DNA of 64,000 nt from contig CATNEN010000025.1 in assembly GCA_950097015.1 (NCBI GenBank), positions 1,116,001 to 1,180,000 on the forward strand, given 5' to 3'. The DNA is from Macrostomum hystrix (taxonomy: Eukaryota > Animalia > Platyhelminthes). Below are positions 1-64,000 of the stretch, piece by piece; position 1 is the first letter of the stretch, and each line of letters starts with the position of its first letter. The notes beneath the pieces are model-generated. The model saw nothing but the letters and a program-made list of their open reading frames with translations, was not told the origin of the DNA and ran no database searches. The position numbers and the translations under genes are program-made.

Positions 1-875
1 CGTGCTATAGTTTATCCACTTTACGCACTCGAACTCATTTCGTCTCCTGCTTTTAGTTTTATTACTTCTAGTTCCCAAAAATATACTTCTTAAAAATTAG
101 GTTTATCCACAAGGCATAAGCCTTGAAAAAATCTAAGCTATTGTCATTTTATTCCATTCTGCTAGAAAAATACGAATATGGAAATGTGAAGTTATAAAAA
201 ATCGTTGCGTCTTTAAAATACCCAAAAAATTGGGTATCGTTCTTTCAAAATATCTGCTTTCCAGAAATGACCGGTTTCGGATCGATATTAAAATAAACCT
301 AATATTTTAACGAGGCCTGAAATAACAAGTGCAATTATTAACATTTTAACGGAGTTTTTATAGCACGTAACTACATATACTCATACTACATTGAAGTTTG
401 AACTTACATTTATTAATTAGTTTTAGTTATTGTTTAATCCGGAAGAAAATAAGTACACGAACGCAAAACTAGAAATATCAAGTTCTAAAGGTCTGCAATA
501 GCAAAAGTGGTATGAGTGTTGGCACTGATTACAATGCGTTAATATATAAAGGCCTATACGTTTATTGATTTCCTGTAGCCTATACTAAAATATTTTTACT
601 ATAAATTTGTGCAATCACATTGTAATCTAACATTCTAACATTATAAGAACTAGGGCAAAACCCTAGCCTAGGTCCTCGTTTCTCGGGTTAAATTATTTGT
701 GGGTTTGTAAAACCATGCTGAAAGTTAAGAGGCAAGTTAGCCTGGATGATTTAAAGCTAAGCAGAGTAGTGGTTAATGGCTAACCGAGTAGGCGAAGTTG
801 CTGAAATACTTCTCATGTATAGGATAGGTTGTATGTTGCTATGTCATCAAGGTCATTTGGTCAGCAAAGTGTAGG

Positions 876-1219
876 GGTCCCAGGTCATTTCGGTGACAAG
901 ACATTTCGGTGACAGTCATTTCGGTGACAACTCAAGTCGTTTCGGTGACAGAATTGGTCAGTTTAATGACAACTATTCTTGCACCTGAATATGCTTAGAA
1001 AACAGCCTTCCATGTGAACTAATCATTATTATTCATCATTATTTAATAATACTTAATAGGTGTGCGTAGTTCACATGGAAGGCTGTTTTCTACGCACATG
1101 GAACTGGAAGGCTGTTTCCTAAGCATATTCAGGTGCAAGAATAGTTGTCACCGAACTGACCCATTTTGTCACCGAAACGATGTCACCGAAATGTCTTGTC
1201 ACCGAAATGACCTGGGACC
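876..1219. mobile_element. Fold-back MITE (non-autonomous DNA transposon) with ~145-bp TIRs
   Basis: Starts GGTCCCAGGTCATTTCGGTGACAAGACATTTCGG and ends with its reverse complement; arms match over ~145 bp, with subterminal CATTTCGGTGAC repeats; perfect 8-bp TSD AGTGTAGG at 868-875 and 1220-1227. Confidence 0.92.
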
Positions 1220-1634
1220 AGTGTAGGCTATGGATTTATATGTCCATGTCCTATAGGCCCTAGTTGAAATGTGTCCTATGTTGGCCTCCCAGCCAGGCAA
1301 CCATCAGTGAGAAGTTTTATACTAGGTAGGACATACCTTAGCTAGGCCTACCTGCTGAATACTAGGCTTTAGCCTAGTGTATTAGCAATTTGGTTGAAAC
1401 CATTGACTAGGCCTATTGTGTAGTTAGCTTAGCTAGGTAAATTTTATAGTAGGGCCTAGCTAGGCCTACCATATGTAGGCAGTGCTATATACTAGGCTAA
1501 AAGTATTAATCTAGATCAAATCACAGTGATTTACATCTGATTATTGTCATAGTTTGGCAGTTAGGCCTAGTTGTGCAACTTGAACATAAGATTATTGGAA
1601 TTAAGCAGCAAGAACAATAGACATTGTAATCTGG

Positions 1635-2635
1635 TAACCGGTTGTTTTGGCCATAGGCATTTCGGCCAAAAGCCGTTTTGGCCTCAAACTGTTTCGGCCT
1701 CAAACCAGTTCGGCCCCAAACTCACAACATAATTTTTTAAAGCAGTATTCTTACGGCTAATTTCTAATTTATTTAAGAGTTGTTTATTTTATTTGATAGT
1801 GACAATGGAAAGCACGAATTTGACTTTTAGTTTTACAATGGCAAATAATTTTATTTTAGTATTTGCGCAGTATAAAAGTAATAAAAGAAGAGGACTTGGT
1901 ATTTTGTGTATAAATGTAAAAACGCAATGGCCCAGACAGTGACCTATCGAATTTAGTAAATGGATATTCTAATTGGGGATATGTTTATCCCCCATAATAT
2001 ATGACCCCCCAGTCCCCCCTAGGTAAGCCACTGGCCCCAGACAACAAAAAATGTTAAAAACGTGAATATTCTGCACCGAATATCTGACAGCTACACATTT
2101 GCGTACATGCATATATGTCATGCCACCTCTCAGCCCCATAGAAAAATATTTTGCTGTATATCTAATTGTAAAATTAAGCAGTTATTTTATGCGCAACAGA
2201 TAGCTAAATGCACAGGCATTGAATTGTTGATTCTCATCAAATGACAAAAGATAACTTACAGATGTACAGCCCTTTAGGCTTCAACTCATTTTAAGGACTG
2301 CTTAAATGTACTGAAAATTACGGATAGAACTCTTTATGTTCCATTTTCTACTATTAGTAGTCCATGTAGCATTATTATGCTCATCTGTGTTGTAAATATT
2401 GTATTAAGTTGAATTCGTGCCATAGCATCGTTGTTTAGAAAGTTAACAAAACTGAAAAAGTTGTGCCAAAAGAAGTTCCTTGACAAACAAACAATACAAT
2501 AAAGCCGCTTAATAAGTATGTGAGCCGAAATGGTTTGAGGCCAAAACGGTTTTTGGCCGAAATGGCAATGGCCGAAACGGCTACGGCTGAAATGGCTTTC
2601 GGTCGAAATGGCTATGGCCAAAACGACCAGAATTC
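1635..2635. mobile_element. MULE/Mutator-like non-autonomous element (~1 kb)
   Basis: Inverted terminal blocks GGT(T/C)GTTTTGGCCATAG(G/C)CATTTCG with repeated TTTCGGCC motifs (1640-1720 vs 2520-2628); flanked by TSD TGTAATCTG(G) of 9-10 bp at 1625-1634 and 2636-2645. Superfamily inferred from TSD length and long degenerate TIRs. Confidence 0.8.
1937..2033. mobile_element. Tiny hAT-like MITE nested in the 1635-2635 element
   Basis: CAGTGACCTATC ... GGTAAGCCACTG imperfect 12-bp TIRs; 8-bp TSD GGCCCAGA / GCCCCAGA (1 mismatch) at 1929-1936 and 2034-2041. Confidence 0.7.
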
Positions 2636-2825
2636 TGTAATCTGGATTAAAGCTCTTGGTTGGCCATTTATGCTTTTTATGCTAGGCCCTAGTATAGCTA
2701 GTTGTCATGACTTTGTGGAAATAGAACTATTTTAGCAGTAAATTTAAGTGAATGTAAAGAACTGGGATTATGCCAGCTAGTTAAAAATATCAGACTAATA
2801 AGTAAAGCCATTTTTGGAATTGGGT

Positions 2826-3083
2826 ATTGTGGTTAGTGGCAGAGCAGTCTTATGCATTTGCCTCATATACCAAAGTACCTTAAATTCCTTAAAATTCCCC
2901 AGTGAGGCCACATTCATTTTTTTGGGGCAGAGCCACAAAGAAAAGGCTTGGTTATGCAATTTGAGAGCCAACCTCCAATAGTACAGAGTATACATTGAAA
3001 TTCCTACTGACAATGGGAAAATCTGGGCAGATGTACACACCTGCCTGAGTGTATGCCTATGTATAGTATCTGTGTGTGTGTGC
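2826..3083 (+). mobile_element. tRNA-derived SINE, old CpG-depleted copy
   Basis: Aligns by eye (roughly 70-75% identity over ~250 bp) with the reverse complement of 10783-11030; degenerate A box AGTGGCAGAGCAG, core CCAACCTCCAAT and GGGCAGATGTACACACCTG, (GT)n tail at 3070-3083. Confidence 0.75.
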
Positions 3084-3718
3084 CTTGGTATTTGCAAAAT
3101 GAGCAGAATTGCCTCTTTGCTAGCTGTGGGTCTAATGTCACCATAATAACAAAAACAATAATAATATAAAGTCTATATTATCAATTGGTGATTCTTATTT
3201 TTCCCCCATTAATTTCCATTATCAAAAGCAAAAGTACCAGTTGGCATGCTATTGCCAACTGCACTACTGTACTGCAATTAATATTATTTTAAAATGAAAT
3301 TATGTTTAAAAACATGTCTATTTAGCAAGGTTTTATTAGCCCTGTTCCCTAACCTAACCTAATGTACCAGTCCCAACCTAACCTACCTAGCATATATACT
3401 GATCAGTTGAAAATTTAAAATTATATAGATGATTTCAATTTCAACACTATTATTGCATTAGAAATCCACAGTAAATTCTGAATAGGTGGTAGTCTGTTTT
3501 TTATATTGACATGTCCTAAATATTTCTTATTACAACTAACATTTTTGTATTTAATTTTCTAAGATAAATATTTTATTTGCCGAACAAAGTTTACAAAGTA
3601 AACAATTGTAATTTTCTTAGAAGTTTTGCACAATTTTGTTTAAAAATCTGCTTATCTTTTTTCTTAGTTTAGGTTTTAGCTATGGTGTAGCAAAGTATTT
3701 AAGTTTTAGCAATAGGTA

Positions 3719-4441
3719 CCCTAATGGAGCAAATTTAAAAAAGCTGTGGACACTCCTGCTAGGCGCGCAGGTGCGCAGTTGGTTTCAAGAAAAATCTCTG
3801 TAGTGTATTTCTAAAAATAGAACAGCTACATGGTGATTTCGCAAAATACAGACGCATATACCAAATGACCTTTTTGATCTCCATAGTGTATTTCTATAAT
3901 TACAAAAGCTAAGCTTATGTCTTTTCGCACTTGGGCACTGCAGAGCATGTAGTTGTGTTTGCGAATAAATGTGCGCCCCTCCATCAAAAAATTTCTGTAA
4001 CTGTGCCTGGCTAGAATCGCACCTACATGTACATGTAAGTTTATTTTAATATGTAAATGTATACCTAAGTGAACAATAGTGTGGATGTACAGCACGGGTG
4101 CACACTGCTATACCATGTGCACCTACATGTACATTTAAATGTATTTTATAATGTGTTGTAATGTACATATAACATATATTTAAACGCACCAGGTGCGAGT
4201 ACAGAGGCACTGGCATTCACTACTAGCATCGCATCTACATGTATAAATTTATAAAGAACACAAGACGTTAGTGTAGGGGCACAAGGGCGCACTGTTTGTT
4301 ATACATCTACATACTTCAACAACTTTACGCACACAAGGCGCGGCCGCGCGGACAGAAAATTCTTTCTGCGCAGCTGCACAGGCAATTTTTCACAAGTGCG
4401 CCGGACGCTGTCCGCGAAAACCCCTATTGGCTCCAATAGGG
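3719..4441. mobile_element. Non-autonomous DNA transposon with CCCTA(A/T)TGGAGC TIRs
   Basis: Left end CCCTAATGGAGC (3719-3730), right end GCTCCAATAGGG (4430-4441); perfect 8-bp TSD AATAGGTA at 3711-3718 and 4442-4449; no coding capacity seen. Confidence 0.8.
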
Positions 4442-4827
4442 AATAGGTAGATAAGAATTAGGTCATTAAATTGAATCATTATAATTATTTTGGAAGGAAA
4501 AATACAGAATATTTTTTTTGTGTCTTGTGAGCTAGTGTATGGTTGAGGAAACCTTATATATATATATACCCGGTAGGTATGTGCCTTACTTAGACACTCA
4601 ATCTATTCACTACCTCAGGAAATGAATTTTGAAAAAATTACAGTGCTATATAGCATGTAGATTTACTACATTCTCTTTTAACATCTTATCACTTCTAAAT
4701 TAAGGATTTCACGTAACTTTTTTACTATGAAAATTAAATGTCACATGAATTTTGAAGTTCAAAGGGAAAGTGAAAACAATTGCTTCAAATTTCTGTCAAT
4801 TTACAGACCAGAGCAAGACACTGAGCA

Positions 4828-6382
4828 ATGTTCGCTGTACTGGCCTGCGGTCGCTTGGTTCAGACCGATTTTCAACAAGTTGACGCCAGCAAATTCACTT
4901 TGACCATACCTGCCGCAGATAAAATTAATCATCTGGTGTTCTTCCTCACTGGTCAGTGTCCGCTTCCTCCCGGTGCTGCCGCAGCGATCTACCTCGGCTG
5001 GCCCCAGCCACCGCCGAGTCCGCCAGATCCTGTCTGGAGTTACATCGGTCATCTGACCAATGAGAAGCCTAGCGCCATATTTAAAATTGCGCGCACACGG
5101 CCACAGGATCACGATCCCAATCATCCGTTTGTCGCAAACCATTTTGCTACTGGCACTTGGACTGATCTTACTTGCTTACAGGTGAGTCTTAATTAATAAC
5201 CAGGTGGGGAACCCCATGTCCATATCTAGATGACCAGGAGAGGAGTCCCTGGTTGGCCAGGGGGGGAAATCCCTGGATTCCAACGTTATGACCAGCTAGA
5301 GAATCCCTGGATTCCAACGGGATGATCAGCTGGGGAATCCCTGGATTCCAACGGGATGATCAGCGAGGGAATCCCTGGATTCTAACGGGATGACCAGCTG
5401 GGGAATCCCTGGATTCCAACGTTATGACCAGCTGGAGAATCCCTGGATTCCAACGGGATGATCAGCTGGGGAATCCCTGGATTCCAACGTTATGACCAGC
5501 TGGGGAATCCCTGGATTCCAACGGGATGATCAGCTGGGGAATCCCTGGATTCTAACGGGATGACCAGCTGGGGAATCCCTGGATTCCAACGTTATGACCA
5601 GCTGGGGAATCCCTGGATTCCAACGTTATGACCAGCTGGGGAATCCCTGGATTCCAACGGGATGATCAGCTGGGGAATCCCTGGATTCTAACGGGATGAT
5701 CAGCGAGGGAATCCCTGGATTCTAACGGGATGACCAGCTGGGGAATCCCTGGATTCCAACGTTATGACCAGCTGGGGAATCCCTGGATTCCAACGGGATG
5801 ATCAGCTGGGGAATCCCTGGATTCCAACGGGATGATCAGCGAGGTAATCCCTGGATTCTAACGGGATGACCAGCTGGGGAATCCCTGGATTCCAACGTTA
5901 TGATCAGCTGGGGAATCCCTGGATTCCAACGTTATGATCAGCTGGAGAATCCCTAGATTCCAACGGGATGATCAGCTGGAGAATCCCTGTATTCCATTGG
6001 GATTTTCAGCTAGAGAATCCCTGGATTCCATTGGGATGTATTGTTGGGGAATCCCTGTGCCCTTATCACAAAAAGTATATTGAGAACACGCTCTCAGAGA
6101 GATATTATTCCTATCTTGCTCACTACGCAGGTTGGCATCTCAATCGAGCCTGCAGCGAATGTGATGGACATGACGCCGCCCTCTGGCACCCAGGCTGACA
6201 CAGCGCCAACTATGCTGGCCTTCTCACAGCGCATGCTAGAGAGCCTAGTTAACTATCTGAGCAGCTTTTTAATCACGCCGCCTGGCGCCTCAGAGTCCTA
6301 TGTGCCAATGTCCGCCGTGACTCGCTGGTACGAAACTTTCGAGCGGCGCCTTCAGCAGTTTCCAGACTTTTGGAAGTCTTGA
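4828..6382 (+). CDS. HIKESHI: Hikeshi (C11orf73/OPI10 family) HSP70 nuclear import carrier, ~201 aa
   Basis: Exons 4828-5181 and 6131-6382; intron GTGAGT...ACGCAG, phase 0. Family motifs GRLVQTDFQQV, NHLVFFLTG, GHLTNEKPSAIFKI, Q|VGISIE, WYETFERRL..FPDFWKS. Confidence 0.95.
5265..6055. repeat. 34-bp minisatellite in Hikeshi intron
   Basis: Unit GAATCCCTGGATTCCAACGGGATGATCAGCTGGG (starts at 5301 and 5335), ~23 copies. Confidence 0.95.
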
Positions 6383-6444
6383 ATATGATTCTGGATGGCT
6401 AGAATTGTAAAAGGTAGAGAAGGGTGTTAGTACTACCTTTTTGG

Positions 6445-6898
6445 GATGAAAGCGGAGGTGTTAGTATTACCTTTATGGGATGGAAGCGGAGGTGTTAGTA
6501 TTACCTTTATGGGATGGAAGCGGAGGTGTTAGTATTACCTATATGTGGTAGGGGCGGAGGTGTTAAGATTACTTTTATGGGGTAAGAGCGGACGTGTTCA
6601 GATTACCTTTATGGGGTAGGAGCGGAGTTGTTCAGATTACCTTTATGGGGTAGGAGCGGAGTTGTTCAGATTACCATTATGGGGTTGGGGCGGAGGTGTT
6701 CAGATTACCTTTATGGGGTAGGAGCGGAGGTGTTTAGATTACCTTTATGGGGTAGGAGCGGAGGTGTTCAGATTACCTTTATGGGGTAGGAGCGGAGGTG
6801 TTTAGATTACCTTTATAGGGTAGGAGCGGAGGTGTTCAGATTACCTTTATGGGGTAGGAGCGGAGTTGTTCAGATTACCTTTATGGGGTAGGAGAGTA
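6445..6898. repeat. 34-bp minisatellite just 3' of the Hikeshi stop
   Basis: Unit GGAGCGGAGGTGTTCAGATTACCTTTATGGGGTA (starts at 6721 and 6755), ~13 copies. Confidence 0.93.
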
Positions 6899-7544
6899 GG
6901 TGTAAAGTTCAGGTGTAAACACTGAAATCAAAGGTTTAAATCATTTCTGATGCGCAGTCAACCAAGTTGCTTTTCTAAATTTCTTTAAAATGCATGTTTT
7001 TCTCGTTTTTTTGCTAACTGCTTGTTTTTTCATAGCTTTTCTTAGCTTAATATTTCCGAATTTGAATTCGCGCCTCACGTATGGTGCCTTATGGCCACCT
7101 ATTATAAGGTCGTAATAATTCGATCTCTGTTGGTGAAATATGCAATCTTTTTCCAACTGTTTCAGTCGAGTCATTTTCGAATACGTTGGCGCAGTTTTGT
7201 GCCATGGCAACTATTACTATTCTGATTGTTATCAAATTGTCATTGTCTGCAATGTCTATCAGCTTTAAAGTGCCGTGTATTTCCGCGTAATAAAACTGTT
7301 TTAGTTCCGATGCACTCAGTTTGTTCTGACAGTGTTATGGTACTTTATGGTGCCGAAATATATTGGCTGTTTGCCTTTTTGAACTTTTTAAATCGGCTTT
7401 AGCTGTTCATAATACTGGATATATGTATCACTTTCCTTGACCTCAAATTCATCTTCCTCGAAACTTTCTTCTGCACTTCTCTTCCCAATCCGTATTCCCA
7501 TTCCGTATTTCCTTCGCCTTGTAAATACCAATCTCCCCTTTCCC

Positions 7545-9170
7545 CTAATAATCCTCAACTCCCTTACCTAGATAATCCTCAACTCCCTTCCCTAGATAAT
7601 CCTCAACTCCCTTACCTAGATAATCCTCAACTCCCTTCCCTAGATAATCCTCAACTCCCTTCCCTAGATAATCCTCAACTCCCTTACCTAGATAATCATC
7701 AACTCCCTTTCCTAGATAATCCTCAACTCCCTTCCCTAGATAATCCTCAACTCCCTTTCCTAGATAATCCTCAACTCCCTTCCCTAGATAATCCTCAACT
7801 CCCTTCCCTAGATAATCCTCAACTCCCTTACCTAGATAATCATCAACTCCCTTTCCTAGATAATCCTCAACTCCCTTCCCTAGATAATCCTCAACTCCCT
7901 TTCCAAGATAATCCTCAACTCCCTTACCTAGATAATCCTCAACTCCCTTCCCTAGATAATCCTCAACTCCCTTACCTAGATAATCCTCAACTCCCTTCCC
8001 TAGATAATCCTCAACTCCCTTACCTAGATAATCCTCAACTCCCTTCCCTAGATAATCCTCAACTCCCTTACCTAGATAATCCTCAACTCCCTTCCCTAGA
8101 TAATCCTCAACTCCCTTACCTAGATAATCCTCAACTCCCTTCCCTAGATAATCCTCAACTCCCTTTCCAAGATAATCCTCAACTCCCTTCCCTAGATAAT
8201 CCTCAACTCCCTTACCTAGATAATCCTCAACTCCCTTCCCTAGATAATCCTCAACTCCCTTACCTAGATAATCCTCAACTCCCTTCCCTAGATAATCCTC
8301 AACTCCCTTTCCAAGATAATCCTCAACTCCCTTACCTAGATAATCCTCAACTCCCTTTCCAAGATAATCCTCAACTCCCTTACCTAGATAATCCTCAACT
8401 CCCTTACCTAGATAATCCTCAACTCCCTTCCCTAGATAATCCTTAACTCCCTTACCTAGATAATCCTCAACTCCCTTACCTAGATAATCCTCAACTCCCT
8501 TCCCTAGATAATCCTCAACTCCCTTACCTAGATAATCCTCAACTCCCTTACCTAGATAATCCTCAACTCCCTTCCCTAGATAATCCTTAACTCCCTTACC
8601 TAGATAATCCTCAACTCCCTTACCTAGATAATCCTCAACTCCCTTACCTAGATAATCCTCAACTCCCTTCCCTAGATAATCCTTAACTCCCTTCTCTTGA
8701 TAATCATCAACTCCCTTACCTAGATAATCCTCAACTCCCTTCCCTAGATAATCCTTAACTCCCTTACCTAGATAATCATCAACTCCCTTCCCTAGATAAT
8801 CCTTAACTCCCTTCCCTAGATAATCATCAACTCCCTTTTCTTGATAATCATCAACTCCCTTTCCAAGATAATCCTCAACTCCCTTCCCTAGATAATCGTC
8901 AACTCCCTTCCCTAGATAATCGTCAACTCCCTTCCCTAGATAATCCTTAACTCCCTTCCCTAGATAATCATCAACTCCCTTTTCTTGATAATCATCAACT
9001 CCCTTTCCAAGATAATCCTCAACTCCCTTCCCTAGATAATCATCAACTCCCTTCCCTAGATAATCGTCAACTCCCTTACCTAGATAATCGTCAACTCCCT
9101 TACCTAGATAATCCTCAACTCCCTTCCCTAAAACTCCTTTTCCGCTAATGATCCTTAACTCCCCTTCCAA
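7545..9170. repeat. 24-bp minisatellite; open on - strand as (LGKGVEDY)n
   Basis: Unit CCTAGATAATCCTCAACTCCCTT(A/C/T), ~66 copies; see findings for coding potential. Confidence 0.95.
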
Positions 9171-9400
9171 TAATAATCCCTACTCACGTTTTCGTAACAA
9201 TGCCCCACTTCCATTCCCCTTTCAACTCCCCTTCCCTTAATATCCCTTAACTTCAACTATCCTTAAAATCCCCCAACTTTCCCTCCCCTAATCTTATCAA
9301 AATCCTAATTATCCCAAGCTACCAATGCCTCGTGAAATACATCTAGACCTCAATATAATTTTTCAGTTCGGGTAGCGCTGCCACAGTACAAAGCACCAAG

Positions 9401-11395
9401 ATGCCGCTCAGCTCCGGTCCCATTCGCGCCAGTGGCCTTCTGTTGCTTCTCGGCAGCAGGAGCCTCAGCCGCGGTCTAGCCTCGGCCGCTGTGCTACCAA
9501 CCAGGCCCTACAAACTGCACAAGCTGGAGTCCGGCCCGCCAGCTGAAGCTGAAGTTACCAGCGAGCAAGCCAAAAATTACTACCGCGAGATGGCCACGGT
9601 GAGGCGCATGGAGACTGCGGCTGGCAACCTGTACAAGGAGAAGGCTATTCGCGGCTTCTGTCATCTGTACAGCGGTCAGGAGGCCTGCTGCGTTGGTATG
9701 GAGGCTGCGCTAGACCGCAACGATCCTGTCATCACCGCCTACCGGGCCCACGGCTGGACCTATACCAGGGGCGTGCCCGTTAAGGCCGTCTTGGCGGAAC
9801 TGACCGGTAGGTCGACCGGCTGCGCTAAAGGCAAAGGCGGCTCTATGCACATGTACAATCACAACTTCTATGGCGGCAACGGCATTGTTGGCGCTCAGGT
9901 TAGCCAGAAAATTAACTATTCCACGCCCCTTCTGATGCTCTTCTTCGCCTCCCTCCTGATCCTTCTCCGCTCCCTCCTGGTCCTTCTCCGCCCCCTCCTG
10001 ATCCTTCTCCGCCCCCTCCTGATCCTTCTCCGCTCCTCCTGATCCTTCTCCGCCCCCTCCTGATCCTTCTCCGCTCCCTCCTGGTCCTTCTCCGCCCCCT
10101 CCTGATCCTTCTCCGCCCCTCCTAATCTCCTAATATTTTTCCGCCCCCTCCTAATCCTTATCCGCCCCCTCCTAATCCTTCTCCGCCCCTCCTGTTTCGT
10201 CTTCGCCCCTCATGATTATTCTCCGCCACCTCCTGACCCTTCATCGCCCCTCCTGATCATGATCCGCCCCATCATGATTTTTCTCCGCCTGCACCTGAAT
10301 TTGTTTTCTACATTTTTCTACCAAATTTTCTTCTTTTAAAGAAAATTACCCGCTAGCTATTACTTACATTCTTCCCATTTCTATCTGCGTCCCACCTGGC
10401 TAGGTGCCCCTTGGAGCGGGCATCGCATTTGCCCAAAAGTACAAAGGCAACAAAAACGTCTGCGTCTCTTTGTACGGCGATGGTGCGGCGAATCAAGGCC
10501 AGGTATTCGAAGCCTTCAACATGGCAAAACTATGGGACCTGCCCTGCATCTTTGTCTGCGAGAACAACAAATACGGCATGGGCACCGCAGTGGAGCGGGC
10601 CGCCGCTTCCACCGCCTATTACACTCGCGGCGACTACATTCCCGGCCTGTGGGTTGACGCCATGGATGTCATCACTGTGCGAGAGGCGACCAAATTTGCC
10701 AGGGACTGGTGCCTCTCCGGCAAGGGACCCATCCTGCTGGAGATGGAGACCTACAGGTCGGTTTCTTAGAATTTACTCCTGAGCACACACGCACACAGAT
10801 ACTGTACGCAGGCACACGCTCACACAGGTGTGTACATCTGCCCTGACTTTCTCATCGTCTGGCAGTGTACACTCTCACTGCGCATTGGAGGTTGGCCCTC
10901 AAGGGCGTAAATTGTAAGACAAGCCCCCAAGCCTTCTCTCCGCGGCTGCGCCCCAAAAAACGTGGCCTCGCCGCGGAATCGAGCTTTAGGACCTTGGCGC
11001 GAGAGGCAAACCGCTCAGCCACACATCTCCCTTACTACTACAAAAACAACTACTGCTACTATTTACCCGCCTCTTACGCCAGGTACCACGGGCACAGCAT
11101 GAGCGATCCGGGCACCAGCTATCGCACCCGCGAGGAGGTCCAATCGATGCGCCAGATGCGCGATCCCATTGCCAGCTTCAGGCAAACTCTGCTTAACGCC
11201 AATCTGATTACCGAGGACGAGCTGAAAGAGATCGACCAGTCCATTCGCAAGGAGGTCGACGAGGCTGTCCAGGCGGCCAAGACCGACCCGGTGCCGGAGC
11301 CGAAGGAATTGTACACCAATGTGTACAGCCAGGCGCCCACTGGTCAGCCCAGCTATCGGATCAGGGGCGTCGACAAGTTCACCTGGAGCGAATGA
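9401..11395 (+). CDS. PDHA1: Pyruvate dehydrogenase E1 component alpha subunit, mitochondrial, ~387 aa
   Basis: Exons 9401-9898, 10404-10756, 11083-11395 (phases 0 and 2). Motifs [29 protein letters not shown]|[11 protein letters not shown]-binding [10 protein letters not shown]...ENN, TYR|[14 protein letters not shown]; Arg/Ser/Leu-rich N-terminal targeting-like peptide. Confidence 0.97.
9925..10290. repeat. 21-bp pyrimidine-rich minisatellite in PDHA intron 1
   Basis: Unit CTGATCCTTCTCCGCCCCCTC (starts at 9961 and 9982); begins ~25 bp after the donor. Confidence 0.93.
10783..11030 (-). mobile_element. tRNA-derived SINE, CpG-rich copy, in PDHA intron 2
   Basis: Minus strand begins GGAGATGTGTGGCTGAGCGGTT (Pol III A box TGGCNNAGYGG), then GCTCGATTCC (B-box-like), a body shared with 2826-3083, and a (GT)n-like tail. 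Confidence 0.8.
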
Positions 11396-12239
11396 ACTCA
11401 ACTAAGGCAGAGAAAGGTGGGTTGGAGAGAGGACTAGCAGATTGTGTGTCAAGTGCCAGCCATGCGACTCTTGGGATTTCATAGTTTTTTTAGTAACCTT
11501 TCTAAATAGAAAACACTGAACATCGTAGCCTTACCTTATAACTCGTTTTGTTATTTTATAGTAAAAATGTGTAACTAATAAAATTTAGATTAGTACATTG
11601 TATGTCTACTAGACAAGGTCTTGTTTCGTCTCCATCTAACTACTATTGTATTTTTAGTAAATCATATTCTAATGTTCCTACTTGTTAGTAGGGTTAGCTG
11701 CACATGCGCGTACAAAATAAAATATCGAAGAGAACAGCTTGGCTTGCCGGCTGCTTATTTTCATCAGGTTTTTTTTATAAAATGCACGAGTTAAAAGACA
11801 CTTGCTATTTCTTTTTAAAAAGTACTTTTAGTGGCAAATCAATAAAATAGCAAAACAATTTCTATGCCTATATATTTCTGTAGGACTTCTAGACTGACCA
11901 CTTTGTCTCTTCTGTTTTTTTGTCTTCTAACAACAAAAAGCGCGAATTACTCGTTTGGCTCTCAGAATTTTAGTTCAATTCTTTGTATTGCAAATTATTA
12001 CCATTATACGCATATACATAATTTATTTGACTAGATAACAGATGAAAGCTATTAGTGCTCTAAATCAATTGAACATAGTTAATAAAAAGTAACTCACACT
12101 CTTCTGCGATTAATCTCGCTCTGTAAAAATGGTTCCTTATTTATTTTTTTGGATAACTGTACGAATACATTCTTAGTGCTAATATATGAAACAAGGTGAG
12201 AAGACAGGAGATTAAGAATAAGATAAGAGAGTGTTAGTG

Positions 12240-14340
12240 GGTGAATTAGAGAGCAAAAATTGGGTGGATTCGAGAGTGTGAATGGTTTGAGTAGGGAGAG
12301 TGTGAATGGGGTGGATTAGGGAGAGTGTGAATGGGGTGGATTAGGGAGAGTGAGAATGGGTGGATTAGGGAGAGTGGGAATGAGGTTAATTAGGGAGTGT
12401 GAATCGGGTGGATTACGGAGAGTTTGAATATGTGGATTAGGGAGTGTGAATGGGTGGATTAGGGAGAGTGAATGGGTGGATTAGGGAGAGTGAATGGATG
12501 GATTAGAGAAATTGAATGGATGGATTAGGGGGAGTGAATGGATGGATTAGGGAGAGTGACTGGATGAATTAGGGAGAGTGAATGGATGAATTAGGGAGTG
12601 AATGGATGGATTAGGGAGTGAATGGATGGATTATGGAGAGTGAATGGATGAATTAGGGAGTGAATGGATAGATTAGGGACAGTGAATGAGGTTAATTAGG
12701 GATTGTGAATCGGGAGGATTACGGAGAGTTTGAATATGTGGATTAGAGACAGTGAATGGATGAATTAGGGAGAGTGTGAATGGATGAATTAGGGGGAGTG
12801 AATGGATGGATTATGGAGAGTGAATGGATGAATTAGGGAGAGTGAATGGATGAATTAGGGAGTGAATGGATGGATTATGGAGAGTGAATGGATGAATTAT
12901 GGAGAGTGAATGGATGAATTAGGGAGTGTGAATGGGTGGATTAGGGAGAGTGTGAATGGATGAATTAGGGAGAGTGAATGGATGAATTAGGGAGTGAATG
13001 GATGGATTATGGAGAGTGAATGGATGAATTAGGGAGAGTGAATGGATGAATTAGGGAGTGAATGGATGGATTATGGAGAGTGAATGGATGAATTAGGGAG
13101 TGAATGGATAGATTAGGGACAGTGAATGAGGTTAATTAGGGATTGTGAATCGGGAGGATTACGGAGAGTTTGAATATGTGGATTAGAGACAGTGAATGGA
13201 TGAATTAGGGAGAGTGTGAATGGATGAATTAGGGGGAGTGAATGGATGGATTATGGAGAGTGAATGGATGAATTAGGGAGAGTGAATGGATGAATTAGGG
13301 AGTGAATGGATGGATTATGGAGAGTGAATGGATGAATTATGGAGAGTGAATGGATGAATTAGGGAGTGTGAATGGGTGGATTAGGGAGAGTGTGAATGGA
13401 TGAATTAGGGAGAGTGAATGGATGAATTAGGGAGTGAATGGATGGATTATGGAGAGTGAATGGATGAATTAGGGAGAGTGAATGGATGAATTAGGGAGTG
13501 AATGGATGGATTATGGAGAGTGAATGGATGAATTAGGGAGTGAATGGATAGATTAGGGACAGTGAATGAGGTTAATTAGGGATTGTGAATCGGGAGGATT
13601 ACGGAGAGTTTGAATATGTGGATTAGAGACAGTGAATGGATGAATTAGGGAGAGTGTGAATGGATGAATTAGGGGGAGTGAATGGATGGATTATGGAGAG
13701 TGAATGGATGAATTAGGGAGAGTGAATGGATGAATTAGGGAGTGAATGGATGGATTATGGAGAGTGAATGGATGAATTATGGAGAGTGAATGGATGAATT
13801 AGGGAGTGTGAATGGGTGGATTAGGGAGAGTGAATGGGTGGATTAGGGAGAGAGTGAATGGATGAATTAGGGAGTGAATGGATGGATTAGGGAGAGTGAA
13901 TGGATGAATTAGGGAGTGAATGGATGGATTAGGGAGAGTGAATGGGTGGATTTGGGAGAGTGAATGGGTGGATTAGGGAGTGAATGGATGGATTAGGGAG
14001 AGTGAATGGGTGGATTAGGGAGAGTGAATGGGTGGATTAGGGAGAGTGAATGGGTGGATTAGGGAGAGTGAATGGGGTGGATTTGGGAGAGTGAATGGGT
14101 GGATTGGGGAGAGTGAATGGGTGGATTAGGGAGAGTGAATGGGTGGATTAGGGAGAGTGAATGGGTGGATTAGGGAGAGTGAATGGGTGGATTAGGGAGA
14201 GTGAATGGGTGGATTAGGGAGAGTGAATGGGTGGATTAGGGAGAGTGAATGGGTGGATTAGGGAGTGAATGGATGGATTAGGGAGAGTGTGAATGGATGG
14301 ATTTGGTAGAGTAAATGGGGTGAATTAGGGGGTGTGATTG
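12240..14340. repeat. 20-24-bp G-rich minisatellite containing TTAGGG, with a 440-bp higher-order repeat
   Basis: Unit GGGTGGATTAGGGAGAGTGAAT (22 bp); marker GATTAGGGACAGTGAATGAGG recurs at 12671, 13111 and 13551. Confidence 0.95.
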
Positions 14341-14495
14341 AAATGCATGGGTTGGTTAAGTGAAAATTAAGGATAAGGATAGGGATATTGTGGATTAGTT
14401 AAAATGGAAAAGATCTTTCATATTGCGGCTTTTTCTCCATAAAAAATAATTTCAGGTTTATAAAAGCGCCGCATTGTTAATTTTTTGGGTTGAAA

Positions 14496-17400
14496 ATGGT
14501 TCGAGAAATCCTAGTGAAATCCCTGGACGAATACCAGTCCAACCTGGCCTCGCTAACGACTGATGAACAGGTGAGTCGCATCTTCACCTTGTTCTTGGCC
14601 GGAAGTGATCCAGAAACTGGCGACAGCTGGTGTCCGGAGTGTCGCCAGGCTGAGCCCCTGATTGAGGAAGCTCTCGGCCAGCTGGAGGGTCGGGATGATG
14701 TTGTGTTTTTCATAGTTGAAGTCGGCAACCGCTCGGCCTGGACCGATCAGGAAAATGTGTTTCGCAATCTGGCCGACTTGTCTGTCACCGGCCTGCCTAC
14801 ACTGGTGGAAGTCAAGTCGGTAAGCTCTTCCATCCCATCTTGAGTAGCAGCTGATCACATCTCAAATCGCCAAATCCCACCCAGAGTAGCAGCTGATCCC
14901 GTCTCAAATCGCCAAATCCCATCCTGAGTAGCAGCTGATCCCATCTCAAATCGCTATATCCCATCCTGAGTAGCAGCTGATCCCATCTCAAATCGCCAAA
15001 TCCCACTCTGAGTAGCAGCTGATCCCATCTCAAATCGCCAAATCCCACCCTGAGTAGCTGCTGATCCCATCTCAAATCGCCAAATCACATCCTGAGTAGC
15101 AGCTGATCCCATCTCAAATCGCCAAATCCCATCCTGAGTAGCAGCTGATCCCATCTCAAATCGCCAAATCCCACTCTGAGTAGCAGCTGATCCCATCTCA
15201 AATCGCCAAATCACATCCTGAGTAGCAGCTGATCCCATCTCAAATCGCCAAATCCCATCCTGAGTAGCTGCTGATCCCATCTCAAATAGCCAAATCACAT
15301 GCTGAGTAGCTGCTGATCCCATCTCAAATAGCCAAATCACATCCTGAGTAGCTGCTGATCCCATCTCAAATCGCCAAATCCCATCCTGAGTAGCAGCTGA
15401 TCCCATCTAAAATCGCCAAATCTCATCCTGAGTAGCAGCTGATCCCATCTCAAATCGCCAAATCCCATCCTGAGTAGCAGCTGATCCCATCTCAAGTCGC
15501 CAAATCCCATCCTGAGTAGCAGCTGATCCCATCTCAAATCGCCAAATCCCATCCTGAGTAGCAGCTGATCCCATCTCAAATCGCTATATCCCATCCTGAG
15601 TAGCAGCTGATCCCATCTCAAATCGCCAAATCACATCCTGAGTAGCTGCTGATCCCATCTCAAATCGCCAAATCCCACCCTGAGTAGCAGCTGATCCCAT
15701 CTCAAATCGCCAAATCCCACCCTAAGTAGCTGCTGGTCTCATCTCAAATCGCCAAATCCCATCCTAAGTAGCAGCTGATCCCATCTTAAATCGCCAAATC
15801 CCATCCTGAGTAGCAGCTGATCCCATCTCAAATCGCCAAATCCCATCCTGAGTAGCAGCTGATCCCATCTCAAGTAGCCAAATCCCATCCTGAGTAGCTT
15901 CTGATCCCATCTAAAATCGCCAAATCTCATCCTGAGTAGCAGCTGATCCCATCTCAAATCGCCAAATCACATCCTGAGTAGCTGCTGATCCCATCTCAAA
16001 TAGCCAAATCCCATCCTGAGTAGCTGCTGATCCCATCTCAAATAGCCAAATCCCATCCTGAGTAGCTGCTGATCCCATCTCAAATCGCCAAATCACATCC
16101 TGAGTAGCAGCTGATCCCATCTCAAATCGCCAAATCCCATCCTGAGTAGCTGCTGATCCCATCTCAAATAGCCAAATCACATGCTGAGTAGCTGCTGATC
16201 CCATCTCAAATAGCCAAATCACATCCTGAGTAGCTGCTGATCCCATCTCAAATCGCCAAATCCCATCCTGAGTAGCAGCTGATCCCATCTCAAATCGCCA
16301 AATCCCATCCTGAGTAGCAGCTGATCCCATCTCAAGTCGCCAAATCCCATCCTGAGTAGCAGCTGATCCCATCTCAAGTAGCCAAATCCCATCCTGAGTA
16401 GCAGCTGATCCCATCTCAAATAGCCAAATCCCATCCTGAGTAGCAGCTGATCCCATCTCAAGTAGCCAAATCCCATCCTGAGTAGCAGCTGATCCCATCT
16501 CAAGTAGCTAAATCCCATCCTGAGTAGCAGCTGATCCCATCTCAAATCGCCAAATCACATCCTGAGTAGCTGCTGATCCCATCTCAAATAGCCAAATCCC
16601 ATCCTGAGTAGCTGCTGATCCCATCTCAAATAGCCAAATCCCATCCTGAGTAGCTGCTGATCCCATCTCAAATCGCCAAATCACATCCTGAGTAGCAGCT
16701 GATCCCATCTCAAATCGCCAAATCCCATCCTGAGTAGCTGCTGATCCCATCTCAAATAGCCAAATCACATGCTGAGTAGCTGCTGATCCCATCTCAAATA
16801 GCCAAATCACATCCTGAGTAGCTGCTGATCCCATCTCAAATCGCCAAATCCCATCCTGAGTAGCAGCTGATCCCATCTCAAATCGCAAAATCCCATCCTG
16901 AGTAGCTGCTGATCCCATCTCAAATAGCCAAATCCCATCCTGAGTAGCTGCTGATCCCATCTCAAGTCGCCAAATCCCATCCTGAGTAGCAGCTGATCCC
17001 ATCTCAAATCGCCAAATCCCATCCTGAGTAGCTGCTGATCCCATCTCAAGTAGCCAAATCCCATCCTGAGTAGCTGCTGATCCCATCTCAAGTAGCCAAA
17101 TCCCATCCTGAGTAGCAGCTGATCCCATCTCAAGTAGCCAAATCCCATCTCAAGTAGCCAAATCCCATCCTGAGTAGCAGCTGATCCCATCTCAAATCGC
17201 CAAATCCCATCCTGAGTAGCAGCTGATCCCATCTCAAATAGCCAAATCCCATCCTGAGTAGCAGCTGATCCCATCTCAAGTAGCCAAATCCCATCCTGAG
17301 TAGCAGCTGATCCCATCTCAAGTAGCCAAATCCCATCCTGAGTAGCAGCTGATCCCATCTCAAGTCGCCAAATCCCATCCTGAGTAGCAGCTGATCCTAT

Positions 17401-17547
17401 CTCAAGTCGCCAAATCCCATCCTGAGTAGCAGCTGATCCCATCTCAAGTCGCCAAATCCCGCAATGCACGAATTGTTACAGCAGGCACGCCTTGAACCAC
17501 CAGACTGCCAAATCAAGGAGAAGGTGCTGCAATTTTTCGCACCGTAA
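14496..17547 (+). CDS. TXNDC17: Thioredoxin domain-containing protein 17 (TRP14-like), ~129 aa
   Basis: Exons 14496-14819 and 17482-17547 (intron GTAAGC...TTACAG; NAGNAG alternative acceptor at 17484). Motifs FLAGSDPETGDSWCPECRQAEP, EVGNRSAW...NVFR, GLPTL; second exon QARLEPPDCQIKEKVLQFFAP resembles the TRP14 C-terminus. Confidence 0.9.
14830..17460. repeat. 42-bp minisatellite filling almost the whole TXNDC17 intron
   Basis: Unit CCCATCCTGAGTAGCAGCTGATCCCATCTCAAATCGCCAAAT, ~62 copies; source of the MGSAATQDGIWRFE ORFs. Confidence 0.97.
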
Positions 17548-18599
17548 GGCCCAGCCAGCTCAACAATCAATCGGAACTCACTTGTCAACTAGCTTGTCTA
17601 GGACTCGAGTGTAATTTATTTTTTCCCCAGAAAGAAAGAAATTTTTTTAATATATTTTTTTTCCTGTTTGAATAATATTTTCCTTTTTGATTTACTAAAT
17701 TATTCCTTTCCATCTCTTGTGGTTGACCTTGTCATTCACGTAAATGACACACTTATATTTATATATATAAATTTCGAATCTATCGTTCGGGTTGGTCAGT
17801 AGTGGCCTCCCTAGTGGCACCTCCCTAAGAGCATGAATAAAATATTTTTTTCTTACTTCCGTAAATGGAATTCTGCGTAGTTCTTGCTAACTATTTTGTC
17901 TTGGTAATATGTCTCACATTTATTTACCACACTGGCTACTCCACCAAACATACTCAGTTAGTAGGTCTATAAGTATAATGCGCACAAACTCAATTGAGCA
18001 TAGCTCCTAGGAAAGGTACTAGAAATGAAGCCTATTCTATTTATATACATTTTCCACTTTGCTGCCAATCAGGATTTAATTAGCAATGCGATATCTGTGC
18101 TATATGATTATACCACTATTGACTGTGTATTTCTATTGTTCACATTTAGCTTTTTCTGTTTCCTAGTCAGTTTTATTAGTTTTACTACTCTTTTTTATTA
18201 ACTCATGTTTATTATTCATATGATTATATATATTCGTGATTTTAATTGGTAAAGGTTTATGCAATAATTCACAGGCAAACACATGATTGCTACTCTTGTT
18301 GAAATTTGATTTATGAAACAGGAATACTGTATTTGATTCATGTCAAGAAATATGTTTCAAGAATGGATTGGGTTTGTCTCATTTCATATGATAAAATTAT
18401 ACAATATTATATGTCTTGTCTTTGAGCTAGAGTTGATTTTTACTAACAAGCCCTGCTGTTTATGTACAGACAAGTGCATGCTGAGATGCATTCTTACGCA
18501 CAACTCATCTACTAGTTAGTAATTGATTGGTCTCTATGTGACTTCTGTTTTTTATGACAAACATCCATCTGGATGAAATCCCTCACTTTCTGAAATCAC

Positions 18600-19857
18600 G
18601 ACGCAACAAAATCCTCAACTTTCTAAAATACTCGTACCAACTCGCTAAATTCCTGACTCGCAAAAGTCCCAACTCGCTAAAGTCCTGACTCGCAAAAGTC
18701 CCAACTCGCTAAATTCCTGACTCGCAAAAGTCCCAACTCGCTAAATTCCTGACTCGCTAAAGTCCCAACTCGCTAAAGTCCCAACTCGCAAAAGTCCCAA
18801 CTCGCTAAATTCCTGACTCGCAAAAGTCCCAACTCGCTAAAGTCCCAACTCGCTAAAGTCCCAACTCGCTAAATTCCTGACTCGCTAAAGTCCCAACTCG
18901 CTAAAGTCCCAACTCGCTTAATTCCTGACTCGCAAAAGTCCCAACTCGCTAAATTCCTGACCCGCAAAAGTCCCAACTCGCTAAATTCCTGACTCGCAAA
19001 AGTCCCAACTCGCTAAATTCCTGACTCGCTAAAGTCCCAACTCGCTAAATTCCTGACTCGCTAAAGTCCCAACTCGCTAAAGTCCCAACTCGCTTAATTC
19101 CTGACTCGCAAAAGTCCCAATTCGCTAAATTCCTGACTCGCAAAAGTCCCAACTCGCTAAATTCCTGACTCGCAAAAGTCCCAACTCGCTAAATTCCTGA
19201 CTCGCTAAAGTCCCAACTCGCAAAAGTCCCAACTCGCTAAAGTCCCAACTCGCTAAAGTCCCAACTCGCTAAAATCCCAACTCGCTAAAGTCCCAACTCG
19301 CTAAAGTCCCAACTCGCTAAAGTCCCAACTCGCTTAAGTCCCAACTCGCTTAAATCCCAACTCGCTAAAGTCCCAACTCGCTTAATTCCTGACTCGCTAA
19401 AATCCCAACTCGCTTAAGTCCCAACTCGCTTAAGTCCCAACCCGCTAAAATCCCAACTCGCTTAAGTCCCAACTCGCTTAAATCCTAACTTAGCTGGAAC
19501 TTCAGAAAGTTTAGGATTTCAACAAGTTAAGGTTTTAGCGAGTTGGGATTCCAGCGAGGTGAGGATTTCAACGATTTTGGGATTTTAGAGAGTCAGGATT
19601 TAAGCGACCTGGGATTTCAGCAAAAATCCTAACTCGCTTAAATCCCAACTCGCTGAAAACCCAACTCATTGAAATCCTTAACTTTCTTAAGTAGCTCGTA
19701 CCAACTTGCTAAAATCCCAACTCGTCAAAATCCTCAATTTGCTAAAATCCCAACTAACTAAAATTCTAGCTCACTTAAATCGCCACTTGCTCAAATCTCT
19801 AGCTTGGTAAAATCGCAATTCGTGGAAATGCTAACTCACCGAAATGTTGACTCTCCC
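18600..19857. mobile_element. One arm of a fold-back/MULE-like element with a 16-bp subterminal array and an internal inverted block
   Basis: Units AAAGTCCCAACTCGCT / AAATTCCTGACTCGC(A/T) (16 bp); units in reverse orientation at ~19495-19620; terminus CACCGAAATGTTGACTCTCCC shares the CATTTCGGTGA motif of the 876-1219 MITE. No partner TIR or TSD found. Confidence 0.65.
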
Positions 19858-20574
19858 GGTTGAGCGGATTGTGCATAATTGCCTCCTCGATGGTCTTACT
19901 TTAACGCTTACTATAAGTAGGTCGCTCGGCAGCGATTTTCCGAAATATACATTTGTTCTGCAAGGCAAGTGGAAACAATAAGTGTTTTAATTTAGCTATG
20001 CAATCAAAGCTTCTATCAAGTTTAATAATACTTTTAAGTACCATGCGTTAATGGCCCGCGTAATCGTAATTTTATTATTATCCAATTTAGAGGCACATTG
20101 TTTTCATTTCGAGTGCCAATTCGATCTAGACACTGAACTATGAATTGGTTCTCAGAGACAGAAGAGAGGAGTCTCATAAAACTGTCTTGCCAATAAATAT
20201 AAAATGCTTTCGAGGCGTCAAGAGGAAGGCTTCAATACTGATCCGTAACGGGCGTCGGTTACAGATCTCATAATTCGTAAGGTGTGTAAAAATATTTTCA
20301 AAATCCAAGGCCTCAGATTTAAAACAGGCTACAACTCGAAATTCTGCTCAATCGGTCTCTATGCGTGTCTTTTGTGGAATTGTACAAGCAAATCTTAACT
20401 GCAGTATTCTCTTGCATAAGCCGATTATTACATGGGGCTTAGCAAGCTGGTTGTGCGACAATTCTCTGTCTCTACGGTTACGCAAAAGCGGCTAACTTGA
20501 AGTGTGTCTTTCACTTTTGCCCTCTAAGCTCGATTTAAGATTTACTGAGTTCGTTTCTGCCTTTTCAGCACGTC

Positions 20575-21140
20575 TTATCTCTCTTCATCCAGTCTCTCCG
20601 TCTAATCTCAATATCCCATCACACATCCATCAGTCTCTCCGTCTAATCTCAATATCCCATCACACATCCATCAGTCTCCCCGTCTAATCTCGATTTCCCA
20701 CCACACGTCCATCAGTCTCCCGTCTATAATCTCGATTTCCCACCACACATCCATCAGTCTCCCCGTCTAGACTCTAATCTCTATTTCCCATCACACATCC
20801 ATCAGTCTCTCGATATCATCCTAAGTTTCTCAATCTCAACCTGAGTTTCTTGATCTCATCCTGATCGAGTCTCTCAATCTCATCCTGAGCTTCTTAATTC
20901 CATCATGAGTCTCTCAATCTAACCCTGAGCTTCTCAATCTCACCCTGAGCTTCTCAATCTCACCCTGAGCTTCTTAATCTCACCCTGAGCTTCTCAATCT
21001 CACCCTGAGCTTCTTAATTTCATCATGAGTCTCTCAATCTCATCATGAGTCTCTCAATCTAACCCTGAGCTTCTCAATCTCACCCTGAGCTTCTCAATCT
21101 CACCCTGAGCTTCTTAATTTCATCCAGAGTTTCTCAATAT
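20575..21140. repeat. Adjacent 41-bp and 20-bp minisatellites
   Basis: 41-bp unit starts at 20591, 20632, 20673; 20-bp unit TCAATCTCACCCTGAGCTTC from ~20820. Confidence 0.9.
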
Positions 21141-21994
21141 CATCTATTTTGTCATCTCTTATCTCCTAGTCCCTTGCTCTTAACTGTACTCTTTCGTCTT
21201 CTTATCTCACCGTCTTATCTCTAATCTATTATTTAGTTTAGCTTGTCTTGTTAGTATCTTGTTAAACAATCTGTGATTATTTTGTGTTTTTCTATATTTA
21301 CTTGAAAACTTTCTTTCAAAGAAAACTTTGCCTTGCTCAAGGCTAGAATCGCAGTTTAGCAACTCAAACAAACAGCAGATTCCAAAACTGCTGTCATCAG
21401 CTGTCACTGTGGTCTATGAGCATCAAGAAACCGCTGCTGCTGGTGTGGGCAAACAACTAGGAGAAATTATTCTCTTTTCTTTTACAAAAAGCCAAGATAA
21501 AAGAGGAGCCCTTACTTTGCCGCCGCTTTATTCTCTTCTTCAAGTTAAACAAAGAAATAGAAAAATTATATTTTTTCTGCTTGCCCTATTCTTAGAAAGC
21601 TCACCTATAGAGACTAAACGGTCAGAGGTTTTATCCATGAAGATGTTTAGATTACAAGAGAGTACAATGGACAATTTCTATAGGCATTCTTTGTGCGCAT
21701 CTAATCTATTTTGCAAGCTATAGCTTAACTGAGCGAATATAAAACACAACAACCTTTCTATAGTCCAGGCTGAAAGCTGGAGAGAGAAAAGGGTGAAAAA
21801 TAATATTAATTTGTCGGGGCGTCACCCCAGACATTGTGGCACCGTCAGACCACCCCATTGCGGCAGCATGTCGCTGTCAGTATGTCACTGTCTCTGGCAT
21901 TAAATTAGTTCAGAATGGAATCCAGCCTTTATACGCGCGTATATTTTGCTTGTACAGGCGCAATTAAAATAAAAGTACTGTCATGAAATGTAAC

Positions 21995-22715
21995 TTTACA
22001 TGAATCTGACATAAAGTTCACACGAATCTGACATGAAATTCACATGAATCTGACACGAAATTCACATAAATCTGACATGAAGTTCACAAGAATCTGAAAT
22101 GAAGTTCACAAGAATCTGACATGAAGTTCACATGAATCTGACATGAAATTCACATGAATCTGACTTGAAGCTCAGATGAATCTGACATGAAGTTCACATA
22201 AATCTGACATGAAGCTCACATGAATCTGACATGAAGCTCACATGAATCTGACATGAAGCTCACATGAATCTGATATGAAGCTCACATGAATCTGACATGA
22301 AGCTCACATGAATCTGACATGAAGCTCACATGAATCTGACATGAAGCTCACATGAATCTGACATGAAGCTCACATGAATCTGATATGAAGCTCACATGAA
22401 TCTGACATGAAGTTCACAAGAATCTGACATGAAGTTCACAAGAATCTGACATGAAATTCACATGAATCTGACATGAAGTTCACAAGAATCTGACATGAAG
22501 TTCACAAGAATCTGACATGAAGTTCACATGAATCTGACATGAAATTCACATGAATCTTACATGAAATTCACATGAATCTGACATGAAGTTCACATGAATC
22601 TGACATGAAGTTCACATGAATCTGACATGAAATCCATACGAATCTGACATGAAATTCATACGAATCTGACATGAAATTCATACGAATCTGACATGAAATT
22701 CACATCAATCTAGCA
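21995..22715. repeat. 22-bp minisatellite
   Basis: Unit TGAATCTGACATGAAG(C/T)TCACA. Confidence 0.95.
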
Positions 22716-23461
22716 TGAATTTTAGAGTTACGCTTTGACAGAAACCTGTTGTTTAGTTTTCCCACTTTGATATTGGTTATTGAGTATTATGTGAGTAAAA
22801 GTGGGATAAAATTAGATAGGTGACATACTACAGTGCGCCCCTGAGCAGTGGATCATAAAATGGCCCGCATTTCAAGCCCCTATTTCCACAGAATGAGTAT
22901 CGCAGCTCCGAATAAAGGATCATTGCTTTTCATTGCTCATTTATAAGCACGCGCCAAACTTAGAAACTGTTAATTTGATATGAGGCTAATGTAATCAGAT
23001 TGCAATAAAATTTAACTCAAAACATTCCTATGGTTCAGCCAATACACACGAAGCTAACGATCAACATAGTCTAACAACAGTTCTCTGTCCTTGTCTCACT
23101 TTGAATTACTCGCGCCGAAATCTCTGTCGTGACCTGTTTCCAAGGCAGTGGAAGACAAAAAGGTTGCTAGTTATTATTTATGATGAGCTTGCAGCACCCG
23201 CAGCCAAGTGGTCTGAAATTTATTCTTCATTTTCTTTCACTTCAAACTGGTTAAGACAGTTTTATTTTGGTTTTGTTTCATGCTGGCAAATCATTTGCTC
23301 TCTGTTGTAAATAAACTTTATACGCTTCTCACCTTTCTGCAGGTGGAAAGCTCATTGAAGAAAGGATTGTAAAAGCTGGGAAAACTTGCTCAATTTAACA
23401 GAGCAGCAGAACCGTTCACGGCAAGGAAACGAATTTCAAAGCTAGTTAATTATAGGTGTCG

Positions 23462-23880
23462 AATCAGTGCCAAATCAGTGTCAAATCAGTGTCAAATCAG
23501 TATCAAATCAATGTCAAATCAATGTCAAATCAGTGTCAAATCAGTGTCAAATCAGTGTCAAATCAGTGTCAAATCAGTGTCAAATCAGTGTCAAATTAAT
23601 GTCCAATCAGTGTCAAATCTGTGTCAGATCTGTGTCAAATCAGTGTCAAATCTGTGTCAGATCTGTGTCAAATCAGTGTCAAATCAGTGTCAAATCAGTG
23701 TCAAATCTGTGTCAGATCTGTGTCAAATCAGTGTCACATCAGTGTCAAATGGATTTCAAATCAGTGTCAAACGGATGTCAAATCAATGTCAAATCAATGT
23801 CACATCAATGTCAAATAATTTAAAACCAATGTCTAATTGATGTTAAATCAATGGCAAACCAATGTCAAAAAATGTCAAGT
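23462..23880. repeat. 11-bp minisatellite
   Basis: Unit TCAGTGTCAAA. Confidence 0.93.
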
Positions 23881-24514
23881 TTTAATCAGTGTTGTAACTA
23901 TCGAAATTATCAATTTTTTCAAACTATAGCTGTCAAATCGTTATGGAGGTTTGATTCGAAATAAGTTCGAGCAGGTTGTGGCTTCGGCGTGAAACTCGCT
24001 GGCCCCTGTATGAACCTGTTGACACAATAAGTTTTCGATTACCAAGCTTTGAAGTCACAAATTATATACAGCATGAAATCATATGGCTCTTAATTGTTTA
24101 TAATATACGCGTAGAATTTCTATGCCTCTTATTTTGCAGTGTTTAAAAACAATAGAAAGGTATTGTGCCATACGGGTTTTGGCCATAGACATATCACTGT
24201 AACCTTACTCTCCGCTCAGGTGGAGCCGCTACTGCACGAGAAAAAGAAAATATTTTTCTTTAACTTTGAAACAACAGAGCTAGCAAGGCTTAGCAGAACT
24301 GCACTGGAATTATTATTAGGATATTGTTTGGGACTATTTGGAATATTGTTGGGATGAATAACTGGGCCGCGCAATCACTCGGACAGTTCCGCTGCAACCT
24401 TTGGAACATATTTCCTTTTGTTGGCCTCGTTGACTGCGCTTATGTCACCGCAGAGTCTCGCGAGAATGAGTAGTGAGGCCATGCAGGGGGGAACGAGAAG
24501 TGGAAGTGGGGAGA

Positions 24515-24860
24515 GAGACTTGGGGAGAAAGAACGAGAGGGAGGGCAGGCGACTGGAGAGAAAGAAGGAGAAAGGGGAGAGAAAGAATTAGAAAGGGGAG
24601 AGAAAGAATTAGAAAGGGGAGAGAAAGAATGAGAGAGGGGAGAGAAAGAATTAGAAAGGGGAGAGAAAGAATTAGAAAGGGGAGAGAAAGAATTAGAAAG
24701 GGGAGAGAAAGAATGAGAAAGGGGAGAGAAAGAATTAGAAAGGGGAGAGAAAGAATGAGAGAGGGGAGAGAAAGAATTAGAAAGGGGAGAGAAAGAAGGA
24801 GAAAGAGGAGAGAAATAAGGAGAGAGGGGAGAGAAAGGTGAGTGAGGCGAGAGGAGAAAA
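24515..24860. repeat. 21-bp purine-rich minisatellite
   Basis: Unit AGAAAGGGGAGAGAAAGAATT. Confidence 0.92.
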
Positions 24861-25853
24861 AACAAGGGAGGGAAGCGGAGTTGAGGAATTAGGTGATGTG
24901 AGTAGGAATAAAGGATGACAAAAGAGGGGAAAAGGAATTAGCTCGTATGCTCAAGTGATGAGCACAGGTTGCAGTGTGCTCAAATGTATACTAGGCTCAA
25001 CCAGGCAGGTGTTAAATAAAACTAGAGGCAAAAAGAAATATAAAAAACTCTTAAATCAAGAAACTTCTTGACAGCTCGCAGCCAGCCCCCCTCGAGTACC
25101 CTGTCGCCAACCAAGCGTAAAGGGAACAAGAATAAAAAGCAATAGACAAGCCAGAGGTGCGGAATCAGGCCAGGGCAATGCAGGCAAAATAGTTACTTGA
25201 ACTGGCTCACTATAGCACAGTGCCAAAGTGTCTATGGCTGCAGTGGAAGAGCATTGCGAATAATAGCTGATAAACGAGGGGGCTGTGCTGCTAGAAGCAG
25301 AGCTATAGAGGCGGGTGGAGGGTGGACTTGAAGTGGATCGACTCAATTCAGACTCTCGAGAGAATTTTCTGAGAAGATAGACAGGGCTTGACCAGAATTG
25401 ACTACAGACAAAAGATGAGAGAAAGCAGAGAGAAAGGTGTGAAGACGTTTGGAGCGTTTCTGGGGTGGCTGCCGACTCTGGCGCCGCGCTGTCTGGCGGG
25501 GTGTCCACCGCGATTCGAAAAGCTTTTTTTCTCTCTTTCTTGCCCCCCTGTATTTGCCTCCCCTCGGAATTCAGAACACTTTTTATTTCTCAATTCTCAA
25601 TGGACAAGCGGCTGTGCAGTTTCAATAGCTCGAGTCTAAAGGGCCCTAGGCCTGCATCTGCTGTTAGTTTTAAAGCAATTTTTAATAAAGAAAACACTTT
25701 TTTGTCGCCTTTGTTTCTATCAAATACTATAGTTTGACCTCATCAAGTCATCGCGTGAATACAGCGAATTGAAAACCATTGTGACAGCAATTCAACTGCA
25801 GCATCCTATCAGAAATCAGCAGCTAAGCAGTTTTGCTGGTAAGTTCGCGTCAA

Positions 25854-28800
25854 CTAGCCTTCTGACACATCTCTACTAGACATTGACCCATCTCTACTAG
25901 ACATTGACCCATCTCTACTAGACATTGACCCATCTCTACTAGCCTTCTGACACATCTCTACTAGCCTTCTGACACATCTCTACTAGCCTTCTGACACATC
26001 TCTACTAGCCTTCTGACACATCTCTACTAGCCTTCTGACACATCTCTACTAGCCTTCTGACACATCTCTACTAGCCTTCTGACACATCTCTACTAGCCTT
26101 CTGACACATCTCTACTAGCCTTCTGACACATCTCTACTAGACATTGACCCATCTCTACTAGTCATTGACCCATCTCTACTAGCCATTGACCCATCTCTAC
26201 TAGTCATTGACCCATCTCTACTAGCCATTGACCCATCTCTACTAGTCATTGACCCATCTCTACTAGCCTTCTGACCCAACTCTACTAGCCTTCTGACCCA
26301 TCTCTACTAGCCATTGCCCCATCTCTACTAGCCATTGACCCATCTCTACTAGCCATTGACCCATCTCTACTAGCCTACTGACACATATCTACCAGCCATT
26401 GACCCATCTCTACTAGCCATTGACCCATCTCTACTAGCCATTGACCCATCTCTACTAGCCATTGACCCATCTCTAATAGCCATTGACCCATCTCTACTAG
26501 CCTTCTGACCCATCTCTACTAGCCATTGACCCATCTCTACTAGACATTGACCCATCTCTACTAGACATGACCCATCTCTACTAGCCATTGACCCATCTCT
26601 ACTAGCCATTGACCCATCTCTAATAGCCTTCTGACCCATCTCTACTAGCCATTGACCCATCTCTACTAGCCATTGACCCATCTCTACTAGCCATTGACCC
26701 ATATCTACTAGCCATTGACCCATCTCTACTAGCCTTCTGACACATCTCTACTAGCCATTGACCCATCTCTACTAGCCATTGACCCATCTCTACTAGCCTA
26801 CTGACACATATCTACCAGCCATTGACCCATCTCTACTAGCCATTGACCCATCTCTACTAGCCATTGACCCATCTCTACTAGCCATTGACCCATCTCTAAT
26901 AGCCATTGACCCATCTCTACTAGCCATTGACCCATCTCTACAAGCCATCGACCCATCTCTACTAGCCATTGACCCATCTCTACTAGCCATTGACCCATCT
27001 CTACTAGCCTTCTGACCCATCTCTACTAGCCATTGACCCATCTCTACTAGACATTGACCCATCTCTACTAGACATGACCCATCTCTACTAGCCATTGACC
27101 CATCTCTACTAGCCATTGACCCATCTCTAATAGCCTTCTGACCCATCTCTACTAGCCATTGACCCATCTCTACTAGCCATTGACCCATCTCTACTAGCCA
27201 TTGACCCATATCTACTAGCCATTGACCCATCTCTACTAGCCTTCTGACACATCTCTACTAGCCATTGACCCATCTCTACTAGCCATTGACCCATCTCTAC
27301 TAGCCATTGACACATCCCTACTAGCCTACTGACCCATCTCTACTAGCCATTGCCCCATTTCTACTAGACATTGACCCATCTCTACTAGCCTTCTGACCCA
27401 TCTCTACTAGCCTTCTGACACATCTCTACTAGACTTCTGACCCATCTCTACTAGCCATTGACCCATCTCTACTAGACATTGACCCATCTCTACTAGACAT
27501 TGACCCATCTCTACTAGCCATTGACCCATCTCTACTAGCCATTGACCCATCTCTACTAGCCATTGACCCATATCTACTAGCCATTGACCCATCTCTACTA
27601 GCCTTCTGACACATCTCTACTAGCCATTGACCCATCTCTACTAGCCATTGACCCATCTCTACTAGCCATTGACACATCCCTACTAGCCTACTGACCCATC
27701 TCTACTAGCCATTGACCCATCTCTACTAGCCATTGACCCATCTCTACTAGCCATTGACCCATCTCTACTAGCCATTGACACATCCCTACTAGCCTACTGA
27801 CCCATCTCTACTAGCCATTGACCCATCTCTACTAGCCATTGACCCATCTCTACTAGCCATTGACACATCCCTACTAGCCATTGACCCATCTCTACTAGCC
27901 ATTGACCCATCTCTACTAGCCATTGCCCCATCTCTACTAGACATTGACCCATCTCTACTAGCCATTGACCCATCTCTACTAGCCTTCTGACACATCTCTA
28001 CTAGTCATTGACCCATCTCTACTAGCCATTGAGACATCTCAACTAACAATTGACCCATCTCTACTAGCCACTGACCCATCTCTACTAGTCATTGACCCAT
28101 CTCTACTAGCCATTGACCTATCTCTTCTAGCCATTGACCCATCTCTACTAGCCTTCTGACACATCTCTACTAGTCATTGACCCATCTCTACTAGCCATTG
28201 AGACATCTCAACTAACAATTGACCCATCTCTACTAGCCACTGACCCATCTCTACTAGTCATTGACACATCCCTACTAGCCTACTGACCCATCTCTACTAG
28301 CCATTGCCCCATTTCTACTAGACATTGACCCATCTCTACTAGCCTTCTGACCCATCTCTACTAGCCTTCTGACACATCTCTACTAGCCTTCTGACCCATC
28401 TCTACTACCATCTAGACCCATCTCTACTAGACATTGACCCATCTCTACTAGACATTGACCCATCTCTACTAGCCATTGACCCATCTCTACTAGCCATTGA
28501 CCCATCTCTACTAGCCATTGACCCATATCTACTAGCCATTGACCCATCTCTACTAGCCTTCTGACACATCTCTACTAGCCATTGACCCATCTCTACTAGC
28601 CATTGACCCATCTCTACTAGCCATTGACACATCCCTACTAGCCTACTGACCCATCTCTACTAGCCATTGCCCCATCTCTACTAGCCATTGACCCATCTCT
28701 ACTAGCCATTGACCCATCTCTACTAGCCTTCTGACACATCTCTACTAGTCATTGACCCATCTCTACTAGCCATTGACCCATCTCTACTAGTCATTGACCC

Positions 28801-29142
28801 ATCTCTACTAGCCTTCTGACCCAACTCTACTAGCCTTCTGACCCATCTCTACTAGCCATTGACCCATCTCTACTAGCCTTCTGACACATCTCTACTAGTC
28901 ATTGACCCATCTCTACTAGCCATTGAGACATCTCAACTAACAATTGACCCATCTCTACTAACCACTGACCCATCTCTACTAGTCATTGACCCATCTCTAC
29001 TAGCCATTGACCCATCTCTTCTAGCCATTGACCCATCTCTACTAGCCATTGACCCATCTCTACTAGCCATTGACCCATCTCTACTAGCCATTGACCCATC
29101 TCTACTAGCCTACTGACCCGTCTCTACTAGCTTTCTGACCCA
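25854..29142. repeat. 21/22-bp minisatellite (3.3 kb) with higher-order blocks
   Basis: Units CCATTGACCCATCTCTACTAG (21 bp) and CCTTCTGACACATCTCTACTAG (22 bp); marker CCTACTGACACATATCTACC at 26374 and 26797. Confidence 0.97.
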
Positions 29143-30324
29143 TCACTCCAAACTTGTTTTCGCTTATAAAGTGCAAATCTACGAGTAATCAAAAGGAGAC
29201 AACAATTTTACTCCGTTGCTAAGCAACTGCGTGTATGAACACCTGGACAACAAATTTGGTTCCTGTCAAAAATGTTAGGCACAAATCTGACGACTGGAAT
29301 TGAAACTAGCACGCACAGAGGCGCGTTGCTGTGAGGGCCAAGGCTCCTGTATTTTAGTTAAATATAAAACTATTTAGTCTATTTGCTACAAATTACTTTG
29401 AACGGTTGCCCTGCGCAAACAAACAGCAATTGTCGTCGAATTCGATTCCAGACGTTATAGTCGAAGCAGGATTGTTTGAGCAGTGCTCAAGTGAAGCGCC
29501 AGTTTTATAGCCGCTGCCGATAGCTTCGTGATTAGGCATGCATTTTTTCTAAACTCAACAAGTTGCTCCCCCTCAAAGTCCTGGCAGCGTGCCGCTCCAT
29601 CCGCCACTGCTCAACTAGCTGAGAGTTCGCAATTCTTGCACACCTCGGGCTGGCTATTGCGCAAGGCCCAATGTCCATGCAACAACTGTATCGGATCGTG
29701 CCACTCATGCAGCAATTTAAAGGGCCCGTTGCTGTTGTTATTGTCTAATCATTATTGGCTTTCTCGCTATAACTCTGTCTCCCTGTCAAATGAGCGGCAT
29801 CGTGGAAGCTTTTCAAAGCAAACAATGTTTAGGAACAATTCAAATATTCCTCCTACACTGAGTGGCGAATGATGTTGCATACAGCAATTACGGAAGCCTT
29901 CGCATACAAAGCAGAGAAGTTTACCAATTGTGCACATGGCTACATAGAAACACACGGCTAAACGTGGCAATTTCTGACATAGAAAATATCCGCCTACTCA
30001 GAGGCCAACTCAAACTGCTAATCTCAATTAGAAATTTCCTAATAGAAATTTAATTAGACATATAATTAGAATGCGAAAAAATCTGATTTGTTGTATTTAG
30101 ATTTAAAACCTTAGACTTGTTTGAACCTTTCGATGTGTTGCACAATCCTTAGTAATGAATAGTGTTCAAATGTTCTACTCATATAAGTAGAATGTGAAGC
30201 GTCTATGCGTGGCGACAATCGAACCAGAAAGATCCTAAATGGGGAAAGATTATCGAAAAAGGAAACAGACAGGCAAGAAAGGAGAATGACAGGCGATATA
30301 AAAATACATGAAAGAGAGTAGGAA

Positions 30325-30882
30325 GACCTGTGGGGAGAGAGATAGGGCGAGAGGGGAGAGAGACAGCCGAGAGGGGAGAGAGATAAGGCGAGAGGGGAGA
30401 GAGATAGGGCGAGAGGGGAGAGAGACAGGCGAGAGGGGAGAGAGATAGGGCGAGAGGGGAGAGAGACAGGCGAAAGGGGAGAGAGACAGGCGAGAGGGGA
30501 GAAAGACAGGTGAGAAAGGAGAGAAGAGAGAAAAACAGGCGAGAGGGGAGAAAGACAGGCGAGAGGGTAAAAAGACAGGTGAGAAAGGAGAGAAAGACAG
30601 GCGAGAGGGGAGAAAGACAGGTGTGAGGGTAGAAAGACAGGCGAGAAAGGAGAGAGAGACAGGCGAGAGGGGAGAAAGACAGGTGTGAGGGTAGAAAGAC
30701 AGGCGAGAAAGGAGAGAGAGACAGGCGAGAGGGGAGAAAGACAGGTGTGAGGGTAGAAAGACAGGCGAGAAAGGAGAGAGAGACAGGCGAGAGGGGAGAA
30801 AGACAGGTGTGAGGGTAGAAAGACAGGCGAGAAAGGAGAGAGAGACAGGCGAGATGAGAGAAAGACAGGCGAGAGGCGAGAA
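30325..30882. repeat. 20-22-bp purine-rich minisatellite (62-bp trimer in distal part)
   Basis: Unit GGCGAGAGGGGAGAGAGA(C/T)A(G); trimer starts at 30661 and 30723. Confidence 0.92.
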
Positions 30883-31489
30883 AAATCTAGCTCGTATTTT
30901 TGAGTCCACACTGCCTCCAGGCTGCACTGCACACGCAAGGCAGTTTTGTTCAGCTCTTCGACTTGCAAATCTTCCTTGGTGGGATGAGGCGCGTGCCAAG
31001 CAGTGAATTGAGCTAATTTCAAGTTCGCAAATGTATTATGTCTCAAAATGTAGAAAATACACAGCCTTCTCGCTTATATATAAGATAATAATATATCGAT
31101 TATGTCCTAACTATATAGACCGTTGTCACTTAGGTGGAGCGGCTGTTTGACTGTAAAAGACTTTCGATTTAAAGACCCATTCTTTGAGTCCTTTGTGCAT
31201 AGATGGAACTCGGAAGTAAAAAAATATGATTTCATAAATTATTAATCGGCATGCCATCTCCATGGGAGTAAAAGGCAAAAGCATTCAAGCATTGGGGACT
31301 CTAGCTTAATAATGGGAGGCCGCTGACTGTCTTGCATCCATGTTTGTTGCTAATTAGACACAGCCAGGTGACTTTTGGCGGAATTCGGCATGCATAAATG
31401 AGAAATCAGAACTAAAATATTCTATAGTTCTAAGCTGCAACTCTGGTTCTTTCACTCTCACTCTACTTCTCTACTTCTCTATATTTTCA

Positions 31490-33085
31490 CTCTTCTCCTC
31501 TCCATGACACTCTACTTCTCTCCATGTCACCCTACTGCTCTCCGTGTCACCCTACTTCTCTCCGTGTCACCCTACTTCTCTCCGTGTCACCCTACTTCTC
31601 TCCGTGTCACCCTACTGCTCTCCGTGTCACCCTACTTCTCTCCGTGTCACCCTACTGCTCTCCGTGTCACCCTACTTCTCTCCGTGTCACCCTACTTCTC
31701 TCCGTGTCACCCTACTTCTCTCCGTGTCACCCTACTGCTCTCCGTGTCACCCTACTTCTCTCCGTGTCACCCTACTGCTTTCCATGTCACCTTACTTAAC
31801 TCCATGTCACCCTACTGCTCTCCGTGTCACCCTACTTCTCTCCGTGTCACCCTACTTCTCTCCGTGTCACCCTACTGCTCTCCGTGTCACCCTACTTCTC
31901 TCCGTGTCACCCTACTGCTTTCCATGTCACCTTACTTCTCTCCATGTCACCCTACTGCTCTCCGTGTCACCCTACTTCTCTCCGTGTCACCCTACTTCTC
32001 TCCGTGTCACCCTACTGCTCTCCGTGTCACCCTACTTCTCTCCGTGTCACCCTACTGCTCTCCGTGTCACCCTACTTCTCTCCGTGTCACCCTACTGCTC
32101 TCCGTGTCACCCTACTGCTCTCCGTGTCACCTTACTTCTCTCCGTGTCACCCTACTGCTCTCCGTGTCACCCTACTGCTTTCCATGTCACCTTACTTCTC
32201 TCCATGTCACCCTACTGCTCTCCGTGTCACCCTACTTCTCTCCGTGTCACCCTACTGCTCTCCGTGTCACCCTACTTCTCTCCGTGTCACCCTACTGCTC
32301 TCCGTGTCACCCTACTTCTCTCCGTGTCACCCTACTGCTCTCCGTGTCACCCTACTTCTCTCCGTGTCACCCTACTTCTCTCCGTGTCACCCTACTGCTC
32401 TCCGTGTCACCCTACTGCTCTCCGTGTCACCTTACTTCTCTCCGTGTCACCCTACTGCTCTCCGTGTCACCCTACTGCTTTCCATGTCACCTTACTTCTC
32501 TCCATGTCACCCTACTGCTCTCCGTGTCACCCTACTTCTCTCCGTGTCACCCTACTTCTCTCCGTGTCATACTGCTCTCGGTGCCACTCTACCTCTCCAT
32601 TTCACTCTACTTCTCTCCATTTCACTCTGCTTCTCTCCATTTCACTCTGCTTCTCTCCATTTCACTCTGCTTCTCTCCATTTCACTCTGCTTCTCTCCAT
32701 TTCACTCTACTTCTCTCCATTTCACTCTGCTTCTCTCCATTTCACTCTGCTTCTCTCCATTTCACTCTGCTTCTCTCCATTTCACTCTACTTCTCTCCAT
32801 TTCACTCTGCTTCTCTCCATTTCACTCTGCTTCTCTCCATTTCACTCTACTTCTCTCCATATCACTCTACTTCTCTCCACGTCACTCTACTTCTCTCCAC
32901 GTCACTCTACTTCTCTCCACGTCACTCTACTTCTCTCCACGTCACTCTACTTCTCTCCATATCACTCTACTTCTCTCCTCGAAACTCTGCTTCTCTCGTC
33001 GCCACTCTACTTCTCTCCACGTCACCCTACTGCTCTTCATATCACTCAAAGTTTCACCATAACTCTACATATCTCGCTCTCACTC
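31490..33085. repeat. 20-bp pyrimidine-rich minisatellite in two graded subfamilies
   Basis: TCCGTGTCACCCTACTTCTC (to ~32570), then TCCATTTCACTCTGCTTCTC and TCCACGTCACTCTACTTCTC. Confidence 0.96.
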
Positions 33086-33199
33086 TACTTCTCGTAGTTG
33101 TCTCAGTATCAAGTACAATTTCTAAACAGTATTCCCATACAGTATTGAATTAATTTAGATTCCAGCTGAACATGGGCTTGGCTAGTGGCAGATTAAACA

Positions 33200-33943
33200 G
33201 CTAGAAAATGCTAGAACTGAAAAGCCTCCCCCGCCCCTCGGCCAGCTCATGGGCGGTCCCGCTCTCATTGGCTGAGCGGAGGATCTTTTGGGAGGGGATT
33301 CTAGTTTTTCCGGGCCTGCGAGCTGCTCTGCCCGCGCCAGTTAACGCCCCAGCGGCTTACACAACCGGCGACCTCTTCGATCCCCACTCGAAAATCCTCA
33401 ACCTACTGGGGGGGGCGGGAGGTGGGGGCTACTGGGTTTGGGAGGAAGAGCGAATCGTGCCTGAATCCCAGATCCCAGATTCGCCGGAGCGGGCATCGAG
33501 GATCTTCCCCTTGGTCCGCCGAGCCGCGGCCGCGCTCCCCTCCTCCGACTCCCACCGCGCGAACGCACACCCCACTCCGCCATTCAAACCCTCCCGCGTA
33601 ACTAACAAATCCCCATCCGACACTGCCTCGTCTCCGTTCAGCGCCTAAGACTCGTCGGTCCGAGATTTTTTGCTCAAACAGCAAACTCCTGTACGTGCCG
33701 CTGGCCACGAAACCTGGGAGGCAAGGCTTATAGAACAGGACAAGCTGTCTGCATCCCCTCAATCGGCCTCCCTAAACCTCTCCGCTCCTGTTGGCCACTC
33801 TGCCGTTTCGTGACCTCGCACTAGAATCGGCCATTTCACCCCTCCCGTCTCTGCCCTCCGCCTCCGAGGTCCTGCTGCCGACTAAAACGACGCTCGCCGC
33901 AAGTCCGTGCCGAGCATCTCCATAAAGTTTAGTAAAGAGCCAA
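33200..33943 (+). promoter_or_regulatory. GC/CpG-rich putative sim promoter and 5' UTR exon
   Basis: GC box CCCCGCCCC (~33229), inverted CCAAT (ATTGG, ~33267), high CpG density; donor AA|GTAAGT at 33944 and acceptor CACCTGCAG at 34225 define a plausible 5' UTR intron. Confidence 0.55.
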
Positions 33944-34286
33944 GTAAGTAAAGTGTTAAAGTTAAACTACAGCGCTCACACTGCACTCCGTTCTTCTTCA
34001 ATTCCGCTGGGCGCACGTGCGTGAGCGATTTAGTATGTGACAAAATCGGGGTGCCCAGCTACCAGTCAGCTCACACCGCCTGTTATATAGGCCATGCAAA
34101 CCGAGGGACTTCCATTAAACAACACTGATTATTTTCCACTGCATCAAATGCATATCCGCCTATTGCTAGAATTATTTCATGCCTCTAATTATTTTTCCGC
34201 AATCATTTGTGGCCCGCACCTGCAGGATTTACAAATCTGCGCTGCAACAGACGCCAGTGAAATCCGCCTTCCCGACAATCGACGGA

Positions 34287-37200
34287 ATGAAGGAGAAGTC
34301 GAAGAACGCCGCTCGCACACGTCGAGAAAAGGAGAACGCCGAGTTTCTTGAGCTGGCCAAACTGCTGCCCCTGCCCGCTGCCATCACCTCTCAGCTGGAC
34401 AAGGCCAGCATCATTCGCCTCACCACCTCATACCTCAAGATGCGACAGGTGTTTCCTTCAGGTAAGTCTGACACAACTCTGAATTTTCTGCAACACTTTT
34501 TTCCTTAGTCTTCCAGAATTGCTGGAATCTTCCGCTGCCCCTCACTGCTGTTGCTGGAATCTTCCGCTGCCCCTCACTGCTGTTGCTGGAATCTTCCGCT
34601 CCCCCTCACTGCAGTTGCTGGAATCTTCCGCTCCCCCCTCACTGCAGTTGCTGGAATCTTCCGCTCCCCCCTCACTGCAGTTGCTGGAATCTTCCGCTCC
34701 TCCCCTCACTGCTGTTGCTGGAATCTTCCGCTCCTCCCCTCACTGCTGTTGCTGGAATCTTCCGCTCCCCCTCACTGCAGTTGCTGGAATCTTCCGCTCC
34801 CCCTCACTGCAGTTGCTGGAATCTTCCGCTCCTCCCCTCACTGCAGTTGCTGGGCTTTTCCGCTCCCCCTCACTGCAGTCGCTGGAATCTTCCGCTCCTA
34901 GTCGCATAAGCAGATTTTCACAGCTAATTTATGATAATTCACAACTATGTCTGTAAGCCATATTATAAGTGGCTAGTATTAAACACAGCGGAAAGTGCAG
35001 CTTGGAGACACTGCATGTGATGTCACGCTGGGGCAATTGGATGGCAACGCTAATTACTGAACCAAAGCAGCAATTACGAAGGGTCTCAGTATCTTGAGTA
35101 TAGTATTATACCATATACATGCTCACCTGCATCAACTACATATTTTAAATATGATAATTATCATAATTATACACCTTTAGTTAGCCATTAGGGGAGACTT
35201 GTGAGGCTGAACTTAATAAAATATTCCCTATATATAAGACACAGACGAAATATCCCAGCATTCATATCCCGAATCTCACCCAATAGACGTTGCCCCGGAT
35301 ACAAAAACACGCCCTTAACATCAGGAATTATGATTTGGGAGCCGAGACTTATGAAGACATCTTCACAGATCCGGAATAATTACAGTCAAGTTTGCTCAAT
35401 GAATAGCCGAAAAATCTGGTCGGTCGGTTCGTGCCGCTAACAATTGCTGAGATTTCCCCCCAATATATCTCTCTGTCTCTCTGTCTCTGGCTGGCACACG
35501 AACCAAACCAGCAGGGGGTGATAGTTGACTTTTCAGATTCTTAAAATACTGCTATATATGCATATTAAGGAAGGACCAGTTGGTAGAGACGCAACTATTA
35601 TTTAGTCCTTGAATTAATCATTTTCCCAGCGGGATCTCAGAATACGGCGATTAATCATGGTCGAACTAGGTGAGGCCATAGACAAGGTGACTTTGAGTTT
35701 AGAGACGGCCTGCAGCAGGCACTGCTCTTGTCCATGTAACAATTAGCTTCGTTTAACAGGAACGCGAGTATAATTGAGACGTAGGTCTCGCTAGCTTTGA
35801 TATGAGTATTATAACTTTATGTATTATTTGTAATTGTTTAATCACTGGACCCAGCTCACAGTTATATAAAACTTGTTCAGCATCACTTGACTCGCATCGA
35901 GCATAAGAGCTGCTCGACAAAGCTAGCTAGGATTTTTTCGGGAAATAATTAACGCGAGGAAATCTTTAATTGGCAACTGATCGGTGAGGAGACACTCTGA
36001 GTTCTCAATATACAAGTTACATATAGGATCTAGTTGGATTTCTTCAGTGGGAATCTAGCTTTTTAGATAGAGAAGCATTTTCAGGAAAAATCACGTTCCG
36101 GTTGCTGCTACTGCTGCTGCTGCTACTGTCTCATCTCTAGGCAATGTGCTCAGACAATTTTCGCATTCTTCTTTTTCTTTGCATTTTGGGCATGCGAACA
36201 ACAAATGAATTGGGAGATTTAGTAAAAAATTTCTATTGGAAACCAAAACTTCATTCAAGATGGATTGAAGTTTTTTTTAGTAAAAAAGCAAGCCTCGATC
36301 TTTTTGTGAACTATTAACAAAGATGAAAGACTGCTCATCTGCACGTGTCCCTATATATTCCTTAACAATAGTAGATGCAGTTTTATCTATAAACAACTCA
36401 ATTATAGTGCCCTCCCCGCTGTGAACTTGAGTCGTTTTCAATCATCTCTGATTCGCCTGCCACTTTATCTAATAGTAAACAATAGAATTAACGACAGCTC
36501 AATTGTCACCTGCCTGTCCCCGTTTACAAAAGATTTGCATCTGGGCTTTTCAAACTCCAAGAATTGTTCATTTCCTCAATGCCTAACTATATGATTTGCT
36601 AACAGCAGAATGTCCAACAAAATAGGTCTTTAAGATCGATTTCTCAAATCAGATTTTACTATAGTTGGGGCAGAGATGGTCAAACCAGATAAAAGATTGA
36701 AAATTTTTCCTTGACTGGGTTATTAGTAGAATTGCAATGTGTACTCAAATTCATAAGCTCAAAGTGGCTTATGAAACAACACGACCAATTCTCATCCATC
36801 AAAAAACTGATTTCTAGTATAGTGGGCGCCATATTACACAAGACAGTTGAAAGTGTTTAGAAATCACCCGTGTCACTTCTTAGGCTGGAGATTTTCATTT
36901 TTAATAATCAGATATAGGATAAAAACTGAGGGCTATTGTGCCGATGATTGAATTAATTTTGACCAACTAATATGTCACAATATACGTTGGTGGGTAAAGT
37001 GGAGGTTAGTTGGCCGTGAACAAGCATTGTCCGTTTGAATTAAATTTCAAGAAAACCATGCGAAGAGAAATATGCTTCACACTTGGCTTCTTCCGTCAGA
37101 CAGCAGTAAGGGCGCCACAGCAGGGGGGGAGAGACACTGCTTTAGGCTCCTGATTTTCTGCTCAATATATTGCCGATCATCCGATCATCAAAGATGGGCT

Positions 37201-40200
37201 AGGACTCAGGTGAGCGAGTTTAAGAAACAGGCTCTCATATAAATAGTAGCATTTCAGCAATGTGCGCCATCCAGCTACTGTATTATACACCTCATTAAAG
37301 GCGCAAATTGATTCACGTTTATCGAGTTTTCGAAGCGTGAAACATTGAAAGTTTATACAAGGACTATGCTAAGTAAATTGCTTTTATTCTTATTCAGAGG
37401 TGTATGCAGGCTAAGCAGAAGCCTAGCAGAACATGGAGTGACGCTTGAAGACATCGATTCCACTTCTCAAGTATGCATACTCCATCGTGCACATATGGAC
37501 AATGACTTGGTGAGGATTTGCTCAGCAATGACCGCCTGAATTTTGAGCAGGGGTCGGCAAACTCAGGCCCGCGGGCCCGCTCCCGTGTCTCATCTCTCCC
37601 GTGTCTCATCTCTCCCATCTCTCCCGTGTCTCATCTCTCCCGTGTCTCATCTCTTCCGTGTCTCATCTCTCCCGTGTCTCATCTCTCCCGTGTCTCATCT
37701 CTCCCGTGTCTCATCTCTCCCGTGTCTCATCTCTCCCGTGTCTCATCTCTCCCGTGTCTCATCTCTCCCGTGTCTCATCTCTCCCGTGTCTCATCTCTCC
37801 CGTGTCTCATCTCTCCCGTGTCTCATCTCTCCCGTGTCTCATCTCTCCCGTGTCTCATCTCTCCCGTGTCTCATCTCTCCCGTGTCTCATCTCTCCCGTG
37901 TCTCATCTCTCCCGTGTCTCATCTCTCCCGTGTCTCATCTCTCCCGTGTCTCATCTCTCCCGTGTCTCATCTCTCCCGTGTCTCATCCCGTGACCTAGTC
38001 GCAGAGGATGCTGACACAGTTGATGTCGAATCCGTTGAGTCTAGCAACTGCATGGGAGGAGCGAATAAATAGTTAGTGTTTCATCTTTTCTATTCCCATA
38101 AGTTCCCAAACAGTTCGCGCGTGCCTAAAACACACGCAAACAGACACAGTGAGTAAGTGTGAATTTCTGCAAACACAGCTATACTAGATAAGATAAATGA
38201 CTTATTGGCATTGAACAAAGAAGTCATCTTTTGTTATATTGGTACATAAAAAATTTTTGTATCGACAGAAAAAAACCTGTGTGTATCTTGGAGAAACAAC
38301 GAACTCACCTAGAACCCTTGCGCAAAACTCCATCCGTGTAACAAAGTCTCTACAAAAAATTGAATAATGATTAAAGATGTGGCGAATTAACTTTCTGGGG
38401 CTGAAAATTGAAAATAATTTTTTTCCCATATTCCGAATTTGGCCGAAGTCGGCACACGATTGCGCAATTGTCACAGCGGGTCAGCGAGCCAAGAAAGGCA
38501 GAAAAAAGGGCCGAGCTGTTAAAAGATAAGGCTGAAGAAGAAAAATGCTTGGAATTAATAGAACAGGTGCTTCGGATTTGCCTTTTAATGTCTGTCTGGC
38601 TGTCTGGCTGTGTATTAGAGTGTGTGCACGATTTTCAGCGAAAATTTCCTAGACATAAGGTGCAATTGTCAACACGTGTTTTGCGGCTTCGACACAGTGT
38701 GTCAAATTAATAATTGTTGTTAAATCCTGCTGAAAGATTTGGATTATAATGAGGTAGACTTCATGATGATATAGCTTCAGCACTCCATGCCATGCCAGGC
38801 GTATGTAGAGCAAGATATACTCAGAAAGCAGTACCGAACAAGATCACATGAATGAAGCACACAAGTGGGGCCGTTTCAATAACAGTAGCCCATCTGTTGA
38901 CTCGATAGATATAAAGGCCAGTTATATATATTATCTTCTCAGTCGAGGTGTCAGTTAAAATAGGTGATAATTTTTAACACCATACGGTATAACTGTTGGC
39001 CAACTTCAACAATATCTATACTATGAGCATAAATGGGGCTTTTAGATCTAGTAACAGACAGAGTAATAAAGAAAGGGTCAATTGCATCCATATGTTCTTA
39101 AAATTCCCAAATAAATTTTATCTAATTTAGTTTCTGATCCCCAACTGAGGCAGTTGAGACACGCCTTGAGTCGTTCAGTCACAGAATCCTGTCAACCACA
39201 TAGCGACCACAAAAAGACAGAAACACAACAGGATTCTTAAATCACGGAGGTTTTGCCTTCAGGGCACTGTCTTGTACACGTGATGAGGTTGCTATCAAAG
39301 CAATTCCGTTTCTTTTAAAGGCCAATAAAGATTTTTTCAGGCAAAACACTTTTTTAGTTATTTTATTTCGAACTGTGTTCTTTCTATTTTCTACAATGAA
39401 TTTTTTCTTCTGTCTTCTGTGTGTGTCTTCATGACACCTGCATGGTTTGACGGAGCGCATCGATTGCCTTGACAGCAGGCTTAATACAATACGAAACAGT
39501 GGTAGCAATGTTCCCGACATGATGGCTGTAGCACCGAGACCGCAAGTTACCAAGGCCGGGGTTTTTGGGGCAGCAACAGCAGCAGTTGTGACCCGCAGAA
39601 CTGTCTGCAGCTGCCCTGATGTGACTTGAAATTATATGGAGGCACAAGGAGTTTCCACTGGGAAAGAATATAGCAACAAAAACAGACTTAACTTAATCCC
39701 AATTTCATCTTCCTTCATATTGGGTTAGACCTATGTCGCATTTATATTAGCCTAGCTACATGCAGAGTGTTTTCTATTTCTTGTTTTTGTGTCATCATCT
39801 GCTGCCAGTGTGTCAATCTCATAGGACAGCCCCACAGCCAACCACCCCACTGCCTTGCATCTGTTGCATTCCATGCCGCTCGAGACCCATCAGTTGAAAC
39901 AGCGGGAGGCTGCGGTCTCCAAATGCACCTTGGTGACTGCTGGGTGCCACTGCTTTCGCGTTTCTTATATATATTAGCTTCGCCAATTGTCATCAAAGCA
40001 TCAACTGAATGGTTCAGCCTTCTAAAGGGAGACTTGCTGCTGCTGCTGCTGATTGCTCCATAACCTTTTTCTCTCTCGCAAATCAAAATAAAGGACCACT
40101 GAACCGCGAAGAAAGAACAATTGAGGATTACACGGATTAGGATGTGGAATTTTGCTTGAAAGAGATTTAACAAAAAACACAAAACTTTTTACCTATCAAA

Positions 40201-40531
40201 TTGACGGGATGGAAATCCCAAAAAACACAACCCCCCAACGGGTGATGGAGACACTAAAGTGAGAGTGGAGATTCACACTGGGAGCCTGTCATATGGGAGC
40301 CGTCGGGACTGAACTGTTTGCTGTTGGGATATTTCTCCCCGGCCAAAGCGCGTGCCCACCGTGTGAACTAGCATGACGGAAGCTCTATAGATGAGCATAG
40401 ACTCAACTTTATACGGACTATATAGGGGCCCATATAGTTAGAAAAACAACAACTTGAGAATGGAAATCAAGGCTGCGCATATCTCTTATATATTGTCATA
40501 GCAAACGGGTTTCACAAGTGGTCCTGGCAGT

Positions 40532-40575
<44 letters not shown>

Positions 40576-43500
40576 GTCTTTGAACAAGCCAAGCACAGTT
40601 AAAATCTATGCCTTTTCTGTAATATACACAGCGTACCTTTTTGTACGCCAGTGCTATAAGCTAATATGCAAATCAAAATTATTCAGTAATATATTAAAAT
40701 TTATTTAAGCTGAAATTCATATTGAGAACACCGGCTTGTCTTACAGTTACCCTCTCAACTTGCGGCGGCCCTAGACTGTAGTTCCCAATTCCGGTGGTCC
40801 ACCCACCCCAGTCAGCTCTCAGTCAAGTCTGTGCATCCGTGATTGCGCATAATAATTTATCCAAACCCCACATTTTTTTCTGGCAACTCATTCCCTGTCT
40901 TCCTTCCTTCTTTGCGAATCTCCTAGCAACTGTACAGCTCTCTATGCCTCTTTCTACCCTATCGCGCAGGTATGGGCGACGTCTGGTGTCACCACCATCG
41001 ACTGCTCAGCGCCACCTCTAGCCTGGAGAAGGACCTCGGCTCCTACCTGCTGCAGACACTCGATGGCTTCGTGTTTGTCGCCGATCAGCACGGCAAGATA
41101 ATGTACATCTCCGAGACAGCGTCAGTACACCTAGGATTGTCGCAGGTGAGCGAACACAATGGGACCAGATCAGTTCAACTCTTGCGCAAAAAGTTTATGA
41201 GCATTGCCGCAGGATTTTTATTGGAAGAAAATCTTGTAATTGTTTCAAGATTGCGAAACTTAAAGTCATAAAATTTGGTGCTAAAAATTGAATGCAATAA
41301 TAAAAAACTGTTTTGGAGTAGAGAAATGTTAGCTTTTGGCTACAATAATGATGCTCAATGGGGCCCATCCGTTTGAAGCATGAAAGAATGAAGAGGAAGG
41401 CTCTGATTTTTACAGCAGCAAGGAAAAACTGTTCGACTTGGTATAGGCGACAAGCTGGAACGGAAAGCAGACAGGAGGACTCCAGCCACCCGTGCAGACA
41501 GATTCAATTGCTGAAGCTTCCTTCCTATAATTTGCCCCTAAAAGCTGACAAATGCACGTCATGCAATAAAATAGCAGTTTAGAAAATCAAACAAGACAAA
41601 TGTGACTTTATCATCAACAGGTTGAGCTAACGGGCAACTGCATCTACGAGTACATCCATCCGATGGACCACGACGAGATGGCCGCCCTGCTGTCGCCGCC
41701 AGCGGTTGTACACCCGGCTCAGATAATGCAAGGTGAGTATTTGAGAAGACGATGGTTTGCGAGGCTGTAGGTCGGAAATAGGAAAACGTAAAAAGACACT
41801 TGAGTCTGGTCATGAGTCTAGTCCGAATTTGAGTCCAGAAAAATCTGAAAAATGCTGGAATTGTTCTGAATCCCAACGACTATTTGTATCGATTTAGTTT
41901 TTTTTAACGAAAACATACAAAAAAAACGAAAATTTTTATGGGAGAAATGTGTTCTTCGAAAATGATAATTTCTCAAGTCTAAACCGGAATTTTAAGTTGT
42001 CGCAGTATCCGCGCATTAACAATTTCCACTGCTCAAAGCTTTGATTAATTTATGAAGGCTGAGTAATTTCAAGATGAGAAGCTCGCTTATGCTTTTTTCC
42101 GAGATAAGACGCCAGGGATTAAGTGGGAGCAGTTCTGGAAAGCCTGTTTAAACAAGGGGTAACTGGGGAGCGAGAAGCAGAAGCAGCAGCGGCGGCTGGG
42201 GCGTGCCGAATTGTCTGTAAAATTCTCGCTCAGTTAGGGCGAAATTAGCCAAATCCACTGGGCGACAGATTCGATCGATGTCAGCAATTTCTAACAAACA
42301 AAAAAAGAGAACATTTTCCAAGAAATCTCTGCTCCGCCCACATATTTTTGCGAGTGTTTTGTAACAAGGGTTCGTGTCTTTGTACAGAATTAGCAGCTGC
42401 ATGGCTAAGCATTCAATGCGATCTGATAAATAGCTGATTATTCTGGAAAGAGTATTTGCCCAAAAATGCTGATTAAAATTAAACAATGGAATTCGGAATG
42501 CTACGCTCGTATCATGCTATCACCAACTTCGACACGATTTTATGAACACTTTAAGACAACACAGCCCTTGGCAATGGACTGCATGCGGAGGCACTAAGAG
42601 AGATTCTGGTTTTCTCGTTAGCGAGTTGACCACTTGATTTTTATTTTTAAAAACAAAGTCGAATCAAGCAGGGGCCGCCAACAATGTTCCTCCAGTGAAC
42701 AAAGCGGCTACTGAGGAGACGGTCACGCTTCGCCATCCATCAAATTGGTTTGTTAAAAAATGCCGACCGCTGGCGAGCTATAATATTCGTGTTCTCGATG
42801 GAATGATGGAGACTGCAGGGTTGCGTAATCTGACACCAACAGCGGCGGAGGCAAAAGCCGGGCGCGTAAATGTTTGCAAACTGCCCCGCCACGATCGCTA
42901 ATGAAATGCTTAATCAAATGGGATTTTTCCTTTAGGGATTTTTTTCAGTCAATTATAGAGACTGCATCCCCGCTTCGAATCCGTCCCTCGCAGAATACGA
43001 ACTCGAGCGACAGTTCTTCATCCGCATGAAGTGCGTCTTGGCAAAGCGCAACGCGGGCCTCACTAACGGCGGCTACAAGGTCATCCATTGCAGCGGCTAT
43101 CTGAAGGTCAAACCGCTGCCTGCCGAGAGCCCATACGAAGCCCCCAGCCAGCACGTCAGCCTGGTGGCCGTGGGACACTCCCTGCCGCCGTCTGCGGCCA
43201 CCGAGATCAAGATGTTCAGCAATGTCTTCATGTTCAGGGCCTCGCTAGATCTCAAGCTCATGTTTTTGGATGCCAAGTGAGTGAAAATGCCTACTCTAGA
43301 TATCACCTCTCTACCTTCTCCTCACATCTAATGACCCTGTTCCCTTCATCTCACACCTTCTCAATCCTGTTCCCTTCATCTCACATCTCCTCAATCCTGT
43401 TCCCTTCATCTCACACCTTCTTAATCCTGTTCCCTTCATCTCACACCTTCTCAATCCTGTTCCCCTCATCTCACACCTTCTCAATCCTGTTCCCTTCATC

Positions 43501-46500
43501 TCACATCTCCTCAATCCTGTTCCCCTCATCTCACACCTTCTCAATCCTGTTCCCTTCATCTCACACCTAGCTGTGCACTGCACTTCAGAAAGCTCTAACA
43601 AGCAGTCTTTCTAAGAAGAAGTTACACAGCTTTTGAAATCCCTATTTCTTTTGTATGGCTTCAAAATAGACTCAATATTTTATAGAGAAGCAACAGCAGC
43701 AGCAGCAGCAGCATGAGCAGCAGTGGCGGCAGTTCTGAACTAAAATCAAACACACAAAAAAGCAAACACTGCCATTGCTGTTATCTCGCTATAGACAGCT
43801 ATTTTTTTTGCTCAGAAAAAATCCTTTTGCCAAGATTAGCACGCGCCGCTGAGCCCATAGCTTACATACATACTTATGTATTTAGGTAATCCAGCATTTA
43901 CCCAAGGCGTGAAGTTAGTCACTTTTTATTTATCCCCTTATTAGATAAGGTAAGCAGCTGTGATCTTTGCCTCGGCTTTAACTAAACAAATGGCTAAATT
44001 GCTGAATTTCCGCAGAGTCAAGGAGCTCACCAGCTACGAGCCGCAGGACCTGATTGAGAAGACTCTGTATCACTATGTGCACGCAACCGATCTGCTGCAT
44101 ATGCGCTATTCCCACTATGTGTGTAAGTACCAGCCCCGGCTTACAGATAAGCCTACGAGCTATTTCAGTTGCTGCTTTTTGGGTGCGAAAAACTCCCACG
44201 ATTAAAGAAAATCACTGGCACAGATCACTGCCCCGAATGTTGCCTAACAGATTAGATTAGAAAGCTGATTGTCTAACAGGTTAGAACTGGTTGTCCAACA
44301 GGTTAGAACTGGTTGTCTAACAGGTTAGAACTGGTTGTCCAACAGGTTAGAACTGGTTGTCTAACAGGTTAGAACTGGTTGTCTAACAGGTTAGAACTGG
44401 TTGTCCAACAGGTTAGAACTGGTTGTCTAACAGGTTAGAACTGGTTGTCTAACAGGTTAGAACTAGTTGTCTAACAGGTTAGAACTAGTTGTCTAACAGG
44501 TTAGAACTGGTTGTCCAACAGGTTAGAACTGGTTGTCTAACAGGTTAGAACTGGTTGTCTAACAGGTTAGAACTGGTTGTCCAACAGGTTAGAACTAGTT
44601 GTCTAACAGGTTAGAACTAGTTGTCTAACAGGTTAGAACTGGTTGTCTAACAGGTTAGAACTAGTTGTCTAATAGGTTAGAACTAGTTGTCCAACAGGTT
44701 AGAACTGGTTGTCTAACAGGTTAGAACTAGTTGTCTAATAGGTTATAAACCAGTTGTCTAACAGGTTATAAACCAGTTCTCTAACAGGTTATAAACCAGT
44801 TCTCTAACAGGTTATAAACCAGTTGTCTAACAGGTTATAAACCAGTTGTCTAACAGGTTATAAACCAGTTCTCTAACAGGTTATAAACCAGTTCTCTAAC
44901 AGGTTATAAACCAGTTCTCTAACCGGTTATAAACCAGTTCTCTAACCGGTTATAAACCAGTTGTCTAACAGTTTATAAACTAGTTGTCTAACAGGTTATA
45001 AACCAGTTGTCTAATAGGTTATAAACCAGTTGTCTAACAGGTTATAAACCATCTAACGGGTTAGAGGCCACAAAACGAATGTTATGGGAAAAAATATCTG
45101 ACTTCAACAGATTCTCCTCAATTTTTCTCAAATTCCAGTATTGAGCAAAGGTCAGGTGACCACCAAATACTATCGATTGTTAACAAAGAGCGGCGGATGG
45201 GTGTGGCTACAGAGCTACATGACCATTGTGCACAACACCAGGTCGTCAAGGCCGCACTGCATTGTCAGCGTCAACTATGTGCTATCGTGAGTATCTAGCA
45301 ATGTCTATGTTAATGAATTCATGAAAATGAAACTACTAGATGAATGGGATGGCTGGGATGGATCGGATGGATTGGATGGATGGGATGGGATAAATGGGAT
45401 AGATGGGATGGATGGGATGGATAGGATGGATAGGATAGATGGGATGGGATAAATGGGATAGATGGGATGGATGGGATGGATGGGATGGATAGGATAGATG
45501 CGATGGATAGGCTGGATGGGATGGATAGGCTGGATGGAATGGATGGGATGGATGGGATGGATGGGATGGATGGGATGGATGGGATGGATAGGATAGATGC
45601 GATGGATAGGCTGGATGGGATGGATAGGCTGGATGGAATGGATGGGATGGATGGGATGGATAGGCTGGATGGAATGAATGGGATGGATGGGATGGATGGG
45701 TTGGATAGGATAGATGGTATGGATATGCTGGATGGGATGGAGAGGCCGGATGGAATGGATGGGATGGATGGGATGGATGGGATGGATAGGATAGATGGGA
45801 TGGATGGGATGGATAGGCTGGATGGGATGTATGGGATGGATGGGATAGATGGGATGGATAGGCTGGATGGGATGTAGGATGTATGGGATGGATGGGATGG
45901 ATGGGATGGATAGGATAGGTGGGATGGGATAGATGGGATGGAATGGATGGGATGGATGGGATGGAATGGATGGGATGGATGGGATAGATGGGATAGATGG
46001 GATGGGATGGATGGGATGGATGTGATGGATGGATGGATAGGATAGGTGGGATGGGATAGATGGGATGGAATGGATGGGATGGATGGGACGGATAGGATAG
46101 ATGGGATGGGATAGATGGGATAGATGGGATGGGATGGATGGGATGGATGTGATGGATGGATGGCTCATGGATCCTGAGAACAATCAACCACCTCCCGACC
46201 CCGAACAAAATATCAGGGACCTGGAGCACCAGTCACTGCAGCTTCAAGCCGACCTGCCATCAGCGGCCTTGCAGCCGCATCATTCGATACCGTCGGTAAG
46301 TTCGCAGAGCTCAGTCAGCGGCGGCAAGGAGCCGCAAGAGTCCGTGCTGGCCAGCACGCCGCGTTCTGGAGCCTACGGCTCAGAGTCAGCGACAGCGGCA
46401 GCATCCGGCAGCGCAGAGACGGTGGCGCCAGTGAAGGCGGCCCAGGCTGCTGCCAGCGGACGCGGAGGTGGCAAAGTCCGCGGCGGCGCTTCAAAGGCGG

Positions 46501-47780
46501 CCGCGGCTGCGGCAAGGCGACGGGCCTCGCCCTACGTGACTCCGACAACGACGGCGTCAACCTTGGTCTCGTCGAGTTCAGCGGCGGCCCCAATCACCCC
46601 AGTGGTTGCCGCGGTACCGAACGCGGAGGCGACGCCCCAGCCGCAGCAGCAGCCGCTGATGCCGATGGAAGCAATGGCAGTCGCTTCTTCACCGCTGCTG
46701 TCGCCGGGACAGTTCTACGGCGGTGGCGGCGCTGCTTTCGGATGTCATCCACAGCATCCACAGCAGCATCAGCAGCAGCACCACTTGCAGCAGCAGCAGC
46801 AGCAGCAGCAGCAGTCCTCCTACCTGGGCTATTATGCCGGAATTTCGGACGACTCAACAGCAGCCTACGCCGACCCGGCTGCCCAATACGGAGGAACGAT
46901 GCTGAAGCAGCCGCAGCATCACCAGACCTATTATCAGCCGACGCCTGTTGGTAGCTACAGCATTGCTCACAATCAGCATCAGCAGCAGCAGCTACCGATG
47001 CCGCATCATCTCAGTGCTCAAATCGGAAGCTACGAGCAGTTGCATCATAGTCATCCTAATCAAGTTCATCCGCATAATCATCATCACCATCATCATCAGC
47101 AGCAGCACTACACTGCCTCAGACTACAGCCCGCATCCATCGAGTGGTGCTAGCACCGCTTCATCGGCTTCTTCAGCGTCGCCTCAGCATCAGCAGCAGCA
47201 GCAGCAGCAGCATCTGCTGCACCTGCAATCGGCTGCCTATCCAGCTGACTACACAGGCCAGGACAGCAATGCCAACATGCTGGCAGCGAAGCGGCTAACC
47301 GCTGGATCCCCAGCCGTCCTGACCGCATCGAAGTGTGTCAGTCCCATGACCGGCTGCGTCATGCCCTCAGAGCCCGTCAGTCCCATTGGTTACCATGGTT
47401 ACTCCGCTGGCGTCTACGACTACCAGGTGGCCAGCGGAGACGCTCTAGGTCGAGAGTTCGCGCCCTATAGTCAGCATCATTCCCATCACCAACAGCACCA
47501 GCTGCATCACCATTCTCAGCAGCAGCATCATCAACATAGTTTTTCAAATCCTCATCAGCACTATCAGCAGTCAACGGCCGCTGCGGCGGCAGCAGCGGCG
47601 GCAGCGGCAGCAGCTGCGGCCACTACAATGTCCGCCGGAGTCGGGCAGCACGCGTACAAGGACCTGTCCCTGCCAACCAGCGTGATTGTGGATCCGCACA
47701 AATACCATCACAGTCACCACCATCACCAGCATCAGCATCATGTACAGCCGGTGCCAGCTGCTAATGGCTACGTGCACTGA
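34287..47780 (+). CDS. sim: Single-minded (SIM) bHLH-PAS transcription factor, ~854 aa
   Basis: Exons 34287-34461, 40970-41145, 41621-41732, 42994-43276, 44016-44122, 45139-45286, 46217-47780, all GT-AG and phase-compatible (2565 nt). N-terminus [20 protein letters not shown] is diagnostic of SIM; [12 protein letters not shown]...[14 protein letters not shown]; [19 protein letters not shown]; [18 protein letters not shown]; long Q/H/A/S-rich tail. Confidence 0.96.
34516..34900. repeat. 32-34-bp minisatellite in sim intron 1
   Basis: Unit TGCTGGAATCTTCCGCTCCCCCTCACTGCAGT; starts ~55 bp after the donor. Confidence 0.93.
37548..37993 (+). mobile_element. Truncated hAT-type MITE (left TIR) followed by a 16-bp array
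   Basis: CAGGGGTCGGCAAACTCAGGCCCGCGGGCC is a typical hAT MITE terminus; followed by ~26 copies of CCCGTGTCTCATCTCT; no right TIR nearby. Confidence 0.7.
40533..40571. repeat. (GT)n microsatellite
   Basis: Run of ~19 GT units. Confidence 0.95.
43320..43566. repeat. 30-bp minisatellite in sim intron 4
   Basis: Unit TCAATCCTGTTCCCTTCATCTCACACCTTC. Confidence 0.93.
44255..45062. repeat. 22/23-bp minisatellite in sim intron 5
   Basis: AACAGGTTAGAACTGGTTGTCT (22 bp) grading into AACAGGTTATAAACCAGTTGTCT (23 bp). Confidence 0.95.
45340..46165. repeat. GGAT/GGGAT (9-bp) simple repeat in sim intron 6
   Basis: GGGATGGAT iterations; source of the GMD and HPI ORFs. Confidence 0.95.
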
Positions 47781-48584
47781 GTTGAGCAGATGCGCACTCA
47801 AATGCACACTACTGTCGATATTCTGCTGTAAATACAAACACCTGTCTGATCCTCGTGTAAAAAATGAATCAAATAACTAACTGAAACAAATCCCAATGAT
47901 TAGCCTACCAATTCTCAAAGGAGAATGTATTATACTATATATTGCAAATGTAAGTAACTGGATATGCGGCGCCTCAAACTCACCCGGATATTTTCATGTT
48001 TCTCATGGCCTCTATCAAGTTAAGTTGACTGTCTCTTTTTCTTATTTAGCTGTAATTTCATTTACAGCCTGCGTGTTGACCAATTCAGATGTAACCTTAT
48101 ATTAATATTGCTGTGCTATTATCTTGTGTTAAATGATTATTGTAAGAACTACTTGTCTCTTCTTGTTCTGCACTTTACTATAAATGTTGTTGCGATTCTG
48201 TCCTCTTCCGCTTTTGTGAGTTGTACTTTTAGCTTTAATTAGTTTTGTCCGTTTTGAGTGAATTAAAAATAAACAAAATAAATCTACGAGAATACGCTCG
48301 GGAACTTCTGTATTTTCAAAGTGCAAAGTGTATTCTCTGCTTGCCTTTTGGTTCAATGTTGTGTCAAGTTAACAAATGCACATAATCTTTTAAATCTTCT
48401 TTCTTTTTGGGGTGTCGTGACGAACAAGTATATTTCAAAATGCAACAATAATTAGGGAACCTAAATGAAATTTACTGACTATCGTGCGGGTCTCCAAATA
48501 CTGTTTGTCTGTTCAGTTGGTGGACGTCACTCAAAACTAAAAAAACTTGACCTATCCAGTAAAAAGACTACGAGTAGATCTATC

Positions 48585-50100
48585 CCTTCAAATAGGCAAG
48601 ATCTATCCCGTCAACTAGACTAGATCAATCCCGTCAACTAGACTAGATCTATCCCATCAAATAGACTAGATCTATCCCATCAAATAGACTAGATCTATCC
48701 CGTCAACTAGACTAGATCTATCCCGTCAACTAGACTAGATCTATCCCATCAAATAGACTAGATCTATCCCATCATATAGACTAGATCTATCCCATCATAT
48801 AGACTAGATCTATCCCGTCAACTAGACTAGATCTATCCCGTCAACTAGACTAGATCTATCCCATCATATAGACTAGATCTATCCCGTCAACTAGACTAGA
48901 TCTATCCCATCATATAGACTAGATCTATCCCATCAAATAGACTAGATCTATCCCATCATATAGACTAGATCTATCCCATCAAATAGACTAGATCTATCCC
49001 ATCATATAGACTAGATCTATCCCATCATATAGACTAGATCTATCCCGTCAACTAGACTAGATCTATCCCGTCAACTAGACTAGATCTATCCCATCATATA
49101 GACTAGATCTATCCCGTCAACTAGACTAGATCTATCCCATCAAATAGACTAGATCTATCCCGTCAACTAGACTAGATCTATCCCATCATATAGACTAGAT
49201 CTATCCCGTCAACTAGACTAGATCTATCCCATCAAATAGACTAGATCTATCCCTTCAAATAGGCAAGATCTATCCCGTCAACTAGACTAGATCTATCCTA
49301 TCATATAGACTAGATCTATCCCATCATAAAGACTAGATCTATCCCATCATAAAGACTAGATCTATCCCTTCAAATAGGCAAGATCTATCCCGTCAACTAG
49401 ACTAGATCTATCCCATCAAATAGACTAGATCTATCCCATCAACTAGACTAGATCTATCCCATCATAAAGACTAGATCTATCCCATCATAAAGACTAGATC
49501 TATCCCTTCAAATAGGCAAGATCTATCCCGTCAACTAGACTAGATCTATCCCATCAAATAGACTAGATCTATCCCATCAAATAGACTAGATCTATCCCGT
49601 CAACTAGACTAGATCTATCCCATCATATAGACTAGATCTATCCCGTCATATAGACTAGATCTATCCCGTCAACTAGACTAGATCTATCCCATCAAATAGA
49701 CTAGATCTATCCCATCAAATAGACTAGATCTATCCCATCAACTAGACTAGATCTATCCCATCATAGACTAGATCAATCCCGTCAACTAGACTAGATCTAT
49801 CCCATCAAATAGACTAGATCTATCCCATCAAATAGACTAGATCTATCCCATCAAATAGACTAGATCTATCCCGTCAACTAGACTAGATCTATCCCATCAA
49901 ATAGACTAGATCTATCCCGTCAACTAGACTAGATCTATCCCATCAAATAGACTAGATCTATCGAATCAAATAGACTAGATCTATCCCATCATATAGACTA
50001 GATCTATCGAATCAAATAGACTAGATCTATCCCATCAAATAGACTAGATCTATCCCGCCACATAGATTGGATCTATTCAGTAAATTAGATTACACCTCAA
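48585..50100. repeat. 23-bp minisatellite
   Basis: Unit AGACTAGATCTATCCCATCAAAT (variants CCCGTCAACT, CCCATCATAT). Confidence 0.96.
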
Positions 50101-51019
50101 ATATAAAATATAAATTAGATGGATACAATCTATTTGACTGGATAGATCTAGATCAAATGTGTCTGGAAAGAATCTAGCCATGGTATAGACTTGTCTGTTT
50201 AGACAAGTTTAATTTCAAATTTATTATAAAACAGGGACAATTAAAAAAACTTCAAAGGTTAAAAGGACAACCTGGATTAGGCCATTGCTGCGACAAATTT
50301 AAGAAGAAGACAGAAAAGGGACAGAAAAGGAATTTAATCACAGCTGCACAAACCTGCCTTATACCGCGAGGAAGGCACAGCAACACCTCATATAGGCATA
50401 CGCATTTCGCAGCTTATGAGGAGACACCCACAAAACGAATCGGTAACAGGGGAGCGGGCTTTATCCCAATTCGGAGCAGATAAGACACGCCCCAACAGTT
50501 TGGTGGGTGGGGTGGGAGGGTTGCAAAGGTGCCGAGGATGTTTACAAAGACGGACCGCCCGCAAGACTGCTCTCTGTTAATCTCCCTCTCTGGTATAATC
50601 TTTCTTCTCTGCATGCTGGTGGATATTTTTTCGTCACCGTAATAAAACTCTAAAAATGGTTTAATCGAAAATGATTATCATGTGTGCCTAACTCTCAATC
50701 TGTGTGTCCCATACGCTATCAAAGGTGTCGATTCGTCAAAAAAGATCTCAGGATATGATCGTGTCACCAGGGGTGCTAGTGGCGGACAGAATGATCAACA
50801 GAGACTTAGGTGTCCGTAACTGACCGAGCGCATTTCTCGATTTGCACTAAATGACTGCTCTATCTTAGCTATTTGCTTTGCAAAAGATAAAATATTGAAT
50901 TAATATGGGGATTAGCGCGGGCAAAAGGATTAGCAAAAACAAAAACAATCACTCTTCAAGGACGTTTTGGAGGCTATCATGCTCTTAACTATCAATTAAG
51001 GAATTAAAGGACAAGAAGA

Positions 51020-52378
51020 ATGGAACTGAGGGACAGGAAATGGAACTGACGGACAGGAAATAAAACTGAAGGACAGGAAATGGAACCGAATGACAGGAAA
51101 TGGAACTGAATGACAGGAAATGGAACTGAATGACAGGAAATAGAACTGAATGACAGGAAAAGGAACTGAATGACAGGAAATGGAACTAAAGAACAGGAAA
51201 TGGAACTGAATGACAGGAAATAGAACTGAATGACAGGAAAAGGTACTGAATGACAGGAGATGGAACTGAATGACAGGAAATAGAACTGAATGACAGGAAA
51301 AGGAACTGAATGACAGGAAATGGAACTAAAAAACAGGAAATGGAACTGAATGACAGGAAATGGAACTGGGGCCAGGAAATGGAATTAAAGAACAGGAAAT
51401 GGAACTGAATGACAGGAAATAGAACTGAAGGCCAGTAAATGGAACTGAAGGACGGGAAATAAAACTGAAGGACAGGAAACAAAACTGAAGGACAGGAAAT
51501 AAAACTGACGGACAGGAAATAAAACTGACGGACAGGAAATAAAACTGACGGACAGGAAATGGAACTGAAGGACAGGAAATGGAACCGAATGACAGGAAAT
51601 GGAAATGAAGAACAGGAAATGGAATTAAAGAACAGGAAATGAAATTAAAGAACAGGAAATGGAATTAAAGAACAGGAAATGGAATTAAAGAATAGGAAAT
51701 GGAACTGAATGACAGGAAATGGAATTAAAGAACAGGAAATGGAACTGAATGACAGGAAATGGAACTGAAGGACAGGAAATGGAATTAAAGAACAGGAAAT
51801 GGAATTAAAGAACAGGAAATGGAATTAAAGAATAGGAAATGGAACTGAATGACAGGAAATGGAATTAAAGAACAGGAAATGGAACTGAATGACAGGAAAT
51901 GGAACTGAATGACAGGAAATGGAATTAAAGAATAGGAAATGGAACTGAATGACAGGAAATGGAAATGAAGAACAGGAAATGGAATTAAAGAACAGGAAAT
52001 GGAATTAAAGAACAGGAAATTAAATTAAAGAACAGGAAATGAAATTAAAGAACAGGAAATGGAATTAAAGAACAGGAAATGGAATTAAAGAATAGGAAAT
52101 GGAACTGAATGACAGGAAATGGAATTAAAGAACAGGAAATGGAATTAAAGAACAGGAAATGGAATTAAAGAACAGGAAATGGAATTAAAGAACAGGAAAT
52201 GGAATTAAAGAACAGGAAATGGAATTAAAGAACAGGAAATGGAATTAAAGAACAGGAAATGGAATTAAAGAATAGGAAATGGAACTGAATGACAGGAAAT
52301 GGAATTAAAGAACAGGAAATGGAACTGAATGACAGGAAATGGAACTGAAGGACAGGAAATGGAACTGAAGGACACAAA
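51020..52378. repeat. 20-bp purine-rich minisatellite
   Basis: Units ACAGGAAATGGAACTGAATG and ACAGGAAATGGAATTAAAGA. Confidence 0.96.
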
Positions 52379-53344
52379 GAATCGGAACTGTAAGTCGCTT
52401 CTAAATAACAATGTGAAGTGACCCTGAAACCCGTAGTTAAAATCGTGTTGACAGTCCGGACAAGAAGCCATGATACACAAGGTGACAGAGTCATTTAAAA
52501 AATAAGCAGTAAGACAAGGCTACTAGAATTCTGTCAAGCATGCGGGCGATAGCATAAATAAATATATAGTGTGAGAATAGCGACACGAGAAAATCCTTAA
52601 AAATCCTTGGCAGCAAACACTGGCCCGTATTTTGGCAAGGGATTGAGGGGAGAAGAAAATAGAGGAAACCGAATCGACGAGCGAGCTCAAGGGGAGGAAA
52701 GATTAATGAGCTCGGTGCGTGATTTTCAGACTGGAATATTTCGCAAAAAACAGACGGCAGAATCGATGCCTGTCTCCCTTTCTCCAGTTCCCAGGATTTT
52801 TAAACAGCTGCTGCTCGTGTTGTTCTCAAGCTTAGTTTCCAACGACAAAAAAATGAAAATTGTTTTTCTTTTAACAGAAGACTAGAAACTAGAATAAAAT
52901 AAAATCTAACGAATGTATTTGCCTTTGTTCATTCTCGAACCACATTCCAAGTGGTACATATAAACATATATACATTAGGCTTTTCAATAGCCGGCGAGGT
53001 AGTTAAACAGGTGATAAAAAACTTTTCATACCCCCATTTTACTACTGAGCACCGGGAAAGCAAGTAGCAATGAAAGAACACAAACTAGAAATAACTAAAT
53101 ACAAAAAACGAGGCTTGAGGCTTACTTAGATATTTTTATCGCTGATTTATTATACTCTTTCTTTATTTGCAAAGTACGACATTTGGATAAAGATAAAGCC
53201 AGGAGAATCCTCGTAAACTAAATAGACACACGATAGACGATAAACTGGCATCGTTATAGAAAAAAATAACTAATCAATGAAGTTAGATTGCACTACTACG
53301 GTCGCTGCGGGAATCAGACAACATTATGCCGGAAAGAAAGAATG

Positions 53345-54002
53345 GCCCTTCTACTAAGACTATGGGGTTTGGCGGGGGGAGTACACATTGAGACAACGCA
53401 GGGGATGGAGTTGGGGCTATGGCGGGGGGAGTGTACATAGACACGAAGGGGATGGAATTGGGGCTATGGCGGGGATGAGTGTACATAAAGACACGAAGGG
53501 GATGGAATTGGGGCTATGGCAGGGACGAGTGTACATTGAGACACGAAGGGGATGGAATTGGGGCTATGGCGGGGACGAGTGTACATTGAGACACGAAGGG
53601 GATGGAATTGGGGTTATGGCTGGGACGAGTGTACATTGAGACACGAAGGGGATGGAATTGGGGCTATGGCGGGGACGAGTGTACATTGAGACACGAAGGG
53701 GATGGAATTGGGGCTATGGCGGGGACGAGTGTACATTGAGACACGAAGGGGATGGAATTGGGGCTATGGCGGGGACGAGTGTACATTGAGACACGAAGGG
53801 GATGGAATTGGGGTTATGGCTGGGACGAGTGTACATTGAGACACGAAGGGGATGGAATTGGGGCTATGGCGGGGACGAGTGTACATTGAGACACGAAGGG
53901 GATGGAATTGGGGTTATGGCTGAGACGAGTGTACATTGAGACACGAAGGGGATGGAATTGGGGCTATGGCGGGGACGAGTGTACATAAAGACACGAAGGG
54001 GG
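53345..54002. repeat. 50-bp minisatellite
   Basis: Unit GTACATTGAGACACGAAGGGGATGGAATTGGGGCTATGGCGGGGACGAGT (starts at 53531 and 53581). Confidence 0.95.
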
Positions 54003-55252
54003 TAACGTTTGAGGTTTGCCAAGTGCTGTGGTCCTGGCGGCCGCAAGATAGATAAATTTAGAATGTGAAAAATAGCATTCATTAATTATCTAGTAAAGAT
54101 TCTACTATATGGAGTGTATCATAGGACATACGAAGATATTGGTTGATAAGCCAATTTTGATCGCAAAGGTAAGAATTTCTGTTTCTGAAAGAAATGACGA
54201 CAAAAATGCATACGAAAGTAATAGAACAGAGAGAGACACAAAAAGAGCTATGAATCCAACTATTTCACTGTCGTACATATTGAACGGGACAGAAAGCGTC
54301 TTCATAAACTTTTCTAGACTAATGACGACTGAATACTTAACAATCTTAATTTTGGTGCTGATATGCAACAGAATTACTAATCAGTAATCAGAACAACTAA
54401 AAAGTATGATTACATAAACAACTATACTAATTGACTAATTGAAGTGTTTAACAACCTGGGATCAACGAGGTGACAATTTAACATAGATGTAAAATTAAAA
54501 TAAGAGGACCGTGATTAACAATCAACCATGCCGTTTATAACGACACCGGTTTAATTTGGTTAAAGTAGTTAAATCTAAAGTACTACTGATATACAAAATT
54601 GGGTATTCTTTTAGGATTTCCCTTTGCTTTGTGGAATTCCCTCGATCATATCCCTGCTATCCTATTATCACCTAGTTGTTAATACCCATATTAGTTGTAA
54701 AGCCTTTTTCTAGGAGTATCAAACCATACACTCTTTGAAGGGCTCGCGTGCAAAATTAAGCGAAAAAATGATAAACAGAATTACAAGTGCAGTGTTTTGT
54801 TTAGCGAAACTATTTTTTTGTAAACAAATAGCTTATCTGAATAAAATAGGCAAGCCAGAACAAAAAGAACACCGATTTGGACACAGAATGAAACTGAATA
54901 AGTGTTTTTAGAACATATTCAACTATATGAAAGAATGGAGTGCCGTAGAAAAATTAACAGGAGATAGTAAATGAAAACATGAATATTAGTAATAGTAGTA
55001 AGCTATTATTACTACGCTTGTAGTCCTCAACAGCTCCTCAACAGCTCTAGAGTAACCAACAGGACCCGGGTATAAAAAACATTTTTCGAAAGAAACTTTT
55101 TAGAAAGCTTGTAGAAAATATAAAAAGAGGACACTTATTCGTTGTCATAAGAGATGATTTGCTATATAAAAAGTATGCCAAAATTAGAGAAATATTGTAC
55201 TCTAGCACATTCTATCTTGATTAGAAAAGTCAATTCTTAAGAAAAGAGCTTT

Positions 55253-56611
55253 TTACAGCAAAAATTTGCCCAGAATGAGGCCCAGAATCATAGCTAGGAC
55301 CAGGAACAGTGCCGGCGGCACCAGTGGTCCTCTGGCTGTGGCCGTCGCGACCGCGTTGGCAGAAGAGCCGCCGCCAGTTGGAACACTAGGACGCATAGCT
55401 AATTTGCGCAGTCGAAGCTCCTGGTTTAAACAGAAAAGCAAATATTTATGAGATTATTAAGAGTTCTCAAGTGTCGTCCCGTTCGGATGCAAAAATTGTT
55501 CTAGGATGAGAAGGTGGGCGATTCTCAGGTTCAGAACGTGTTCTAAAATATGTGCGTTTGGGTGTCTATTCGGGATTCTCTTTAATCGGAATTCAGTCTT
55601 CGAGAGGTCAGGAGTAAAAATCTGTTCCTGAGCAGGTCATCAAGCTGTAGAAATTAGTACTCATAATTAACTAGTTGGTATCAACTATATTAAACGGCTC
55701 CCAAGTCTATTCTCTTCTATCTTGAAAAAATCAAGGAGTTTTTTTATATTAAAAAGTGCTTTTTAATGCATCCAGGTTTAGAATACAGTCGTTAATATAA
55801 ATAAATATATAACACATGTGACAGTGACACCAATCGTATCCTGTCTCATCTCACCCGTGTCTCATCTCTCCTGCGTCTCATCTGTCCCGTGTCTCATCTC
55901 TCCCGTGTTATCTCCTTTGCCATCTCTCCAGTGTCTCATCTCTCTCCCATCTCATATTTCTACAATCAATGCGGCCCGCTGTAGTCACCTCTTCTTCTCG
56001 CTAGCTAATAAGTTTGCCGACCCTGGTATAACAGAAATAAAGATACTGACCTGTTCGCCTAGTCGCGCATTATCATCCTTCAATCGTTGCAGTTCCTGTT
56101 GCAATCCTCGCAAAGTTTTTGGCGAATCAGCATCAGCCGAATCGTACTGCTGATGCTGCTGCTTGTTGTTCGCTGAGGCAGTCGACGTGGCAGCGGCCGG
56201 AGCCGGTACAGACCCGTCGGCATCGAGCAGGACGACTCGCAGCTTGGAGTCCATTAGCCGGTCGCTAGTGGCAGACTTCCAGGCTTCGTCAACATCAACA
56301 GCGCCAGTTGGCATCAGCAGGCTCTGCACCATGAATTTGTGCCTGGCCCGCTGGTCAGCAGTAAAGTCGGCCTGGTCGCTGCCAGCAGGCTGGAGCATCA
56401 CGGCGACTTCAACTTCGTCGCCGGGCTGAATTAGGCCACTATTGGGGCGGACACAGTAGCGCTTAGGCGCCGTAGTCTTGACCTTGAAAGCCACCGGCCT
56501 ATCAGTGCCGGCTGGATTGCTCAGGCGCATTGTGGTGGAGACAACACGATCGAATGGACCGCGGAATTTCAGCTCCGTGTCGGGGACTAGTTTCAGCACT
56601 TGGCCAGGCAT
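55253..56611 (-). CDS. VAP: VAMP-associated protein (VAPA/VAPB family): MSP domain, coiled coil and C-terminal TM anchor, ~242 aa
   Basis: Exons 56611-56051 and 55420-55253 (intron GTCAGT...AACCAG, phase 0). VAP consensus FKVKTTAPKRYCVRPNSG, HKFMVQS, DSKLRVV; coiled coil LQQELQRLKDDNARL; tail anchor LFLVLAMILGLILGKFLL. Confidence 0.96.
55825..56025 (+). mobile_element. Truncated hAT-type MITE (right TIR) with degenerate 16-bp repeats, in VAP intron
   Basis: Degenerate GTGTCTCATCTCTCCC units, then GCGGCCCGC and AAGTTTGCCGACCCTG, the reverse complement of the 37548 terminus. Confidence 0.68.
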
Positions 56612-56752
56612 GATTCTGAGTATTGCTTTTAATTAATCTTCAATTATTCTTTTTTAGTCTATTCACGAATCCGCTATTTTTTGGCTTGCGTACGATAGAT
56701 CAGCTTAAATAGGCAAAACATGGAAACACATTTTTGGGGTGTTTGACAACAA

Positions 56753-57130
56753 CTAGAGAATGCACAGTTGGGAACCGATCCTGAACTAGAGAATGCACAG
56801 TTAGGTACCGATCCTGAACTAGAGAATGCACAGTTGGGAACCGATCCTGAACTAGAGAATGCACAGTTGGGAACCGATCCTGAACTAGAGAATGCACAGT
56901 TAGGTACCGATCCTGAACTAGAGAATGCACAGTTGGGAACCGATCCTGAACTAGAGAATACACAGTTGGGAACCGATCCTGAACTAGAGAATGCACAGTT
57001 AAGTACCGATCCTGAACTAGAGAATGCACAGTTGGGAACCGATCCTGAACTAGAGAATGCACAGTTGGGAACCGATCCTGAACTAGAGAATGCACGGTTA
57101 AGTACCGATCCTGAACTAAAGAATGCACAG
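56753..57130. repeat. 33-bp minisatellite between the ADAD-like and VAP genes
   Basis: Unit GAACTAGAGAATGCACAGTTGGGAACCGATCCT, ~11 copies. Confidence 0.95.
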
Positions 57131-57492
57131 GAACTGTAGGAACTCAAACTCATGTATTTTAGGAACTCAAACATAAACTAGGGACTGCACTATCGCTTTA
57201 TGGCATTAAGTGTCAATCGAAAGTAAATATAAGATAATTGTGAATGTTTAAAAATGACAAACATGACAGCTACACTGGAATTTATGCACCGTTTAACAGA
57301 AAAGCAATAAAGAAGTGCTGTTTGAGATGTGAGTATTAGAAGCCAAATAGGCACTGATAGGCACAAATAGTACAATTTTCATGTAGTAAAAAAAGAACAG
57401 ACCGGGTTTAAACGTAATTTTTGAAACAGTTTATTGATGCTAACGAACGAGCGTAGAATCAAGAACTCAGAGTTTGAATTAGAAATAATTCA

Positions 57493-60400
57493 TTAATTCG
57501 AACCCAGTAAACAAAAGTCACTCGGGTCCATTTCTCCATTCTTCGTGGCCCAAGCGCCGCGGTTATGTTTTACCAGCTCCTCGAAAAATATCTTTTTAGA
57601 CTTTGCGTAGTCTTCGCACTTCAATGATCGCATACTTATTGAATCGAAATCGGCGCCACACCTGGCTAGCTTATTGCGCAATCGTTCATTAATCCTAGCC
57701 ACAGTTGGCGAGGCGGAGCCGGACATTGCGACTGCCTCTTTGGCTAGTTTAACAATGCGATTTAGCGCGGCTCGTTTAGATAGTCGAGAAATACCGCCGG
57801 CAGTGGCTGCGTCAGGCTGTTGACGCTCGGCGTCTGTGACATTCTGCGACCTACCAGGTGCGTTTAAAAACGATAGCTAAATAGTAACGTACATGAGAAA
57901 TTCGGTAAAAAAAATTTTCACCTGTAAATTTCCTTAACGCCTAGAGAGCTGTTGAGAACTTCGACTTGACCCTGGCCGGACACGCCCATTGGTCTGTACC
58001 AGTTCACGGACAGGACCGCCTCGCCATAGTCAATATCCCCGCCGTTAATGCCGCCCCTCTGGCAGAGTCGAAACGGATTGGATGTTCGGCCTAGCCAGGG
58101 ATCGCTGGCCGTTCTATAGGCTGCGGCGGCCAGGCTGGCGCGAAATCTGGCGCCAGGTAGGCGGCAAAGAAAGCCGCGCGCCATGTCTCCGTGGCTGTAG
58201 CTTCCAGCGACATCTACGGACTGGGGATTGAGGTGAGATGATTGGGTTAGTCAGAAACCTCATCTGACAGGTTAGATAAGACATGAGATGATTGGGTTAA
58301 TGAGACTACCTCATCTGACAGGTTAGATAAGACATGAGATGATTGGGTTAATGAGACTACCTCATCTGACAGGTTAGATAAGACATGAGATGATTGGTTT
58401 GATTAGATTATCTAGTTATTTGAGTGACTTTCGGGGTCAGACAGTGTTCACTGTCACTGTGCCTTGAGGGTTGGCCTTTATGTGCATCAAAGTTGCAAAT
58501 GAATGTGGCCGTAGATTCGAGCTCAGGGATCTTGGTGCGGGAGGGAAGCGCCTTAACCACTCTGCCATTCACCCGTGAGAGTATTGATTATGATGGAAGT
58601 AATACGAGCGTAATTTTTAAGACAACAAGCAAGTTGATTACAATAACAGGTTAAATGGTTGCAGTATTAGACCAACCTGCAGAAAAATCGGCTCAATAAA
58701 GTTAGCCAACAGGCCACCCTGTAAGCCCAAATAGTTGCATCGCAGCAGCTTGTCTGAGCCGCAGTGCACAGCCAGACTGCTTGGATCGGCGGCCTCTTCT
58801 TCGCTGAAGGTACGCACAGCCGAACAATCGCAGCTTTCGTAGCAGGTCAGCGAACCGTAGCGGCTTAGGTCTGGTTCGAGTACGCCGCACCTGTAGGGCG
58901 ATGCTTGTCATGGTAAATACTTTGTACTATAGTGCAGTTAAGTTATATTTATTTGATTGGATCTTTGCTCAGTTTTTAGTCATCAATTTGTGCTGATTTA
59001 ATTTACTCGTAAGAAAAAAAATCTTCTATATATATAAAAGTGAAAACTCTGTCTGTCTGTGTGTGTGTGTGTGTGCAACCTTTTGTCTTTATAGACGCCG
59101 AAACCGCTCAACCAAATCGCACCAAACTTTGCACATACCTAAAACCACCTACGCTGAGTGCAATAGGCTACTCAAATTCCCGAAAAATAATTTCCTTCCT
59201 GCTCAAAAGTGCAAAAAACTGCTCAAAAATCGTCAAAAAATCACTCAATTCGACATATCGTCGCCCCACTTTGTCAGATTTTCTCCAAATTTGATCCACT
59301 TACACTTTACATGTTTTCCAACAATGCTGTCAATTTTGAACATCTCTACTCAATCCAGAGCAAAGCTGCATCATCTCAAAGTGAGTCACTTTTTGTTTTC
59401 CGAGGACAGCCACCCCAACTCCCCTCCGCCACTCTGCGGGCCAAATTTTATTACAGCCACCCCCTCCCTTCCCCGGGCGCCGAAGCCCCAGACTGTACAT
59501 TGTATTTCAAGCCGTGAATGTACACAGCCCAAACCCCTAGACTGTCTACTGGCCCCAAGCAGCACTGAGACTGAGTGCGGTGAGTGCGGTGGCGTCCCAG
59601 TGCGCAGCTAGGCTCTCCGGTCGATATTTCTCTCCAGCCAGCCTGGGATAGAAGAAAGAGAGAGGCTGGCGTTGACTGGCTGTCAGAGAGGGCAATTCTG
59701 TGTCCTAGAAATGATGCCGCCAACGAAATTAACTACCAACTCCTTCAGGAGTTGCCAGGTGCAGTTTTCACCTACAAGTCAATTGATACAACGTTGACTG
59801 ATGACACCGCTGTGGAGTATCCTGTTGAGTTTCTGAACTCTCTAGATCCTCCTGGAACTCCATCGCACAACTTGCAGCTGAAAGTTGGGGCACCAATTAT
59901 GCTCCTCCGCAACCTGAATGCGCCAAGGCTGTGTAACGGCACCAGACTGATAGTCAGGCGGCTCTTCCCACACGTGATTGAGGCCACGATAATGACTGGA
60001 TCTGGCAGAGGAGAGTCTGTGTTCGTTCCCCGGATTCCAATTATCCCCACGGACCTGCCATTTCAGTTCAAGCGACTGCAGTTCCCTGTGAGAGTGTGCT
60101 TTGCGATGACTATTAACAAGGCTCAGGGACAGTCGCTGAAGGTAGCTGGCATCAACCTGGAGACTCCTTGCTTCTCGCATGGGCAGCTTTATGTCGCCTG
60201 CTCCCGTGTTGGAACTCCAGCTGGCCTATTCATTTTCGCACCAAGGGGAAGAACGAAGAATGTGGTGTATCCCCAGGCCTTGAGGTGACTCGCAAGCAAT
60301 TAATAGAAAAGTAGTCACGAATTGACCTTGACCTGTCTAACTCTGAACTCTGAAACAGTTTAATTTTGTTTCTTTGACATTGTTATTGTTATGCCATGGC

Positions 60401-63385
60401 TATTTTCCTTATGTATACGCGTGTACATGCATACTGTATACAGAGGCAGATTTAGGGGGGGGCGGGGGGGCAGTCGCCCCCATAAATTTTAATCATGGGA
60501 ATAAGATGCCCCCACCAGGGGTGCCAGTCGCAGCACTGGCGCCCCTTTTCGGCCGCTGGCGCCCCTTTTTCAGCCGCTGGCTCCCGTTTTTCAGCCGCTG
60601 GCGCCCTTTCTTGGCTCCTGGCGCCCTTTTTCGGCCGCTGGCACCCACTCTGTGATTCTCATGGCGCTCCCCTGACAGACCGCCCGAAAACAAAATTCCT
60701 GGATCTGCCACTGACTGTATAGAGGAGTGGCTAAGAGACATGTTTCTAAAGAAGTAATCAAGAGGGGGCTGTTTGGACAAACTTTTCACTTATTTTTTAC
60801 TTAAAACGCCCTTAAACAAACTCTTCACTTTTCATTAATGCAGTAAATAAATAAATGGTGACCTTCACTATAAAGTTAATACAGAGACGTGAATTGCTTA
60901 CTGCTTTGCTTTAAATTTCTGCCCCAAAAACAACGGGCAAAAAAGCTAGTTAAAGGTATAGATATGCAAGCGTCTTTAAATGATTTTTTGCATATTTTAT
61001 CGAGTCTTTTTATTCAGAAATAATGCGAGTATTTCTGAGAAATCTTTGGTAGCAGATTAGAGTGTTTTTTCGACAATTATTTGATTATATGTTGATTAAC
61101 ATTTTAATATAGATTATTTCTGCCTATTTTTCAAGTTACAACTGAATCCTAATCAGCAATGTCCCAAATGCCAAGCGCACCTGTCACGCAGCAGTTCATC
61201 CTGGGACTGTCTGGCGAACAGGCCGGCACCGGCATCCTGACTGGCGCTGTCGCCAGCCGAACAGTCGCCATCTGGTGGAGCGCTTAAAAACAGGTGCAAA
61301 GCCAGGCCGGGCTTTAAGCGCAACCGATCGCCCTGACGATTCGGTTCTAGCCAGCCGGCGGAACCAGTGCGGCCAGGCGCTGTCACGTAGGCCGACACCT
61401 CCTGGGCTAGGCGAATTCGCAGGGCCCGTTTTGCGCAGGTGAACGCAGTGCCATCGATGACGCGCTCGCCGTAGGATTCGAAGATATGCTCAAGACAGTC
61501 GTCGCTGCAGCCGGATCCGGTGCCAAGGGCGACCAGCTCCACCTCTGAGGAATGGATTGAATAATTTGTGTATTACTTCGAAATACTACTGTCTGCTATT
61601 TCTCTACTGTATTATTTCTATAGGTCAGTAGGAGTCAGAGAAACAGAATTTCTATAGGGGGTGTCAGAGGAAGTGGATTTCTATAGGTAAGTAGGAGTCA
61701 GAGGAACTGGATTTCTATAGGTAAGTAGGAGTCAGAGGAACTGGATTTCTATAGGTAAGTAGGAGTCAGAGGAACTGGATTTCTACTGGGGGTGTCAGAG
61801 AAACTAAATTTCTATAGGGAGGTGTCAGAGAAACTAAATTTCTATTGGGGGTGTCAGAGAAACATACTTTTAAGAGGAAGGCATCGATAAAATGTATATT
61901 TCAAGTGGAGCTTAAGAGAAAAAATATCCTAGAATGAGACTTACTCGGCTCAGCAGAGCGGGAATCGGACAGGAAGATGGCCGCCACCTTATTGACTCGC
62001 ACAATATTCACTGGCGGTCCGAGTAGACAGTCCAGTTGATTCTGGCACAGTTGCGCGTACATATCGCCTGGCAGATTAAGAGACGGCGCGGTTGATCCCA
62101 GTGCAACAGAAGCCGCCGCCGCCGCCGCCGCAGGCGTCTGGGCTCGAGTCGGCGAGGCTGGCCTATTGCCTCTGGCGATGACATTTAAAGCTCGCTTAGC
62201 GGATTGCTCTTTGGCTTTCTGCTTGGATTGGGCTTCGCCAGACTCGTACTCGGTGGTGATACCGTCAATGGTTAGAGTGACATAATAGGCGAAGTTGCCG
62301 CCAACCTATAGGTGATTAAAAGCTTAATGATACTATGGGAACTTAAGGTCAAAAGACTAAGGGAACCCTGACAGCGAGAAAGGAAAGAGGAACAAAGGTA
62401 CTGCAGGAAGAAACGGGAACAGGTCCAAGTATGCAGGATAAAGAGGGGAACATGTGTCACGCTGAAAGGATAGGGAGGGGAACAGGTGTCAAACTGACAG
62501 GATATGAAGTTAAGCAGGTGTCAAACTAACAGGATAGGAAATAAAGCAGGTGTAGAACTGACAGGATAGGAAGGGGAACAGGTGTCAAACTGACAGGATA
62601 GGGAGGGGACCAGGCGTCGGACTGAGGGATTAGGACGAAAAAGGTGTCGATGTCGGACAGGTGTCCGGCTCAGCATGTGTCGGACTGAGGGGAGGGTAAA
62701 AGACTGATCAAGATAAGCGGTTTACATGCGAACCAAATAAACGAACCATAGGTGACGTGGGCACGTATTCGATAGTTCCGCGCATCTGAGAGCAGTACTC
62801 GTTAAGCATCTGATGAGCCAGTTTCTCCGATTTGCCATTTAGATAGGCACGCAGCATTTCTCTTGCCGTGTCGAGCTTTGGCACGTCGGCGAATCGCGGC
62901 ACACCGAAAGGGCGCCCAGCCTGGTCTAAGCTGGGTGCTAGGCGAACATTGCCCGAGCGCTCCGACTGGGTTCGATTGTCAACAAGTGGCACCTGACTGA
63001 TTGTTGAAGCAGCCACAGCAGCAGCAGATGTCACAGAGGACGAACGAGGAGCAATCTGGCAGTACTGCACAGCTGGCTTTTGGGTCTGGCTGCTTAGCAG
63101 CGGATAAGCTTGATTTTGAGATGCGGCAGCGCCGCCCAATGTTGGAAAGTCACTATCATCAGCCTGATAAGCGGGGGCTGGCACACTGGGCCCTAATAGA
63201 CCCAAGCTTTGCTTGCGGCTATCCAAAGAAATGTGGGCATTCATAGGAAGATTAAACACCTTTTTGACATGATTTTTAGATTTAAGATGCTCTTCATATT
63301 GTGGCCAGGCTGGCATCAGGCCTGACTTGCAAACTGGACACGTGTAGGGCGGACCCTCAGATTCCAACATATCCTGGGTTGGCAT
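57493..63385 (-). CDS. ADAD: ADAR/ADAD-family protein: C2H2 (matrin/U1-type) zinc finger + 1 dsRBD + predicted inactive adenosine-deaminase domain, ~744 aa
   Basis: Exons 63385-62747, 62305-61945, 61544-61181, 58890-58677, 58220-57922, 57850-57493; all GT-AG, phases 0,1,2,0,2; 2235 nt open. ZnF CPVC-x13-HLKSKNH; dsRBD HQMLNEYC...FAYYVTLTIDG...GEAQSKQKAKEQSAKRAL; deaminase landmarks VALGTG, KRALR, LHLFLSAPPDG, SDKLLRCNYLGLQGGLLANFIEPIFL, LSVNW, EVLN, SRLSK, YAKSK, GAWATK. Family call is solid; ADAD versus divergent ADAR orthology is inferred. Confidence 0.88.
58235..58400. repeat. ~51-bp tandem repeat (3+ copies) in ADAD-like intron 4
   Basis: GAGATGATTGGGTTAATGAGACTACCTCATCTGACAGGTTAGATAAGACAT starts at 58235, 58285, 58336 and 58387. 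Confidence 0.9.
59636..60288 (+). pseudogene. Helitron RepHel fragment: C-terminal PIF1-family helicase half
   Basis: WLSERAILCPRND, LKVGAPIMLLRNL..PRLCNGTRL, QFPVRVCFAMTINKAQGQSL, HGQLYVACSRV; no Rep domain or Walker A motif; preceded by acceptor TTTCTCTCCAG. Confidence 0.9.
60441..60713. mobile_element. hAT-type MITE nested in the Helitron
   Basis: CAGAGGCAGATTTAGGGGGG ... CCTGGATCTGCCACTG TIRs; perfect 8-bp TSD ACTGTATA at 60433-60440 and 60714-60721; internal GGCGCCCTTTT(T)CGGCCGCT repeats. Confidence 0.9.
61610..61865. repeat. ~34-bp minisatellite in ADAD-like intron 2
   Basis: Unit ATTTCTATAGGTAAGTAGGAGTCAGAGGAACTGG (starts at 61681 and 61715). Confidence 0.88.
62400..62700. repeat. 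32-bp degenerate minisatellite in ADAD-like intron 1
   Basis: CAGGTGTCAAACTGACAGGATAGG... starts at 62483, 62515, 62547 and 62579. Confidence 0.85.
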
Positions 63386-64000
63386 TCTGGCTATACAAAT
63401 ATTAAGTTAGTCAAGTATCACTTTCTTTCTGTAAAACTTGAATGTGACCTGAAATTTTTTAACAGGTTTGAGGTAGCACACAGAAACATTTTTTTATTTC
63501 TGTAAATAATTTCATACACTTAAGCTTTCAAATTAAAAAAGTTACAAAGTAGACAGTTTTAGACATAAAACTAACAACTAGCTGATATAAGAAGGATAAT
63601 TATATTTCATTTCAAGCTAGAATACAGTATACATGGGTGATTTCAGAAAAACATGACATTAAAAGCCTTAGAAAAAGACTGCAGAGAAAAAAGTGATAAG
63701 CCTTTTACAGAAATAATAACTTTTTGTACTTCTAAGATTTGAAAATAATTACATCATTGAATATAGTAGTTTGCAAGATTATCCCATTAAACCATCACGA
63801 GTCCATTTGCCAAAGCTGTAGCAATAAGCACAACTATGGCATGTTCCAAATGCAGTGTTTTAAATGTAGTGCAGCTATGCACAGCTATTAGTACTATGGC
63901 CAATGTTGGCCATTCTATGTACATGCCATAGTCCGGATCATGTCGTTTACGCCGGAGATCTCCGGCGTAAATCTGGTTTGGGATCGGAGGCTGGCGTAAG

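What the first reader, a model, noticed from the sequence alone, without database searches (positions are those of the whole stretch)
57493..63385. Zinc-finger + dsRBD + catalytically dead adenosine deaminase: an unusual ADAD-like pseudo-editase
Seen: six minus-strand exons splice cleanly into a 744-aa ORF that the ORF track shows only as unrelated pieces. Where active ADARs have DCHAE (Zn-ligand His, catalytic Glu; H394/E396 in human ADAR2), this protein has DGTAF. PCG (C451) is PDG, and MSCSDK (C516) is HCGSDK. Established: one dsRBD plus a degenerate deaminase is the ADAD1/ADAD2 architecture (germ-granule proteins in mammals), and C. elegans ADR-1 is an inactive regulator of an active ADAR. 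Unusual: an N-terminal CPVC-x13-H-x5-H matrin/U1-type finger, a dsRNA-binding type of finger that I do not know from vertebrate ADADs or ADARs. Inference: a non-catalytic dsRNA reader, editing regulator or germline/stem-cell RNP scaffold with an extra RNA-binding module.
Basis: partly seen in the sequence, partly recalled or inferred. Interest (0 to 1): 0.82.

Follow-up and report, generated by a model that had tools for sequence, protein, structure and literature searches.

The report
Flatworm dead-deaminase RNA binder with zinc finger
This is a real, expressed and conserved flatworm (Macrostomum) gene for an ADAD-like protein: an RNA-editing-enzyme relative that has lost its catalytic residues, keeps one double-stranded-RNA-binding domain, and carries an extra N-terminal zinc finger absent from its closest known relatives.

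Summary
Six minus-strand exons (57493-63385), all with GT-AG introns, give a 744-aa ORF. One 2,414-nt transcript contig from a public run joins all six exons at exactly these junctions, so the finger exon belongs to the same mRNA as the dsRBD and deaminase exons. Pfam finds dsrm and A_deamin. Alignment to human ADAR1 confirms DCHAE>DGTAF and PCG>PDG, and MSCSDK is HCGSDK.

Macrostomum lignano has an uncharacterised ortholog (A0A1I8H8C9, 729 aa, about 66% identical) with the same finger, dsRBD and dead motifs. It shares four intron positions and the same downstream MSP/VAP neighbour. dN/dS is about 0.13 or less, and the finger is the best-conserved segment. The gene is therefore functional, not decaying.

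The nearest relatives outside flatworms are molluscan ADAD1 proteins. They share the T394/D451 substitutions but have no finger. Most IP6 ligands are kept.

The U1/matrin-type assignment of the finger is only marginally supported: Pfam zf-met is below threshold, and the best PDB match is a ZNF622 finger at E 0.024.

Catalytically dead ADAD-like proteins in protostomes are already published, so this is a new architectural variant of a known kind. So far it is seen only in Macrostomum. Its function is inferred to be non-catalytic dsRNA binding; nothing here tests that. Moderate interest.

The parts
62747..63385 (-). Exon 1 (aa 1-213): start codon, zinc finger, disordered linker and the N-terminal helices of the dsRBD
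   Evidence: Transcript contig X5 record 22 covers it and joins it to exon 2.
63260..63346 (-). C2H2 finger, aa 14-42: C16-x2-C19-x13-H33-x5-H39
   Evidence: Translation. 80% identical to M. lignano over aa 1-50, with all four ligands invariant. Pfam zf-met E 0.045, below threshold. Best PDB match is a ZNF622 finger, E 0.024. AF2 pLDDT 75, with the helix carrying both His.
62747..62875 (-). dsRBD, first part: N-terminal extension helix and helix alpha1 (aa 171-213)
   Evidence: The AF2 model of the M. lignano ortholog has helices 162-175 and 183-193 at pLDDT about 70-80. The LxxFLxGK...LxEYCS pattern is shared with the molluscan ADAD1 sequences.
61945..62305 (-). Exon 2 (aa 214-334): the beta1-3 and alpha2 part of the dsRBD (62159-62305), then an Ala/Pro-rich linker and the start of the deaminase domain
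   Evidence: Pfam dsrm E 1e-4, 23.2 bits. The region is spliced as modelled. The ortholog's dsRBD matches ADAR1 dsRBD3 in Foldseek, E 1.6e-3.
61181..61544 (-). Exon 3 (aa 334-455): N-terminal part of the deaminase domain, with DGTAF (61441-61455, replaces DCHAE) and PDG (61267-61275, replaces PCG)
   Evidence: Pfam A_deamin E 3e-9. Alignment to ADAR1. Coordinates checked.
58677..58890 (-). Exon 4 (aa 455-526): HCGSDK (58749-58766, replaces MSCSDK) and the conserved GLQGxLL / EPxxL block
   Evidence: Pfam A_deamin E 1.5e-7. Alignments. Joint confirmed in runs X3 and X5.
57922..58220 (-). Exon 5 (aa 527-626): middle of the deaminase domain, including the S(V/I)NW strand
   Evidence: Alignment to ADAD1/ADAR3. 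Spliced as modelled.
57493..57850 (-). Exon 6 (aa 626-744 plus stop): C-terminal helices of the deaminase domain, with the IP6 ligand equivalents K629, Y668, K672, W687 and K690
   Evidence: Alignment, residue list from Table 1 of PMC10278661. Stop codon at 57493-57495.
57429..57434 (-). AATAAA polyadenylation signal, 58 nt after the stop codon
   Evidence: The transcript contig runs beyond position 57450.

Best explanation
This is the orthologue, in a Macrostomum-type flatworm, of the uncharacterised M. lignano protein A0A1I8H8C9. It is an ADAD-like (adenosine-deaminase-domain-containing) pseudo-enzyme.

Its layout, from the N terminus:
- one C2H2 finger of the U1/matrin-like spacing class;
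- a disordered linker of about 120 aa;
- one dsRBD with an extra N-terminal helix;
- a full-length ADAR-type deaminase domain.

In the deaminase domain two zinc ligands (H394>T, C451>D) and the proton-shuttle Glu (E396>F) are replaced, while most inositol-hexakisphosphate ligands are kept. The fold is therefore probably preserved as a scaffold.

Shown here: the gene structure, its transcription and splicing, the domain content, the loss of catalytic residues, conservation under purifying selection, and an affinity to molluscan ADAD1.

Inferred: it cannot deaminate adenosine and acts as a non-catalytic reader of double-stranded or structured RNA. The finger would give a second nucleic-acid or partner contact. 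By analogy with ADAD1/2, ADAR3, ADR-1 and squid ADAR/D-like, it would act either by competing with or guiding active ADARs, or in an editing-independent RNP.
For: - Gene model and ORF.
- Full-length spliced transcript contig, plus junction contigs from a second study.
- Pfam dsrm and A_deamin.
- Motif substitutions against ADAR1.
- M. lignano ortholog, 66% identical over 708 aligned positions, with the same finger and the same dead motifs (DSTAF, PPDGD, HCGSDK).
- Introns 1-4 at the same positions and phases, and the same downstream MSP/VAP gene.
- Nei-Gojobori estimate: dN 0.26 against saturated synonymous sites (pS 0.70), so dN/dS is about 0.13 or less. The finger segment has dN 0.12 and 80% identity.
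- 8 of 11 coding differences in related samples are synonymous.
- Exhaustive HMMER search with exon 3: after the ortholog, the best hits are ADAT1s and molluscan ADAD1 (Aplysia DSTCL/PPDGD/SQSDK).
- In local BLAST and a 9-row ML tree, Macrostomum groups with the molluscan ADAD1 proteins (support 95/95).
- Equivalents of R400(K), R401, K519, R522, K629, Y668, K672, W687 and K690 are retained.
- The AF2 model of the ortholog matches ADAR1 and ADAR2 dsRBD-plus-deaminase structures (E 6e-18 to 1e-11).
Against: - No biochemical or expression-pattern data exist for this protein.
- The finger fails Pfam thresholds, and its fold matches are not significant.
- The dsRBD is marginal in Pfam: 23.2 bits here, and 18.9 bits (below the cutoff) in M. 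lignano. Its KKxAK motif reads KQKAK.
- The tree had only 9 rows, with no ADAR1, invertebrate ADAR2 or vertebrate ADAD, and the Macrostomum stem is very long (3.1 substitutions per site). Grouping with ADAD1 could be long-branch attraction between degenerate domains.
- Mouse ADAD1/2 do not affect editing (PMC7360552), so 'editing regulator' is only one of several possible roles.
Confidence: 0.8

Rival explanations
1. It is not an ADAD orthologue. It is a flatworm ADAR1 or ADAR2 paralogue that lost catalysis independently, as C. elegans ADR-1 did, and resembles molluscan ADAD1 only by convergence or long-branch attraction.
For: The Macrostomum stem branch is 3.1 substitutions per site. Only 10 proteins in 1.84 billion reach E<1e-3 with exon 3, so the domain is highly divergent. 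Published AD-domain trees have poor resolution (PMC4323055).
Against: Thr at the H394 position and Asp at C451, within an identical PPDGD, are shared with Aplysia ADAD1. The same residues are listed as T/L/D/Q in Table S2 of PMC9989829. The LxxFLxGK..LxEYCS lead-in to the dsRBD is also shared. BLAST scores to ADAD1 (112 and 92 bits) exceed those to ADAT1 (74) and ADAR3 (58).
Confidence: 0.17
2. The N-terminal finger is not an RNA-binding U1/matrin-type finger. It would instead be a protein-interaction, localisation or DNA-binding C2H2 module.
For: All finger families are below threshold in Pfam. The structural neighbours are ordinary DNA-binding C2H2 fingers (ZNF524, GAGA, ZNF512, ZFAT), all at noise level. 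The Cys-to-His spacing is x13, not the x12 of zf-met.
Against: The H-x5-H spacing and the HLKSKNH helix fit the zf-met, JAZ and ZNF622 pattern. The best sequence matches are a ZNF622 finger (E 0.024) and, weakly, Xenopus dsRNA-binding ZFa. The finger sits in a protein that otherwise binds dsRNA.
Confidence: 0.3
3. The deaminase domain keeps some catalytic or metal-binding activity through substitute residues: Asp at position 451 and the His-Cys pair of HCGSDK.
For: A Cys survives next to the C516 position and HMMER aligns it to C516. His, Cys and Asp can all ligate zinc. The residues are conserved between the two species.
Against: The proton-shuttle Glu is Phe in both species and H394 is Thr. 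The GEG base-flipping loop is absent. Squid ADAR/D-like, with comparable losses, is inactive in vitro (PMC10278661).
Confidence: 0.03
4. It is a decaying pseudogene, or a chimeric gene model that joins two separate genes.
For: None was found. The ORF list by itself shows only separate pieces.
Against: A single transcript contig spans all the exons. The reading frame is intact in two species with saturated synonymous divergence and dN/dS of about 0.13 or less. Intron positions are conserved.
Confidence: 0.01

Closest known systems
Molluscan ADAD1 / ADAD-like proteins (Aplysia XP_005110992.1, Potamilus KAK3608690.1; squid sqADAR/D-like, PMC10278661)
   Same: An N-terminal dsRBD with the same lead-in helix pattern, followed by a full-length A_deamin domain with the catalytic residues replaced. 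Aplysia shares Thr at position 394 and PPDGD at position 451. These were the best non-flatworm hits found here. Squid ADAR/D-like is experimentally inactive and inhibits sqADAR2.
   Different: They have no N-terminal zinc finger and no linker of about 120 aa. Some have two dsRBDs. Identity is only about 26-29%. The Macrostomum domain has extra insertions and a very long branch.
Vertebrate ADAD1 (TENR) and ADAD2
   Same: One dsRBD plus a deaminase domain with three of the four zinc-site residues mutated. They are non-editing RNA-binding proteins.
   Different: The vertebrate proteins keep His394 and have Lys at position 451 (Table S2 of PMC9989829). They have no finger. Their testis-specific roles in germ-cell differentiation (PMC7360552) are not tested for the flatworm gene.
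C. elegans ADR-1 and vertebrate ADAR3
   Same: Catalytically inactive ADAR-family proteins that modulate editing by binding dsRNA or the active ADAR.
   Different: Both have two dsRBDs. ADAR3 keeps all its catalytic residues and has an R-domain. Neither has a C2H2 finger, and neither groups with this protein.
U1/matrin-type (zf-met, zf-C2H2_jaz) fingers of ZNF622/Rei1, JAZ/ZNF346, ZFa and ZFR/Zn72D
   Same: A C-x2-C ... H-x5-H finger with a basic H-L-K-S-K-x-H helix. Several of these proteins bind dsRNA, and Zn72D/ZFR regulates ADAR editing (PMC7306179).
   Different: This is a single finger with x13 spacing. It falls below every Pfam threshold. It is fused to an ADAR-family protein rather than to other fingers or a DZF domain.

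Membership tests
ADAR-type adenosine deaminase domain (Pfam A_deamin, PF02137) | Significant match to the family profile over the whole domain | tested here: met
   Exon 3 E 3e-9 and exon 4 E 1.5e-7, both above the 27-bit cutoff. The M. lignano ortholog matches profile positions 1-326 of 329 at E 7.8e-26. The fold matches ADAR1/2 at E 6e-18.
Catalytically active ADAR | Zinc ligands H394, C451 and C516 plus the proton-shuttle E396 (human ADAR2 numbering) | tested here: not met
   H394>T, E396>F, C451>D. C516>G in the gapless alignment, with a Cys one residue earlier. The M. lignano ortholog has the same residues at these four positions.
ADAD (adenosine deaminase domain-containing) family | One dsRBD plus one deaminase domain, and no Z-alpha domain | tested here: met
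   Pfam finds one dsrm and one A_deamin and nothing else above threshold. The AF2 model shows one alpha-beta-beta-beta-alpha dsRBD.
ADAD (adenosine deaminase domain-containing) family | Deaminase domain groups phylogenetically with ADADs rather than with ADAR1, ADAR2 or ADAT1 | tested here: inconclusive
   It groups with two molluscan ADAD1 proteins at 95/95 in a 9-row tree, against ADAR3 and ADAT1s, and gives the best BLAST scores to ADAD1. No ADAR1, invertebrate ADAR2 or vertebrate ADAD sequences were available, and the branch is long.
ADAD (adenosine deaminase domain-containing) family | Germ-cell-specific expression and function (mammalian members) | not tested
   Only whole-sample transcript contigs were seen. 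No tissue data were found.
dsRBD (Pfam dsrm, PF00035) | Profile match and alpha-beta-beta-beta-alpha fold | tested here: met
   Exon 2 alone scores 23.2 bits against a cutoff of 23. The ortholog scores 18.9 bits, below the cutoff. The ortholog's AF2 model has the fold at pLDDT 70-86 and matches ADAR1 dsRBD3 (E 1.6e-3, TM 0.65). The sequence match is marginal; the fold match is good.
U1/matrin-type C2H2 finger (Pfam zf-met PF12874 / zf-C2H2_jaz PF12171) | C-x2-C-x12-H-x5/6-H ligand pattern | tested here: met
   C16-x2-C19-x13-H33-x5-H39, one residue longer than the consensus. All four ligands are invariant in the ortholog.
U1/matrin-type C2H2 finger (Pfam zf-met PF12874 / zf-C2H2_jaz PF12171) | Score above the family's gathering threshold | tested here: not met
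   zf-met scores 14.5 bits (cutoff 21.2) and zf-C2H2_jaz 11.8 bits (cutoff 22.6); only the helix half aligns. The best PDB sequence match is a ZNF622 finger, E 0.024.
U1/matrin-type C2H2 finger (Pfam zf-met PF12874 / zf-C2H2_jaz PF12171) | Beta-beta-alpha zinc-finger fold | tested here: inconclusive
   AF2 of aa 1-50 gives pLDDT 75, a helix at 27-37 carrying His33, and only single-residue strands. The Foldseek best hits are C2H2 fingers at E 3.7-7.6. VIA-align Z is 2.7 or lower.
U1/matrin-type C2H2 finger (Pfam zf-met PF12874 / zf-C2H2_jaz PF12171) | Zinc-dependent binding of dsRNA | not testable with these tools
   Needs recombinant protein.

The most novel reading that the evidence does not exclude
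The finger-dsRBD-dead-deaminase architecture is a macrostomorph or flatworm invention. It would create a bipartite dsRNA reader with its own target set, for example a germline or neoblast RNP factor or a dedicated modulator of the worm's active ADARs. The finger would supply specificity that other ADADs lack. A conserved His-Cys/Asp cluster in the old active site might form a new structural metal or ligand site.
Probability: 0.15. Interest if true: 0.6.

Novelty: new variant of a known kind. Interest (0 to 1): 0.42.

Why it matters
Inactive ADAR-family proteins (ADAD1/2, ADAR3, ADR-1, squid ADAR/D-like) recur across animals, but how they work is poorly understood. This example sits in an experimentally tractable flatworm genus in which M. 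lignano is a model species. It is under clear purifying selection and has an added, highly conserved finger. It offers a natural test of how extra RNA-binding modules retarget a dead editase, and it would be the first flatworm ADAD-like protein to be described, as far as the databases and papers searched here show. The gain is incremental: the class is known, and only the fusion is new.

Tried and rejected
- Word-index protein searches. Three were run: with the M. lignano ortholog, with a profile that included molluscan ADAD1, and with the deaminase region alone. They returned only the M. lignano cluster plus one ADAR3. No broad ADAR/ADAD sequence set could be collected, and the absence of the architecture elsewhere is not established.
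- ESM Atlas look-up of exon 3: no usable hit.
- Foldseek and VIA-align on the isolated finger model gave noise-level matches. No finger subtype could be assigned from the fold.
- ARAGORN on a tRNA-like stretch in intron 4: no tRNA.
- Literature searches for Macrostomum or flatworm ADAD/ADAR and for the M. lignano gene ids found nothing.
- The AD-domain sequences in Table S2 of PMC9989829 could have fed a proper phylogeny.
- Pseudogene and chimeric-model readings were rejected.
- The search of earlier findings returned only this same finding.
Full report
**1. Is it there?**

The minus strand of 57493-63385 holds six ORF pieces. They join through five GT..AG introns into a 2,235-nt reading frame of 744 codons plus a stop. 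The exons are 62747-63385, 61945-62305, 61181-61544, 58677-58890, 57922-58220 and 57493-57850. AATAAA lies 58 nt after the stop.

Public runs were found with the stretch and laid on 5,991 letters, within the operators' limit. Run X5 holds a single 2,414-nt contig that covers every exon and skips exactly the five modelled introns. Runs X1 and X3, from a second study, show the intron-2 and intron-4 joints. The tool does not record these runs as RNA. However, X5 holds the spliced form and has no depth over parts of introns 1 and 2, so it behaves as cDNA.

**2. Domains and motifs**

The exons were searched one by one, by reference.
- Pfam gives dsrm in exon 2 (E 1e-4) and A_deamin in exon 3 (E 3e-9) and exon 4 (E 1.5e-7).
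- Against solved structures, exon 3 aligns to human ADAR1, with 'vidgtaf' opposite 'vndchae' and 'sappdgd' opposite 'stapcgd'.
- HCGSDK replaces MSCSDK. In the gapless alignment C516 becomes Gly with a Cys one position earlier.

So H394, E396 and C451 are lost and C516 is at best displaced. The GEG flipping loop is also absent.

The critical-residue list comes from Table 1 of PMC10278661. By that list, the equivalents of R400 (as Lys), R401, K519, R522, K629, Y668, K672, W687 and K690 are present, while Y658 and K662 are not. This suggests the IP6-centred fold is kept.

The finger reads C16-x2-C19-x13-H33-x5-H39.

**3. Relatives**

An exhaustive HMMER scan of 1.84 billion representatives with exon 3 found only ten proteins at E<1e-3.
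- The first (E 1e-40) is Macrostomum lignano A0A1I8H8C9, a 729-aa 'DRBM domain-containing protein'. It has paralogous loci Mlig013792g1/g3 and Mlig028402g1, all annotated as hypothetical.
- It is 66% identical to the window's protein over 708 aligned positions. It has the same N-terminal finger, dsRBD and dead motifs (DSTAF, PPDGD, HCGSDK).
- The remaining hits are ADAT1s, two molluscan ADAD1 proteins (Aplysia XP_005110992.1 and Potamilus KAK3608690.1) and one repeat-rich oomycete protein matched only in short stretches.

The window therefore comes from a macrostomid flatworm other than M. lignano, probably a congener.

The M. lignano locus (L001) has introns 1-4 at the same positions and phases. 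It lacks the window's 71-nt intron 5. It is followed by the same MSP/VAP gene.

**4. Selection**

Between the two species, synonymous sites are saturated (pS 0.70) while dN is 0.26, giving dN/dS of about 0.13 or less.
- The finger segment (aa 1-50) is the most conserved part: 80% identity, dN 0.12.
- The dsRBD has a ratio of 0.12 and the deaminase domain 0.14.
- Of eleven coding differences seen in contigs of closely related samples, eight are synonymous.

The gene, including its dead deaminase and its finger, is maintained by selection.

**5. Which family?**

Aplysia ADAD1 has DSTCL, PPDGD and SQSDK at the three motifs. It therefore shares Thr394 and the PPDGD motif with Macrostomum. Table S2 of PMC9989829 lists the same residues for Aplysia (T/L/D/Q).

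The lead-in to the dsRBD (LxxFLxGK...LxEYCS) is also shared with the molluscan proteins.

Local BLAST of the model gives 112 and 92 bits to the molluscan ADAD1s, 74 to a barnacle ADAT1 and 58 to an ADAR3. A 9-row ML tree groups Macrostomum with the two ADAD1s at 95/95 support, but on a stem of 3.1 substitutions per site. This is suggestive, not decisive. No ADAR1, invertebrate ADAR2 or vertebrate ADAD sequences could be obtained, because the three word-index searches returned almost nothing.

The joined protein has no reference, so the M. lignano ortholog was folded in its place. The window's exons were supplied as separate alignment rows. The model has a confident dsRBD with an extra N-terminal helix and a moderately confident deaminase core. 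It matches ADAR1 and ADAR2 dsRBD-plus-deaminase structures (E 6e-18 to 1e-11), and its dsRBD matches ADAR1 dsRBD3.

**6. The finger**

Neither molluscan ADAD1 has a finger. Both begin M..(K)..QYIPGLTQR. Table S2 of PMC9989829 lists no finger for any ADAD, but it records only Z-DNA-binding and dsRBD counts.

Support for the subtype is thin.
- Pfam: zf-met 14.5 bits (cutoff 21.2), zf-C2H2_2 14.2, zf-C2H2_jaz 11.8. Only the helix half aligns.
- A profile of the finger against PDB sequences finds a ZNF622 finger best (E 0.024) and Xenopus ZFa weakly (E 5.2).
- AF2 on aa 1-50 gives pLDDT 75, with the helix bearing His33. Foldseek and VIA-align return C2H2 fingers only at noise level.

'C2H2 finger of the U1/matrin-like spacing class' is the best reading. 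dsRNA binding is inference.

**7. What is known, and how this compares**

ADAD-like proteins (one dsRBD plus a deaminase domain) are described across Metazoa (PMC4323055). Catalytically inactivated ADADs are reported in some protostomes and deuterostomes (PMC9989829). Squid ADAR/D-like is inactive in vitro and inhibits sqADAR2 (PMC10278661). Mouse ADAD1/2 are required for spermatogenesis but do not affect editing (PMC7360552). No paper on flatworm ADADs or on the M. lignano genes was found.

The class is therefore known. The new element is the conserved N-terminal finger, seen so far only in Macrostomum, together with the first description of a flatworm member.

**8. Mechanism**

Most likely (about 0.8) it is a non-catalytic RNA-binding protein. 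The dsRBD, and probably the finger, engage structured RNA. The IP6-stabilised dead deaminase domain serves as a scaffold or interaction surface. Nothing here tests whether it modulates ADAR editing, as ADR-1, ADAR3 and sqADAR/D-like do, or acts in an editing-independent RNP, as mammalian ADADs do.

**9. Procedure notes**

The joined 744-aa model was never sent to a database search or to structure prediction. The joined sequence was built only inside local scripts, from /data/window.fa. There it was used for translation, pairwise alignment, dN/dS, BLAST against proteins already fetched, and the small tree.

**Verdict**

This is a new variant of a known kind, of moderate interest.

Noticed in passing
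window 59083-60950 (ORF 59584-60288, + strand), inside intron 3: A Pif1/Helitron-like helicase fragment (Pfam Pif1_2B_dom, E 2e-19) lies antisense within the gene's largest intron. Transcript contigs cover it at about 2.5-3 times the host gene's depth and carry several variants, as expected for a multicopy, transcribed repeat.
   Followed up: partly
window 57851-57921: This 71-nt intron 5 is spliced out in RNA here, but the M. lignano orthologue has no intron at this position (exons 5 and 6 are fused). It is an intron gain or loss within the genus.
   Followed up: partly
window 55985-56611 (- strand) and L001:18204-19537: An MSP-domain (VAP-like) gene lies immediately downstream of the ADAD-like gene, in the same orientation in both species. 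Microsynteny is conserved despite saturated synonymous divergence.
   Followed up: partly
window 56751-57130; 58234-58397; 60536-60646; 61614-61863; 62444-62625: A 33-bp minisatellite (11.5 copies, 93% matches) lies in the intergenic spacer. Tandem arrays of 51, 20, 34 and 32 bp lie in introns 4, 3, 2 and 1. Public contigs break at several of them.
   Followed up: no
window 8001-14000 and 26001-28000: 2-kb blocks with extreme GC skew (+0.88 at 12001-14000, -0.51 at 8001-10000, -0.60 at 26001-28000), probably strand-biased satellites or simple repeats.
   Followed up: no
M. lignano proteins P0011-P0014: At least three M. lignano loci encode near-identical copies of the orthologue (Mlig013792g1, Mlig013792g3, Mlig028402g1). 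I recall that this species has a recent genome duplication, which would fit; that was not checked here.
   Followed up: no
window 63133-63171 (aa 72-84) versus Aplysia ADAD1 N-terminus: A short motif, DDS(D/E)FP, follows the finger in Macrostomum and sits near the N-terminus of Aplysia ADAD1. If homologous, it would mean the finger was added upstream of an ancestral ADAD1-like N-terminus. It could equally be chance.
   Followed up: no
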